From positions 19,178 to 83,177 of the forward strand of contig JAZKCF010000022.1 of assembly GCA_040388195.1 (NCBI GenBank): a DNA stretch of 64,000 nt, in the 5' to 3' direction. A program made the translations under genes and the position numbers. A model generated the notes under the pieces. That model made no database searches, was not told where the DNA came from, and was given only the letters and a program-made list of their open reading frames with translations. The stretch is from Pseudomonadota bacterium (GTDB lineage: Bacteria > Pseudomonadota > Gammaproteobacteria > Burkholderiales > DATLHW01). Of the stretch, positions 1-64,000 are shown piece after piece. The first letter of the stretch is position 1, and each line of letters opens with the position of its first letter.

Positions 1-1461
1 AGGCTGGGAACAATCGCAACCAAGTTGACTGATGGATCACACAACCCTCCAAAAGATGCTGGAAGTGGATTCCCTATGCTCAGCAGTCAAAATGTCAATT
101 TCGGAAATATAGATTTTTCCAACCCCACGCGATATGTCAGCAAGTCAGACTTCCTTATTGAAAATCGGCGCACCAAAATTACCAGTGGCGACGTACTGTT
201 AACAATTGTTGCATCACTAGGTAGGCCTGCTGTTGTGCCAGAAAACGCACCTGATTTTGTCCTTCAACGAAGTGTGGCCGTGATTGGTTCACCAATTGAC
301 TCTGGTTTCTTATGTAAACAGCTTGGTTCCCCCCACTGTGTTAATTATTATTCAACGCATGCAAAAGGTACGGCGCAGCGAGGCATATATCTTGGAAAGT
401 TGGGAGAAATGCTAATACCCCTCCCGCCTCTCCCCGAGCAACATCGCATCGTCGCCAAAATCGATCAACTCATGGTGCGTTGCGACGAGTTGGAAAAACT
501 GCGTGCTGAGCGTGAACAGAGGCGGCGCAGCGTACACATCGCCGCGCTCAAACAGTTACTGGATGCACAAGAACGCAACACTTTCGACGAAGCTTGGCAC
601 TTCATCACCCAGCACTTCGGCGAGCTCTACACCGTCAAAGAAAACGTCACCGAACTACGTAAGGCCATCCTCCGGCTTGCCGTCATGGGCAAACTCGTTC
701 CCCAAGACCCGAACGATCCGGCTGCCAGTGAATTGCTGAAAGAGATTGATGCAGAGAAAAAGCGGCTGGTGAAGGAGGGCAAGATCAAAGTGCCTAAACC
801 GTTGCCGGCGGTCTCGGCGGAAGAAATACGCTATGGTTTGCCAAATGGTTGGGTATGGTCACGCCTTCAGAATGTTTTAGATGTTCGAGATGGTACCCAC
901 GACTCTCCCAAGGATGCTGATGGCACTGACACATATCCATTAATTACAAGTAAGAATTTCGTTAATGGAAAAATCGATTTTACGAATGCAAGAAAAATAT
1001 CTGCCGAAGATCATTTGGAAATTGTCAAACGATCCTGTGTAGACAAGCTCGACATTTTATTTTCCATGATTGGCGGAAATATTGGTAACCAGGTTATTGT
1101 TGAAGAAGATCGTGAATTCAGCATCAAAAATGTCGCGCTCTTCAAGTACTACAACAAAAACTTTACTTACCCATATTTTATTAAGCGGTTCATGGAGCAC
1201 TTGGCAATCGACTTGCAACAAAAAGCTGCTGGAGGCGCTCAACCGTTCATCTCTCTGGGGTTTCTGAGGAATTTGGTTATTGCTCTTCCGCCAAAAACTG
1301 AGCAACACCGTATCGTCGCCAAAATTGATCAGCTCATGAAGCTATGCGACAAGCTTGAACAGGGCATTGAAATTGTCACCGCCAAGCAAACGGAGTTGCT
1401 CAATGCTGTGACGAACCGGAAGGTTAATCGTTTGACCGAAGTCTCGATGGAGTTGGTATGA
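1..1461 (+). CDS. hsdS: Type I restriction-modification specificity subunit HsdS (5' end runs off the window)
   Basis: The frame is open from base 1 (RLGTIATKLTDGSHNPPKD...). There are two target-recognition domains (..DGSHNPPKDA.., ..DGTHDSPKDA..). Each is followed by a near-identical conserved helix (LPEQHRIVAKIDQLMVRCDELEK and KTEQHRIVAKIDQLMKLCDKLEQ), which is the canonical TRD1-CR1-TRD2-CR2 layout. Confidence 0.9.
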   Translation, partial: RLGTIATKLTDGSHNPPKDAGSGFPMLSSQNVNFGNIDFSNPTRYVSKSDFLIENRRTKITSGDVLLTIVASLGRPAVVPENAPDFVLQRSVAVIGSPIDSGFLCKQLGSPHCVNYYSTHAKGTAQRGIYLGKLGEMLIPLPPLPEQHRIVAKIDQLMVRCDELEKLRAEREQRRRSVHIAALKQLLDAQERNTFDEAWHFITQHFGELYTVKENVTELRKAILRLAVMGKLVPQDPNDPAASELLKEIDAEKKRLVKEGKIKVPKPLPAVSAEEIRYGLPNGWVWSRLQNVLDVRDGTHDSPKDADGTDTYPLITSKNFVNGKIDFTNARKISAEDHLEIVKRSCVDKLDILFSMIGGNIGNQVIVEEDREFSIKNVALFKYYNKNFTYPYFIKRFMEHLAIDLQQKAAGGAQPFISLGFLRNLVIALPPKTEQHRIVAKIDQLMKLCDKLEQGIEIVTAKQTELLNAVTNRKVNRLTEVSMELV

Positions 1462-2501
1462 GCGGCATTGAACCTACCGGCGAATTTCTCCTCTACGAAA
1501 CCGAAGATGGGCGTACCCGCGTTGAATGCCGGTTCGTGAGTGACATGCTATGGCTAACACAGAATGGCATGGCCGATCTGTATCAGACTACCAAGCAGAA
1601 CATCGCCAAGCACTTGAAAGCTATCTTCGCTGATGATGAGTTGACGCCAGATTCAGTTGTCAACCAATGGTTGACAACTGCCGCCGATGGTAAGCGCTAC
1701 CAAGTTGGCTTTTACAATCTCGATGCCATCCTTGCCGTCGGCTACCGCGTCCGCTCTACTCGAGGCACGCAATTCCGCCGCTGGGCGACGGAGCGGCTAC
1801 GTGAATATTTGGTCAAGGGTTTCACGCTCGACGACGAGCGGTTGAAGAATCCACCCGTGGCCGGTTCCGGCGTGCCGGATCGATTCGATGAACTGCTGGA
1901 CCGCATTCGCGATATCCGCGCCAGCGAACGGCGGATGTACCTACGAGTGCGCGAGATTTTTGCGATGGCTGCCGATTATTCACCTTCGCTTGCGGAAACG
2001 ACTCAATTCTTCTGCATCATTCAGAACAAATTACATTTCGCCGTTACTGGCAAGACCGCAGCCGAGTTGATTCTGGACCGCGCCGATCACACTCGTCCTA
2101 ACATGGGCCTAACCACATGGAAATCTGCCGGCGTGCAAAAGGCCGACGCGAGCGTTGCAAAGAACTATCTTGCCGACCCGGAAATCAATGAGCTCAATCG
2201 AGTGGTCGTGATGTGGTTGGACTTTGCTGAAGATCAGGCTCGTCGCCGCAAAGAGATATTTCTGAAGGACTGGGAAGAAAAGCTTGATGCTTTCCTCAAG
2301 TTCAATGATCGCAACGTGCTGCCGAATGCAGGCCGTGCCTCCAAGAATCAAGCCGATTCTCACGCAGAGGAGGAATATGCTCAATTTGCTGCCCAACGGC
2401 GTGCGCTACTGGAGGCGGAAGGCGCGGAGCATAATGTGAAAATGCTGGAACAGGCTGCAAAGGCTCTGCCAAAAACAAAGCGAAAAAAAGGGATCGACTG
2501 A
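1458..2501 (+). CDS. RhuM-family protein, translationally coupled to hsdS
   Basis: 347 aa. The N-terminal FLLYETEDGRTRVECRF..LWLTQ..MADLYQTTKQNIAKHLKAIF and the central GYRVRSTRGTQFRRWATERLREYLVKGF match my recollection of the RhuM family. The start overlaps the hsdS stop as ATGA (1458-1461). Confidence 0.75.
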   Translation: MSGIEPTGEFLLYETEDGRTRVECRFVSDMLWLTQNGMADLYQTTKQNIAKHLKAIFADDELTPDSVVNQWLTTAADGKRYQVGFYNLDAILAVGYRVRSTRGTQFRRWATERLREYLVKGFTLDDERLKNPPVAGSGVPDRFDELLDRIRDIRASERRMYLRVREIFAMAADYSPSLAETTQFFCIIQNKLHFAVTGKTAAELILDRADHTRPNMGLTTWKSAGVQKADASVAKNYLADPEINELNRVVVMWLDFAEDQARRRKEIFLKDWEEKLDAFLKFNDRNVLPNAGRASKNQADSHAEEEYAQFAAQRRALLEAEGAEHNVKMLEQAAKALPKTKRKKGID

Positions 2502-2630
2502 TGCCAGTCGATCCACTCTCCGCGAAGATTATTGAACCTTTCATTTACACTGAAAATATTCACATATCATCAGTATTCACCGCTTCAAGACATTGCTAGG
2601 AAAAACCCTTCACTAGCCCACTCACGTTGA

Positions 2631-5444
2631 TTACTGACCAAGCCTCGATACCTGAGACCAAGGCGCAGCAGCATTTCCGTTGTAGTTATAAACATGCGTT
2701 ATTTCACCCACACCCCCTAACGAAACCGTGGTCATATTGTGAAATTTCACACCTGGCGTACGCGGCGCTTCAATCGCATTTTCTAACTTAACGCTCGGGT
2801 TGGAACTGAAGTAACAGTAGATGCCAAGCCCCCATGCTTCATGTGTCGTTACCGAGTTTCCGACTTTATAAGATGCAAATCCGTTAACGCCACCGTTCAT
2901 CCAAGATTGCTGATTTGGCACATCGTAGGGGATTTCACTTTGGTAGAAATAGACGCGTCCGCCGTTGCCATTCCATACAGTTTGATACTGATGATAATGC
3001 TCCACAAATAAGCCGTAGATTGTGACGTTGGTGCCATTCACAATTAATCCGTTCGCTGTTGTGTTGTTGTACCAGCCAACGGTGTCACCAACACCGTGAT
3101 CGGCACGCCAAATCCAGAAGTGGTCGCCAATCGTATTATTGCTATTGATCTTAAGGCTGACAGATGCTTTGCCAACATCACCGCCGCCGATTCTAAAGAA
3201 AATATCGTGAAGCGAAGTGGGGTTCGTCGAGTGATCAGCTGAACTACCTGTTGGGCCAACTTCTAGCAGAATTTGCGAATTTACTCTTCCTGCATCAAAT
3301 AAGAGGCCAGCGATTTTTACGCCATCCACGTCGGCAATCGACATTGCATTTACACCGTTATCCGACACAAGAGTCGCTAAACCGAGGCCAAGCACCACAG
3401 TATTTGCGCGCGTGACGCGAATGGTCTCATTTAAACGATAAACGCCCGGTGCAAATATCAGGTGTTTACCTAAGCGTAGTGCGGAATTGATTGTCGACGC
3501 GGTATCAATTCCTTGTTTGGCGATATAAAACTGGTCAATCGAGATTGATTCACCTGCCGCGCCACCATTTCCCCAGCTAGTGCCTTGCGTATTGGATCTA
3601 AGCGCAGGGACGAAAACGCTATATCCAGTGGCGTTATTAAAAGTAAGAAAAGGCTTCTCACGGATAATCGGTGTTTGGCTTACCACAGTATTTGGGGGAT
3701 TGGGCCATGATGCGCCTGATGGTGCGTTCGTTACACCCAAAAACACCATGTTCCAATTGGAGCCATTCCAATTTCCTATTTGTGAGTTTCTTGTAAACCA
3801 TTGTTGTTGCCCGCCAGAATTAATTTGATTATCAATTTTAGAGTCTGATAAGAAGCCGCCGCTTGACCAGCCCCCATCATCCAGAATCAGATTGCCTCTC
3901 ACATGCATGCGACGAAATGGAGCCGCTTGCGATACAGCCCATCTTTCGGTGCCTCCTGAAGGGATGACCGCCATATTTTCAACGCCACGCCAAAAGTTTT
4001 GCGTTGCGTTCCCGTTAAACCAGCGGGCATCGGCCTGGACAGTACCGTTTATGGTTACGTCGTCCGGCAATTGCCCCAAGCCTAGAACCTGCGTGAAGAA
4101 GCCGACTTTCACTGTGGCATTGTAATAACCGGGTTTGAAAATTAAGGCATACCGGGTGGATGCAAAATGATTGCTTTCTTGTTGACGGAATATGTTGTCA
4201 ACTTTAGTTTGAATCGCTGATGCAGCCATCGATGGATCAAATATCAATACGTTCGGTCCAAAATCGACTGGTATTGGCGCTGTGACTGTAGCTGCAGTCG
4301 GCGTTGGTGTGGATATTTGTGTCGGTGTCGGTGTTGATGTTGATATCGGTGCCGGCGCTGGCGTTACCGATGGCTCTGTTTGAAGCTGCGCGAGCTTTGC
4401 TTGCAATTCCTGCTGCTGTTGCTGCGACTGTAGTAGCTGCGCTTGCAACTGCTGTTGGCTCTGTTTTTGTTCTAGTGTTTGGTTCTGTTGCTGCTGCTGC
4501 AGTGCTTGCTGTTGTTGCTGTGCCAGTTGTAACTGTGTTTGCAATTGCTGTTGGCTCTGCTTTTGTTCTAGCGTTTGATTTTGTTGCTGCTGTTGCACCG
4601 ATTGCAATTGCTGTTGCAGTGCTTGCTGTTGTTGTTGCGACTGTTGTAACTGCGTTTGCAACTGCTGTTGGCTCTGTTTTTGTTCTAGTGTTTGGTTCTG
4701 TTGTTGCTGTTGCAGTGCTTGCTGTTGTTGCTGTGACTGTTGAGTTTGCGCTATCAATTGAGTTTGCGTTTGTATTTGCTGTTGCTGCGATTGTTGTAAC
4801 TGTGCTTGCAACTGCTGTTGGTGTTGTTTCTGTTCTATCGATTGGTTCTGTTGCTGCTGTTGCAGTAGTTGCAGTTGCTGCTGCAATGCTTGCTGTTGTT
4901 GCTGAGCTTGTTGATTTTGTGCTAACAATTGCGCTTGCATTTGTTGTTGCTGTTGCCGCTGTTGTTGGGAAGACGTGTCAGCTGTAGCTGGCGAACTGGA
5001 TGCAGCTTGCGGCGCTGTAAAATTAGCCATGGGGGGCGAAGATATATTACCGCCACCCCCGCTACGTCCACCACCGCCTCCTGATTTGCCAGCGGATGAC
5101 GATGCCGTCGATGCTGACGCTATTGCTGCTCCTGTTCCTGACTTAGTCGTTGCCGCCTTCGGTTCGCTGGGAGGAGTGCACTCACCTAGATCTTTCCACA
5201 TGGTAGAACTGGAGTTAGGGAACCAATTTGTATTGGTAAAAGCGAAGTGTGATTGAAGGGCCTCATAAATATGACCGCGGTAAGTGATAACGCTACCGGC
5301 CGTGTAACCCTTGTCTGTGGTCCAAGTGGTGGGAGTGCAGAGATTAGAGCTTGCGGCATAGGCCATCGAGCCAATCGACAACAACACGGAAAAAGATAAA
5401 GTTCTCATCAAGGCCAGTTGTCTTGCCTTCACTTCTTTTCTCAT
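2631..5444 (-). CDS. Secreted multidomain protein: signal peptide, CBM5/12-like chitin-binding module, Gly/Ser-rich spacer, ~200-aa polyGln repeat block, Pro/Thr linker, C-terminal beta-helix-like (glycosidase/lyase-like) domain
   Basis: 937-aa ORF with an AAGGGA Shine-Dalgarno sequence 6 nt upstream of the ATG at 5444. Signal peptide: ..MRTLSFSVLLSIGSMAYA. CBM5/12-like segment: WTTDKGYTAGSVITYRGHIYEALQSH..WFP..MWKDLG. Q-rich block at aa 160-356. Linker: PAPAPISTSTPTPTQISTPTPT. The C-terminal ~530 aa carries repetitive G/N/V-rich strands (..NGTNVTIYGLFVEHYHQYQTVWNGNGGRVYFYQSE..) typical of right-handed beta-helix enzymes. The exact family is not identified. Confidence 0.75.
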   Translation of the reverse strand: MRKEVKARQLALMRTLSFSVLLSIGSMAYAASSNLCTPTTWTTDKGYTAGSVITYRGHIYEALQSHFAFTNTNWFPNSSSTMWKDLGECTPPSEPKAATTKSGTGAAIASASTASSSAGKSGGGGGRSGGGGNISSPPMANFTAPQAASSSPATADTSSQQQRQQQQQMQAQLLAQNQQAQQQQQALQQQLQLLQQQQQNQSIEQKQHQQQLQAQLQQSQQQQIQTQTQLIAQTQQSQQQQQALQQQQQNQTLEQKQSQQQLQTQLQQSQQQQQALQQQLQSVQQQQQNQTLEQKQSQQQLQTQLQLAQQQQQALQQQQQNQTLEQKQSQQQLQAQLLQSQQQQQELQAKLAQLQTEPSVTPAPAPISTSTPTPTQISTPTPTAATVTAPIPVDFGPNVLIFDPSMAASAIQTKVDNIFRQQESNHFASTRYALIFKPGYYNATVKVGFFTQVLGLGQLPDDVTINGTVQADARWFNGNATQNFWRGVENMAVIPSGGTERWAVSQAAPFRRMHVRGNLILDDGGWSSGGFLSDSKIDNQINSGGQQQWFTRNSQIGNWNGSNWNMVFLGVTNAPSGASWPNPPNTVVSQTPIIREKPFLTFNNATGYSVFVPALRSNTQGTSWGNGGAAGESISIDQFYIAKQGIDTASTINSALRLGKHLIFAPGVYRLNETIRVTRANTVVLGLGLATLVSDNGVNAMSIADVDGVKIAGLLFDAGRVNSQILLEVGPTGSSADHSTNPTSLHDIFFRIGGGDVGKASVSLKINSNNTIGDHFWIWRADHGVGDTVGWYNNTTANGLIVNGTNVTIYGLFVEHYHQYQTVWNGNGGRVYFYQSEIPYDVPNQQSWMNGGVNGFASYKVGNSVTTHEAWGLGIYCYFSSNPSVKLENAIEAPRTPGVKFHNMTTVSLGGVGEITHVYNYNGNAAAPWSQVSRLGQ
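4377..4967 (-). repeat. Imperfect tandem coding repeat (mixed CAA/CAG glutamine codons) inside the 937-aa gene
   Basis: The motif NQ(S/T)(I/L)EQKQ(H/S)QQQLQ(A/T)QL occurs four times, spaced about 32-50 aa apart and embedded in QQQQQALQQQ runs. The plus strand reads as TTG/CTG-rich quasi-repeats. Confidence 0.85.
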
Positions 5445-5799
5445 TATTTATCCCTTATTAAAAATAAGATGGTTAAGCCATCGTTTAGTTATTTTCCCCA
5501 GTCAGTAATTAGCGACTTGCGTTTTTGTGGTTCTTTAGTCGCAATTAGAACAAATGGGAGATTCATACGAAATAAGCAAGTACGATGCCAAAATATAAGT
5601 AAGCGGAGCGTTTATAACGAACTGGATTTAAATAAGAATATTTTTCTCTCTTAATTGAATACAGAGAGCGTCTTACAAAATTGAGAAATACAGGAAGTAA
5701 AAAATTGCAGAAATGAAAAAAATGATTTGTTACGAAATGCCTCCAACCGGCTATTGAGTAAATCATCAAAGGCCGTTTTGTGATGCCGTTAATTTTTTA

Positions 5800-6627
5800 T
5801 TAAATATTAAGAAGTGCTCTCATTTGTTGAGGATAGTCAGTAATGATTGTAGTAATACCGCTGTTTAATAATTGCCTGGTTAATGCTTCACGTTCTTGTG
5901 GATTAAGACGATCCGGATTTTTTTCCTGACAGGTCCATGCGACGGGCTTTGCACCCGCCGTGCGTATCATGTTGATCGTGACTTGTGTCAATGAAGGCAA
6001 ACTGAGATTGACGGTTTGTGGGTGCAAATCGTCAATGGTGGTAAGTTTCTGAGCAAGCTGTTGTTCGGTAACACACCACGGTTCTTTATCGCTCCAGAAT
6101 AAAGCGCCAAGAGGCGTTTCGGCGCGAAGTTTTTTTATCTCTCGGAGATTATCAATATCTCCAGCGCTGACTTGAAAATTGGTTGGCGACCAACCGTTGT
6201 TTAAGCGGTTTTGAATTGCTTCTGCAACTTGTTGATTAAGTCGAGCGCCTTTGATTTCAATATTCACAACAAAATCTTTTGCGCGTATTTCTTCTGGATT
6301 TTGCTGACGGAAATCGCCTACTAGATTCAGCACTTCTTCCAGTGTAGGAATCAGCGATTGGGTAAGTATCCCTTTGGTGTCCTTTAGCTGTAATCGCTTA
6401 AGTTCAGCTAAGGTAAATGTGGTGATATCGCCAGTGCCATTGGTCATGCGTTCCAGTGTGTCATCGTGGAACACAACCAACTGCGTATCCTTAGTCAGAA
6501 AAACATCGAGCTCTACGCCATCGGCGCCTTGATCGATCGCGGCTTGAAAGGCGTCAAGTGAATTTTCTGGCGGATTATCATCTCCCCGGCAACCGCGATG
6601 CCCCCAAATTTTAATCGTCTGGTTCAT
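5800..6627 (-). CDS. Glycerophosphodiester phosphodiesterase (GDPD family)
   Basis: 275 aa. GDPD signature: IWGHRGCRG..PENSLDAFQAAIDQGADGVELDVFLTKDTQLVVFHDDTLERMTNGTG. The ATG immediately follows the gltD stop (TAAATG). Confidence 0.85.
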   Translation of the reverse strand: MNQTIKIWGHRGCRGDDNPPENSLDAFQAAIDQGADGVELDVFLTKDTQLVVFHDDTLERMTNGTGDITTFTLAELKRLQLKDTKGILTQSLIPTLEEVLNLVGDFRQQNPEEIRAKDFVVNIEIKGARLNQQVAEAIQNRLNNGWSPTNFQVSAGDIDNLREIKKLRAETPLGALFWSDKEPWCVTEQQLAQKLTTIDDLHPQTVNLSLPSLTQVTINMIRTAGAKPVAWTCQEKNPDRLNPQEREALTRQLLNSGITTIITDYPQQMRALLNI

Positions 6628-8073
6628 TTATCGAGGCAAATCCGATCTTCCCATTAGGTACGTATCTACTGCGTGCGCCGCTTGTCGTCCTTCGCGAATC
6701 GCCCATACCACGAGCGATTGACCGCGGCGCATATCACCTGCCGCGAAAATTTTCGGATGCGATGTTTGATAAGAACTCAGACCATCAGTAGCGGCTTTAA
6801 CGTTACCACGTGGGTCCAGCGTAACGCCCAGCTGTGCCAGCATGCCTTGATGAACGGGATGAAGATAGCCCATCGCTAGCAACACCAAATCAGCGGCAAC
6901 ATCGAATTCGGAACCTGGCACATCACGCATTTTCATTGCGCCGTTATCGTCCTTGTACCATTCCAATTTTGCGGCATGTAGCGTCGTCACTTTTCCATCC
7001 TTGCCGGACAAACTTTTTGTCACGATGGCGAAGTCTCGTTCGCAGCCTTCTTCGTGCGAAGACGACGTGCGTAACTTCATTGGCCAGTAAGGCCACGTGA
7101 GCGGTTTGTTTTCCTGTGCTGGTGGTTGTGGCATCAACTCAAAGTTGGTGACGGATTTTGCCCCTTGCCGTATCGATGTGCCGATGCAGTCCGAGCCCGT
7201 ATCGCCGCCGCCGATGACCACGACATTTTTACCGGTGGCAACGAGTTGATTTGGTACTTGGTCGCCTGCCACGATTTTATTTTGCAGCGGGAGAAATTCC
7301 ATGGCGAAGTAAATACCTTGCAGCTCTCGGCCTGGTACTTCGAGATCGCGTGGATGTTCAGAGCCACCGGAAACAACTACAGCATCAAACTCTTCGAGCA
7401 ATTTATTTGCATCGTGATTTACGCCAACATGCACACTTGTTCGGAACTCCACACCTTCGGCACGCATTTGTTCAACGCGTCGATCGATTTGAATTTTTTC
7501 CATCTTGAAGTCGGGAATGCCGTAGCGCATTAGACCGCCAATGCGATCGTTCTTTTCGAACAACACTACAGCATGACCAGCACGTGCTAGTTGTTGCGCG
7601 CACGCCATTCCAGCGGGACCGGAGCCGACAACGGCAACGCGTTTGCCAGTTTTTTTCAACGGCGGTTGCGGCACAACCCAACCTTCTTTCCAGCCTTTAT
7701 CGATGATGGCTTGTTCGATCGACTTAATAGCTACCGCATCGTCGTTGATGTTTAACGTACACGCTGCTTCGCAAGGCGCGGGACAGACGCGGCCGGTGAA
7801 TTCAGGGAAATTATTCGTCGAATGCAATACATCCAACGCTTCACGCCAATTCTGCCGGAATACTAAATCATTCCAGTCAGGAATGAGATTGTTAACGGGA
7901 CAACCGGTATGGCAAAACGGAATGCCGCAATCCATGCAGCGAGCGCCTTGCTTGCTCATGTCGGCATCAGTCAAAGGCAGCACAAATTCCTTGTAAACAT
8001 GAATGCGCTCTGTCACCGGTTTATAAGGCCGGTCCTTGCGCGTGATCTCCATGAATCCCGTAACTTTACCCAT
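6628..8073 (-). CDS. gltD: Glutamate synthase (NADPH) small subunit
   Basis: 481 aa. Fe-S cysteine clusters ([26 protein letters not shown]). Two dinucleotide-binding motifs ([27 protein letters not shown]). Overlaps the gltB stop by 8 nt. Confidence 0.95.
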
Positions 8074-11000
8074 TGACGACCGCCTCTCTCTTCACTTGCG
8101 CTGCGACTGTTTGCGCTTGTTCTTCCGCCATTTCAGCCAGTGCGCGGCGATATTCTTGCGGCATCACTTTGACGAACTTGCTTCGGTATTCACTCCAATG
8201 ATCGAGAATCATTTTGGCGCGAGTGCTATTAGTGTATTTAAAATGATTTTGAATAAGTGTACGCAACAACTCGTCGTCGGCGATGCCGAGATGGTTGACG
8301 TTAACTTTGCCGTGGCTTTCGATATTTGCACCGGATTCTTCCAGCGCTTCTTCCTCGTCGGGCACGGCTTCCAAATCCACCATCGCTAAATTGCAACGTT
8401 GTTCGAAATCCCCCGCTTCGTCGAGTACGAAGGCGACGCCGCCACTCATCCCTGCGGCGAAGTTGCGGCCCGCTTGGCCAATCACAACGACGGTGCCGCC
8501 GGTCATGTATTCGCAGCCATGATCGCCGACGCCTTCAACCACCGCGGTTACGCCGGAGTTGCGTACCGCGAAGCGCTCGCCCGCGATGCCGCGGAAATAC
8601 ACTTCACCGGCAATCGCGCCATACAGCACGGTGTTGCCGATGATGATGTTGTCTTCGGCAATGATCGGGCTTTCCTTCGGTGGATAGATTACGATGCGTC
8701 CGCCCGAAATTCCCTTGCCGACGTAGTCATTGGCTTCGCCTTCCAATTCCAATGTAACGCCGCGCGCGAGAAAAGCGCCGAAGCTTTGTCCGGCCGTGCC
8801 TTTAGCTTTGATATGAATTGTGCCGTCCGGTAATCCCGTGTGGCCGTAACGTTTGGCCACTTCACCGGAGAGCATTGCTCCGACGGTGCGATTAACGTTT
8901 TTTACCTGCGTTTCGAACGATACTTTGTTTTTGTTTTCCAGCGCTGGTTTGGCTTTTTCGATCAATTGGTGATCCAAGGCTTTTGCCAAACCGTGTTCTT
9001 GTTTTTCCGAATGGCGGATGGCGACATCGCTACCAACCGTTGGTCGATAAAATAGTTTGGAATAATCCAAACCCATCGCTTTCCAATGGTCGATACCACG
9101 GCGCATATTCAGCATGTCGCTGCGGCCTACCATTTCCTCGAAAGTGCGGAAGCCCATCTTCGCCATGTATTCGCGTACTTCTTCAGCGACGAAGAAAAAG
9201 TAATTCACCACATGCTCAGGCTGGCCGGTAAATTTCTTGATCAGTTCGGGGTCTTGCGTGGCTACGCCGACAGGGCAAGTGTTCAGATGGCATTTGCGCA
9301 TCATGATGCAGCCTTCAACCACTAGCGGTGCAGTAGCGAAACCCATTTCATCGGCACCGATTAATGCGGCAATGACGACATCGCGGCCGGTTTTCAATTG
9401 GCCATCGGCTTGCACCGCAATCCGGCCTCGCAATTTGTTCAGCACCAGCGTTTGTTGTGTTTCAGATAAACCGATTTCCCACGGGCTGCCAGCGTATTTC
9501 AGCGAAGAAAGTGGCGATGCGCCGGTTCCGCCGTCATGACCGGAAATGGTGACGTGATCAGCTTTCGCTTTTGCTACACCAGCGGCAACGGTGCCCACGC
9601 CAATTTCCGACACCAGCTTTACCGAAACGTTGGCTTGCGGGTTCACGTTTTTCAAATCGTGAATAAGCTGCGCTAAATCTTCGATCGAATAAATGTCGTG
9701 ATGCGGTGGCGGCGAAATCAATCCCACGCCGGGCACGGTATGCCGCACTTTGGCAATGTATTTGGAAACTTTATGACCGGGCAATTGACCGCCTTCACCT
9801 GGCTTCGCGCCCTGCGCCATTTTGATTTGCAGCATATCGGCGTTGACTAGATATTCAGCAGTGACGCCAAATCTACCGGCGGCTACTTGCTTAATCGCTG
9901 AACGCATCGAATCGCCATTTTTCAATGTGACGTAGCGGATTGGGTCTTCGCCGCCTTCACCGGTATTCGATTTACCACCGATGCGATTCATTGCAATGGC
10001 AAGTGTCGAATGCGCTTCATGAGAAATGGAACCGAGCGACATCGCGCCGGTGGAAAAACGTTTGACGATTTCTTTGGCTGGCTCGACTTCCTCGATTGAT
10101 ATCGGTTCTCGCGCTTCTTTTATTTCGAACAAGCCGCGTAGTGTCATCAATCGTTCACTCTGATCGTTGATGAGCTTTGCGTATTCCTTGTAAGTCGAAT
10201 AATTACCGGAGCGTGTGGCGTGTTGTAGTTTAGCAATTGAATCCGGTGTCCACATATGCGCTTCGCCGCGAATGCGGAATGCGTATTCCCCGCCCGCATC
10301 TAACGCATTGCGATAGAGTGGGGCGTCGGAATAAGCAAGCCGATGTAAGCGAGCCGCTTCCTCAGCGACTTCCTCAACGCCGATGCCTTCTATCGCAGTG
10401 TCTGTGCCGGTGAAATATTTCTCGATGAACTCGGCGTTAAGTCCGATCGCTTCGAAAATCTGCGCGCCGCAATAAGACTGGTATGTCGAAATACCCATTT
10501 TCGACATGACCTTCAGCAAGCCTTTGGAAATGGCTTTGATGTAGCGTTTGCAAGCTTCCTTATGGGTGATGTCGTGCGGCACGAGATCGCCCAGTGCGGC
10601 GAGCGTGGCGAATGCTAGATTGGGATGAATGGCTTCTGCGCCATATCCTGCAAGCAATGCAAAATGATGCACTTCGCGAGCAGAGCCGGTTTCCACAACC
10701 AAGCCGGTGCGTGTACGCAAACCTCTGCGCACCAAATGTTGATGCACGGCGCTAGTCGCCAATAACGCCGGAATTGCCATTAACTCGGCGCTGATTTGCC
10801 GGTCGGTCAAAATAATAATGTTGGCTGCGCCACGTCGAACGATGTCTTCCGCATCGGCGCACAATTGCGCGAGCGCGGCTTCCATGCCTGTTGCGCCCCA
10901 CGGTGCGGGATAGCACATGGATAGCGTGACAGAACGAAATTCTCCTTCGGTGAGTTCTTCCGTGCGGCTCAGTTTTTCCATGTCATCGAAAGTGAGAATG

Positions 11001-12712
11001 GGCTGACTGACTTCGAGCCGCATATTCGGTCCGGAACCATCCGGGTCGAGTATGTTAGGGCGTGGGCCGATGAAAGAGACCAAGGACATCACCAGCTCTT
11101 CACGGATCGGATCAATCGGCGGATTGGTCACTTGCGCGAAGAGTTGCCGGAAGTAGGCGTATAACGGTTTTGGCCGATTGGAGAGCACGGCTAATGGCGT
11201 GTCGTCACCCATCGAGCCAATAGCTTCTTGCGAAGCCACTGCCATCGGCGCCATTAATAATTTAAGATCTTCTTGGGTGTAGCCGAATGCTTGCTGGCGA
11301 TCCAGTAGCTTGTCTAAATCAGGTGTTGGTACGTGATCCGGCGTTGGAATGTCTTCCAGATGCAGCTGTGTTTTTTCCAGCCACTTGCGATAAGGGCGGA
11401 AGCTGGCGAGTTTGTCTTTGAGTTCCTTGTCGTCGATGATGCGACCTTGTTCAAGATCGACCAGTAACATCTTGCCGGGTTGTAGCCGCCATTTCTTAAG
11501 AATTTTCGATTCTGGAATATCGAGCACGCCCACTTCTGAAGCGAGGATGACCAAATCGTCATCGGTAACCAGATAACGAGCGGGACGTAGTCCATTGCGA
11601 TCCAGCGTGGCGCCGATTTGCCGGCCATCAGTGAATGCGATCGCGGCCGGACCATCCCATGGTTCCATCAAAGCCGCGTGATATTCGTAGAACGCGCGGC
11701 GCTTTTCATCCATCAGCGGATTGCCGGCCCAGGCTTCAGGAATCATCAGCATCATCGCGTGTGCCAGCGAATAGCCGCCCATCAACAGCAACTCAAGCGC
11801 GTTGTCGAACGAAGCGGAGTCGGACTGGCCGTCATAAATCAGCGGCCAGATTTTATGCAGATCGTCGCCGAGTAGTTTGGATGCGATGTTCTGTTGCCGT
11901 GCACGGATCCAATTCACGTTGCCGCGCAACGTATTGATTTCGCCGTTATGCGCGATCAAGCGGAACGGATGTGCTAAATCCCAGGTCGGAAATGTGTTGG
12001 TCGAAAAGCGTTGGTGAACCATCGCGAGCGCCGACGTGACATCGAGGTCTTGCAGATCCTTGTAGTACTCGCCGACTTGATGCGCAAGTAGCATGCCTTT
12101 GTAAACAATGGTGCGTGCCGAAAATGATGGCACATAGTATTCCAGTGCGTGATGCAGGCCGAGTGCGCGAATGGCATGTCCGGCACTTTTGCGAATAATG
12201 TAAAGCTTGCGTTCGAATGCATCGATGTCAGGCGTGGATAGTCCTCTGCCAACGAACACCTGGCGAATAATCGGTTCGATTGCCTTAACGCCTTCGCCGA
12301 GCCCACTATTGTCGACAGGTACATCACGCCAGCCTAAAACCTCTTGACCTTCCGCGACAATGGCGCGTTCCAGTTCGTGCTGACAAGCGATGCGCGCACC
12401 TGGATCGCGCGGTAGGAAAATCAGGCCGACGCCGTATTCGCCCACTTCCGGCAATTCGATGGAAAGCCGCGCGCACTCCCTGCGGAAAAATACATCCGGC
12501 AATTGAATCAAAATGCCGGCGCCGTCGCCTTGCAAAGGGTCTGCTCCGGTCGCGCCGCGGTGAGTCAAATTCTTCAGAATTTGCAGGCCTTGAGCAACGA
12601 TCTCATGGCTTTTTTTGCCTTTGATATGGGCGACAAAACCTAAACCGCAGGCATCGTGCTCGTGACGTGGATCGTACAAACCTTGGCGGATGGGGGCGGC
12701 GGGGTGGCTCAC
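8066..12712 (-). CDS. gltB: Glutamate synthase large subunit
   Basis: 1548 aa. N-terminal amidotransferase region ([18 protein letters not shown]), FMN/3Fe-4S region ([17 protein letters not shown]) and C-terminal GXXG beta-helix repeats ([14 protein letters not shown]..). Confidence 0.97.
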
Positions 12713-12760
12713 GTTAATACCTCTAAAATATCTTCAGCGAACAGAGGGCATCGCAAAAGC

Positions 12761-12917
12761 TACTGCGAAGCCCGATTTTAGCTTCGGCCGCAGCTACCGC
12801 TGCTTAACTTGCTGTCGCAAGTTAGCCTGCACTGAAACTGCGTTTTACAACTCAGGCACTCGGCGTACTTCTTTTGTACGCGTCTGCTCGTCGTCGCAAA
12901 CTCGGATTTCTCGCGAC
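12761..12917. repeat. Structured intergenic repeat, copy A (upstream of gltB)
   Basis: Starts with the box TACTGCGAAG and ends with CTCGCGACG. Bases 12857-12917 are roughly three-quarters identical by eye to copy B (28364-28422), including CGCAAACTCGG. Contains several hairpins, for example TAACTTGC-tgtc-GCAAGTTA at 12803-12822 and GCGTAC-ttctttt-GTACGC. Confidence 0.5.
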
Positions 12918-13207
12918 GTGTTGCAACATCTTACAACTGGAAAGATGTCGCCGTTGTTCTGCATTTGAACGGGCTATGAATCGATTGTTCGCGAGAAGAG
13001 CGAAATTTAGCGAAAAGCACTTAATCCTAACTAAAACTATCCATGCCTACAATCTCTTTTTGTGCGTTGCGACAAAAGGATTGGTGGAAGAAAATGTTTA
13101 ACTGGTTAAGGGTGGCTAATAAAATGTTCCAGCGCTGGAGGCGCCGACGTAGACAGTTCAAATAAGTGCGACAAGGAGACGCGACAAGGCAGGGGTCATT
13201 AGTCGCT

Positions 13208-14380
13208 CTAAAACTCTTCTACGGCGAAGAGGCGGCGATACTCCTTATTAGCATATCGATCAGTCATGCCAGCAATATAGTCCGCCACTGCGCGATATCG
13301 ATCTTCTTTGGCGCGTTGCTGGTATTCCATCGGCAGCAATCGTACTTCTTCGCTGAATGCTTTGTATAAAGCTTCGATGATTCGTTCGGCTTTGCTAGTC
13401 ATACGAATGACTTGGTAATGTTGGTAAAGGTTGGTGCGTAAAAAGTGTTTCAGTTCCTGGTTTTCTTTTTTTATTTCTTCGCTAAAACTAATGAGTGGCT
13501 CGGCCTTATGGACATCATCGGTGGATATAACGCCGGTACTGCGGATGTTTTCCACGCTTTGTTGGGTAAGATCCAAAGCAAGCGTGTTGATCATCCGCCG
13601 TACGGTCTCGTGAATAAGTCGCCGGTCTTTTAATCCAGGAAACCGCTTTTCCACTTCGGCAAGATGGCGGGCAAATAAACTGACTTCACGGAGCTGATCA
13701 ACCGTGACGAGGCCAGATCGTAATCCGTCGTCCACATCATGATTGTTATAAGCGACTTCATCCGCCAGATTAGCCACCTGCGCTTCTAGTGACGGTTGTT
13801 GATCGGTCAGGAAACGTTCGCCGATATTGCCTAGTAGCGCCGCATTTTTGCGCGAACAATGTTTTAGAATTCCCTCGCGGGTTTCAAAGCATAAATTCAG
13901 ACCATCAAATGCGGCGTAACGCTGTTCCAGCAAATCCACCACGCGTATCGATTGCAGGTTATGTTCGAAGCCACCGTGTTCGCGCATACATTTGTTCAGC
14001 GCGTCTTGGCCTGCATGGCCGAAAGGGGTGTGGCCGAGATCATGCGCTAATGCAATGGCTTCGGTGAGATCCTCATTCAGGCCAAGGCTTCTCGCTATTG
14101 ATCGTCCTATTTGCGCGACTTCGATGGAGTGCGTCAGGCGTGTGCGGAATAAATCACCCTCGTGATTAACGAAAACTTGTGTTTTATATTCGAGCCGACG
14201 AAATGCTCCCGAGTGGATAATTCGATCGCGGTCACGCTGAAATTCGGTGCGACCGACCGTTTTTTCTTCAGTATGACGGCGACCGCGCGAGTGGTCCGGG
14301 TTGGCTGCGTAAGAGGCTAATTCATGCATGTGTAGTGTGCTGAGCGAGGGTTTCGCGTACGGCTGATTCGGGCGCGTCAT
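13208..14380 (-). CDS. dgt: dGTPase-like HD-domain triphosphohydrolase
   Basis: 390 aa. HD motifs: [16 protein letters not shown] and [11 protein letters not shown]. The real start is more likely the ATG at 14329 (MHELASY..), giving an ATGCATGA overlap with the aroB stop. Confidence 0.88.
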
Positions 14381-15410
14381 CAGTGAGGAATGCGTGGCCG
14401 AGATCCTTTAGCAGCACGAAGCGAATCTTGCCGGCATCGACCTTTTTGTCATGTGCCATGAGAGAAATAAATTGATCGGCTGGAATATCCGGGTAAGCAA
14501 TCGGCAAGCGCGCTTTTTGCAAAAGAGTGGCGACTCGCGTAGTTGCGTCGTTGGGAAGAAGCCCGAGGCGGACGGAAAGATCTGTCGCTAAGACCATGCC
14601 TGCCGCAACAGCTTCGCCATGCAACCAGGTGCCGAATCCTAAACCTGCTTCGATGGCATGACCAAAGGTATGACCAAAATTGAGTAAAGCGCGTTCGCCG
14701 GTTTCACGTTCATCGGCAGTAACGACTTCGGCTTTATTAATGCAGGAGCGGGCAATGGCATATTCCAGTGTTTCCGGATCACGGCGCAGTAAAGCTTCCA
14801 TGTTTTCTTCCAGCCACTCCAAAAATGGAAAATCGCGGATCAAACCGTATTTGATTATTTCCGCAAGACCGGCGGAAAGCTCTCGATCGGGCAAAGTGCT
14901 GAGTACCGCTGTGTCGGCGATTACCAGTTTGGGCTGATAAAAAGCGCCAATCATGTTTTTACCGAGCGGGTGATTAATCGCGGTTTTGCCCCCGACGGAG
15001 GAATCTACCTGCGCGAGCAGCGTGGTGGGAATTTGGATAAATGGCATGCCGCGTTGATAAGTGGCTGCTGCAAAACCCGCGACATCGCCGACCACCCCTC
15101 CACCCAACGCAATTAACGTCGTGCTGCGTTCGCAATGTTTAGATAGGAGCGCGTCGAAAATCAAGTTTAGCGTTTGCCACGTTTTATATTGCTCGCCGTC
15201 GGGCAATATCACCGGAATGGCTTCTATACCCTGACTACGTAATCCAGTCAGGAATTCGTCAAGGTAAAGCGGGGCAATAGTTGTGTTCGTTATTACAGCG
15301 GCTTTTGGGCGCGGTAAATGAGGCAGCAAAAGATCTGCGCGTGAAAACAGATTTGTGCCGATGTGAATCGAATAACTACGATCGGCGAGGGCTACATCAA
15401 TGGTTTGCAT
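14322..15410 (-). CDS. aroB: 3-dehydroquinate synthase
   Basis: 362 aa. Motifs: [45 protein letters not shown] and ..HGEAVAAGM. Confidence 0.95.
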
Positions 15411-15514
15411 AGAAAATACGAAGACTTAGGGTCTCGGCACTGTAGCACCAAAGGGGATGGCGGAAAAGATCGTCTGCGATATCGTATCGAATGGGGATAC
15501 ATTCATTTGTAAAG

Positions 15515-15539
15515 CGTGGGCGCAAGAGCGGCGCCCACG
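15515..15539 (-). terminator. GC-rich hairpin downstream of the five-gene insert (possible terminator)
   Basis: CGTGGGCGC-aagagcg-GCGCCCACG, a 9-bp perfect stem. The U-tract is weak on either strand. It lies between the end of the 109-aa ORF and the aroB start. Confidence 0.35.
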
Positions 15540-15595
15540 TCTTGATTAGAAGCTGATATTCGGGGGCGAGATCCGAAGGTACAACGAAGGCGACT

Positions 15596-15925
15596 TCATT
15601 GCCCAGACCTGACGTTTTCCGGTTCGACCCAACCAGACAAACCAGCACATCTTCCCGTCAATACTCTGACTTCAATCGAGGCGCGTTTGCTAGTGGCGTC
15701 CACGATTCTGGAGAGAATTTCAGCGTTCGCGCCGTTTTCCGCCGCGCATAGCCAATTCGAGGGCGAGTAATTCGGCGGCGCGGCACCACTCGCGTTGTTG
15801 AGAAGGGGAATTTCCTTTAGCCGATAGCTCGTCAGCATCACGACTTGATTGGCTGCCAAGGCCGATAAAGAAAAGACGCTGGCAACCATAACGGCCAACA
15901 CGTTCCGGACTCGATTATTCGCCAT
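15596..15925 (-). CDS. Small secreted hypothetical protein (109 aa, two Cys)
   Basis: Signal peptide MANNRVRNVLAVMVASVFSLSALAANQ. The start overlaps the upstream BNR ORF by 11 nt. I recognise no family. Confidence 0.55.
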   Translation of the reverse strand: MANNRVRNVLAVMVASVFSLSALAANQVVMLTSYRLKEIPLLNNASGAAPPNYSPSNWLCAAENGANAEILSRIVDATSKRASIEVRVLTGRCAGLSGWVEPENVRSGQ

Positions 15926-16778
15926 AGCGTATTCCTTTCCCAGTGGTCACCATCGAAAATAGCCCCGGTCTTTCAGATCGATTGGGCAAGTCGCCAGCGA
16001 CAGACCAGGTGGCGCCGTTGTCAGGTGATATGAACAAGTAGTGCTGCGACAGTCCGCCTTGATCGTGGAAATAGGCGGCAATGGTGTTGTTGCCCGCATA
16101 GGCGATGTACCAGGGCGTGAAGTAGCCGGGAGCGCCGTAGCGCATGCCCGCTGGAAAGCTAGTGCTGCGCCACATCTGTCCGCCATCCATGGTCACTTGG
16201 ATATCATACGAAGACCCGGTCCATTTGATCGCCATGAACGTATCCGAGCCAATCGAATCGCTAACCAGTGCGCCATCGACATATTTCTTCTTGCCGATAT
16301 ATATCGCGCTATCTCCAGCTACGCTAGCAGGGCTGGGTGAAACGTACCAGCTGAAGCCATTGTCGTCCGAGCGATAGGGGGTACTGACTTGGTCATAACA
16401 GGTAGCAGTAAATCCGCCGCCGATATTCCATTCTGGACAGTTGCGAGGAAAAGGCGACATGAGGCGGGAGCCTATCGACTCAATAGTGTGTGGACCAATC
16501 CTGGTTGGACGGGCGTTAAACGATAAGTCGTCAATAACCCTGGAAAGATTCCAACTCACGCCATAGTCGTTCGACACTAGGATCGGCGTTTGCCATTTCC
16601 AGGGAGTTTGTCCATTCTGTGGCATCGGATTCAACTGCCGTCCGATGTTGATCGTTAATGAATTTCCTAGATAGACAGCGTTCAATCGGCGCAGCGTGTC
16701 TTCAAATGTCGTTGGCATATCCAGTTGGCGCCAGTTCCGCCCGCCATCCTGGCTGATATTCATCGCGTTCAGTACCAC
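15915..16778 (-). CDS. BNR/Asp-box repeat (sialidase-like beta-propeller) protein, possibly the C-terminal part of a frameshifted larger gene
   Basis: Five Asp-box-like motifs (SQDGGRNW, SNDYGVSW, SDDNGFSW, TMDGGQMW, SPDNGATW). There is no signal peptide and no Shine-Dalgarno sequence before GTG 16778 or ATG 16763. The frame stays open upstream to a TAA at 16859-16861. Confidence 0.7.
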   Translation of the reverse strand: MVLNAMNISQDGGRNWRQLDMPTTFEDTLRRLNAVYLGNSLTINIGRQLNPMPQNGQTPWKWQTPILVSNDYGVSWNLSRVIDDLSFNARPTRIGPHTIESIGSRLMSPFPRNCPEWNIGGGFTATCYDQVSTPYRSDDNGFSWYVSPSPASVAGDSAIYIGKKKYVDGALVSDSIGSDTFMAIKWTGSSYDIQVTMDGGQMWRSTSFPAGMRYGAPGYFTPWYIAYAGNNTIAAYFHDQGGLSQHYLFISPDNGATWSVAGDLPNRSERPGLFSMVTTGKGIRYGE

Positions 16779-18414
16779 GTTGTCGCTTATATGTGTCAGT
16801 TTTCCACGATTGAGTGGACTGCCATCGTTGATCGTGCTGACATATTGCGCAGGTAGCGCTTAAGTCGTCCGAGCGGTAAATGTCGAATGTTGTGCCTGAA
16901 CACCCTGGCCGGCAAACAGAGATTAGCATGCCGGTTTTTTGTTCGATGAATTTGGCCACGACTGCGCCGCGCAAGTCTGAATCTTTCTTCTCTTCGCCCA
17001 TATCGCCGTTGAACACCAGCATATATTCGCCGGGATTTTTCGGCGCCGGATTGGCTGATCTTTCAAAGTTAAGCCCACCGACTTCCATACCAGGATTGAT
17101 ATCTAGGAGCCATGATTTGATGAGATAGCGTTTTCCATCCACAGCATCGTAATAAATTTCGAAAGTGCCGTTCATCCGTTCTTCGCCAAGGTTCTTGATA
17201 GCGTGCATTGCAGAGTTTGCGGAGTCGGCAACCCAATCCATCTTGCCACGGAAAAAATAGTTGATGAGGCCGGTGGAATAAGCAACGGCGCGCGGAATGA
17301 GGAACTTGTGCGCCTCGTCGAAATTGAAACGATTCAGTACGAAAAGCCGGTCGATTGTGTAGGTGTTCGCCGAATCAAAATTCAAAGAATCGGGATCCAA
17401 GTAGACGATCGTCCTGCCATACATCTTTAAATCCTGATCGAAAATAGATAGCGTGGAGGCCCTCGGATTAACGCTGGTGGATTGCGTGTACACATCTCGA
17501 ACCGTCGAGGCATAGAACGTCAAGAGGCAAGCGCTGCGGGCGGCGCAACGAGTCTGGAGCGTTGACGGCAACGGCTGGCCCTTTTCAGCCAGGATGTCGA
17601 CGAGTGCCTTTTCTTCCGATGTGCCATTGGGCGCGGGAAGCGCGTATCGAGTGCCAGCCACTGCTTGTCCATTGCGCAGTGTGAAGTTGGTGCCGTCGGT
17701 GACGAAGTTACGGTTGCTGAATTCCCCCATGCCGGCTCCGGTGCCGGTCTTCCAGAAGTCGCGTAGGCGGGAGAACTTTACGGGGCTGTAGCCGGTGATG
17801 GGCAGGTTGGAGCGCACATCATTCGAATATTCTTCGTAGCGGCTGCGGTTCTCGATAGGAAGTTCTTGCTGAGTCCACCCAAGGTTCAGATGGTTATCCA
17901 ACCGTGTATGTTGTGGTTGCGCCATGTCTTGAACGTGATGAATGACATGTCCTAGTGCCTCAAAGGTCAGGCCGAAATATTGTTCCCGATCGGTTTTCGA
18001 AGGCTGCGTGAGGGCTTTGTAGAAATAGTCGCGCGTGTCGCGGAAAGAATAGTTCTGCCGGGGAATTGAACCTTTGTCTTCGAGTGTCCAGGTAGGCGAA
18101 GTGAACGCAACACCGTTGTCGGTGATCGGATCGTAGAAATGGTTGATGGCGCGGATGCTGGTGTCTTCTAAGTTGGCTCCGATTTTAAATAAATTTACAA
18201 TTTCTTGCTGACCATCTGATCCCGGAAACTTTTGCTGCCTATCTAGTGGCTCCAATCCAAGTCGAGCAAGTACGCTGCTATCCGTCTTTAGGACAGAGCC
18301 ATTTAGAGCGGCTTCAGAAAGCGTTTCATGTGTTTGCACTTCATAAGCAAACGCCACTTGTCCCAGCAGTAGTAAGACTAGAGTGGATGCAGATAAGTTT
18401 TTAATATTTTTCAT
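16702..18414 (-). CDS. Secreted zinc-dependent phospholipase C-like protein
   Basis: Motifs resemble alpha-toxin-type Zn-PLC: YEVQTHETL, NHFYDPITDNG and LGHVIHHVQDMAQPQHT (compare FWDPD and LGEAMHYFGDIDTPYHP in C. perfringens alpha-toxin, from memory). I chose the start at ATG 18414 (MKNIKNLSASTLVLLLLGQVAFA signal peptide), which overlaps the upstream stop as ATGA. The ORF track begins at 18453. Confidence 0.72.
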   Translation of the reverse strand: MKNIKNLSASTLVLLLLGQVAFAYEVQTHETLSEAALNGSVLKTDSSVLARLGLEPLDRQQKFPGSDGQQEIVNLFKIGANLEDTSIRAINHFYDPITDNGVAFTSPTWTLEDKGSIPRQNYSFRDTRDYFYKALTQPSKTDREQYFGLTFEALGHVIHHVQDMAQPQHTRLDNHLNLGWTQQELPIENRSRYEEYSNDVRSNLPITGYSPVKFSRLRDFWKTGTGAGMGEFSNRNFVTDGTNFTLRNGQAVAGTRYALPAPNGTSEEKALVDILAEKGQPLPSTLQTRCAARSACLLTFYASTVRDVYTQSTSVNPRASTLSIFDQDLKMYGRTIVYLDPDSLNFDSANTYTIDRLFVLNRFNFDEAHKFLIPRAVAYSTGLINYFFRGKMDWVADSANSAMHAIKNLGEERMNGTFEIYYDAVDGKRYLIKSWLLDINPGMEVGGLNFERSANPAPKNPGEYMLVFNGDMGEEKKDSDLRGAVVAKFIEQKTGMLISVCRPGCSGTTFDIYRSDDLSATCAICQHDQRWQSTQSWKTDTYKRQRGTERDEYQPGWRAELAPTGYANDI

Positions 18415-30132: not shown

Positions 30133-30232
30133 TTATCGTGAGATGAAAAACTAAATGTACAGGTGGTGCATTAGCATCGCCTCCCGCTTCTCCTCCCTGA
30201 GCGGGTGCCTTAATCCCCCTGATTAAGGCTTT

Positions 30233-30270
30233 AACCCCCGGCTTTCCCCTTTGGCCGGGGGTTTATTTCT
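30233..30270. terminator. Bidirectional-type rho-independent terminator just downstream of engB
   Basis: AACCCCCGGC-tttcccctttg-GCCGGGGGTT (10-bp stem), followed by TATTTCTTTAT on the plus strand and flanked by the complementary A-rich tract for the minus strand. It begins 8 nt after the engB stop. Confidence 0.6.
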
Positions 30271-30960
30271 TTATGGCTCCCCACTGCTGGAGTTGGAAGG
30301 GGTTTTCGTAAGCAAGTCCCAAATGGCGGTAATTGCGTCTTCCAATCCTTCGCGGTTAAGACTAGAAAAAAGTTGCACGGAGCTTTGTATAGGAAACTTT
30401 CCCATCTCGCTTTGCACTTCACGCAGCGTTTCGATTTTTGTTTGCCTAGACAATTTGTCGCTCTTGGTCAGCAGCACATGAATAGGTTTATTCGTTGGCG
30501 CAAACCATTCGAGCAACTGACGATCCAACTCCTTCAGCGGATGGCGCGAATCCATAAGCAGCACGAGGCCGCGTAATTGCTCACGCGTTTGCAAGTATCC
30601 ACCTACCAATTCTTGCCATTGTTGCTTAGCGGCGATAGGGGCGCTGGCAAAGCCATAGCCGGGTAAGTCAACGAGAAATCGATCTTCGCTGATGTTAAAA
30701 AAATTGATGTGTTGGGTGCGACCAGGCGTCTTGCTTACGAAGGCTAGCCGGTTACGGGTAGCAATCGTATTAATAGCCCTGGATTTGCCGGCGTTAGAAC
30801 GACCGACAAAAGCGACCTCAGGGCCGGTAGTGTCGGGTAGATCTTTCAGGTGATTAACAGTAGTAAAAAACGCGGTTTGTTGAAACGGATTAGGTGCGCG
30901 TTCTTTGCCTACGGACGAGCCTGGTTTTGCTGGCGATGGGGGCATAAATTCAGGTAACAT
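30271..30960 (-). CDS. engB: Ribosome biogenesis GTPase EngB/YihA
   Basis: 229 aa. G1 [13 protein letters not shown]3 DLPGYG, G4 TKSDK. Confidence 0.9.
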
Positions 30961-30987
30961 AGCAGGTTTGGGATTGCAAATACAAAC

Positions 30988-31129
30988 TAGACTTCTTTCG
31001 GAACCTACTGCGCGGCCTCAAGTTGGGCCAATTAAGGTACTCGAAATCCTCATTGACCTGTATGTCAACTCCGGTTTCTCCGTTCCGACCCAACTGACGA
31101 CCGCTCGCTACGGTTCCGAAAGAAGTCTA
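30988..31129. repeat. Structured intergenic repeat, copy C (divergent engB / cytochrome c4 region)
   Basis: An 18-bp perfect inverted repeat, TAGACTTCTTTCGGAACC (30988-31005) / GGTTCCGAAAGAAGTCTA (31112-31129). It encloses the same end boxes as copy B: TACTGCGCGG (31006-) and CCGCTCGCTACG (-31112). Confidence 0.55.
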
Positions 31130-31152
31130 CTGATTAATTTAAGGAGCATTGC

Positions 31153-31791
31153 ATGAAATACGGATTGGCACTCGCGCTGGTAATGCTGAGCGTGCCTACT
31201 TTTGTTACCGACGCTTTTGCTGTTGACGCGCATACCGCGCCAGTGAAGGCTGACCTTGCTAAAGCTCAGCAGATTGTTACTCAGATTTGCGCGGCCTGCC
31301 ATGGTGCCGACGGTAATAGCACGAGCCCTGCTTATCCGAAACTTGCCGGGCAAAGCGCCGGTTATATTGCTACTCAGCTCTCGTACTTTAAATCCGGCGT
31401 GCGTAAAAACCCGATTATGGCTGGTTTTGCGGCCTCGCTTTCTCCTGACGATATGAAAAATTTGGGTGCTTATTTTGAAAGCCAAGCACCCAAACCGCAA
31501 GCTTCCAAGGATAAAGCGCTTGCCGAACAGGGCGAGAGATTGTACCGCGGCGGTAATGCAGACAAAGGCGCGCCCGCCTGTACTGCCTGCCATGGCCCCA
31601 ACGGCGCAGGTATTCCGGTGCTCTACCCGCGGCTAGCTGGACAACATGCCGATTATGCGCTCGCTCAACTTAAAGCTTATAGTAGCGGCGAGCGAAGTGG
31701 CGGCAACGCGGCACCGATGGTAGCTATTGCTGCAAAGTTGTCAGAAGTAGAAATGAAAGCGCTGGCGGAATATATTGCTGGGCTTCGATAA
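31153..31791 (+). CDS. Diheme cytochrome c4
   Basis: 212 aa. Signal peptide MKYGLALALVMLSVPTFVTDAFA. Two CxxCH heme sites (CAACHG, CTACHG), each followed by a distal Met region. Confidence 0.9.
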   Translation: MKYGLALALVMLSVPTFVTDAFAVDAHTAPVKADLAKAQQIVTQICAACHGADGNSTSPAYPKLAGQSAGYIATQLSYFKSGVRKNPIMAGFAASLSPDDMKNLGAYFESQAPKPQASKDKALAEQGERLYRGGNADKGAPACTACHGPNGAGIPVLYPRLAGQHADYALAQLKAYSSGERSGGNAAPMVAIAAKLSEVEMKALAEYIAGLR

Positions 31792-32217
31792 GTTAAGGCG
31801 AGCCCAAGCAAGCGATACGTTGAATATGGATGATTCATAAATTGGATGGCCCTCGTTTGCCTACTTTTGATTTGTAGAAAAATTTTTATTTGGCTGGGTG
31901 GATGAATAACTACGTTACTTCCCCCGTTGCAAAGTCTTCCTATAAATCAAAGCTTGGCGCTATTTTACGGAACATCCAGTTAAAAAGGGTGGCGAGAGTC
32001 ACCCTTTTCCATTTCCCTTAATTTATTTAAGGGGGCTTCTAAAAATTGATATTTCTAAGCAAGGTAAGGCAAGAACAAAATAAGCCGGTGCAGCATCATA
32101 TTAAATGATATGTGAGGAGGTTTTTTGTGAGTAACGCCGTATTGCACGAAATGTTAATTTCTAGAGACTTCCTTGAGTGGATTTCATAAATTTCCCTAAT
32201 AGAATATGCGGTGAGCA

Positions 32218-34269
32218 ATGAGTTCTACTAGCGTCCGCATTGCGGTTAGGCAGCAATTTTACGCCTTACTGAGCTCCATGCGCTTTGCTGTCAGTCTTTT
32301 GACGGTAATTGCGATTGCCTCGGTAATCGGCACAGTATTGAAGCAAGGCGAGCCTTACACAAATTACGCGTTCCAATTTGGTCAATTCTGGTTTCAGTTG
32401 TTTCACTTGCTGGGTCTTTTCGACGTATATCACACTGGCTGGTTCCTGATTATTCTTGCCTTTCTGGTTCTTTCTACCAGTCTATGTGTTTACCGCAATA
32501 CGCCAGCGATGTTGAAGGAGATGCGAACCTTTAAGGAGAAAGCGTCCGAAACGTCACTTAGAAATTTCGCCCACCGCGCCGAATTTTTAGGTGCGGTAAA
32601 AGGCAATGCAGTGCAGACGTTACGGCAATATTTGGAGCATCAAGGGTTTCGAAGCAAAGTCGTGGAGCGGCCGGAGGGGCAGACTCTAATCGCGGCCAAA
32701 GCCGGTACGCAGAGCCGCTGGGGTTATCTTTTTGCCCATATGGCGATTGTTATTATTTGTCTTGGGGGATTGATGGACGGAAATTTGCCCCTGCAATTGC
32801 AGCAATTCATGGGGACAAAAAAAATCGAAACTCGCGACATTCCGCAAAGTCAGATTCCTCCGCAATCCCGCTTGTCATCCAGTAACCTTTCCTTTCGCGC
32901 GAATGTGACTGTGCCTGAAGGATCGGTAGTTGATGTAGGATTTCAAAGCATTGAGGACGGTTACTTTGTGCAAGAGCTGCCATTTACCATTGAATTAAAA
33001 AAATTCCACATTGAGCATTATTCCACTGGCCAGCCAAAAGCGTTCGCCAGCGATATTATCGTGACCGATAAACAAACCGGTGAGAAAGTGACATCGACTA
33101 TTGAGGTAAACAAACCCCTTATTTATGGCGGCGTGGCGATCTATCAAGCCAGTTTTGCCGATGGCGGGACGGGACTTAAGCTAAAAGCATGGAATTTGGC
33201 CGGTCAAAACATGCAGCCGCTGGCGCTTAATGGGCGCATAAATCAAGTCGGACGATTAACTAGCGGAGATGTGGAATACACCATCGAATTTAATGATTTT
33301 CGTCCGTTCAATATAGAAAACTTTGGCCCGACAGACGAGCAAAAAAACAAAGCTGATGGTCAATCGGCATCATCGACTCGCGCGTCTCATATCTTATCCA
33401 GCTTGCCTTCCAAGAAGAACTTGCACAACGTTGGCCCTAGTTTCCAGTTTAAATTCCGTAACCCTCAGGGGCAGGCGCGGGAATACAATAATTATATGCA
33501 GCCAGTCCAATTAGACGGACATTCGTATTTCCTCACTGGCGTCCGTGAAAATCCCGGCGAAGCATTCCGCTTCATGCGCATTCCCGCTGATGACCAAGGC
33601 TCAGTTGATGGGTTCATGCGTTTAAAGGCGGTGCTTGTAGACCAAACGCTGCGAAAGGCGGCCGCACAACGCTTTGTGAATGCTGCGATGAAAGGCGATG
33701 CGATCAGCGAAGTGTTGCGAGAAAAGCTGCTAGACTCGACCGATCGCGTGCTTACTATTTTCGCCAAAAGCGGTTTTGAGGGTGTAGCGCAATTCCTCGA
33801 AAAAGCAGTGCCCGCCGCCGAGCAGCAGAAAGCTGCTGAAACTTATTTGAAGATCCTCGAAGGTGCTAGCTTGCAAGCATTCGATATTTCCCGGGAGCGT
33901 GCGGGATTGAAGCCCCTTCCAATCGACGATAGTGCAATGAGTTTTGTTCGCGATGCGTTAACGGCAATGAACGATTTTCGTTTGTACGGCTCTCCCGTTT
34001 ACTTGCAACTTGCATCCTTTGACGAAGTGAAGGCGAGTGGTTTTCAGTTGACACGCTCGCCGGGCAAGAGCGTTGTTTATTTTGGATCAATTCTGTTGGT
34101 AGTCGGTATTTTTGCAATGTTTTACATTCGCGAACGGCGCCTATTCTTATTAGTGAAACCCGGTGAATCTCAAGTGCTTTTTGCGATGTCCACTAACCGC
34201 AAGACCCTCGATTTTGAGCGTGAATTTGAGAAGCATCGCGCCACGGTCGGGGAAATTTTGAAAGCTTGA
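32218..34269 (+). CDS. ccsB: Cytochrome c biogenesis protein ResB/Ccs1 (System II)
   Basis: 683 aa. N-terminal TM helices (MRFAVSLLTVIAIASVIGTVLKQGE), a large periplasmic domain and a C-terminal TM segment. Directly precedes ccsA. Confidence 0.88.
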   Translation: MSSTSVRIAVRQQFYALLSSMRFAVSLLTVIAIASVIGTVLKQGEPYTNYAFQFGQFWFQLFHLLGLFDVYHTGWFLIILAFLVLSTSLCVYRNTPAMLKEMRTFKEKASETSLRNFAHRAEFLGAVKGNAVQTLRQYLEHQGFRSKVVERPEGQTLIAAKAGTQSRWGYLFAHMAIVIICLGGLMDGNLPLQLQQFMGTKKIETRDIPQSQIPPQSRLSSSNLSFRANVTVPEGSVVDVGFQSIEDGYFVQELPFTIELKKFHIEHYSTGQPKAFASDIIVTDKQTGEKVTSTIEVNKPLIYGGVAIYQASFADGGTGLKLKAWNLAGQNMQPLALNGRINQVGRLTSGDVEYTIEFNDFRPFNIENFGPTDEQKNKADGQSASSTRASHILSSLPSKKNLHNVGPSFQFKFRNPQGQAREYNNYMQPVQLDGHSYFLTGVRENPGEAFRFMRIPADDQGSVDGFMRLKAVLVDQTLRKAAAQRFVNAAMKGDAISEVLREKLLDSTDRVLTIFAKSGFEGVAQFLEKAVPAAEQQKAAETYLKILEGASLQAFDISRERAGLKPLPIDDSAMSFVRDALTAMNDFRLYGSPVYLQLASFDEVKASGFQLTRSPGKSVVYFGSILLVVGIFAMFYIRERRLFLLVKPGESQVLFAMSTNRKTLDFEREFEKHRATVGEILKA

Positions 34270-34270
34270 C

Positions 34271-35422
34271 ATGGAAGCCGTACATACACCGTTTGCAGAG
34301 TCGCAACCTTCTTATTTGAAACGCCTTAACTGGCCAGATTGGCTATATGCGTTCTTGCTGATCGCAGGGAGCGGCGTTGCCTTTGCCCGCTATGGCGCAT
34401 ATATGAACTCCTATGACAAAGGCATTCTAGTGGGAGCCTGCGCGACGCTGATTGGGCTTGGCTGGTTTTGGAAACCCATTCGCGTATTGCTTGCGGTGAG
34501 TTTTGGCGTGAGTCTCTTCGCTATCTCGTTGTACGATGGCACGCCAGGTAACGAGAGCAAAGTATTTTTTCTGAAGTATTTGATTTCCAGTCAATCGGCG
34601 ATTATGTGGATGAGCGCGCTATTCTTCCTCGCCACCGCCACTTATTGGGTTGGGACACTTTCCCGCTCCGATTTTGCTTGTCGCGTTGGCACAGGATTAA
34701 CCTGGAGCGCTGTGGCAATGGGTCTTGTTGGGCTGCTGGTGCGCTGGTATGAGTCCTACCTCATTGGCGTGGACGTAGGTCATATTCCAATCAGTAATCT
34801 TTACGAAGTGTTCGTGTTGTTCTCATTGATCACGGCACTACTTTACCTTTATTACGAGGGTCGCTACGCAACTCGGCAATTGGGTGCTTTCGTGCTGTTA
34901 GTGATTGCGGCGGCGATCGGATTTTTGCTGTGGTACACCTTCGATCGTCAAGCGCATGAAATTCAGCCGCTAGTGCCAGCGCTACAATCGTGGTGGATGA
35001 AGATACACGTGCCGGCTAATTTCATCGGCTATGGTTCTTTTTCTTTGTCGGCGATGGTAGGCGTTGCTTATTTGTCGGCTGAACGTGGCGTATTGGCAAC
35101 ACGATTGCCTAGTCTGGAAGTGCTTGAAGATGTGATGTACAAGTCGATCGCTATCGGTTTCGGATTTTTCACTATCGCGACTATTCTTGGTGCGATGTGG
35201 GCTGCAGAGGCGTGGGGTGGTTATTGGTCGTGGGATCCAAAGGAGACTTGGGCACTAATCGTTTGGCTTAATTATGCTGCCTGGTTGCATCTGCGATTGG
35301 TGAAGGGATTGCGCGGTCCGGTACTCGCTTGGTGGGCTGTGATTGGATTGCTAGTTACTACGTTTGCCTTCCTGGGGGTGAATATGTTTTTGTCGGGACT
35401 TCACTCTTATGGTCAGCTCTGA
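34271..35422 (+). CDS. ccsA: Cytochrome c-type biogenesis protein CcsA/ResC
   Basis: 383 aa, polytopic. WWD heme-handling motif AEAWGGYWSWDPKETWALIVW. Confidence 0.92.
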   Translation: MEAVHTPFAESQPSYLKRLNWPDWLYAFLLIAGSGVAFARYGAYMNSYDKGILVGACATLIGLGWFWKPIRVLLAVSFGVSLFAISLYDGTPGNESKVFFLKYLISSQSAIMWMSALFFLATATYWVGTLSRSDFACRVGTGLTWSAVAMGLVGLLVRWYESYLIGVDVGHIPISNLYEVFVLFSLITALLYLYYEGRYATRQLGAFVLLVIAAAIGFLLWYTFDRQAHEIQPLVPALQSWWMKIHVPANFIGYGSFSLSAMVGVAYLSAERGVLATRLPSLEVLEDVMYKSIAIGFGFFTIATILGAMWAAEAWGGYWSWDPKETWALIVWLNYAAWLHLRLVKGLRGPVLAWWAVIGLLVTTFAFLGVNMFLSGLHSYGQL

Positions 35423-35494
35423 TTTTGGATTCCCGGCACCGCAGCACAATCGGTAAAAACTGTACATAACAAGATTTGCGCAGATTCTTTTATG

Positions 35495-35525
35495 AAGTCG
35501 GGCTTTATGTCCCGACTTTATTCTG
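35495..35525 (+). terminator. Rho-independent terminator after ccsA
   Basis: AAGTCGGG-ctttatgt-CCCGACTT (8-bp stem), followed by TATTCTGT. Confidence 0.5.
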
Positions 35526-35551
35526 TAAATCCGCGCTTATCTAAATGTCAT

Positions 35552-36841
35552 TTATCTTTCCGTTAAACGAGCAAAAACTTTTTGCGCTGCTGTAACGGTC
35601 TTTTCAATTTCCGCGGGTCCATGTGAAGCGGAAACAAACCCAGCTTCGAATGCTGACGGCGCTAAATAAATCCCCTCGTCCAACATGCCATGGAAGAAGT
35701 GCTTGAACCGTTCGCGGTCGCATTCCATCATTTCCGTATAAGTAGTCGGTACGGCACTGCGGAAGAATAGACCAAACATACTTCCGTGATGATCCGCAGA
35801 AAGTGTGATTCCGGCTGATTTCGCTGCATTCCGTAAACCGCCCAGCAGAGTGTTCGTAATTTCCGCTAGCTTGGTATAGAAGCCTGGTGCTTGGATTAGC
35901 TTTAGTGTTGTCAGTCCTGCTGCCACCGCGACAGGATTGCCCGACAAAGTGCCAGCTTGATACACAGGACCTAATGGAGCTAGCTTCTGCATAATTTCTT
36001 TCCTGCCGCCGAAAGCGCCTACAGGTAAACCGCCGCCAATAATTTTTCCTAAGGTCGTGATATCGGGTGTTATACCGAATTCGCCCTGTGCGCCTTTGGG
36101 GCCTACGCGGAAACCAGTCATTACTTCGTCGAATATCAGTACCACGCCATGCTTTGTGCAAAGATCTCGCATAGTTTCCAAAAAACCCGGCGCTGGATGC
36201 AGGAAGTTCATATTGCCGGCGATTGGTTCGACAATAACCGCCGCAATCGTGTCGCCTAATACAGTGAAGGTCTCTGTCAGCTGCGCGATGTCGTTATAAC
36301 GGAGCACTAGGGTGTTCGTCACAACTTCTTCGGGAACCCCTGCAGAATCCGGATTACCAAAAGTTAGTGCGCCCGATCCTGCCTTTACTAGCAATGCATC
36401 GCCATGGCCGTGATAGCAGCCTTCAAACTTGATAATAATCTTCCGGCCGGTAAATCCGCGTGCAAGGCGTAATGCGCTCATCGTTGCTTCCGTGCCCGAA
36501 CTAACCAACCGCACTTGCTCCATGCTAGGCAGCAAATTGCAAAGAAGCTCGGCCATTTCCAGTTCGATTTCCGTGGGAGCTCCAAAACTGAGGCCTAGGG
36601 CGGCTTTTTCGGTAACCGCTTTTACGACTTCTGGATGTGCGTGACCCAGGATCATCGGCCCCCAAGAGCCGACATAGTCCACATATTCTTTGCCGTCTAC
36701 ATCCGTGATATAGGCGCCTTGGCCTTTAGCAAAGAAACGAGGCGTGCCGCCGACTGAGCGAAAAGCGCGAACGGGGGAATTTACACCGCCCGGAATATAG
36801 TGTTGTGATGCTTCAAAAAGGAGTTCGTTGCGTGAAGTCAT
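35552..36841 (-). CDS. hemL: Glutamate-1-semialdehyde 2,1-aminomutase
   Basis: 429 aa. Class III aminotransferase motifs (..[13 protein letters not shown]..; ..[17 protein letters not shown]..; ..[10 protein letters not shown]). Confidence 0.95.
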
Positions 36842-36845
36842 GGTG

Positions 36846-37481
36846 TTAGCCTATTTCAAATAACTGCGAAAAACATTCGGCGCGAGCGCGAATATTGTCT
36901 GCCTCGAACAATCCAGAAATAACCGCGATTGCGTCAACGCCGGTATCAATTACTTGTTTTGCGTTATCGATCTTGATTCCGCCAATGGCAACAATCGGTA
37001 TGGAAAGCCGGCGCACTGCTTCTTGATACAGTTCCAGCGGTACTGGTGAAGCGTTCGGTTTTGTAGAAGAGGAAAATGCGCTGCCGAAAGCAACATAATC
37101 GGCCCCCAATTTTTCTGCCTCGATGGCGCGCTCAAGGTCGCCATAACAGGAAACGCCAATTAATTTATACGGCAGTCTTCTTCGTGCCGCGGCGACATCG
37201 CTATCATCCTTACCTAAGTGAACGCCATCGGCATTCGTGCTCCATGCCAAATCAATGGAGTCATTGATGATGAAAACTGCATCCTGTGCTTTGGCGAGTG
37301 CAGCTAGAGCGTCTGCTTGCCATAAACGGTGCGCTATATCGTCTGATTTGTTACGGTATTGAATGATGCGTGCGCCACCGGCTATTACTTCACGGACCTT
37401 TTCCAGGAGCAATTCAGTAGAAAGTCCGTCAGGGGTAATCGCGTAAAGGCCTTTAATCTTTTTCTTTTTCATTTTCGTCAT
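36846..37481 (-). CDS. thiE: Thiamine-phosphate synthase
   Basis: Motifs: LYAITPD.., IQYRNK.., VHLGKDD.., VAIGGI. I chose ATG 37481 ([18 protein letters not shown]); the ORF track begins at 37538. Overlaps the thiD 3' end by 29 nt. Confidence 0.88.
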
Positions 37482-38328
37482 CCCGAGCCCAAAAAAGTCG
37501 ATCTGGGATATGTTGGCCCATACCCAAACGAAAGGCATTATGTAATGTTTGCCACGTATACTCTTGGCCTTCTCGTACGGCGTCCACCACGTCGAAGCCT
37601 CGTGCCAGGGTTGCTGCGATCGCTGAGGCTAACGTACAGCCGGAGCCATGATAACTCCCGGTAAGGCGCTGCCAGGTGTCGGTCCGCACCAACCCTTCGC
37701 GACGGTATAAAGTATTAATAACTTGCGAGGTGTTCTCGTGAGTGCCGGTAATGAGCACGTATTCACAGCCAAGTTCCAGCAACCGCTGCGCACATCCTTC
37801 CAGGTCCAATTCTTCATCATCGTCGTCTTCGTCAACGAGTCGGCGGGCTTCCAAGCTATTGGGTGTGATAATTGTGCTTTGCGGAATAATCAGCTCGCGC
37901 ATGGCGGCAATCATGTCGTCATTGACAAGTTCGTTACCTTCACCAGAAGCAAGGACGGGATCCAAAATGAGCGGAATATCGGGATAATCCGCTAGCACTT
38001 CCGCGATGCCTGCGATAATTTCCGTACTACCTAACAGCCCGATCTTGAAAGCGGCCACCGGCATGTCTTCCAGCACGCAGCGCGCTTGGTCGATGACCCA
38101 TTCGACATCTAGTGGCATCACATCTTCAACGCCGACACTATCTTGAATGGTGATTGCGGTGACAACTGAAACGGGATGGCAGCCCAAGCTGCTAATCGTT
38201 AGTAAATCGGCTTGTAGGCCGGCGCCACCGGTCGGATCGGAGGCGGCGATAGTCATTACCACAGGAGGTTGAAAAGGCATCAATTGGGTAGCCTCGAAAA
38301 ATATGGAAAGTGCCGCGCAGCTCAACAA
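37453..38328 (-). CDS. thiD: Hydroxymethylpyrimidine/phosphomethylpyrimidine kinase
   Basis: Motifs: VMTIAASDPTGGAGLQADL.., FKIGLLGS.., LITGTH.., GSGCTLASAIAA. The real start is probably ATG 38280 (MPFQPPVVMT..). Confidence 0.92.
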   Translation of the reverse strand: MLSCAALSIFFEATQLMPFQPPVVMTIAASDPTGGAGLQADLLTISSLGCHPVSVVTAITIQDSVGVEDVMPLDVEWVIDQARCVLEDMPVAAFKIGLLGSTEIIAGIAEVLADYPDIPLILDPVLASGEGNELVNDDMIAAMRELIIPQSTIITPNSLEARRLVDEDDDDEELDLEGCAQRLLELGCEYVLITGTHENTSQVINTLYRREGLVRTDTWQRLTGSYHGSGCTLASAIAATLARGFDVVDAVREGQEYTWQTLHNAFRLGMGQHIPDRLFWARDDENEKEKD

Positions 38329-38750
38329 GTCTGCTGGTTAATAATGTCGTTCGTATGATGTAGCGAATATTAGGAGGTCTTAGTGAATTAACGCTAAATC
38401 ATCCTGATTTATTGAAATGAACGGGCAAACAGCAACTCAACGGCTAACGCAACACACATAACAAATGAAAATTTAGTTAGTAAAAAATTTCTGCGCGAGG
38501 TGAAAGTCATGGTGTGATCGAGAGGGCTATGTGTTATGAAGTTTGATTCCTGTCAAAGCAGGCCCTACCATTGCGCTGCATATTACACTATGCGGCAAAA
38601 AAACCGTGTGTCGCCACCTCTATTTATATTCTAATCCAAAAGCATGTTTCGGATTGGCGGTATACGCAGAGAAGCGACGTCAAATGACTTATAACGCGCC
38701 GTTTGAATGCTTGCGGCGAATGTAAAATCTGAAAAGGTGAAAGTTAAAGT

Positions 38751-38936
38751 ATGAATTCTGTGGAAGCTGGTTTTAAGACCTACATGTGTCTCATTTGTGG
38801 CTTCATTTATGAAGAAAAAGATGGGTTGCCTAAAGAGGGAATCGCTCCCGGTACGCGTTGGGAAGATGTTCCGCCTAATTGGGTTTGCCCGGAATGCGGT
38901 GCGCGAAAAGAAGATTTCGAAATGATTGAAATCTGA
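38751..38936 (+). CDS. Rubredoxin
   Basis: 61 aa. YMCLICGFIYEE...WEDVPPNWVCPECGARKEDFEMIEI carries the two CxxCG knuckles. Confidence 0.92.
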   Translation: MNSVEAGFKTYMCLICGFIYEEKDGLPKEGIAPGTRWEDVPPNWVCPECGARKEDFEMIEI

Positions 38937-39195
38937 GCAAAGCATCGAGGAAACCGCTAAAGTTGGCTTTAAAAGTGGGTGTGCGTATTTCCACAAAAGC
39001 TAAAAAAATTAGCGAATTGCACTTGTTTTTTAAAGCAGTTAGGAATAGTCTTTAAGCGAGGTTTATGCTCCGCTAAATGGGCAGTGTGGTGAGCACTTAA
39101 TAACCACCTGTTTAAACGAGTAAGTCGGCTGTGTTAGCGCTTTTCGTTAGCGGTTACGGCAATGTGACGAGGTCCATTTCGGGGAGGGCGACGTA

Positions 39196-39588
39196 GTGAC
39201 GCAGGCGTCGGGTAATTTTCGAGTCATGGTGATCGACGATAGCAATACGATTCGTCGCAGCGCCGAGATATTTCTCAAGCAGGCCGGCCACGAGGTCATC
39301 CTAGCCGAGGATGGTTTCGACGCGTTGGCCAAAATTTCCGATCATCACCCCGATATTATTTTTGTTGACATCATGATGCCGCGCTTAGATGGGTATCAAA
39401 CTTGTTCGCTAATTAAAAAAAATAGCCAATTCAAATCCACGCCAGTCATCATGCTTTCGTCGAAAGACAGTTTGTTTGACCGTGCTCGTGGCCGGATGGT
39501 GGGGTCAGATGAGTACCTCACCAAACCTTTCACCAAGGAAACCTTGTTGCGGGCGGTCAATGCTCACGCTACAAGCGACGTTAAATAG
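39196..39588 (+). CDS. pilG: Twitching-motility response regulator PilG (CheY-like)
   Basis: 130 aa with a GTG start. Receiver motifs: VMVIDDS, DIIFVDIMMPRLDG, MLSSKD, YLTKPF. First gene of the pilGHIJ-chpA order. Confidence 0.87.
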   Translation: MTQASGNFRVMVIDDSNTIRRSAEIFLKQAGHEVILAEDGFDALAKISDHHPDIIFVDIMMPRLDGYQTCSLIKKNSQFKSTPVIMLSSKDSLFDRARGRMVGSDEYLTKPFTKETLLRAVNAHATSDVK

Positions 39589-39600
39589 AACGAGGAAACC

Positions 39601-39966
39601 ATGGCAATTAAACGTATTTTGGTGGTTGACGACTCTCCAACGGAACGCGCCTATTTGCAAGGGTTGCTGACGAAAAAAGGCTACGAAGTAATTACAGCCG
39701 AGAGTGGCGAGGAAGGCATTGCAAAAGCGAAGAGTGTTAAGCCGGACCTCATCATCATGGACGTGGTGATGCCGGGCTTAAACGGTTTTCAGGCAACTCG
39801 TCAAATAACCAAAGATGACGAAACCAAGAATATTCCAGTGATTATGTGCACCACTAAAAGTCTGGAAACGGACAAGATTTGGGGTATGCGTCAAGGCGCT
39901 AAGGACTACATGATTAAGCCGGTCAAGGAAGAGGAGTTGTTTGCCAAGATTGCGGCATTGAGTTAA
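39601..39966 (+). CDS. pilH: Twitching-motility response regulator PilH (CheY-like)
   Basis: 121 aa. Motifs: ILVVDDSPTE, DLIIMDVVMPGLNG, YMIKPV. Confidence 0.87.
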   Translation: MAIKRILVVDDSPTERAYLQGLLTKKGYEVITAESGEEGIAKAKSVKPDLIIMDVVMPGLNGFQATRQITKDDETKNIPVIMCTTKSLETDKIWGMRQGAKDYMIKPVKEEELFAKIAALS

Positions 39967-39971
39967 GCGAC

Positions 39972-40490
39972 ATGGCGCGCAATAAGACCAGTTTACGTGA
40001 GTATCAGGCGGCCGTAGTCGAGCGACTGAGGAGCCTCGGCCAACGAGGCGCGTCGGCATCGTCGAAGCTGGGCTTTGTGGTTCGTGATACGCGATGGATC
40101 ATAAATTTGAACGAAGTGGCTGAGGTCTTGCCGGTTCCGCCCGTAGTACCGATCCCGTTGACGAAGCCTTACTTTAACGGGATGTGTAACGTTCGCGGAA
40201 ACCTTTACGGTGTCGTGGATTTTTCGGCTTTCATGGATAAGGCGCCGATTACTCGCGCTGTTGAAAACAGATTATTGCTGCTGCCCCCAGCGGTTGTTCA
40301 AGGTGCCGCGCTGTTGGTGAGTCGAATGGCTGGATTGCGCAGCCCAGAGGCTTTCGTACTGGCGGATCGAGAACCAGATACTCCCTTATGGGTAAGAAAC
40401 CTCTACCGCGATGCGGAGGGGCATGTGTGGAACGAATTGGACGTCACTACGTTGGCGCAACATGAGTACTTTTTGAATGTCGGCAGATAG
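39972..40490 (+). CDS. pilI: CheW-like coupling protein PilI
   Basis: 172 aa. CheW-like pattern (..VAEVLPVPPVVPIPLTKPYFNGMCNVRGNLYGVVDF..) and its position in the operon. Confidence 0.83.
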   Translation: MARNKTSLREYQAAVVERLRSLGQRGASASSKLGFVVRDTRWIINLNEVAEVLPVPPVVPIPLTKPYFNGMCNVRGNLYGVVDFSAFMDKAPITRAVENRLLLLPPAVVQGAALLVSRMAGLRSPEAFVLADREPDTPLWVRNLYRDAEGHVWNELDVTTLAQHEYFLNVGR

Positions 40491-40565
40491 GCCCTGCGAG
40501 GGTCAGGATGATTTCATTCTGAACAGGGCAGGAACACAAAAACCACGATATCGCTGGGAGTAAAC

Positions 40566-42719
40566 ATGGCATTTAAATTGAACGTGCCGAAATTTGATAA
40601 AGCAATGGCCGGCACCGGTCCAGCAACTCAACAGGGCCGCCCGCTTAGTGCGGGAAATCCTCCTCCTAAGCCCAGTAGTGGGGTAGCCGATATACCCATT
40701 ATTAACGATTTAACCTTTGATAAGCACGGCCGTTATTTGCTTGGCTTGGCGCTTATTCTCGTTGCCCTGACTGCGCTTTCTGTGTACTTCGGCAATAGTG
40801 CCTCTCGAATCATTGGAGCTTATCAGACTGCCGTGGCACAAATGCAGTTCCACTCGCAGCGGATCGCAAAAGCAGCAGACGGCGCGGCGCGTGGTATTGA
40901 ATCTGCTTTCGCGCAGCTTCAGGACAGCCGGGGAAAATTCGAAGGCAATCTGAATGCACTTATAGATGGCGGTGAATTAGCTAGCGGTACCGTGCCTGCA
41001 GTGACTGGAGAAGCGCAGGGTGTATTGGTGGATGTGCAAAAATATTGGGCCTCCTCCGACAAAAATATCTCAGCGGCTGATCGGCTTTCCGTGTTGATGA
41101 CCGCGAAAATCGACTTAATCAATTTAGGTATGAACGTTTCAGCGATTTCCGCGGGCAGTTCTCAATTGGCGGAAATATCTGAGGAGCTAGTAGGGCTTTT
41201 GCAACAGGTCAATTCTTCCACGGCACAGTTGCTTGCTGCGGAAAGATTAGGCGCGTTGGCCCAACGCATGGGACGGGGCGCTAACGAACTTCTAGCAGGA
41301 GATTCTACAAATCCGGAAGTGGCTTTTTTACTCGGTAAAGACGTTAATACCTACCGCGATACGTTGAAAGCTTTGGACGAAGGCAGCGAAGTGTTGCGTG
41401 TAGGTGCTCTCAAGGAAACGGAGAGCCGCGCTAAGTTAGACCAACTCAAGCGTATGTTCCAAAAATTTGCTACCAGCGCTGACAGCATTTTGCAAAACAT
41501 TCAAAAATTGACCTCGGCACGACAAGCCAGCATCGCGTTATTTAACGGCTCCGAGCCTTTGCAAGCACAATTAGGTAAGTTGGAGGAAGTTTTCAGCGAA
41601 GGCGGAAGTTCTATCTGGACGTTTATCGCATTCTTATCCGGCATCTTGGCACTGCTCGTATCGGGCTTAATCGCTTGGGTTGTTATTCTCGATACCGGTA
41701 AACGTTCGAAGATGGTGGAAGAGGAGAATAAACGTAACCAGGAAGCTATTTTGCGGTTACTTAACGAAATGGGCGACTTGGCGGACGGTGACTTAACTGT
41801 GCGCGCGAAGGTGACGGAAGACATCACTGGCGCTATCGCTGACTCCATGAACTATACGATTGAAGAGTTGCGGACCCTGGTAACAGGGGTAAACGCGGCG
41901 TCTACGCAGGTGACGGAAAAGACCCAAGAAGCGCGGCAAGTATCTGCCGAGTTGCTGGCCGCAGCCGAGCGGCAGTCCCAGGAAATTGAAGACACGAGTG
42001 CGAAGCTCCTTGAAGTATCCCGTTCGATCAACACCGTATCGGAAAGCGCGAGTGAAACGGCTAAGGTAGCAGAGCGCTCAGTGGCAGCAGCGCAAAAGGG
42101 GCAGGCAGCAGTGCAAAACTCTATTTCCGGTATGACGGAAATTCGTGAACAAATCCAAGAAACGTCTAAACGTATTAAGCGGCTGGGCGAAAGCTCACAG
42201 GAGATCGGTGAAATCGTGGAACTGATTTCCGACATTACCGAACAAACGAACGTCTTGGCGTTGAACGCTGCAATTCAAGCGGCATCCGCCGGTGAAGCCG
42301 GACGAGGCTTCAGCGTGGTTGCAGAGGAAGTTCAGCGGCTAGCAGAACGCTCCGGCGAAGCTACGAAGCAGATCGGCGCGATCGTGAAGACCATTCAGTC
42401 CGATACGCAAGATGCCGTGTCCGCTATGGAACGCAGTACGCAGGGTGTGGTGGAAGGAGCAAAGCTTTCCGATGCTGCAGGTCAAGCACTGTCGGAAATC
42501 GGTGACGTTTCAAAACAACTTGCTGATCTGATTCTAAACATTTCCAACCAAGCGCAAATTCAAGCATCGGCGACCAATCAGGTGGCAGATACGATGCAGG
42601 GTATTTTGGAGATTACTCGGCAGACGACGGAAGGTACGCAACAAACCGCCGTTTCCATTCAAAACCTTGCTGAAGTTGCAAAGGCACTTAAGAGTTCGGT
42701 ATCGGGCTTCCGTTTGTAA
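40566..42719 (+). CDS. pilJ: Methyl-accepting chemotaxis protein PilJ
   Basis: 717 aa. Two TM segments, a HAMP region, and the highly conserved MCP signalling hairpin [38 protein letters not shown]. Confidence 0.9.
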
Positions 42720-42759
42720 GCCCTCTTAACATAGTTCCATAGTCAAGGGGGTTGCCAGT

Positions 42760-45700
42760 ATGCCGACGGCCGGAGAAGAATTTGATATTGGCCCTTTGAG
42801 TTGGGTCAAGCCGGAAATTGAGCTCGCTTTGCGGCGCGCCGATGAAGGTATTAGACGGTTCAGTGTTAACCCGGGCGATCAAGAAATAGCCCGTTCTACG
42901 CTCGCCCATTTGCACCAGGTCAGCGGTGCGCTGTTAATGGTCGGATTGGAACCGATCGCACGGGTATCCGAGGCGGTAGAAAAGCTAATTGAACTTCTCG
43001 GCCATGGCGATATTGCCAGTGGCCCGGAAATCACGGGCGCTATACGCGGCGCCATTGCAGCATTAAGTCATTACCTAGAAGGGCTCATGCGCGGTGATCC
43101 AAATCGCCCGCTATTACTATTCCCGGTATATAAAGGCGTTCTTGCTGCAGGCGATAACCACAATGCCAGCGAAGTTGATCTCTTCTATCCTGATCTATCT
43201 CATCGCCCGAAATTCAGTGATAGCGCATCAAGACGAGTAAATGGCGCCGAGCTTGCTGCGCTGCTAGCTATTAAGCGTACCGAATTTCAGCGCGGATTAT
43301 TAAATATAATTCGCGGCAAAGACCTTCCCCAAAATTTGCAGGGTATGCGTAATGCCCTCGCAACGATTGAGGCGACGCAAACTGCCGGCACGCGCGTGCT
43401 TTGGTGGATTGCGGTTGGTTTTATTGATGGGTTGATTGGCGAATCGAAGCCATTGGGCATCGCGCAAAAGCAGCTATGCGGTCGCATTGATCTACAAATC
43501 AAGCGTCAAGCGGAAGGTGCGGATACTGTTTCGGAACGACTCATTCGAGAGCTTCTTTTCGCGATTGCGTTGATGCCGTCTTCTGGACGCGTGCACGAAA
43601 TCCAAGAAACTTATCGTCTTCATGACTTACTTCCACCGAAGCATTCGGAAAATCCCGAAGATACCCGGGTTAGACATGCCCTGCGCGAGCTCAAGGAACA
43701 GCTTGAGCAAGTTAAAGAAACCTGGATTAAATTTACTGGCGGTCATCGAGGCAGCTTGCCTCAATTTGTCGAAGAAACGACTAGATTGAAGTTGCTCGCG
43801 CAAGGATTCAGTAACGAAGCCTTGCATGCCGTGTTCGCTAAATTAGGTGATGTCGCCAGTGATTTAAATGCTAATCCTCGCGAGCCGAGCGAAGCGTTGG
43901 CATTGGAGACAGCAACAACACTTTTGATGGCTAAAGATGCAGTGGATAATTACTGGCGGCTTGGTTCCAATTTCAAGAGTCTTGCGGAAACCGCGGTTGT
44001 CCGCGTTGCCGCTGCTTTAAAAGGGCAAAGCTTGCCCTCCGAAGGTGGTTCTCAGTTGGCTGATATTTCTCGCACAGCCCAGGAAAAAATGTTGTTTTTC
44101 CAATTGGGGCAAGAAATACTTACCAACCTCAATCATATTGAGCAAGGACTCGACGCGTTCTTTCGCGACCCCGCGAAACGGTCAGATCTGGCTGCCATAC
44201 CGACCTCTATCAATCAAGTGTTAGGGGCGCTTTCAATGCTGGAAAGCGAAGACGCCGTTAACGTATTAAAGGCAAGCCGTTCGTTGGTCGAGAAGTTCAT
44301 CAGCAGTGACGGCCCCGCTAACCTAGAGGATGCGGAACTCACTGCTGAAGCGTTCAGTAATTTGGGCCTCTTCGTTGCCGCGCTTCAACAAGGTCGAGAA
44401 AGGCCGGACGAGGTGTTACACGGTGTATTGGCGCGTTTCAATATCGCGCCGTCACGCCCTGTTCCTCAACCAGAACCTGAGCCCGAAGAAGCCCCGCCTC
44501 TTGCTACCGAAGAAGATTTACAGATTCAAAAACGTGCTATTGCGCAGTTGTTTGAGCGTTGGCAGCATGAACCCGGTCTGACTAGTCGGACAGAATTAAC
44601 CCACGCGTTATCTGCTCTGCGCCAAGACGCGCAGTTGGCTGGACAAGATGAACTTGCTGCTCAAGCGATTAGGGCAATAAATATCGTCGCTGACGCTTCA
44701 AGTCAGTCGGCCTCTACTGTGCGTGATGCTTTTGTTGCGATGCTCGGCGCTAATCTTCTACCCGAGCCACAACCAAGCAAACCTGTGGGAGTGGTCGAAC
44801 CGGAAGCCGCTGAAATTGATGCTGAGTTGCTAGAAGTCTTTCTTGAAGAGGCAAATGAAGTATTGGGTGGTATTGCCCTTCATAGAGACGTTCTTTTTAA
44901 CAACGCCAGCGATCGAGAGGCGTTTGCCGTTGTTCGTCGTGGTTTCCATACATTAAAAGGAAGCGGGCGTATGGTCGGTCTTACCGACTTGGGCGAGGTG
45001 GCTTGGCAAGTCGAACAAGTCATGAATAAATGCTTGCGCGAAGAAAAACCGGTATCTAAAGGTCTGCAACGCTTAATTAGTGAGGCGCATCAATCTTTTG
45101 AGGGCTGGATTAGCACGTTACAAGCTGGTGGCAAGCCGAATGTTGAGGCTGCGGGAATATTCCGTCTTGCTGATCAGCTTAAAAATGATCAAGAGCCAGA
45201 AGACGAGGACGACATACCGCTACCTGAAGCAACCGTAGCGGAGACGTTTGTTGCACCTGCCGATGACGGCATTGCAATGGTGGATGAAACGCCTGCAGTA
45301 CCTGAGATCATAATCGTTAAACCTGTGCAGCCGGCAGCAGAGATCGAGCCTTCTCCTAAAGTAATCATAGGCAATGTGGTTGTCGATCCTGATTTCTTTG
45401 GGATATTTGCCAACGAGGCGACTACTCACGTCAACACGTTGCGACGCGAATTGGCTGCCGTATGCGGAGATCCTCCTCAAGTTGTAAGCCATGACTTCAT
45501 GCGAGCGGCACATACACTGACTGGCATTTGCCGGATCTGTGGATTTACCGAGATTGCCGAGCTTGGATTCGCGCTTGAAAAATGGTTGCTTGAGCGGCTG
45601 GAAAATCCAACGCCCTTTACGCAAGATCATCTAGCGCTGACAGTCGAAGCGTGCGAAGCGCTCGAGAACATGGTTGCTAGCGTGTTGGATCGGCAACCGC

Positions 45701-48462
45701 CGGAAGCGGCGCCGGCGCTCGTTGAGCGCTTGGAAAGCCATTTAGGATATGTACGTAGTGAGCGAAGGGACCAGGAATCCAAACACGCCCTCGAAGAAAT
45801 TGAAGCGCTTGACCTAGCAGTTAGTGGATCACACTTCGATATGGACGTGCTGGAAGAGGCTGGGGAGGATGTATTTCTGCGACCTAGTGAATTTGAAGCA
45901 ATGCGTCTCGATGAAGCGGAAGAGATAGAGCCCGCTGCCGATGAGTTGTTGTCATTTCATGAAGGCCTGACAATCGAGCCGGCCATTCCTGAACCGCAAG
46001 CCACGACGCAGGCGCTACCGACGCCCGTAGAAATTTTGCCCACGGAAAGCACAGTAACAGCTCCGTTTACTACAGCTCAGACCATTGCCCCGCAAAAAAA
46101 TATTGCTGCTCCTCCCTCGGAGGAGCGCCGCCATCAAACAGAATCAAACAAGGACCGGCGTCTTGTTGTTGATGACGTTGATGAGCAATTGTTGCCGGTG
46201 TTCCTGGAAGAAGCGTACGAAATCATTCCAGGCGTCGGTGACGCGGTGCGTTCATGGCGTACTGCGCCCGGTAATAAGGCACCAGCTCAGTTGCTGGGGC
46301 GACACTTGCATACTCTTAAAGGCAGCGCGCGGATGGCGGGAGCCATGCGTGTAGGCGAGCTTGCTCACCTTTTGGAAAATCGCGTCGTTGCAATGCAAGC
46401 GGAAGCACTGCCGACATTAGCTGATTTCGACGCATTGGAGGATGGTTTTGATCGGTTTGCCACCGCGTTAGAGCATTTGAAGAACGGTCAACCAATTGAA
46501 CTGGAGCCAGCCGCCGAGTCTGTTGCATCTTCTGTATCTGATGCATCGGTAAATATTCCCGGGGCGATTGGCGTAATGCACGATAAGCTGTCTGCACCAA
46601 CGCCCCAAGCTGCTGCGGCCACCGCACAGGGTGAAGAAGCGGATCGCCGCCCTGTTTTGCGGGTGCGTTCTGAATTGGTTGATCGCTTTGTTAACGATGC
46701 CGGTGAAATTAGTATTGCTCGCTCGCGTATTGAGGGCGAAATGAATTCGTTCCGCCAAGGCCTTGCGGAACTGATCGAAAACGTAACCAAACTTCGTGCG
46801 CAATTGCGAGAAATCGAAATTCAGTCTGAATCACAAATTCAATCCACTATTCAACATCAACAGCAGGAAGTCGGCGATACCTTCGACCCGCTCGAATTCG
46901 ATCGCTTTACACGGATGCAAGAGCTCACCCGCTTCATGGCCGAGAGCGTGCATGACTTTGTGACATTGCAGCAATCATTGACTAAAAACCTTGATGAAGT
47001 CGATGCGGCGCTAGCTTCGCAATCACGGTTGAATCGTGATTTGCAGCAAGAGCTAATGGCCGTTCGCATGGTGCCGTTGGGTAATTTGACCGATCGTCTT
47101 TATCGTGTTGTCCGCCAGACGGCAAAAGAATTAGGCAAAAAAGCCAACCTTGAATTCAAGGGAACGCGGACCGAGCTTGATCGTAGCGTGCTCGAACAAA
47201 TTATTGCGCCGTTTGAGCATTTACTTCGTAATGCAATTGCTCATGGTATCGAATCACCTGAGGTACGCGAAGCCGCTGGCAAGCCGCCTATTGGTGAAAT
47301 TACTATCGATGCTCGGCAGCAAGCGAATGAAATTGTCTTAACCTTTTCTGACGATGGCGGCGGCATTAATGCCGAACGCGTGCGGCAAAAGGCAGTGGAG
47401 CAGGGATTGCTGCCAGCAGACGAACATCCGACTGAGAGTCAGTTGATTGAATATATCTTCATGCCCGGATTTTCGACGGCGACCGAAATTTCACAAGTGG
47501 CTGGTCGTGGTGTCGGAATGGACGTTGTGAAAAACGCCATTGTGAATCTTGGTGGAAATATTGAAGTACACACAATACTTGGCCAAGGTACGAAATTCGT
47601 TATCACGCTTCCATTGACGCTCGCGGTGACGCAAGTACTTCTGATTCGTGCGAACGGTACTCTGTTTGGCGTGCCCTCGGCGATGGTCGAGCAGGTGCAA
47701 GAATGGAAGATCGCAGAGATCACTGCGTTGCGTGAGAAGAAAGAGGTTGTTTGGCAAAACAACATTTATCCTTTCCACTTACTCAGTAATTTGCTTGGTG
47801 AGGAAGAGCGAACTGGTGAGCCACGTCGTTATTTCCCGATATTACTGCTCCGTAGCGGTGTTCATCGCGTGGCGGTAGAGATTGATAGCATCGAAGGAAA
47901 CCGAGAAATTGTGGTGAAGTCTATTGGGCCGCAGCTAGCCAGACTTACAGGAGTGGCCGGTGCTACCGTACTTGGTAATGGTCAAGTGGTATTGATGCTG
48001 AATCCTGTTTCATTGGCTAGCCGTCAGGAAGGCCCACTATTGGTTCACACAGAGACCAAGGCGGAAGTAGCCAAGAAAGCGCCGCTTGTGATGGTAGTCG
48101 ACGATTCGCTCACAGTGCGCAAGATTACTAGTCGTTTGCTTCTGCGCGAGGGTTATCAAGTTGTTACCGCCAAAGATGGTGTGGATGCTATCCAGCAGTT
48201 ACAAGAATTTATTCCGGATGTTATGTTGCTGGACGTTGAAATGCCGCGTATGGATGGCTTTGAATTAACCCGCAACGTGCGTGGCGATTCACGGACCGCT
48301 CATATTCCGATCATCATGATTACTTCGCGGACTGCGGAAAAACATCGTAATTACGCGTTGCAATTAGGTGTTAACGAATATATGGGCAAGCCCTTCCAAG
48401 AAGATGAATTGTTGACTCACGTGGGCCGGTTTACCGGTCGTGAGGTTAGCGTCGAGAATTAA
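42760..48462 (+). CDS. chpA: Hybrid CheA-type histidine kinase ChpA/PilL (multiple Hpt domains, HATPase, CheW-like, receiver)
   Basis: 1900 aa. Hpt-type motifs: AHLHQVSGAL, FHTLKGSGRMVGL, AHTLTGICRICGF, LHTLKGSARMAGA. Kinase core: HLLRNAIAHGIE.., GRGVGMDVV, GQGTKFVITLP. CheW-like segment, then a C-terminal receiver (VMVVDDS..DVMLLDVEMPRMDG..YMGKPF). Confidence 0.92.
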   Translation: MPTAGEEFDIGPLSWVKPEIELALRRADEGIRRFSVNPGDQEIARSTLAHLHQVSGALLMVGLEPIARVSEAVEKLIELLGHGDIASGPEITGAIRGAIAALSHYLEGLMRGDPNRPLLLFPVYKGVLAAGDNHNASEVDLFYPDLSHRPKFSDSASRRVNGAELAALLAIKRTEFQRGLLNIIRGKDLPQNLQGMRNALATIEATQTAGTRVLWWIAVGFIDGLIGESKPLGIAQKQLCGRIDLQIKRQAEGADTVSERLIRELLFAIALMPSSGRVHEIQETYRLHDLLPPKHSENPEDTRVRHALRELKEQLEQVKETWIKFTGGHRGSLPQFVEETTRLKLLAQGFSNEALHAVFAKLGDVASDLNANPREPSEALALETATTLLMAKDAVDNYWRLGSNFKSLAETAVVRVAAALKGQSLPSEGGSQLADISRTAQEKMLFFQLGQEILTNLNHIEQGLDAFFRDPAKRSDLAAIPTSINQVLGALSMLESEDAVNVLKASRSLVEKFISSDGPANLEDAELTAEAFSNLGLFVAALQQGRERPDEVLHGVLARFNIAPSRPVPQPEPEPEEAPPLATEEDLQIQKRAIAQLFERWQHEPGLTSRTELTHALSALRQDAQLAGQDELAAQAIRAINIVADASSQSASTVRDAFVAMLGANLLPEPQPSKPVGVVEPEAAEIDAELLEVFLEEANEVLGGIALHRDVLFNNASDREAFAVVRRGFHTLKGSGRMVGLTDLGEVAWQVEQVMNKCLREEKPVSKGLQRLISEAHQSFEGWISTLQAGGKPNVEAAGIFRLADQLKNDQEPEDEDDIPLPEATVAETFVAPADDGIAMVDETPAVPEIIIVKPVQPAAEIEPSPKVIIGNVVVDPDFFGIFANEATTHVNTLRRELAAVCGDPPQVVSHDFMRAAHTLTGICRICGFTEIAELGFALEKWLLERLENPTPFTQDHLALTVEACEALENMVASVLDRQPPEAAPALVERLESHLGYVRSERRDQESKHALEEIEALDLAVSGSHFDMDVLEEAGEDVFLRPSEFEAMRLDEAEEIEPAADELLSFHEGLTIEPAIPEPQATTQALPTPVEILPTESTVTAPFTTAQTIAPQKNIAAPPSEERRHQTESNKDRRLVVDDVDEQLLPVFLEEAYEIIPGVGDAVRSWRTAPGNKAPAQLLGRHLHTLKGSARMAGAMRVGELAHLLENRVVAMQAEALPTLADFDALEDGFDRFATALEHLKNGQPIELEPAAESVASSVSDASVNIPGAIGVMHDKLSAPTPQAAAATAQGEEADRRPVLRVRSELVDRFVNDAGEISIARSRIEGEMNSFRQGLAELIENVTKLRAQLREIEIQSESQIQSTIQHQQQEVGDTFDPLEFDRFTRMQELTRFMAESVHDFVTLQQSLTKNLDEVDAALASQSRLNRDLQQELMAVRMVPLGNLTDRLYRVVRQTAKELGKKANLEFKGTRTELDRSVLEQIIAPFEHLLRNAIAHGIESPEVREAAGKPPIGEITIDARQQANEIVLTFSDDGGGINAERVRQKAVEQGLLPADEHPTESQLIEYIFMPGFSTATEISQVAGRGVGMDVVKNAIVNLGGNIEVHTILGQGTKFVITLPLTLAVTQVLLIRANGTLFGVPSAMVEQVQEWKIAEITALREKKEVVWQNNIYPFHLLSNLLGEEERTGEPRRYFPILLLRSGVHRVAVEIDSIEGNREIVVKSIGPQLARLTGVAGATVLGNGQVVLMLNPVSLASRQEGPLLVHTETKAEVAKKAPLVMVVDDSLTVRKITSRLLLREGYQVVTAKDGVDAIQQLQEFIPDVMLLDVEMPRMDGFELTRNVRGDSRTAHIPIIMITSRTAEKHRNYALQLGVNEYMGKPFQEDELLTHVGRFTGREVSVEN

Positions 48463-48493
48463 GAGGGAAGCTTTTTCGGGAAGATATAGAATT

Positions 48494-48535
48494 AAAAAGC
48501 CCATAGCGAAAATAGTCGCTGTGGGCTTTTTATTA
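48494..48535. terminator. Bidirectional rho-independent terminator between convergent chpA and uppP
   Basis: AAAAA-GCCCATAGCGA-aaata..-TCGCTGTGGGC-TTTTT. The stem is 11 bp with one G-U pair, with an A-tract on one side and a T-tract on the other. Confidence 0.75.
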
Positions 48536-48544
48536 TTTATGGGA

Positions 48545-49369
48545 TTATCCCTGCGACCAATTCACGATGCCGGTAAAAGCTGTCGCTAGCACGACAATAC
48601 CGAAAATAATCCGGTACCAGGCAAAGGCGGTGAAGTCATGTTTACTGACAAAACGAAGCAGTCCGCGCACAGCAAAGAATGCGCTGATGAAAGAAGCCAC
48701 GCCTCCTACCAAGAACATTCCGGCATCCTCTGCTTGTAATAACGAGCGGTATTTATAGAACTCATAAAGCGACGCGGCGAATAAAGTGGGTATAGCGAGA
48801 AAGAACGAAAATTCTGTCGCGGCGCGACGCGATAAGCCGAATAACAATCCGCCAATGATAGTAGCGCCGGAACGAGATGTGCCTGGAATAAGCGCGAGAC
48901 ATTGAGCAAGACCGATCTTTAACGCATCTTGCCAGCGGATGTCATCCACTGTTTCAATTCTTACACTATGTTTGCGTTTCTCCGCCCACAATATGACGAT
49001 CCCGCCGACAATAAAAGCAAGCGCAACGGGCACGGGTTTGAAGAGATGCGCTTTAATACTCTTGGCGAAAAGCAGGCCTAAAACTGCGGCTGGCAGAAAC
49101 GCGATAAATAAATTGAAAACAAAACGCTGTGCTTGTTTGCTCGAGTGTAGGTTGAGCACAACTTCGCCGATTTTGCTGCGAAATTCCCAGCACACCGCAA
49201 GTATCGCCGCGAATTGAATAGCAACCTCGAACATTTTCCCCTTCTCGTCATTGAAGCCGAGAAGATCGCCAACGAGGATCAAATGCCCCGTAGAGGAGAT
49301 GGGAAGAAACTCAGTAAGACCCTCGACGATACCGAGGATTAAAGCTTTGACGAGCAGAAGAATATCCAT
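48545..49369 (-). CDS. uppP: Undecaprenyl-diphosphatase
   Basis: 274 aa. N-terminal [18 protein letters not shown] and central [10 protein letters not shown] motifs. Confidence 0.93.
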
Positions 49370-49462
49370 GGGAGGCGTGCAGGCAAAGGGCGCATTTTAA
49401 CAGAGCCTCTGCGGCGCCCTGAGTTGATTACAAAACGTTACGAGCGATTTGCGTTTTTAAAG

Positions 49463-50125
49463 TTAAACAATTCCTAGTTCCGAACAAAGCTTAGCCACCG
49501 TCTCCTTTAGTGTTGCCACTTCATTTTCAAGGCGCATGACATTTGCTTTCAATGCAGCTAATTCGCCGACCGTCACATTGTCTTCGTTTGCCGTTAAAGC
49601 GGAAGCAGAATTCGTGGCCGTAAATTCCGGTGTACCGGAAAGCAGATGCGCCCAACGGTTTTCTCGAGAGCCGGGTTGCCGGGGTAGCTCGACAATGAGT
49701 GCGCCAGTTGACCACTCGGCCAACTCATTAAGAAATCCCTCTACTGAAGAGGTATCCGCGAATCGCTGCAACCGTTCACAATTCAACCGCAACTCGGCTG
49801 TTGTTTGCGGTCCACGCAACATTAGCGCAGCCAGTAAAGCAACTGACTCAGAAGGGATTTGCAAAACCCGGCCAAAGTTATGCGCGTAACGCATAACTCG
49901 CCCACCGCTGGATTCGACAATCAAAGACAGCGTTCTCAATTGATCAAGAGCGATTTGGAGATCGGATTCGCTTGCATTGATGACTGGGTCTCGGCTCGTT
50001 TTTTGATTGCAGCCGGCAAGCAATGAATTGAGCGTTAGTGGGTAAGTGTCAGGGACTGTACGTTGCTTTTCGATTAATACACCTAGGATGCGGGTTTCGA
50101 GCAAGGAAAGAGAAGGAAGTGTCAT
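49463..50125 (-). CDS. YceH-like DUF480 protein
   Basis: 220 aa. LLETRILGVLIEKQRTVPDTYPLTLNSLLAGCNQKTSRDPV matches my recollection of the YceH family, including the C-terminal coiled coil. Confidence 0.78.
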   Translation of the reverse strand: MTLPSLSLLETRILGVLIEKQRTVPDTYPLTLNSLLAGCNQKTSRDPVINASESDLQIALDQLRTLSLIVESSGGRVMRYAHNFGRVLQIPSESVALLAALMLRGPQTTAELRLNCERLQRFADTSSVEGFLNELAEWSTGALIVELPRQPGSRENRWAHLLSGTPEFTATNSASALTANEDNVTVGELAALKANVMRLENEVATLKETVAKLCSELGIV

Positions 50126-50198
50126 CTGTGGCCGGAAGGAAAAATAACTTGAGCCACATTCTACTCGCCTTAAAACATTCCTTTTCGGTAGATCGCTT

Positions 50199-51107
50199 TT
50201 AACCTAATGGCATGCAACATTTTTTATACTTTTTTCCACTGCCGCATGGACAAGGATCGTTACGTCCAATCTTTGGCGTTTCTCGATGATAAGGGGCTGG
50301 AAAAAAATACCAAGTGTCGCTGTTGTTTATCAAATCGTTTTCTAGTTCTAGCAAATAGTCTTGTGAATTTTGTCGAAAGCATGCCCAGGAACGCATAGTA
50401 TCCACGGCGTCGGTAATGTAGTGGTAAAAGTCGGGAAGTTCTACCAATGTTGCGTCCTGCCCATTAGCAAGAACTCGTTCGATGTCCGATAGATCGATAA
50501 ACCCCTCGTCCACAGAGTCAGCAGCATAAGCTGCTCGGATCTCTGGCATTAGTTCTTCTGGGTATATCTGAGTGGCTTCGGCGACCCATAGTGCCCACAT
50601 CAAATAATCGGTAGAGCCCAATGTAGATGCTAGCTCTCGTAAATATTCAATGAGCGCTTCACGCCTCATTGCACCTTCTGCAACCAGCGTAACCAAGGCA
50701 CCGATACCTGCGTCACGGACAAACTCGTTAAGAGTCCGATTCTCGATAATGGTTTTGATTGGAGAAATATCACCTCCAGATACGGAGGCGAGGATATTGC
50801 CTAGATCCTCAGTAATCGTATCGCCAATTAATCTCTCAAGTGTGTCCGATGGAAGATGGCAGAGGCGAACTATCGGGAGGAGCGCGCGTTGATCACGAAA
50901 TTCTGCCAACAGATACATGGCATATAAATGAAATATGTACGAATCGGGTTCGTCGAGAATCGATTGTGGATTTTCTGATGCGCGTTCTAGCTCGGCAAGC
51001 AGGATTGGCGTCATCGCTTCACGGTCGGCGATAGCTTGGCCCATTGCATCTAATGGGAAGGCGCCAGTGTTGTATGCGAGCGCCTGCTGGGTTTCTTGCG
51101 GGTTCAT
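50199..51107 (-). CDS. SEC-C metal-binding motif protein
   Basis: 302 aa ending in [17 protein letters not shown] (SEC-C motif). I did not recognise the N-terminal helical domain with confidence. Confidence 0.72.
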
Positions 51108-51266
51108 GATGTAATACCGTACAGGGGAAGTATAAAATTTGACCGCGCTAAAAGCGGCTAAGTTTCATATTGGGCGCTTCTATAAATCTACTTTATACGG
51201 AGTGGTGAGGGATGATTTGTACGATAAGACCGTAGGATTTTTACTCCGCTGAGCCGGAGTAGAACC

Positions 51267-51292
51267 CACCAGCCTAAGCTGGTGGTCTTTTA
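51267..51292 (+). terminator. Plus-strand rho-independent terminator with no plus-strand ORF upstream
   Basis: CCACCAGC-ctaa-GCTGGTGG followed by TCTTTT. A second hairpin precedes it, TACTCCG-ctgagc-CGGAGTA (51242-51261). Confidence 0.45.
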
Positions 51293-51318
51293 ACTGAATA
51301 AAGAGATGTAAAGTTCCA

Positions 51319-53326
<2,008 letters not shown>

Positions 53327-53335
53327 TGTGGGTGC

Positions 53336-53364
53336 AAACTACTGGAAAGCAGGGGTGAATGCAA
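53336..53364 (-). promoter_or_regulatory. Candidate sigma-70 promoter for the thiC riboswitch transcript
   Basis: Minus strand: TTGCAT (53364-53359), a 17-nt spacer, then TAGTTT (53341-53336). It ends about 10 nt upstream of the aptamer. Confidence 0.4.
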
Positions 53365-53414
53365 GCGCTAAGGAAGTTTTCCTTTTGCTGCATTTATCTG
53401 CGCAAGAACTGCAA

Positions 53415-53484
53415 TTGGTTCACGAAAAGCACGAAAGGCACGAAATAAAGTAATGAAAAGTTTCGTGCTTTTCGTGGACCAATT
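53415..53484 (-). terminator. Long hairpin immediately downstream of lon (likely terminator/RNA stabiliser)
   Basis: 23-bp inverted repeat with one mismatch: ATTGGTTCACGAAAAGCACGAAA (53415-53437) / TTTCGTGCTTTTCGTGGACCAAT (53462-53484), with a 24-nt loop. It starts 13 nt after the lon stop. The T-run (TATTTTTCT) is on the plus-strand side. Confidence 0.5.
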
Positions 53485-53496
53485 ATTTTTCTAGGT

Positions 53497-55932
53497 TCAC
53501 GCATTCACTGCTTTAGGTTCTTTCGATTGATCGACAAGCGCAGCCCGCAAGGCATCATCTACGGTCTCCAGCCAAATAAAACGCAGTTGCTTGCGCCCCT
53601 CTTCGGGAATCTCTTCTTGCTCTCTTTGATTGCGTGCGGGCAGTAAAACCGTATTGATTCCAGCCCGTAGTGCGGCCAGCACTTTTTCCTTGATGCCGCC
53701 GACCGGAAGCACGAGTCCTCTCAAACTGATTTCACCAGTCATTGCCCGGTCATTACGCACGGGTATATTCATGGCTAGCGATGCTAGGGCAATAAACATC
53801 GCAACACCGGCGCTTGGGCCATCTTTCGGTATTGCCCCTGCAGGTACGTGCACGTGAATATCGCTCTTGTCGAAGATTTCCTGCGGTATCTTAAAATCAG
53901 TCGCGCGTGCTTTCACGAGCGTTAGCGCGGCTTGCGCGCTTTCTTTCATCACATCGCCGAGCTGCCCGGTGAGAATGAGTTTCCCTGCGCCCGGTGTGCG
54001 GCTTGCTTCGATGAATAAAATGTCACCACCCACAGGCGTCCAAGCAAGGCCGGTCGCGACACCAGGAACGCTGACACGCATGGCTACTTCGCTTTCGAAG
54101 CGTTTCGGCCCCAAGATTTTTGGCAGATCTACGACATCGATCTTTATCCTCTCTGCCGAACCTTCGGCAATACGCATGGCGGCGTTGCGAAACGTGCTGC
54201 CGATTTCTCGCTCGAGATTGCGCACACCGGCTTCCCGCGTGTAATCACGGATGATGGCATGGATAGCCGCATCGGTAATTTCACATTGTTCCGGGGTGAG
54301 ACCATTTGCTTCCAGTTGTCGTTTAATCAGATAGCGCTGGGTGATTTGCGCTTTTTCTTCCTCGGTATAACCGGGTAGTTGAATCACTTCCATTCGATCG
54401 CGAAGTGGCCCTGGGATGGTATCCAGCATATTCGCGGTGCCAATAAACATGACTTTCGACAAATCAAATGGCACGCCGAGATAGTTGTCGCGAAAATTAC
54501 TGTTCTGCTCTGGATCAAGGACTTCCAACAATGCGGAGGCCGGATCGCCTTGTATTCCAGTGCCCAGCTTATCCATCTCGTCAAGCATCATCACGCAATT
54601 GCGTTCGCCCGATTTACGAATCGCTTGGATAATATTGCCCGGCATTGCGCCAATATAAGTACGTCGATGGCCGCGAATTTCCCCTTCGTCGTGCACGCCG
54701 CCTAAACTTAATCGCACGAATTTCCGCTGCGTTGCGCGTGCGATGCTTTGTCCTAGTGATGTTTTACCAACACCCGGTGGGCCAACGAAACAAAGAATAG
54801 GACTCTTGCCGTGCGCATTAAGCTTGCGTACCGCCAGGTATTCCAAAATACGTCGCTTGATTTTGCCCAGATCGAAATGATCTTCGTCCAGCACCTGGCG
54901 GGCTTCGGCGATATCGATGTGCTCTTCGCTGACTATCGACCACGGCAGTTCGACCAGCCAATCCAAATAAGTCCGTAGTATCGAGTATTCGCCGGCACCC
55001 TCCGGAATCCGTTCTAGTCGTCTCAATTCTTTTCTTGCCTGGATTTCTATTTCCTCAGGCATCCCTGCCTTAGCGATCATCTCCGCCAGCTCGGCCAGTT
55101 CCGCGGCACTTCCTTCGGTTTCACCCAGTTCCTTTTGGATCGTCTTCAATTGTTCGCGCAACAGAAACTCGCGCTGCTGCTCATCCATCCGTTCTTTTGT
55201 TTGTTCGCCAATTTGCTGGGATAGCCGTAATACTTCGATGCGATGGCTCAGAAAACCGAGAACTTTATCCAATCGCGCTTGCACATCGAACGTTTCCAAT
55301 ATGTCCTGCTTCTCTTGTGGCTTAATATCTAGGACACCGGCAACGAAATCGGCAAGCGCCGCCGGTGAGTTGATGTTTTGTGCCGCCGCAGTGAGTTCCG
55401 CCGGAATTTGCGGAATGAGCTGGAGTATTTCCATTGCCCGTTCCTTTAGCTGCAACATGCGCGCTTCTATTTCATTGCTTACCAAAACGATTTCCGGCAG
55501 TCGTTCGATTTGCGCTACATAGAATGGATAGCCTTCCAAAAATTTGAGAATGCGGAATCGTTGTTCACCTTGGCAGATGACGTGATGCGAACCTTCTGCA
55601 GCCGTTACGTAACGAACGATATTCGCTACACTGCCAACCCAATGAATATCATCTGGGCCCGGCTCATCTTGCTCCGAGTTGCGTTGTAGAACGACGCCAA
55701 TCTGCCGTTCGCTGCGAAGGGCTTCTTGCGCTCCTGCAATCGAGCGTTGCCGGCCAATGGTCACTGGTAGCAGTAGGCCCGGAAACAGTACCAAATCGCG
55801 AACTGGAAGGAGAATAAGTGCATCCTCGGGGATATTCGGAAATTTTCGAGTGGAAGCCTCGTTGCGAGAAGTGCTTGGATTTAACGGTTTATTCGGAGCA
55901 TCAAGCTGTGTCTTGCTTTTTTCCGTGCTCAT
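53497..55932 (-). CDS. lon: ATP-dependent Lon protease
   Basis: 811 aa. Walker A GPPGVGKTSLGQSIA. Protease active-site region PKDGPSAGVAM. N-terminal LON substrate-binding domain. Confidence 0.95.
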   Translation of the reverse strand: MSTEKSKTQLDAPNKPLNPSTSRNEASTRKFPNIPEDALILLPVRDLVLFPGLLLPVTIGRQRSIAGAQEALRSERQIGVVLQRNSEQDEPGPDDIHWVGSVANIVRYVTAAEGSHHVICQGEQRFRILKFLEGYPFYVAQIERLPEIVLVSNEIEARMLQLKERAMEILQLIPQIPAELTAAAQNINSPAALADFVAGVLDIKPQEKQDILETFDVQARLDKVLGFLSHRIEVLRLSQQIGEQTKERMDEQQREFLLREQLKTIQKELGETEGSAAELAELAEMIAKAGMPEEIEIQARKELRRLERIPEGAGEYSILRTYLDWLVELPWSIVSEEHIDIAEARQVLDEDHFDLGKIKRRILEYLAVRKLNAHGKSPILCFVGPPGVGKTSLGQSIARATQRKFVRLSLGGVHDEGEIRGHRRTYIGAMPGNIIQAIRKSGERNCVMMLDEMDKLGTGIQGDPASALLEVLDPEQNSNFRDNYLGVPFDLSKVMFIGTANMLDTIPGPLRDRMEVIQLPGYTEEEKAQITQRYLIKRQLEANGLTPEQCEITDAAIHAIIRDYTREAGVRNLEREIGSTFRNAAMRIAEGSAERIKIDVVDLPKILGPKRFESEVAMRVSVPGVATGLAWTPVGGDILFIEASRTPGAGKLILTGQLGDVMKESAQAALTLVKARATDFKIPQEIFDKSDIHVHVPAGAIPKDGPSAGVAMFIALASLAMNIPVRNDRAMTGEISLRGLVLPVGGIKEKVLAALRAGINTVLLPARNQREQEEIPEEGRKQLRFIWLETVDDALRAALVDQSKEPKAVNA

Positions 55933-56179
55933 AATCCTAAATTCCTCAGTTGATCGCTTGCTGCTTGTAGAAAGGTCTTACGCCTGCGAACATTTTTCCT
56001 TTTTGAAAGGTCACCAAATGGGTGAATACGCTACGCATCCGATTGCACATTTTTTAAGCCGCCCAACGTTGTTACTCCTCCTTGCATGGAATGGCCATGC
56101 CGCGTCGTCGCGTCTAGTTGGACGGTTTAAAAAACGCACAAGCGAATACGTCCAACTGAGGAATCTAGGATGACCACCT

Positions 56180-56587
56180 TCAATCAAGTTTGAAAAGACT
56201 GAGAAATAGGCAACCATCTGACAATGTGCGCTGCTGAATCTCAAATTGACCGGGTGGCAGTTCAATGCGGCGTTCAAAATGGCCGTAGGGAATTTCGAGT
56301 TGGCGAACTAATGCGTTCTGAAGCGCATGCGGCATTCGTCTGTCACCAAGGACAATAAGTGCCGCGCCATCAACGATCACTTTGACGTGATCGGAATCGA
56401 CGCCGGGCAGTGCGACCAAGATGATGAGCTCATCGTCAGTTTCAAATACATCCACCGGCGGCTCCCAACTCGGATATCTGGCTTGCGCCGAACCCAGCCG
56501 AAAGAACTGTCGGTGTAATCTATCGGCGCGATCCAAAAGTTCCAAGGCTTCCGTGCATACCCGTGTTTGGGGGTCCCGTAATGTCAT
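56180..56587 (-). CDS. Small heat-shock protein (Hsp20/alpha-crystallin family)
   Basis: 135 aa. Alpha-crystallin domain: PPVDVFETDDELIILVALPGVDSDHVKVIVDGAALIVLGDR...IELP. Lies upstream of lon on the same strand. Confidence 0.87.
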   Translation of the reverse strand: MTLRDPQTRVCTEALELLDRADRLHRQFFRLGSAQARYPSWEPPVDVFETDDELIILVALPGVDSDHVKVIVDGAALIVLGDRRMPHALQNALVRQLEIPYGHFERRIELPPGQFEIQQRTLSDGCLFLSLFKLD

Positions 56588-56770
56588 AAAAATTCTCTTT
56601 CAGCAGGCCATTTCTATCAGTGTAGTTGGCGTTTCGCCGGGGACAGATCTAATTTCTCCAATCACTCCAGGCGCGTTACCAAAATGCCTATTTGAATATT
56701 GATTCCGTGAAGGGCTAAGGAGTTCAAATTTTTATTTAAGAATGTTGTGAAAATGAATCGATAGAAGTCT

Positions 56771-56800
56771 TGACGCACGCAGTGGCGCGTCGTTACATTG
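56771..56800 (+). promoter_or_regulatory. Candidate sigma-70 promoter of the TetR-family gene
   Basis: TTGACG (56771-56776), a 17-nt spacer, then TTACAT (56794-56799), about 36 nt upstream of the ATG. Confidence 0.35.
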
Positions 56801-56835
56801 TTGACTGGTCAGTTACTAATTGGATTGGTTAAGCC

Positions 56836-57471
56836 ATGGAATTGCAAAAACAGGAACCACGTTGGGAGCGCCGGAAAAATGCTCGTCCTCAGGAACTGAT
56901 CGATGCCGCGCTAGACGTTTTTGTGGCAAAGGGTTATTCCGCAGCTAGATTGGATGAAGTAGCCAAGCAAGCTGGTGTTAGTAAAGGCACGGTATATCTT
57001 TACTTCACTAATAAAGAGGAACTGTTTAAAGCGGTTGTCCGCGACAGTATTGTTGCCAGCATTGCGAATGTCGAAGAGCTTGAGAATAATCATCGGGGAG
57101 ACACTCCGACATTATTGCGAGGATTGATGCGGGAATGGTGGGAAAATATATGTGCGACTCGCTCTAGCGCGATTCCGAAAATCATTGTGTCCGAAGCCGG
57201 AAATTTTCCGGAAATTCTCAGCTTCTACCATGAGGAAGTTATTCGTCGCGCCGAGCGCGTAACAATAAAAATTTTACAACGCGGTATCGACGCCGGGGAA
57301 TTTCGACCAGTCGATCTTAAGCTTGCAACGCAGCTGATTTTTGCCCCTTTCATATTTATCTGTATTTGGAAATATTCGTTCGCGCAATGTGCCTCTGGTG
57401 CCCCAGAAGGAGAGAAAGTTATCGACGCGCATATTGATATGACATTGCGAGGCCTTGCCAATGGGGCCTAA
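56836..57471 (+). CDS. TetR/AcrR-family transcriptional regulator
   Basis: 211 aa. N-terminal HTH: ELIDAALDVFVAKGYSAARLDEVAKQAGVSKGTVYLYFTNKEELF. Confidence 0.88.
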   Translation: MELQKQEPRWERRKNARPQELIDAALDVFVAKGYSAARLDEVAKQAGVSKGTVYLYFTNKEELFKAVVRDSIVASIANVEELENNHRGDTPTLLRGLMREWWENICATRSSAIPKIIVSEAGNFPEILSFYHEEVIRRAERVTIKILQRGIDAGEFRPVDLKLATQLIFAPFIFICIWKYSFAQCASGAPEGEKVIDAHIDMTLRGLANGA

Positions 57472-57767
57472 GTTTTCTTCAATGTTTTGCCCAAATACCC
57501 GTAGATCTCGAAGGAAGTGCTAAGGGCTTGAGATATACGAGCGAGTGCGTGTCTGGCTGTGGGTAAACGGCGTACGTAAGTCGGCCGTGCTCGTAATTGT
57601 GAAGGCATGCACGCTAATCTTGATGACAACATTAATGAAAATATTCGGTATGATTCCGCTAACCCTTGAATTTTCCGGCATATTGAGCAACCGCAACATG
57701 AGGTAGGCGAGAGTCAGGGAGGAGAAAGTTCTCCGATTTGTTGACGCTGATTGTCATGCGGATTACC

Positions 57768-57933
57768 TAGAGCGGATTTCATATGAATGTACGGTGTCGC
57801 TGGGTTTTTTTGGGGTGCAGTGCTAGGCGAGAGGAGCGCCGTTTGGTCATTCGCAAACAAGCGACGAGCGACGCCTAGCGGGCATCCGCATTTGGGGGCA
57901 ACGACACCGTACATTCATATGAAATCCGCTCTA
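57768..57933. mobile_element. MITE-like non-autonomous element (166 bp, 32-bp perfect terminal inverted repeats)
   Basis: TAGAGCGGATTTCATATGAATGTACGGTGTCG (57768-57799) is the exact reverse complement of 57902-57933. The interior folds further (GCTAGGCG...CGCCTAGC; GTTTG...CAAAC). The outermost TA on each side could be a TA target-site duplication. No transposase is present in the window. Confidence 0.6.
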
Positions 57934-58084
57934 AAGTATTGCGTAAAACAAACAAGCCACTATTAAAGCGGCAGAACTGCATAAGCGGAGCGCGAATTAT
58001 TGTTTTAGTGTGGAAGTAAGCTAGACTCATGCCAACAATAAGCAGCCAGTGGATGCTTTAATATATTTTTAGAAATTAATTATT

Positions 58085-58750
58085 ATGGATATAAAGTTAA
58101 TGAATCTCGATCAGGCTCGTTTCAATATGGTGGAACAGCAGATCCGCACCTGGGAAGTGCTGGATCAGGAGGTGCTGGATCTACTCTTTGAAGTGCGGCG
58201 AGAAGAATTTTTGCCGCCAAGCGCTAAGTCGCTGGCTTTCGTGGATATGGAAATTCCACTGGGCCACGGTGAAGTCATGCTGGCACCCAAACTGGAAGCT
58301 CGCATGTTGCAGGAGTTAGGGGTTAAGTCCACCGACAAAGTATTGGAAATCGGCAGCGGCAGTGGCTACATGACAGCATTGTTGGCAAAGCGCGCACATT
58401 TCGTTGATAGCGTAGAAATAGTGCCGGAGCTTTCCGCATTTGCTGCGAAGAATTTGGCCGCGCACGGGATTGAGAATGTAAAGCTACATATAGGCGATGG
58501 CGCTCAGGGGTGGCCCGGCGGACCGTACGATGTGATCGTGCTAACCGGCTCCACGCCGATTCTGGCGCCAGATTTTCTTAATAAGCTGAATCCAGGTGGG
58601 CGATTGCTGGCAGTGATCGGGGACGTCCCGGTAATGAAGGCAACATTATTCAATGTTGCCGGTCCGAATGAAGTTGCCCGCGTAGAACTTTTTGAAACTT
58701 GCATTTCCCCGTTACGAAATGCACCGCAACCTAAACGGTTCGTTTTCTAG
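58085..58750 (+). CDS. pcm: Protein-L-isoaspartate O-methyltransferase family protein
   Basis: 221 aa. SAM-binding motif VLEIGSGSGYMTALLA and ..YDVIVLTGS... The pcm-tolC pairing is common in Betaproteobacteria, from memory. Confidence 0.82.
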   Translation: MDIKLMNLDQARFNMVEQQIRTWEVLDQEVLDLLFEVRREEFLPPSAKSLAFVDMEIPLGHGEVMLAPKLEARMLQELGVKSTDKVLEIGSGSGYMTALLAKRAHFVDSVEIVPELSAFAAKNLAAHGIENVKLHIGDGAQGWPGGPYDVIVLTGSTPILAPDFLNKLNPGGRLLAVIGDVPVMKATLFNVAGPNEVARVELFETCISPLRNAPQPKRFVF

Positions 58751-60052
58751 ATGCGGCACTCTGCCCTCCTCATTGCTTTAACGTTGGCACAACCAGCGCT
58801 AGCTGTTGATCTCCTGCAAATTTATCAGGAGGCTAAGGTGCAGGATGCGACTTTTGCCTCAGCGCAAGCCGCTTATCAGGCAGGAGTGGAACGTTTACCG
58901 CAAGGGCGGGCGGGGTTATTACCCTCCCTCGGTCTTACGGCCAACATGTTTCGCAATAACCAGAAGTCAGATGGTCTTCCCGGCACTATTTTCGATAGCA
59001 GTAGCTATACGCTATCGCTTAATCAACCGTTGTTCCGCTTGCAGAATTGGGCTGTCTACGATCAAAGCAAGCAACAGGTTTTGCAAGCGGAAGCGCAACT
59101 TTCCGCCGCTCAACAAGATTTAATTCAACGAGTGGCACAAGCTTATTTCGATGTGTTGCTGGCACAGGACAATGTAGGGGTATCGCAATCGCAAAAAACG
59201 GCTATCAGCGAGCAGCTTGCGCAAGCAAAGCGTAATTTCGAGGTGGGCACGGCGACGATAACCGATACCAACGAAGCCCAGGCACGTTTTGACCAGGCGG
59301 TAGCAAAGGAAATTGTCGATCACAACGACCTTGAAATAAAACGCCAAGCATTACAGCAATTGATTGCAAATATTCCCGAAAAACTTTCGCCGCTCAAAGA
59401 GCAGTTGGAATTGCCCTTGCCAGTCCCTAATAACATCAACGAATGGGTGACCGCCTCTGAAAACAACAACCAAACGCTCACCGTGCTTCGTGCTGGCGTG
59501 GAAATTGCTAAATCGGAAGTACAAAAGCAGCGTGCGGGCCATCTGCCGACGGTAGATTTGGTGGGAGGGTATAGCAATAGTCGCAATGGTACCGTTGATG
59601 TGTTCAGCGATCGTGTGGACATCAAAAGCTCGCAGATTGGCGTGCAGGGAACCTTACCGATTTATTCGGGTGGCGCTACCCAGTCACGTGTTCGTGAGGC
59701 GCGTGCCAATGCCGATAAAGCCGGCTACGACTTGGAAGCGAATCGCCGTAGCATCGCGCAAAATACGCGCACTGCTTTCTTGGGTGTGACGAGTGGCGTT
59801 ACACAAGTCAAAGCGCTGGAGCAGGCGCTGAAATCAAGCCAAATTTCGTTGGACTCTACTAAGTTGGGGCGAGATGTGGGCGTGCGTACCAGTCTCGATG
59901 TATTGAATGCCGAGCAGCAGGTTTTTCAAGCCCGCCGGGATTTATTACAGGCGCGTTATAACGTGATATTGAGTCAGCTGAAACTCAAAGGATCAGCTGG
60001 GCAATTGAATGAAACCGATTTGGCCGAAGTGAATAATTTATTGATTAAATAA
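58751..60052 (+). CDS. tolC: TolC-family outer membrane channel
   Basis: 433 aa. Signal peptide MRHSALLIALTLAQPALA. N-terminal DLLQIYQEAKVQDATFASAQA. Two-repeat OEP architecture. The ATG directly follows the pcm TAG stop. Confidence 0.9.
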   Translation: MRHSALLIALTLAQPALAVDLLQIYQEAKVQDATFASAQAAYQAGVERLPQGRAGLLPSLGLTANMFRNNQKSDGLPGTIFDSSSYTLSLNQPLFRLQNWAVYDQSKQQVLQAEAQLSAAQQDLIQRVAQAYFDVLLAQDNVGVSQSQKTAISEQLAQAKRNFEVGTATITDTNEAQARFDQAVAKEIVDHNDLEIKRQALQQLIANIPEKLSPLKEQLELPLPVPNNINEWVTASENNNQTLTVLRAGVEIAKSEVQKQRAGHLPTVDLVGGYSNSRNGTVDVFSDRVDIKSSQIGVQGTLPIYSGGATQSRVREARANADKAGYDLEANRRSIAQNTRTAFLGVTSGVTQVKALEQALKSSQISLDSTKLGRDVGVRTSLDVLNAEQQVFQARRDLLQARYNVILSQLKLKGSAGQLNETDLAEVNNLLIK

Positions 60053-60156
60053 AAGCACTCTGCTTCGTCCTGTGCGTGCAAGCGCACATGCGCCCTCCAG
60101 GTGAAACGCTGCTGGGGCGGTTTTGTGTAGGTCCTATATCGGTTTTGCTCTTTATT

Positions 60157-61407
60157 TTATTGGTGCGCGGTAATAATCGATATTATTCTCTCTACCGCGC
60201 CTCGATGCGCTTGAGAAAACGCTAATCCAGCCATTCCCATCTTCTGCTGCATTGCTTTGTTTTTCAGCAAATCTGTCACTGCGCTGGCTAGCATTTCCAC
60301 ATCTGTTACGCGACGTGCCGCTCCACCGGCCACCGCTTGCTCCGTCGCCTCCAAAAAATTGAATGTATGCGGTCCAATCAACACGGGTTTCCCCACCGCA
60401 CATGCCTCGATCAAATTTTGCCCACCTAAAGGCAATAAGCTTCCGCCGATAAACGCGACGTCGCACGCCGCATAATAAGCGAACATTTCCCCCATTGAAT
60501 CGCCTAATACAATTTGCGTTGTTTGATCAATCAATTCGCCGGCACTACGCCGCTGGAGTTTGAATCCTCGTTTTTGAATAAGCGTAGCCACCGTATCGAA
60601 CCGTTGCGGATGACGTGGAACGATAATCGTGACCAGGTCATCAACGTGCATTTTTTCAATTGCATCGAGTATTAGTTCCTCTTCGTCTTCGCGGGTACTG
60701 CCGGCGAGAAATACAGGACGATGTTTACCGAAGCGTTCACGCAGCACTATGCCAAGCTCCAGCATTTTCTCCGGTGGCGTAATATCGAATTTCACATTGC
60801 CGCAAGTTCGGACATGTTGTCCACCAAGCTGCGTTAAGCGTGTTGCATCAGAAGAGGTCTGTGCACATATACCGGAAAATTTAGCTAGGCTGCCCGCCGT
60901 CAACGACGGAAAGCGAGCATAAAGTCTGGCCGATTTTTCTGACAACCGCGCATTCACTAGCCACAATGGGATGCCTTTTTTATAGGCAGCGGCAATTAGA
61001 TTCGGCCAAATTTCCGTCTCCATGACCACGCCCAAGCTGGGTTGGAAGTGTGTGAGAAATCGTTGCATCGCGAACGGCGCATCGTAAGGAAGATAGCAGC
61101 ACAACACACTGTCGCCGAATAGTGATTCTGTAGTCACTCGAGCCGTTGGTGTCATATGGGTGACTAATATTTGGTGATCCGGGTAACGCGCTTTTAGCGC
61201 AGCCACTAAAGGCGCGGCAGCGCGCGTTTCACCAACGGAGACCGCGTGAATCCACACGATGGGCTTCGATGGAGTGAACTCATAGCGTCCGAATCGTTCG
61301 CCAATATGCTGGCCATAGCCGGGTTCCTTGCGAGCTCGCCATCGTAATCGCAAGTAGGCAAGCGGCAATAGCAGGTATATCAGCGCGGTATAAAAACTAC
61401 GAGCCAT
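60157..61407 (-). CDS. waaA: 3-deoxy-D-manno-octulosonic acid (Kdo) transferase
   Basis: 416 aa. N-terminal YTALIYLLLPLAYLRLRWR..., WIHAVSVGE, and a C-terminal ..GGSL..GGQN.IEA.. motif. Confidence 0.92.
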   Translation of the reverse strand: MARSFYTALIYLLLPLAYLRLRWRARKEPGYGQHIGERFGRYEFTPSKPIVWIHAVSVGETRAAAPLVAALKARYPDHQILVTHMTPTARVTTESLFGDSVLCCYLPYDAPFAMQRFLTHFQPSLGVVMETEIWPNLIAAAYKKGIPLWLVNARLSEKSARLYARFPSLTAGSLAKFSGICAQTSSDATRLTQLGGQHVRTCGNVKFDITPPEKMLELGIVLRERFGKHRPVFLAGSTREDEEELILDAIEKMHVDDLVTIIVPRHPQRFDTVATLIQKRGFKLQRRSAGELIDQTTQIVLGDSMGEMFAYYAACDVAFIGGSLLPLGGQNLIEACAVGKPVLIGPHTFNFLEATEQAVAGGAARRVTDVEMLASAVTDLLKNKAMQQKMGMAGLAFSQAHRGAVERIISIITAHQ

Positions 61408-62377
61408 TTTTACTTTCGGAATTAATCAATTTCGTAACGACATCCCAGACATTGGTAATAGTCGGCGGTTGGCCTGCGCTCCCGAGGTTGACCGCATTTT
61501 TCTCGCCATATACACCGGTAAGCCCTGGCGAAGTGGCGACGTAAAGTGCTACTACGTTGGTGCCAAGGGCTGCGGCAAGATGGGTCAGCCCGGTATCGAC
61601 GCCGACAACAATGGTGGCGTGAGCAAGTAATGTTGTTGCGTCGTTAAGACTCATTTCATCGGGAATATGTGAATGAGTCAGAGCGCTCGCAAGACGTTCG
61701 CTGCGTGCTTTTTCCGTTGCGTTTCCCCAGGGCAGCACGCAATGTATGCCTCGGTGTAGGAAGTTTTTTCCAAGAGAAATCCAGTCATTTTCAGGCCACA
61801 GTTTATCGTCACGGCTAGTTGCATGCAGTAGTACGGCATATGGCGTATTTGGTAACCACGAGCAACGGTCGCCCGGTGCTTTAATGCCGTAATCCAGCGC
61901 GAGTGATTGCAGTTCGTAACCGAGTGCTTTCGCGGCGAGTTGGCGATTGCGTTCAACTGCGTGCAGCTTTGTATCGACGACAAAGCGGCGATTATAAATG
62001 CCCGTAGCCAGCGCTTCGCGGGCACTGCCCCAGGCATAGCCCCGTCGCTCGCCATGAGCCAGCTTGGCAATGACCGCGCTTTTGACTAGCCCCTGTGTAT
62101 CGAGCACGACATCGTAAACGTCTTCTCTTAATGTGGTAACGAAATCACGAATTTCGCGAAGCGTTGTCGCTTGTGTGAGCGATTTTCGCCAGCGCCGAAG
62201 GGCGACCGGAATAACCTTGCGAATGCCTGGATGCAATCGCGGCAGTTGCGAGAAAGATTCTTCGACCACCCAATCAATGGCTGTGTCGGGAATTTGTTTT
62301 TGGATGTCTGTAATAACGGGCAGATTGTGAATGACATCGCCCATAGACGATGTTTTTACGATGAGGATTTGCGGCAT
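61397..62377 (-). CDS. waaC: ADP-heptose:LPS heptosyltransferase I
   Basis: 326 aa. N-terminal ILIVKTSSMGDVIHNLPVITDI is typical of WaaC, with C-terminal ..VGVDTGLTHLAAAL. 11-nt overlap with waaA. Confidence 0.87.
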   Translation of the reverse strand: MPQILIVKTSSMGDVIHNLPVITDIQKQIPDTAIDWVVEESFSQLPRLHPGIRKVIPVALRRWRKSLTQATTLREIRDFVTTLREDVYDVVLDTQGLVKSAVIAKLAHGERRGYAWGSAREALATGIYNRRFVVDTKLHAVERNRQLAAKALGYELQSLALDYGIKAPGDRCSWLPNTPYAVLLHATSRDDKLWPENDWISLGKNFLHRGIHCVLPWGNATEKARSERLASALTHSHIPDEMSLNDATTLLAHATIVVGVDTGLTHLAAALGTNVVALYVATSPGLTGVYGEKNAVNLGSAGQPPTITNVWDVVTKLINSESKNGS

Positions 62378-62627
62378 GCGGCATTGTAGTTTCAGCCTAT
62401 GCGCGCAGCAACATTGATCGACGATGGCCTTTTCCGTTTTTCATTGCCGATACTCTTTGAAAGCAGGCTGGCGGCTATCCGGTTCACGGCCTTTTAATTT
62501 TTCTTTTAAGATTCTCTGAGGCCTCATTAATGACTCTAAATTCAGTCTCTTTATCTGTTGCTTAGCATCGTTATTTAATGTAATTTGTCAATGGCTGTTT
62601 GCTGTCCCAATCCGTAGTTTAAGAACG

Positions 62628-64000: not shown

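Follow-up and report, generated by a model that had tools for sequence, protein, structure and literature searches.

One gene occupies positions 2631 to 5444 of the window (the whole 64,000-nucleotide stretch analysed here) on the minus strand, the strand to which all features of this gene described below belong. It encodes a protein of 937 amino acids plus a stop codon. The protein consists, in order, of a signal peptide, a CBM5/12 module, a Gly/Ser spacer, a Gln/Leu-rich block (the Q block), a Pro/Thr linker and a GH55 domain. The first-pass annotation had proposed this open reading frame and this succession of parts, and each part was verified in the sequence. The signal peptide and CBM are in frame with the remainder, and the architecture is common to the paralogues. 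A Shine-Dalgarno sequence, AAGGGA, can be read at 5451-5456, 6 nt 5' of the ATG at 5444-5442, and a terminator-like hairpin with a T-run (2491-2514) is located 117 nt past the stop codon.

The signal peptide (aa 1-30; 5355-5444) has a K/R-rich n-region, a hydrophobic LSFSVLLSIG segment and a predicted AYA/AS cleavage site, and this N-terminus is kept in the paralogues and in an orthologue. Lipoprotein anchoring was considered and rejected, as Cys36 is not preceded by a lipobox. Cys36 and Cys89, both invariant, flank the CBM5/12 chitin-binding-type module (aa 40-84; 5193-5327), which matches Pfam PF02839 across profile positions 1-44 of 44 (E 3.2e-9; 37.1 bits against a cut-off of 26.2). This module is the sole credible match in a Pfam and NCBIfam scan of the whole protein that used a Pfam library without the GH55 model PF27525; matches to the Hamartin, PolC and PetG profiles were set aside as composition noise. 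The Gly/Ser/Ala-rich spacer that follows (aa 90-156, 67 aa; 4977-5177) contains the conserved motifs GGGGGRSGGG and NFT.PQ and is modelled with pLDDT below 50. The Pro/Thr/Ser linker (aa 355-393, 39 aa; 4266-4382) resembles those that precede the GH55 domains of the homologues P0003 and P0037.

In the public annotation, this locus is represented by a call of 591 aa (P0002) that starts at a TTG corresponding to aa 347 of the long open reading frame. As a result, the public model is truncated at the 5' side of the gene and lacks the signal peptide, the CBM and the Q block. A look-up of the contigs encoding it returned none on record. The gene is part of a 12.5-kb insertion; in G001, a genome of the same genus, the tim44-like gene and gltD have no such insertion between them, in keeping with the earlier view that the gene is accessory. 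What had been taken for an R-M fragment beside it is really a full type I system, whose hsdR and hsdM lie just beyond the window. The cassette of signal peptide and CBM5/12 also heads GH19, GH114 and GH18-like enzymes of the same genome, and the nearest GH55 homologues occur in Collimonas, Lysobacter and similar genera. The host is a poorly sampled soil or rhizosphere betaproteobacterium with a fungal-wall-attacking enzyme set.

The C-terminal region (aa 394-937; 2634-4265) had been described as a beta-helix-like enzyme domain that awaited a family assignment and a structure prediction. Judged by sequence similarity, residue mapping and modelled fold, it is a GH55 exo-beta-1,3-glucanase built from two beta-helix domains. 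A phmmer search aligns aa 394-926 with residues 19-546 of SacteLam55A (4PEW) at E 1.1e-201, with 57% identity over 525 columns. AlphaFold2 models the domain with pLDDT above 90, and Foldseek superimposes the model on 4PEX/4PEW with a TM score of 0.96 and an rmsd of 1.4 Å. The GH55 homologues of the domain carry Pfam PF27525.

When the functional residues listed in PMC10637969 are mapped onto the domain, 15 of 16 are conserved, among them every catalytic, subsite -1 and exo-specific position checked. In a set of 42 homologues, 13 of the 15 show either no variation or at least 90% conservation. The general acid is predicted to be Glu837 (codon 2934-2936; Glu502 of SacteLam55A), which, like the orienting Tyr840 (Tyr505), is invariant in all 42. 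Residues Thr481, Gln506, Ser528 and Glu815 correspond to the Thr149/Gln174/Ser198/Glu480 proton relay that activates the nucleophilic water in SacteLam55A (PMC10637969). The dead-end subsite -1 is represented by Trp779, Asp782 and His816 (Trp446, Asp449 and His481), and the aromatic block by Phe484, Trp777 and Trp779 (Phe152, Trp444 and Trp446). Also conserved are Trp475, Phe476 and Gln482 and the residues closing subsite -2, which is filled in the bacterial exo-enzyme; its closure is a mark of the exo type.

The Q block (aa 157-354, 198 aa; 4383-4976) contains neither Pro nor Gly, and both of its flanks are rich in one or the other. Within aa 160-356, the boundaries originally noted, 117 of 197 residues are Gln (59%) and 27 are Leu (14%). 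Charged residues are scarce (5 K, 1 R and 5 E per 198 residues). The label 'polyglutamine' is less apt, since the longest Gln run is 5 and the longest run of a single codon is 3, with CAA and CAG mixed. The composition lies far beyond chance. A six-frame scan of the 4.9-Mb genome finds just three open segments with at least 50% Gln in a 60-aa window, two of which are this gene and a paralogue. The accompanying statement that Q-rich tracts are rare in bacteria holds insofar as they are uncommon, but they are not extraordinary: 16,586 of 1.86e7 bacterial proteins have Q-rich regions (Harrison 2019, PMC6400439).

The block is organised in four repeat units of 32-50 aa that are anchored on the motif NQ[ST][IL]EQKQxQQQL. 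The anchors are found at aa 200 (4798-4847), aa 250 (4648-4697), aa 289 (4531-4580) and aa 321 (4435-4484). Each unit also holds a lone Asn within an N-x-S/T sequence. With respect to N-glycosylation, the genome encodes two GT41 homologues and lacks STT3/PglB, a combination that is not diagnostic.

A shorter copy of the Q block is present on another contig of the genome (C140), where a paralogous N-terminal cassette comprises a signal peptide, CBM5/12, hinge, one Q unit and a Pro/Thr linker. The missing 3' part of this paralogue was sought among contig ends with (CCGACC)n or a P/T-rich open frame, and none was found. A syntenic orthologue is carried by a metagenome contig (L021) whose gltD product is 95% identical; the block is present there, and the contig ends inside it. 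Compared with the orthologue, the Q block shares 79% of its amino acids and the CBM 75%, against 52% for the Gly/Ser spacer, the least conserved segment. In paralogue and orthologue alike, the block is conserved like the folded CBM and much more than the spacer, and its non-Q residue positions are kept. Of 67 codons compared with the paralogue, 30 are identical, 22 differ synonymously and 15 non-synonymously, even though only about one-ninth of the possible single-base changes in a Gln codon are silent. In four of six pairwise comparisons of the internal units, synonymous differences are at least as many as non-synonymous ones. This synonymous excess shows that selection acts on the sequence of the block, which is genuine coding DNA under constraint.

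The three known instances of the block all fall within one narrow lineage. None of the 120 best matches to the GH55 protein covers it (query coverage at most 74%); hence the check on orthologues proposed at the outset turns up no other GH55 enzyme with a Q block among the best matches. A word-indexed search with aa 150-372 gave no match at E <= 1e-3. When aa 31-395 were run exhaustively with HMMER through 1.84 billion representative proteins, 97 matches came back, essentially all via the CBM, and outside this lineage the block is absent from that set. Four matches (P0143, P0193, P0201 and P0212) extend marginally into the linker or Q region; P0143, P0201 and P0212 were rejected as relatives because they are unrelated low-complexity or coiled-coil proteins. 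A degenerate DNA pattern for the repeat core matches four times in the window and not at all in 241 million metagenome records. Searching genome contigs with the cassette alignment produced one unrelated Albimonas match, in a collection that possibly leaves out the window's own genome.

The Q block is predicted to be alpha-helical, in line with its lack of Pro and Gly between flanks that abound in one or the other. In single-sequence mode AlphaFold2 draws one helix over aa 157-354 with pLDDT 75-90, while mean pLDDT is low (46-51) in four of the five models. With an alignment, it draws helices at 158-249, 258-286 and 294-354 that are broken at two NQT sites (pLDDT 41-48). AlphaFold is prone to drawing helices for Q/L-rich low-complexity sequence. 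If the helix were continuous, it would form a rod of about 30 nm, and the original idea of a stalk or tether fits the helix predicted in both runs. Monomeric Gln/Leu helices can be stabilised by hydrogen bonds from the Gln(i+4) side chain to the backbone of Leu(i) (PMC9674830, PMC6497633). The rule of Escobedo et al. 2022 calls for a concatenated [LFYWIM]-x-x-[LFYWIM]-Q-... motif with n>=3-4 Gln(i+4)-to-acceptor pairs. The Q block contains this motif once at n=2 (aa 191) and never at n=3 or n=4. Gln occurs at i+4 from 18 of 29 good acceptor residues, and 18 Leu residues have Gln at i+4 where composition predicts 17.8.

A helix of this kind might instead serve oligomerisation, with a polar Gln-rich coiled coil containing regular stutters that assembles dimers or trimers, provides avidity to the weakly binding CBMs and clusters the catalytic domains. 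A weak hydrophobic periodicity is centred on 3.55 residues (R = 0.40; band maximum attained by 66 of 2000 shuffles), and at this pitch units of 32, 39 and 50 aa make 9.0, 11.0 and 14.1 turns. These lengths match heptads and hendecads, so that a Leu seam would stay in phase across units. By calculation, an arc of about 76 degrees takes in five of the six hydrophobic residues per unit, and an a/d pattern is compatible with two local 28-residue windows (aa 258-285 and 328-355). However, the periodicities of a canonical heptad coiled coil, 3.5 and 7.0 residues, are no stronger than in shuffled sequences (1312 and 1478 of 2000 reach the observed values), the strongest periodicity is a non-helical 4.44, and tandem repeats inflate such shuffle tests. 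Moreover, just 45% or so of the would-be core positions are hydrophobic, and the 3.55 signal is gone once Ala is counted as hydrophobic (1840 of 2000 shuffles reach it). A classical coiled-coil stalk, as first suggested, is therefore not supported, and we consider oligomerisation in the wider sense unlikely.

The composition could also be read as that of a disordered, self-associating 'prion-like' or gel-forming segment, which, through amyloid formation or phase separation, would enrich the enzyme at surfaces or within a matrix. A nearly uncharged block with this much Gln invites such a reading, and surveys of prion-like sequences in bacteria find Q-rich regions to be the most frequent N/Q-biased class (PMC6400439). 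However, the tract is too interrupted for disease-type polyQ or for amyloid, the latter entertained by the first-pass annotation. It does not contain the long uninterrupted Gln run of pathogenic polyQ, it carries Leu at conserved positions, and it appears as helix in both AlphaFold2 runs. In addition, conservation per position equals that of a folded domain, which is atypical where composition only is selected. This reading is improbable.

A third proposal takes up the length-variable tether named at the outset and sees the block as a hypermutable, contingency-type repeat in which copy number and not sequence matters. The block forms a tandem array (periods of 96, 117 and 150 nt), the paralogue has one unit where this gene has four, and the orthologous metagenome contig stops within the block. 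However, DNA identity among the units reaches only 84-88%, exact repeats inside the block extend to 48 bp at most, and codons are mixed with same-codon runs of at most 3, so that slipped-strand mispairing is not favoured and slippage-type variation in length is unlikely. These features differ from those of a simple-sequence contingency locus and, together with the synonymous excess, which shows selection on the sequence itself, make a length-variable tether very improbable. Finally, we give almost no credence to the view that the long open reading frame is not a real gene, with the product being the 591-aa public call and the Q-rich frame either never translated or created by misassembly. In favour of this view, the gene call in the collection does begin at the TTG, and DNA rich in CAA/CAG leaves several frames open, as with an antisense 227-aa ORF at 4304-4987. 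However, such a product would be a GH55 enzyme devoid of a signal peptide, the frame upstream of aa 347 holds an in-phase signal peptide and an above-cut-off CBM5/12 preceded by a good RBS, the order of signal peptide, CBM, Q block and Pro/Thr linker recurs in the paralogue and in the independently assembled orthologue, and the contig runs through the whole Q block, where no exact repeat exceeds 48 bp.

The reading we favour is that the gene probably encodes a secreted GH55 exo-beta-1,3-glucanase that is docked on chitin by its CBM5/12 module, with the helical Q/L block acting as a stiff, soluble spacer. The enzyme would be exported by the Sec pathway as part of the host's set against fungal cell walls and chitin. 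Once the N-terminal CBM5/12 had docked the protein on chitin, the GH55 domain would free glucose from the non-reducing ends of beta-1,3-glucan, either laminarin or fungal wall glucan. The tether would have three parts, a flexible Gly/Ser hinge (67 aa), the helical Q/L block (198 aa) and a Pro/Thr hinge (39 aa), and the helical part may set the working distance of the enzyme from its chitin anchor. The block probably originated by tandem duplication of a 32-50-aa unit, which is found once in the paralogous cassette.

The protein is a known enzyme with a new variant of linker. Its enzyme part is ordinary, a textbook GH55 laminarinase joined to a chitin-binding module in an accessory island, and for most GH55 homologues short Pro/Thr linkers suffice. 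To our knowledge, CAZyme linkers are almost always Pro/Thr/Ser/Gly-rich, flexible and fast-evolving. The interest of this protein is its linker of 200 residues, which is 59% Gln, free of Pro and Gly, predicted to be helical and conserved per position as strongly as the CBM. More tentatively, the block could be a natural uncharged Gln/Leu single alpha-helix or polar coiled coil, an extracellular rigid 'measuring rod' of about 30 nm between chitin anchor and glucanase; we regard this as possible, with the balance against it. If true, it would represent a new structural class of CAZyme linker, the longest natural glutamine-stabilised helix, and a portable module shared among enzymes via a common N-terminal cassette. 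A stiff rod would also imply that linker geometry, besides length, is selected in enzymes acting on insoluble composites such as the chitin-glucan wall, and would offer a natural, uncharged and soluble long-helix scaffold akin to recent polyQ-helix designs.

Among characterised enzymes, the catalytic domain is most directly compared with SacteLam55A of Streptomyces sp. SirexAA-E (4PEW, 4PEX, 4TZ1), a bacterial GH55 exo-beta-1,3-glucanase with the same acid Glu, orienting Tyr, relay, subsite -1, aromatic block and subsite -2-closing residues. Tyr194 of subsite +5 in that enzyme is replaced by Gly here, and the matched crystal chains consist of the catalytic domain only, whereas the present enzyme adds an N-terminal CBM5/12 and the Q/L block. 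The GH55 enzymes of Collimonas, Lysobacter, Rhodocyclales and Ideonella (P0003-P0037) have 68-78% identical domains with CBM6, ricin or CBM5/12 partners. Like the present enzyme, they are secreted and modular, with a Pro/Thr linker straight before the GH55 start PDFGPNV, and P0037 likewise has an N-terminal CBM5/12. However, their modules are connected by short Pro/Thr linkers only.

The Asn/Gln-rich linkers of Ruminococcus flavefaciens xylanases belong to a Gram-positive, cellulosome-type system; Asn dominates over Gln in them, they are not known to have a Leu pattern, and they are regarded as flexible and non-helical. They share with the Q block the form of long, amide-rich, low-complexity inter-module segments (XynA, Zhang & Flint 1992; ORF03896, PMC2721979), and neither word-indexed nor exhaustive HMMER searches detected a sequence relationship. 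The androgen-receptor L4Qn tract and designed (P3-7)n peptides consist of uncharged Gln/Leu sequence and fold into stable helices as monomers (PMC6497633, PMC9674830). In contrast to these, the Q block has no strict concatenated motif and no enrichment of its pairs over composition. Moreover, known Gln-based helices span 16-30 residues and are intracellular or synthetic, while the Q block spans 198 residues and is extracellular. The poly-Ser, Pro/Thr and Ser/Thr linkers of secreted CAZymes, such as the roughly 350-aa S/T-rich linker of the GH19 chitinase of G001, sit in the same position between CBM5/12 and catalytic domain and are presumed to act as tethers, as proposed here. However, Pro/Ser/Thr linkers are extended or disordered and poorly conserved, whereas the Q/L block is free of Pro and Gly, predicted to be helical and conserved position by position.

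The minus-strand open reading frame at 2631-5444 of the window encodes a 937-residue protein in which all of the parts listed by the first-pass annotation are present in the order claimed. A Shine-Dalgarno sequence (AAGGGA) lies 6 nt before the ATG, and downstream of the stop codon there is a terminator-like hairpin on the same strand (2514-2491). The protein begins with a signal peptide (residues 1-30, with AYA before AS at its end) and a CBM5/12 module (residues 40-84; PF02839, E = 3.2e-9, 37.1 bits against a cut-off of 26.2). A Gly/Ser-rich spacer (residues 90-156), a Gln-rich 'Q block' (residues 160-356) and a Pro/Thr linker (residues 355-393) lead to a C-terminal domain of about 545 residues.

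This last domain, described earlier as a beta-helix-like enzyme domain, is a GH55 exo-beta-1,3-glucanase, as judged by sequence match, functional residues and predicted structure. In a phmmer search of PDB sequences, residues 394-926 match SacteLam55A, the characterized exo-beta-1,3-glucanase of Streptomyces sp. SirexAA-E (4PEW, 4PEX and 4TZ1), with E = 1.1e-201 and 57% identity over 525 aligned residues. Functional residues of GH55 were taken from PMC10637969 and mapped singly onto the 937-residue protein. The general acid Glu502 of SacteLam55A corresponds to Glu837 and Tyr505 to Tyr840, while the proton relay Thr149/Gln174/Ser198/Glu480 becomes Thr481/Gln506/Ser528/Glu815. Subsite -1 (Trp446/Asp449/His481) is found as Trp779/Asp782/His816, the aromatic block Phe152/Trp444 as Phe484/Trp777, and Trp196 as Trp526. 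All three residues filling subsite -2 of the bacterial exo-enzyme are likewise kept. The sole mapped difference is Tyr194, a distal subsite residue that varies in the family and is Gly here. Across an alignment of 42 homologues, 13 of the 15 conserved functional residues either do not vary or reach at least 90% conservation. The AlphaFold model built with this alignment reaches pLDDT values above 90 throughout the GH55 domain and superposes on 4PEX/4PEW with a TM score of 0.96 and an rmsd of 1.4 A.

GH55 homologues number in the thousands. The top-scoring ones, 68-78% identical, stem from metagenomes, Rhodocyclales, Collimonas, Lysobacter, Ideonella and Paraburkholderia; in these, short Pro/Thr linkers join the GH55 domain to CBM6, ricin or CBM5/12 modules. 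On the earlier question of whether relatives lack the Q block, none of the 120 best hits covers it. The same N-terminal cassette, a signal peptide plus a distinctive CBM5/12 bracketed by two conserved Cys residues, begins four other proteins of this genome (G000). Three are a GH18-like protein whose linker is rich in TQ/TP (G000:C143:23254-24810, minus strand), a GH19 chitinase (G000:C123:37789-38847, plus strand) and a GH114 enzyme (G000:C138:439-1845, plus strand); the fourth is a contig-end fragment on C140. Together with the GH55 gene, these cassette enzymes suggest a chitin/fungal-wall toolkit and a fungal-wall-degrading lifestyle.

By its gltD gene, the organism is a betaproteobacterium of a sparsely sampled family whose nearest named relatives (about 77%) are Usitatibacter and 'Burkholderiales bacterium'. 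The genus comparison consists of one other genome, G001 (86% complete). GH55 is absent from G001 and from the representatives of 39 further families in the order. In G001 the interval between a tim44-like gene and gltD is about 100 bp, and hemE, priA and argS come next, whereas in G000 12.5 kb separates the tim44-like gene from gltD. Because the GH55 gene sits within these 12.5 kb, it is accessory, as had been supposed. The insert carries hsdR, an hsdM split in two, a Schlafen/AlbA_2-ATPase gene, hsdS, RhuM, the GH55 gene and a GDPD gene. What had been read as a restriction-modification fragment is therefore a type I system complete in gene content. Just upstream of the window start, on the stretch L020 (G000:C22:13000-19400), hsdR occupies 623-3067 and hsdM two overlapping frames (3096-4013 and 3899-4558), a split that suggests a frameshift or sequencing error. 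The Schlafen/AlbA_2 + HATPase_c_4 + HTH gene (L020:4558-5904) lies between hsdM and hsdS. After gltD, the window has a GDPD gene (5800-6627) that is missing in G001, where hemE and the tim44-like gene adjoin gltD. In the metagenome contig L021 (compared at L021:1384-2850) this gene is present, and gltD and GDPD stand ~1.5 kb further apart.

The Q block contains 117 Gln (59%), 27 Leu and 13 Ala, and charged residues are scarce; Pro and Gly are wholly absent from residues 157-354. The earlier description of a ~197-residue block with well over half Gln is accurate, but the block is not a homopolymer. Its longest Gln run is five residues, its longest one-codon run is three, and CAA and CAG are used 69 and 48 times. 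Tandem Repeats Finder reports DNA periods of 96, 117 and 150 nt. In the protein, four units are anchored on NQ[ST][IL]EQKQxQQQLQxQL at residues 200, 250, 289 and 321, giving unit lengths of 50, 39 and 32 residues. A six-frame scan of the G000 draft (4.92 Mb, 164 contigs, 48.9% GC) finds only three open segments in which a 60-residue window reaches 50% Gln or more, two of which are the GH55 gene and its paralogue. G000 also has a ~320-residue open frame with a high content of Gln, Ala and Gly and with repeats of the QQALQQ type (G000:C61:68330-69307, minus strand), which has no evident signal peptide and is unrelated to the cassette.

Each unit (window 4435-4847) has one Asn, always as N-x-[ST]: NQS or NQT in the GH55 gene, NQT in the C140 paralogue and NKT in the L021 orthologue. 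The spacer holds NIS and NFT at residues 133 and 141. G000 encodes two GT41-family frames (C28:7873-9000 and C35:6309-7322), and STT3/PglB is absent. Glycosylation sequon is one possible role for the Asn of the units; helix N-cap or hinge is another.

Searches for the Q-block sequence elsewhere returned little. A word-indexed protein search with residues 150-372 gave nothing at E <= 1e-3. An exhaustive HMMER search of 1.84 billion cluster representatives with residues 31-395 gave 97 hits, essentially all via the CBM, and no credible Q-block match. A degenerate DNA pattern of the repeat core has four matches in the window and none in 241 million metagenome records. The Q-block sequence of the GH55 gene is restricted to one narrow lineage. 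The genus seems to favor low-complexity linkers of great length; a GH19 chitinase of G001 (G001:C436, L007:109-2055, minus strand) has a ~350-residue Ser/Thr-rich linker between its CBM5/12 and catalytic domain.

AlphaFold predicts a helical Q block in both runs performed, and the two differ on its continuity. With residues 31-400 as a single sequence, the best model has one unbroken helix from 157 to 354 (pLDDT 75-90); the other four models are weaker. With the full-length protein and an alignment, helices span 158-249, 258-286 and 294-354, and the two low-confidence interruptions fall at NQT sites, which are N-x-[ST] sites of the units. A continuous helix would measure a calculated 29.7 nm. 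The contrast between the Pro/Gly-free block and its Gly-rich and Pro-rich flanks supports a helical core between two hinges.

Whether such helices associate bears on the strongest alternative, that the Q block is an oligomerization device for avidity, which we consider rather unlikely. The coiled-coil stalk proposed at first pass gains from the predicted helix, but a hydrophobic periodicity test finds no canonical heptad signal. The test gives a weak peak at 3.55 residues (R = 0.40, reached by 66 of 2000 shuffles), the strongest peak is at 4.44, and tandem repetition inflates the test. The unit lengths of 32, 39 and 50 residues are near-integer turns at period 3.55, and a stuttered polar coiled coil is possible. 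A self-associating or amyloid-forming segment would draw on the same high Gln content; given the short Gln runs and predicted helices, we regard it as improbable.

Two related genes bear on how the block evolves. The C140 fragment (G000:C140:6092-6856, plus strand) has the same order of signal peptide, CBM5/12, Gly/Ser spacer, a single-unit Q block of about 70 residues and (TP)n; the contig stops at a perfect (CCGACC)n Thr-Pro repeat, and a search of the assembly did not recover the catalytic domain. The first 60 Q-block residues of this paralogue align gap-free with the GH55 gene. A scan with the cassette alignment recovered L021 (Ga0070687_100004405) as a syntenic orthologue, with gltD (95% amino acid and 86% nucleotide identity), an extra 1.5-kb segment, GDPD, and then the cassette through the Q block, within which the contig stops. 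Codon-by-codon comparison with this orthologue gives amino acid identities of 63% for the signal peptide, 75% for the CBM, 52% for the spacer and 79% for the Q block. Against the paralogue, identical, synonymous and non-synonymous codons number 30, 22 and 15 in the Q block (n = 67), 20, 22 and 18 in the CBM (n = 60), and 10, 20 and 30 in the spacer (n = 60).

Only one in nine possible single-base changes to a Gln codon is silent. Synonymous changes nevertheless equal or exceed non-synonymous ones, as they also do in four of six pairwise comparisons of the internal units, so that the amino acid sequence is under purifying selection. Non-Gln residues hold position in all three genes. This conservation opposes an assembly artefact or a neutral, composition-only spacer; an artefact is further disfavored because exact DNA repeats inside the block reach no more than 48 bp, and exact matches to other parts of the genome no more than 19 bp. 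On these sequence comparisons, the Q block is real, repeat-structured and under selection. A length-variable tether would suit the differing unit numbers of gene and paralogue, and is very unlikely given the mixed CAA/CAG codons and the selection on the sequence itself. That the long frame itself is mis-called, as the public 591-residue gene call P0002 would have it, is scarcely credible: P0002 begins at a TTG at residue 347, omits the signal peptide, CBM5/12 and Q block, cannot be reconciled with the biology of a secreted GH55, and is probably an annotation error due to odd composition.

We favor a rigid-spacer arrangement. The protein would be exported by Sec and cleaved after AYA, and its CBM5/12, like others of its family, would attach to chitin. 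The GH55 domain very probably takes glucose off the ends of beta-1,3-glucan chains, as its conserved catalytic machinery strongly indicates. The helical Q/L block between two hinges may keep this domain tens of nm from the anchor, a spacing that would fit the layered chitin-glucan wall of fungi.

The enzyme is of a well-understood type, and the conserved linker is of a kind without earlier description. Its Q-rich class is uncommon but not unheard of, since Q-rich biased regions occur in ~0.09% of bacterial proteins (16,586/1.86e7; PMC6400439) and Asn/Gln-rich linkers have long been known from Ruminococcus flavefaciens xylanases (PMC2721979 and a 1992 paper cited there). The block would be of more interest should it turn out to be a long uncharged helix that is rigid. 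Hydrogen bonds from the Gln(i+4) side chain to the Leu(i) backbone can keep uncharged Gln/Leu peptides stably helical and monomeric (PMC6497633, PMC9674830). In the Q block, Gln stands at i+4 for 18 of 29 good acceptor residues, which is the composition expectation. Although it lacks the strict design motif that defines these Gln-based single helices, the Q block could act as they do.
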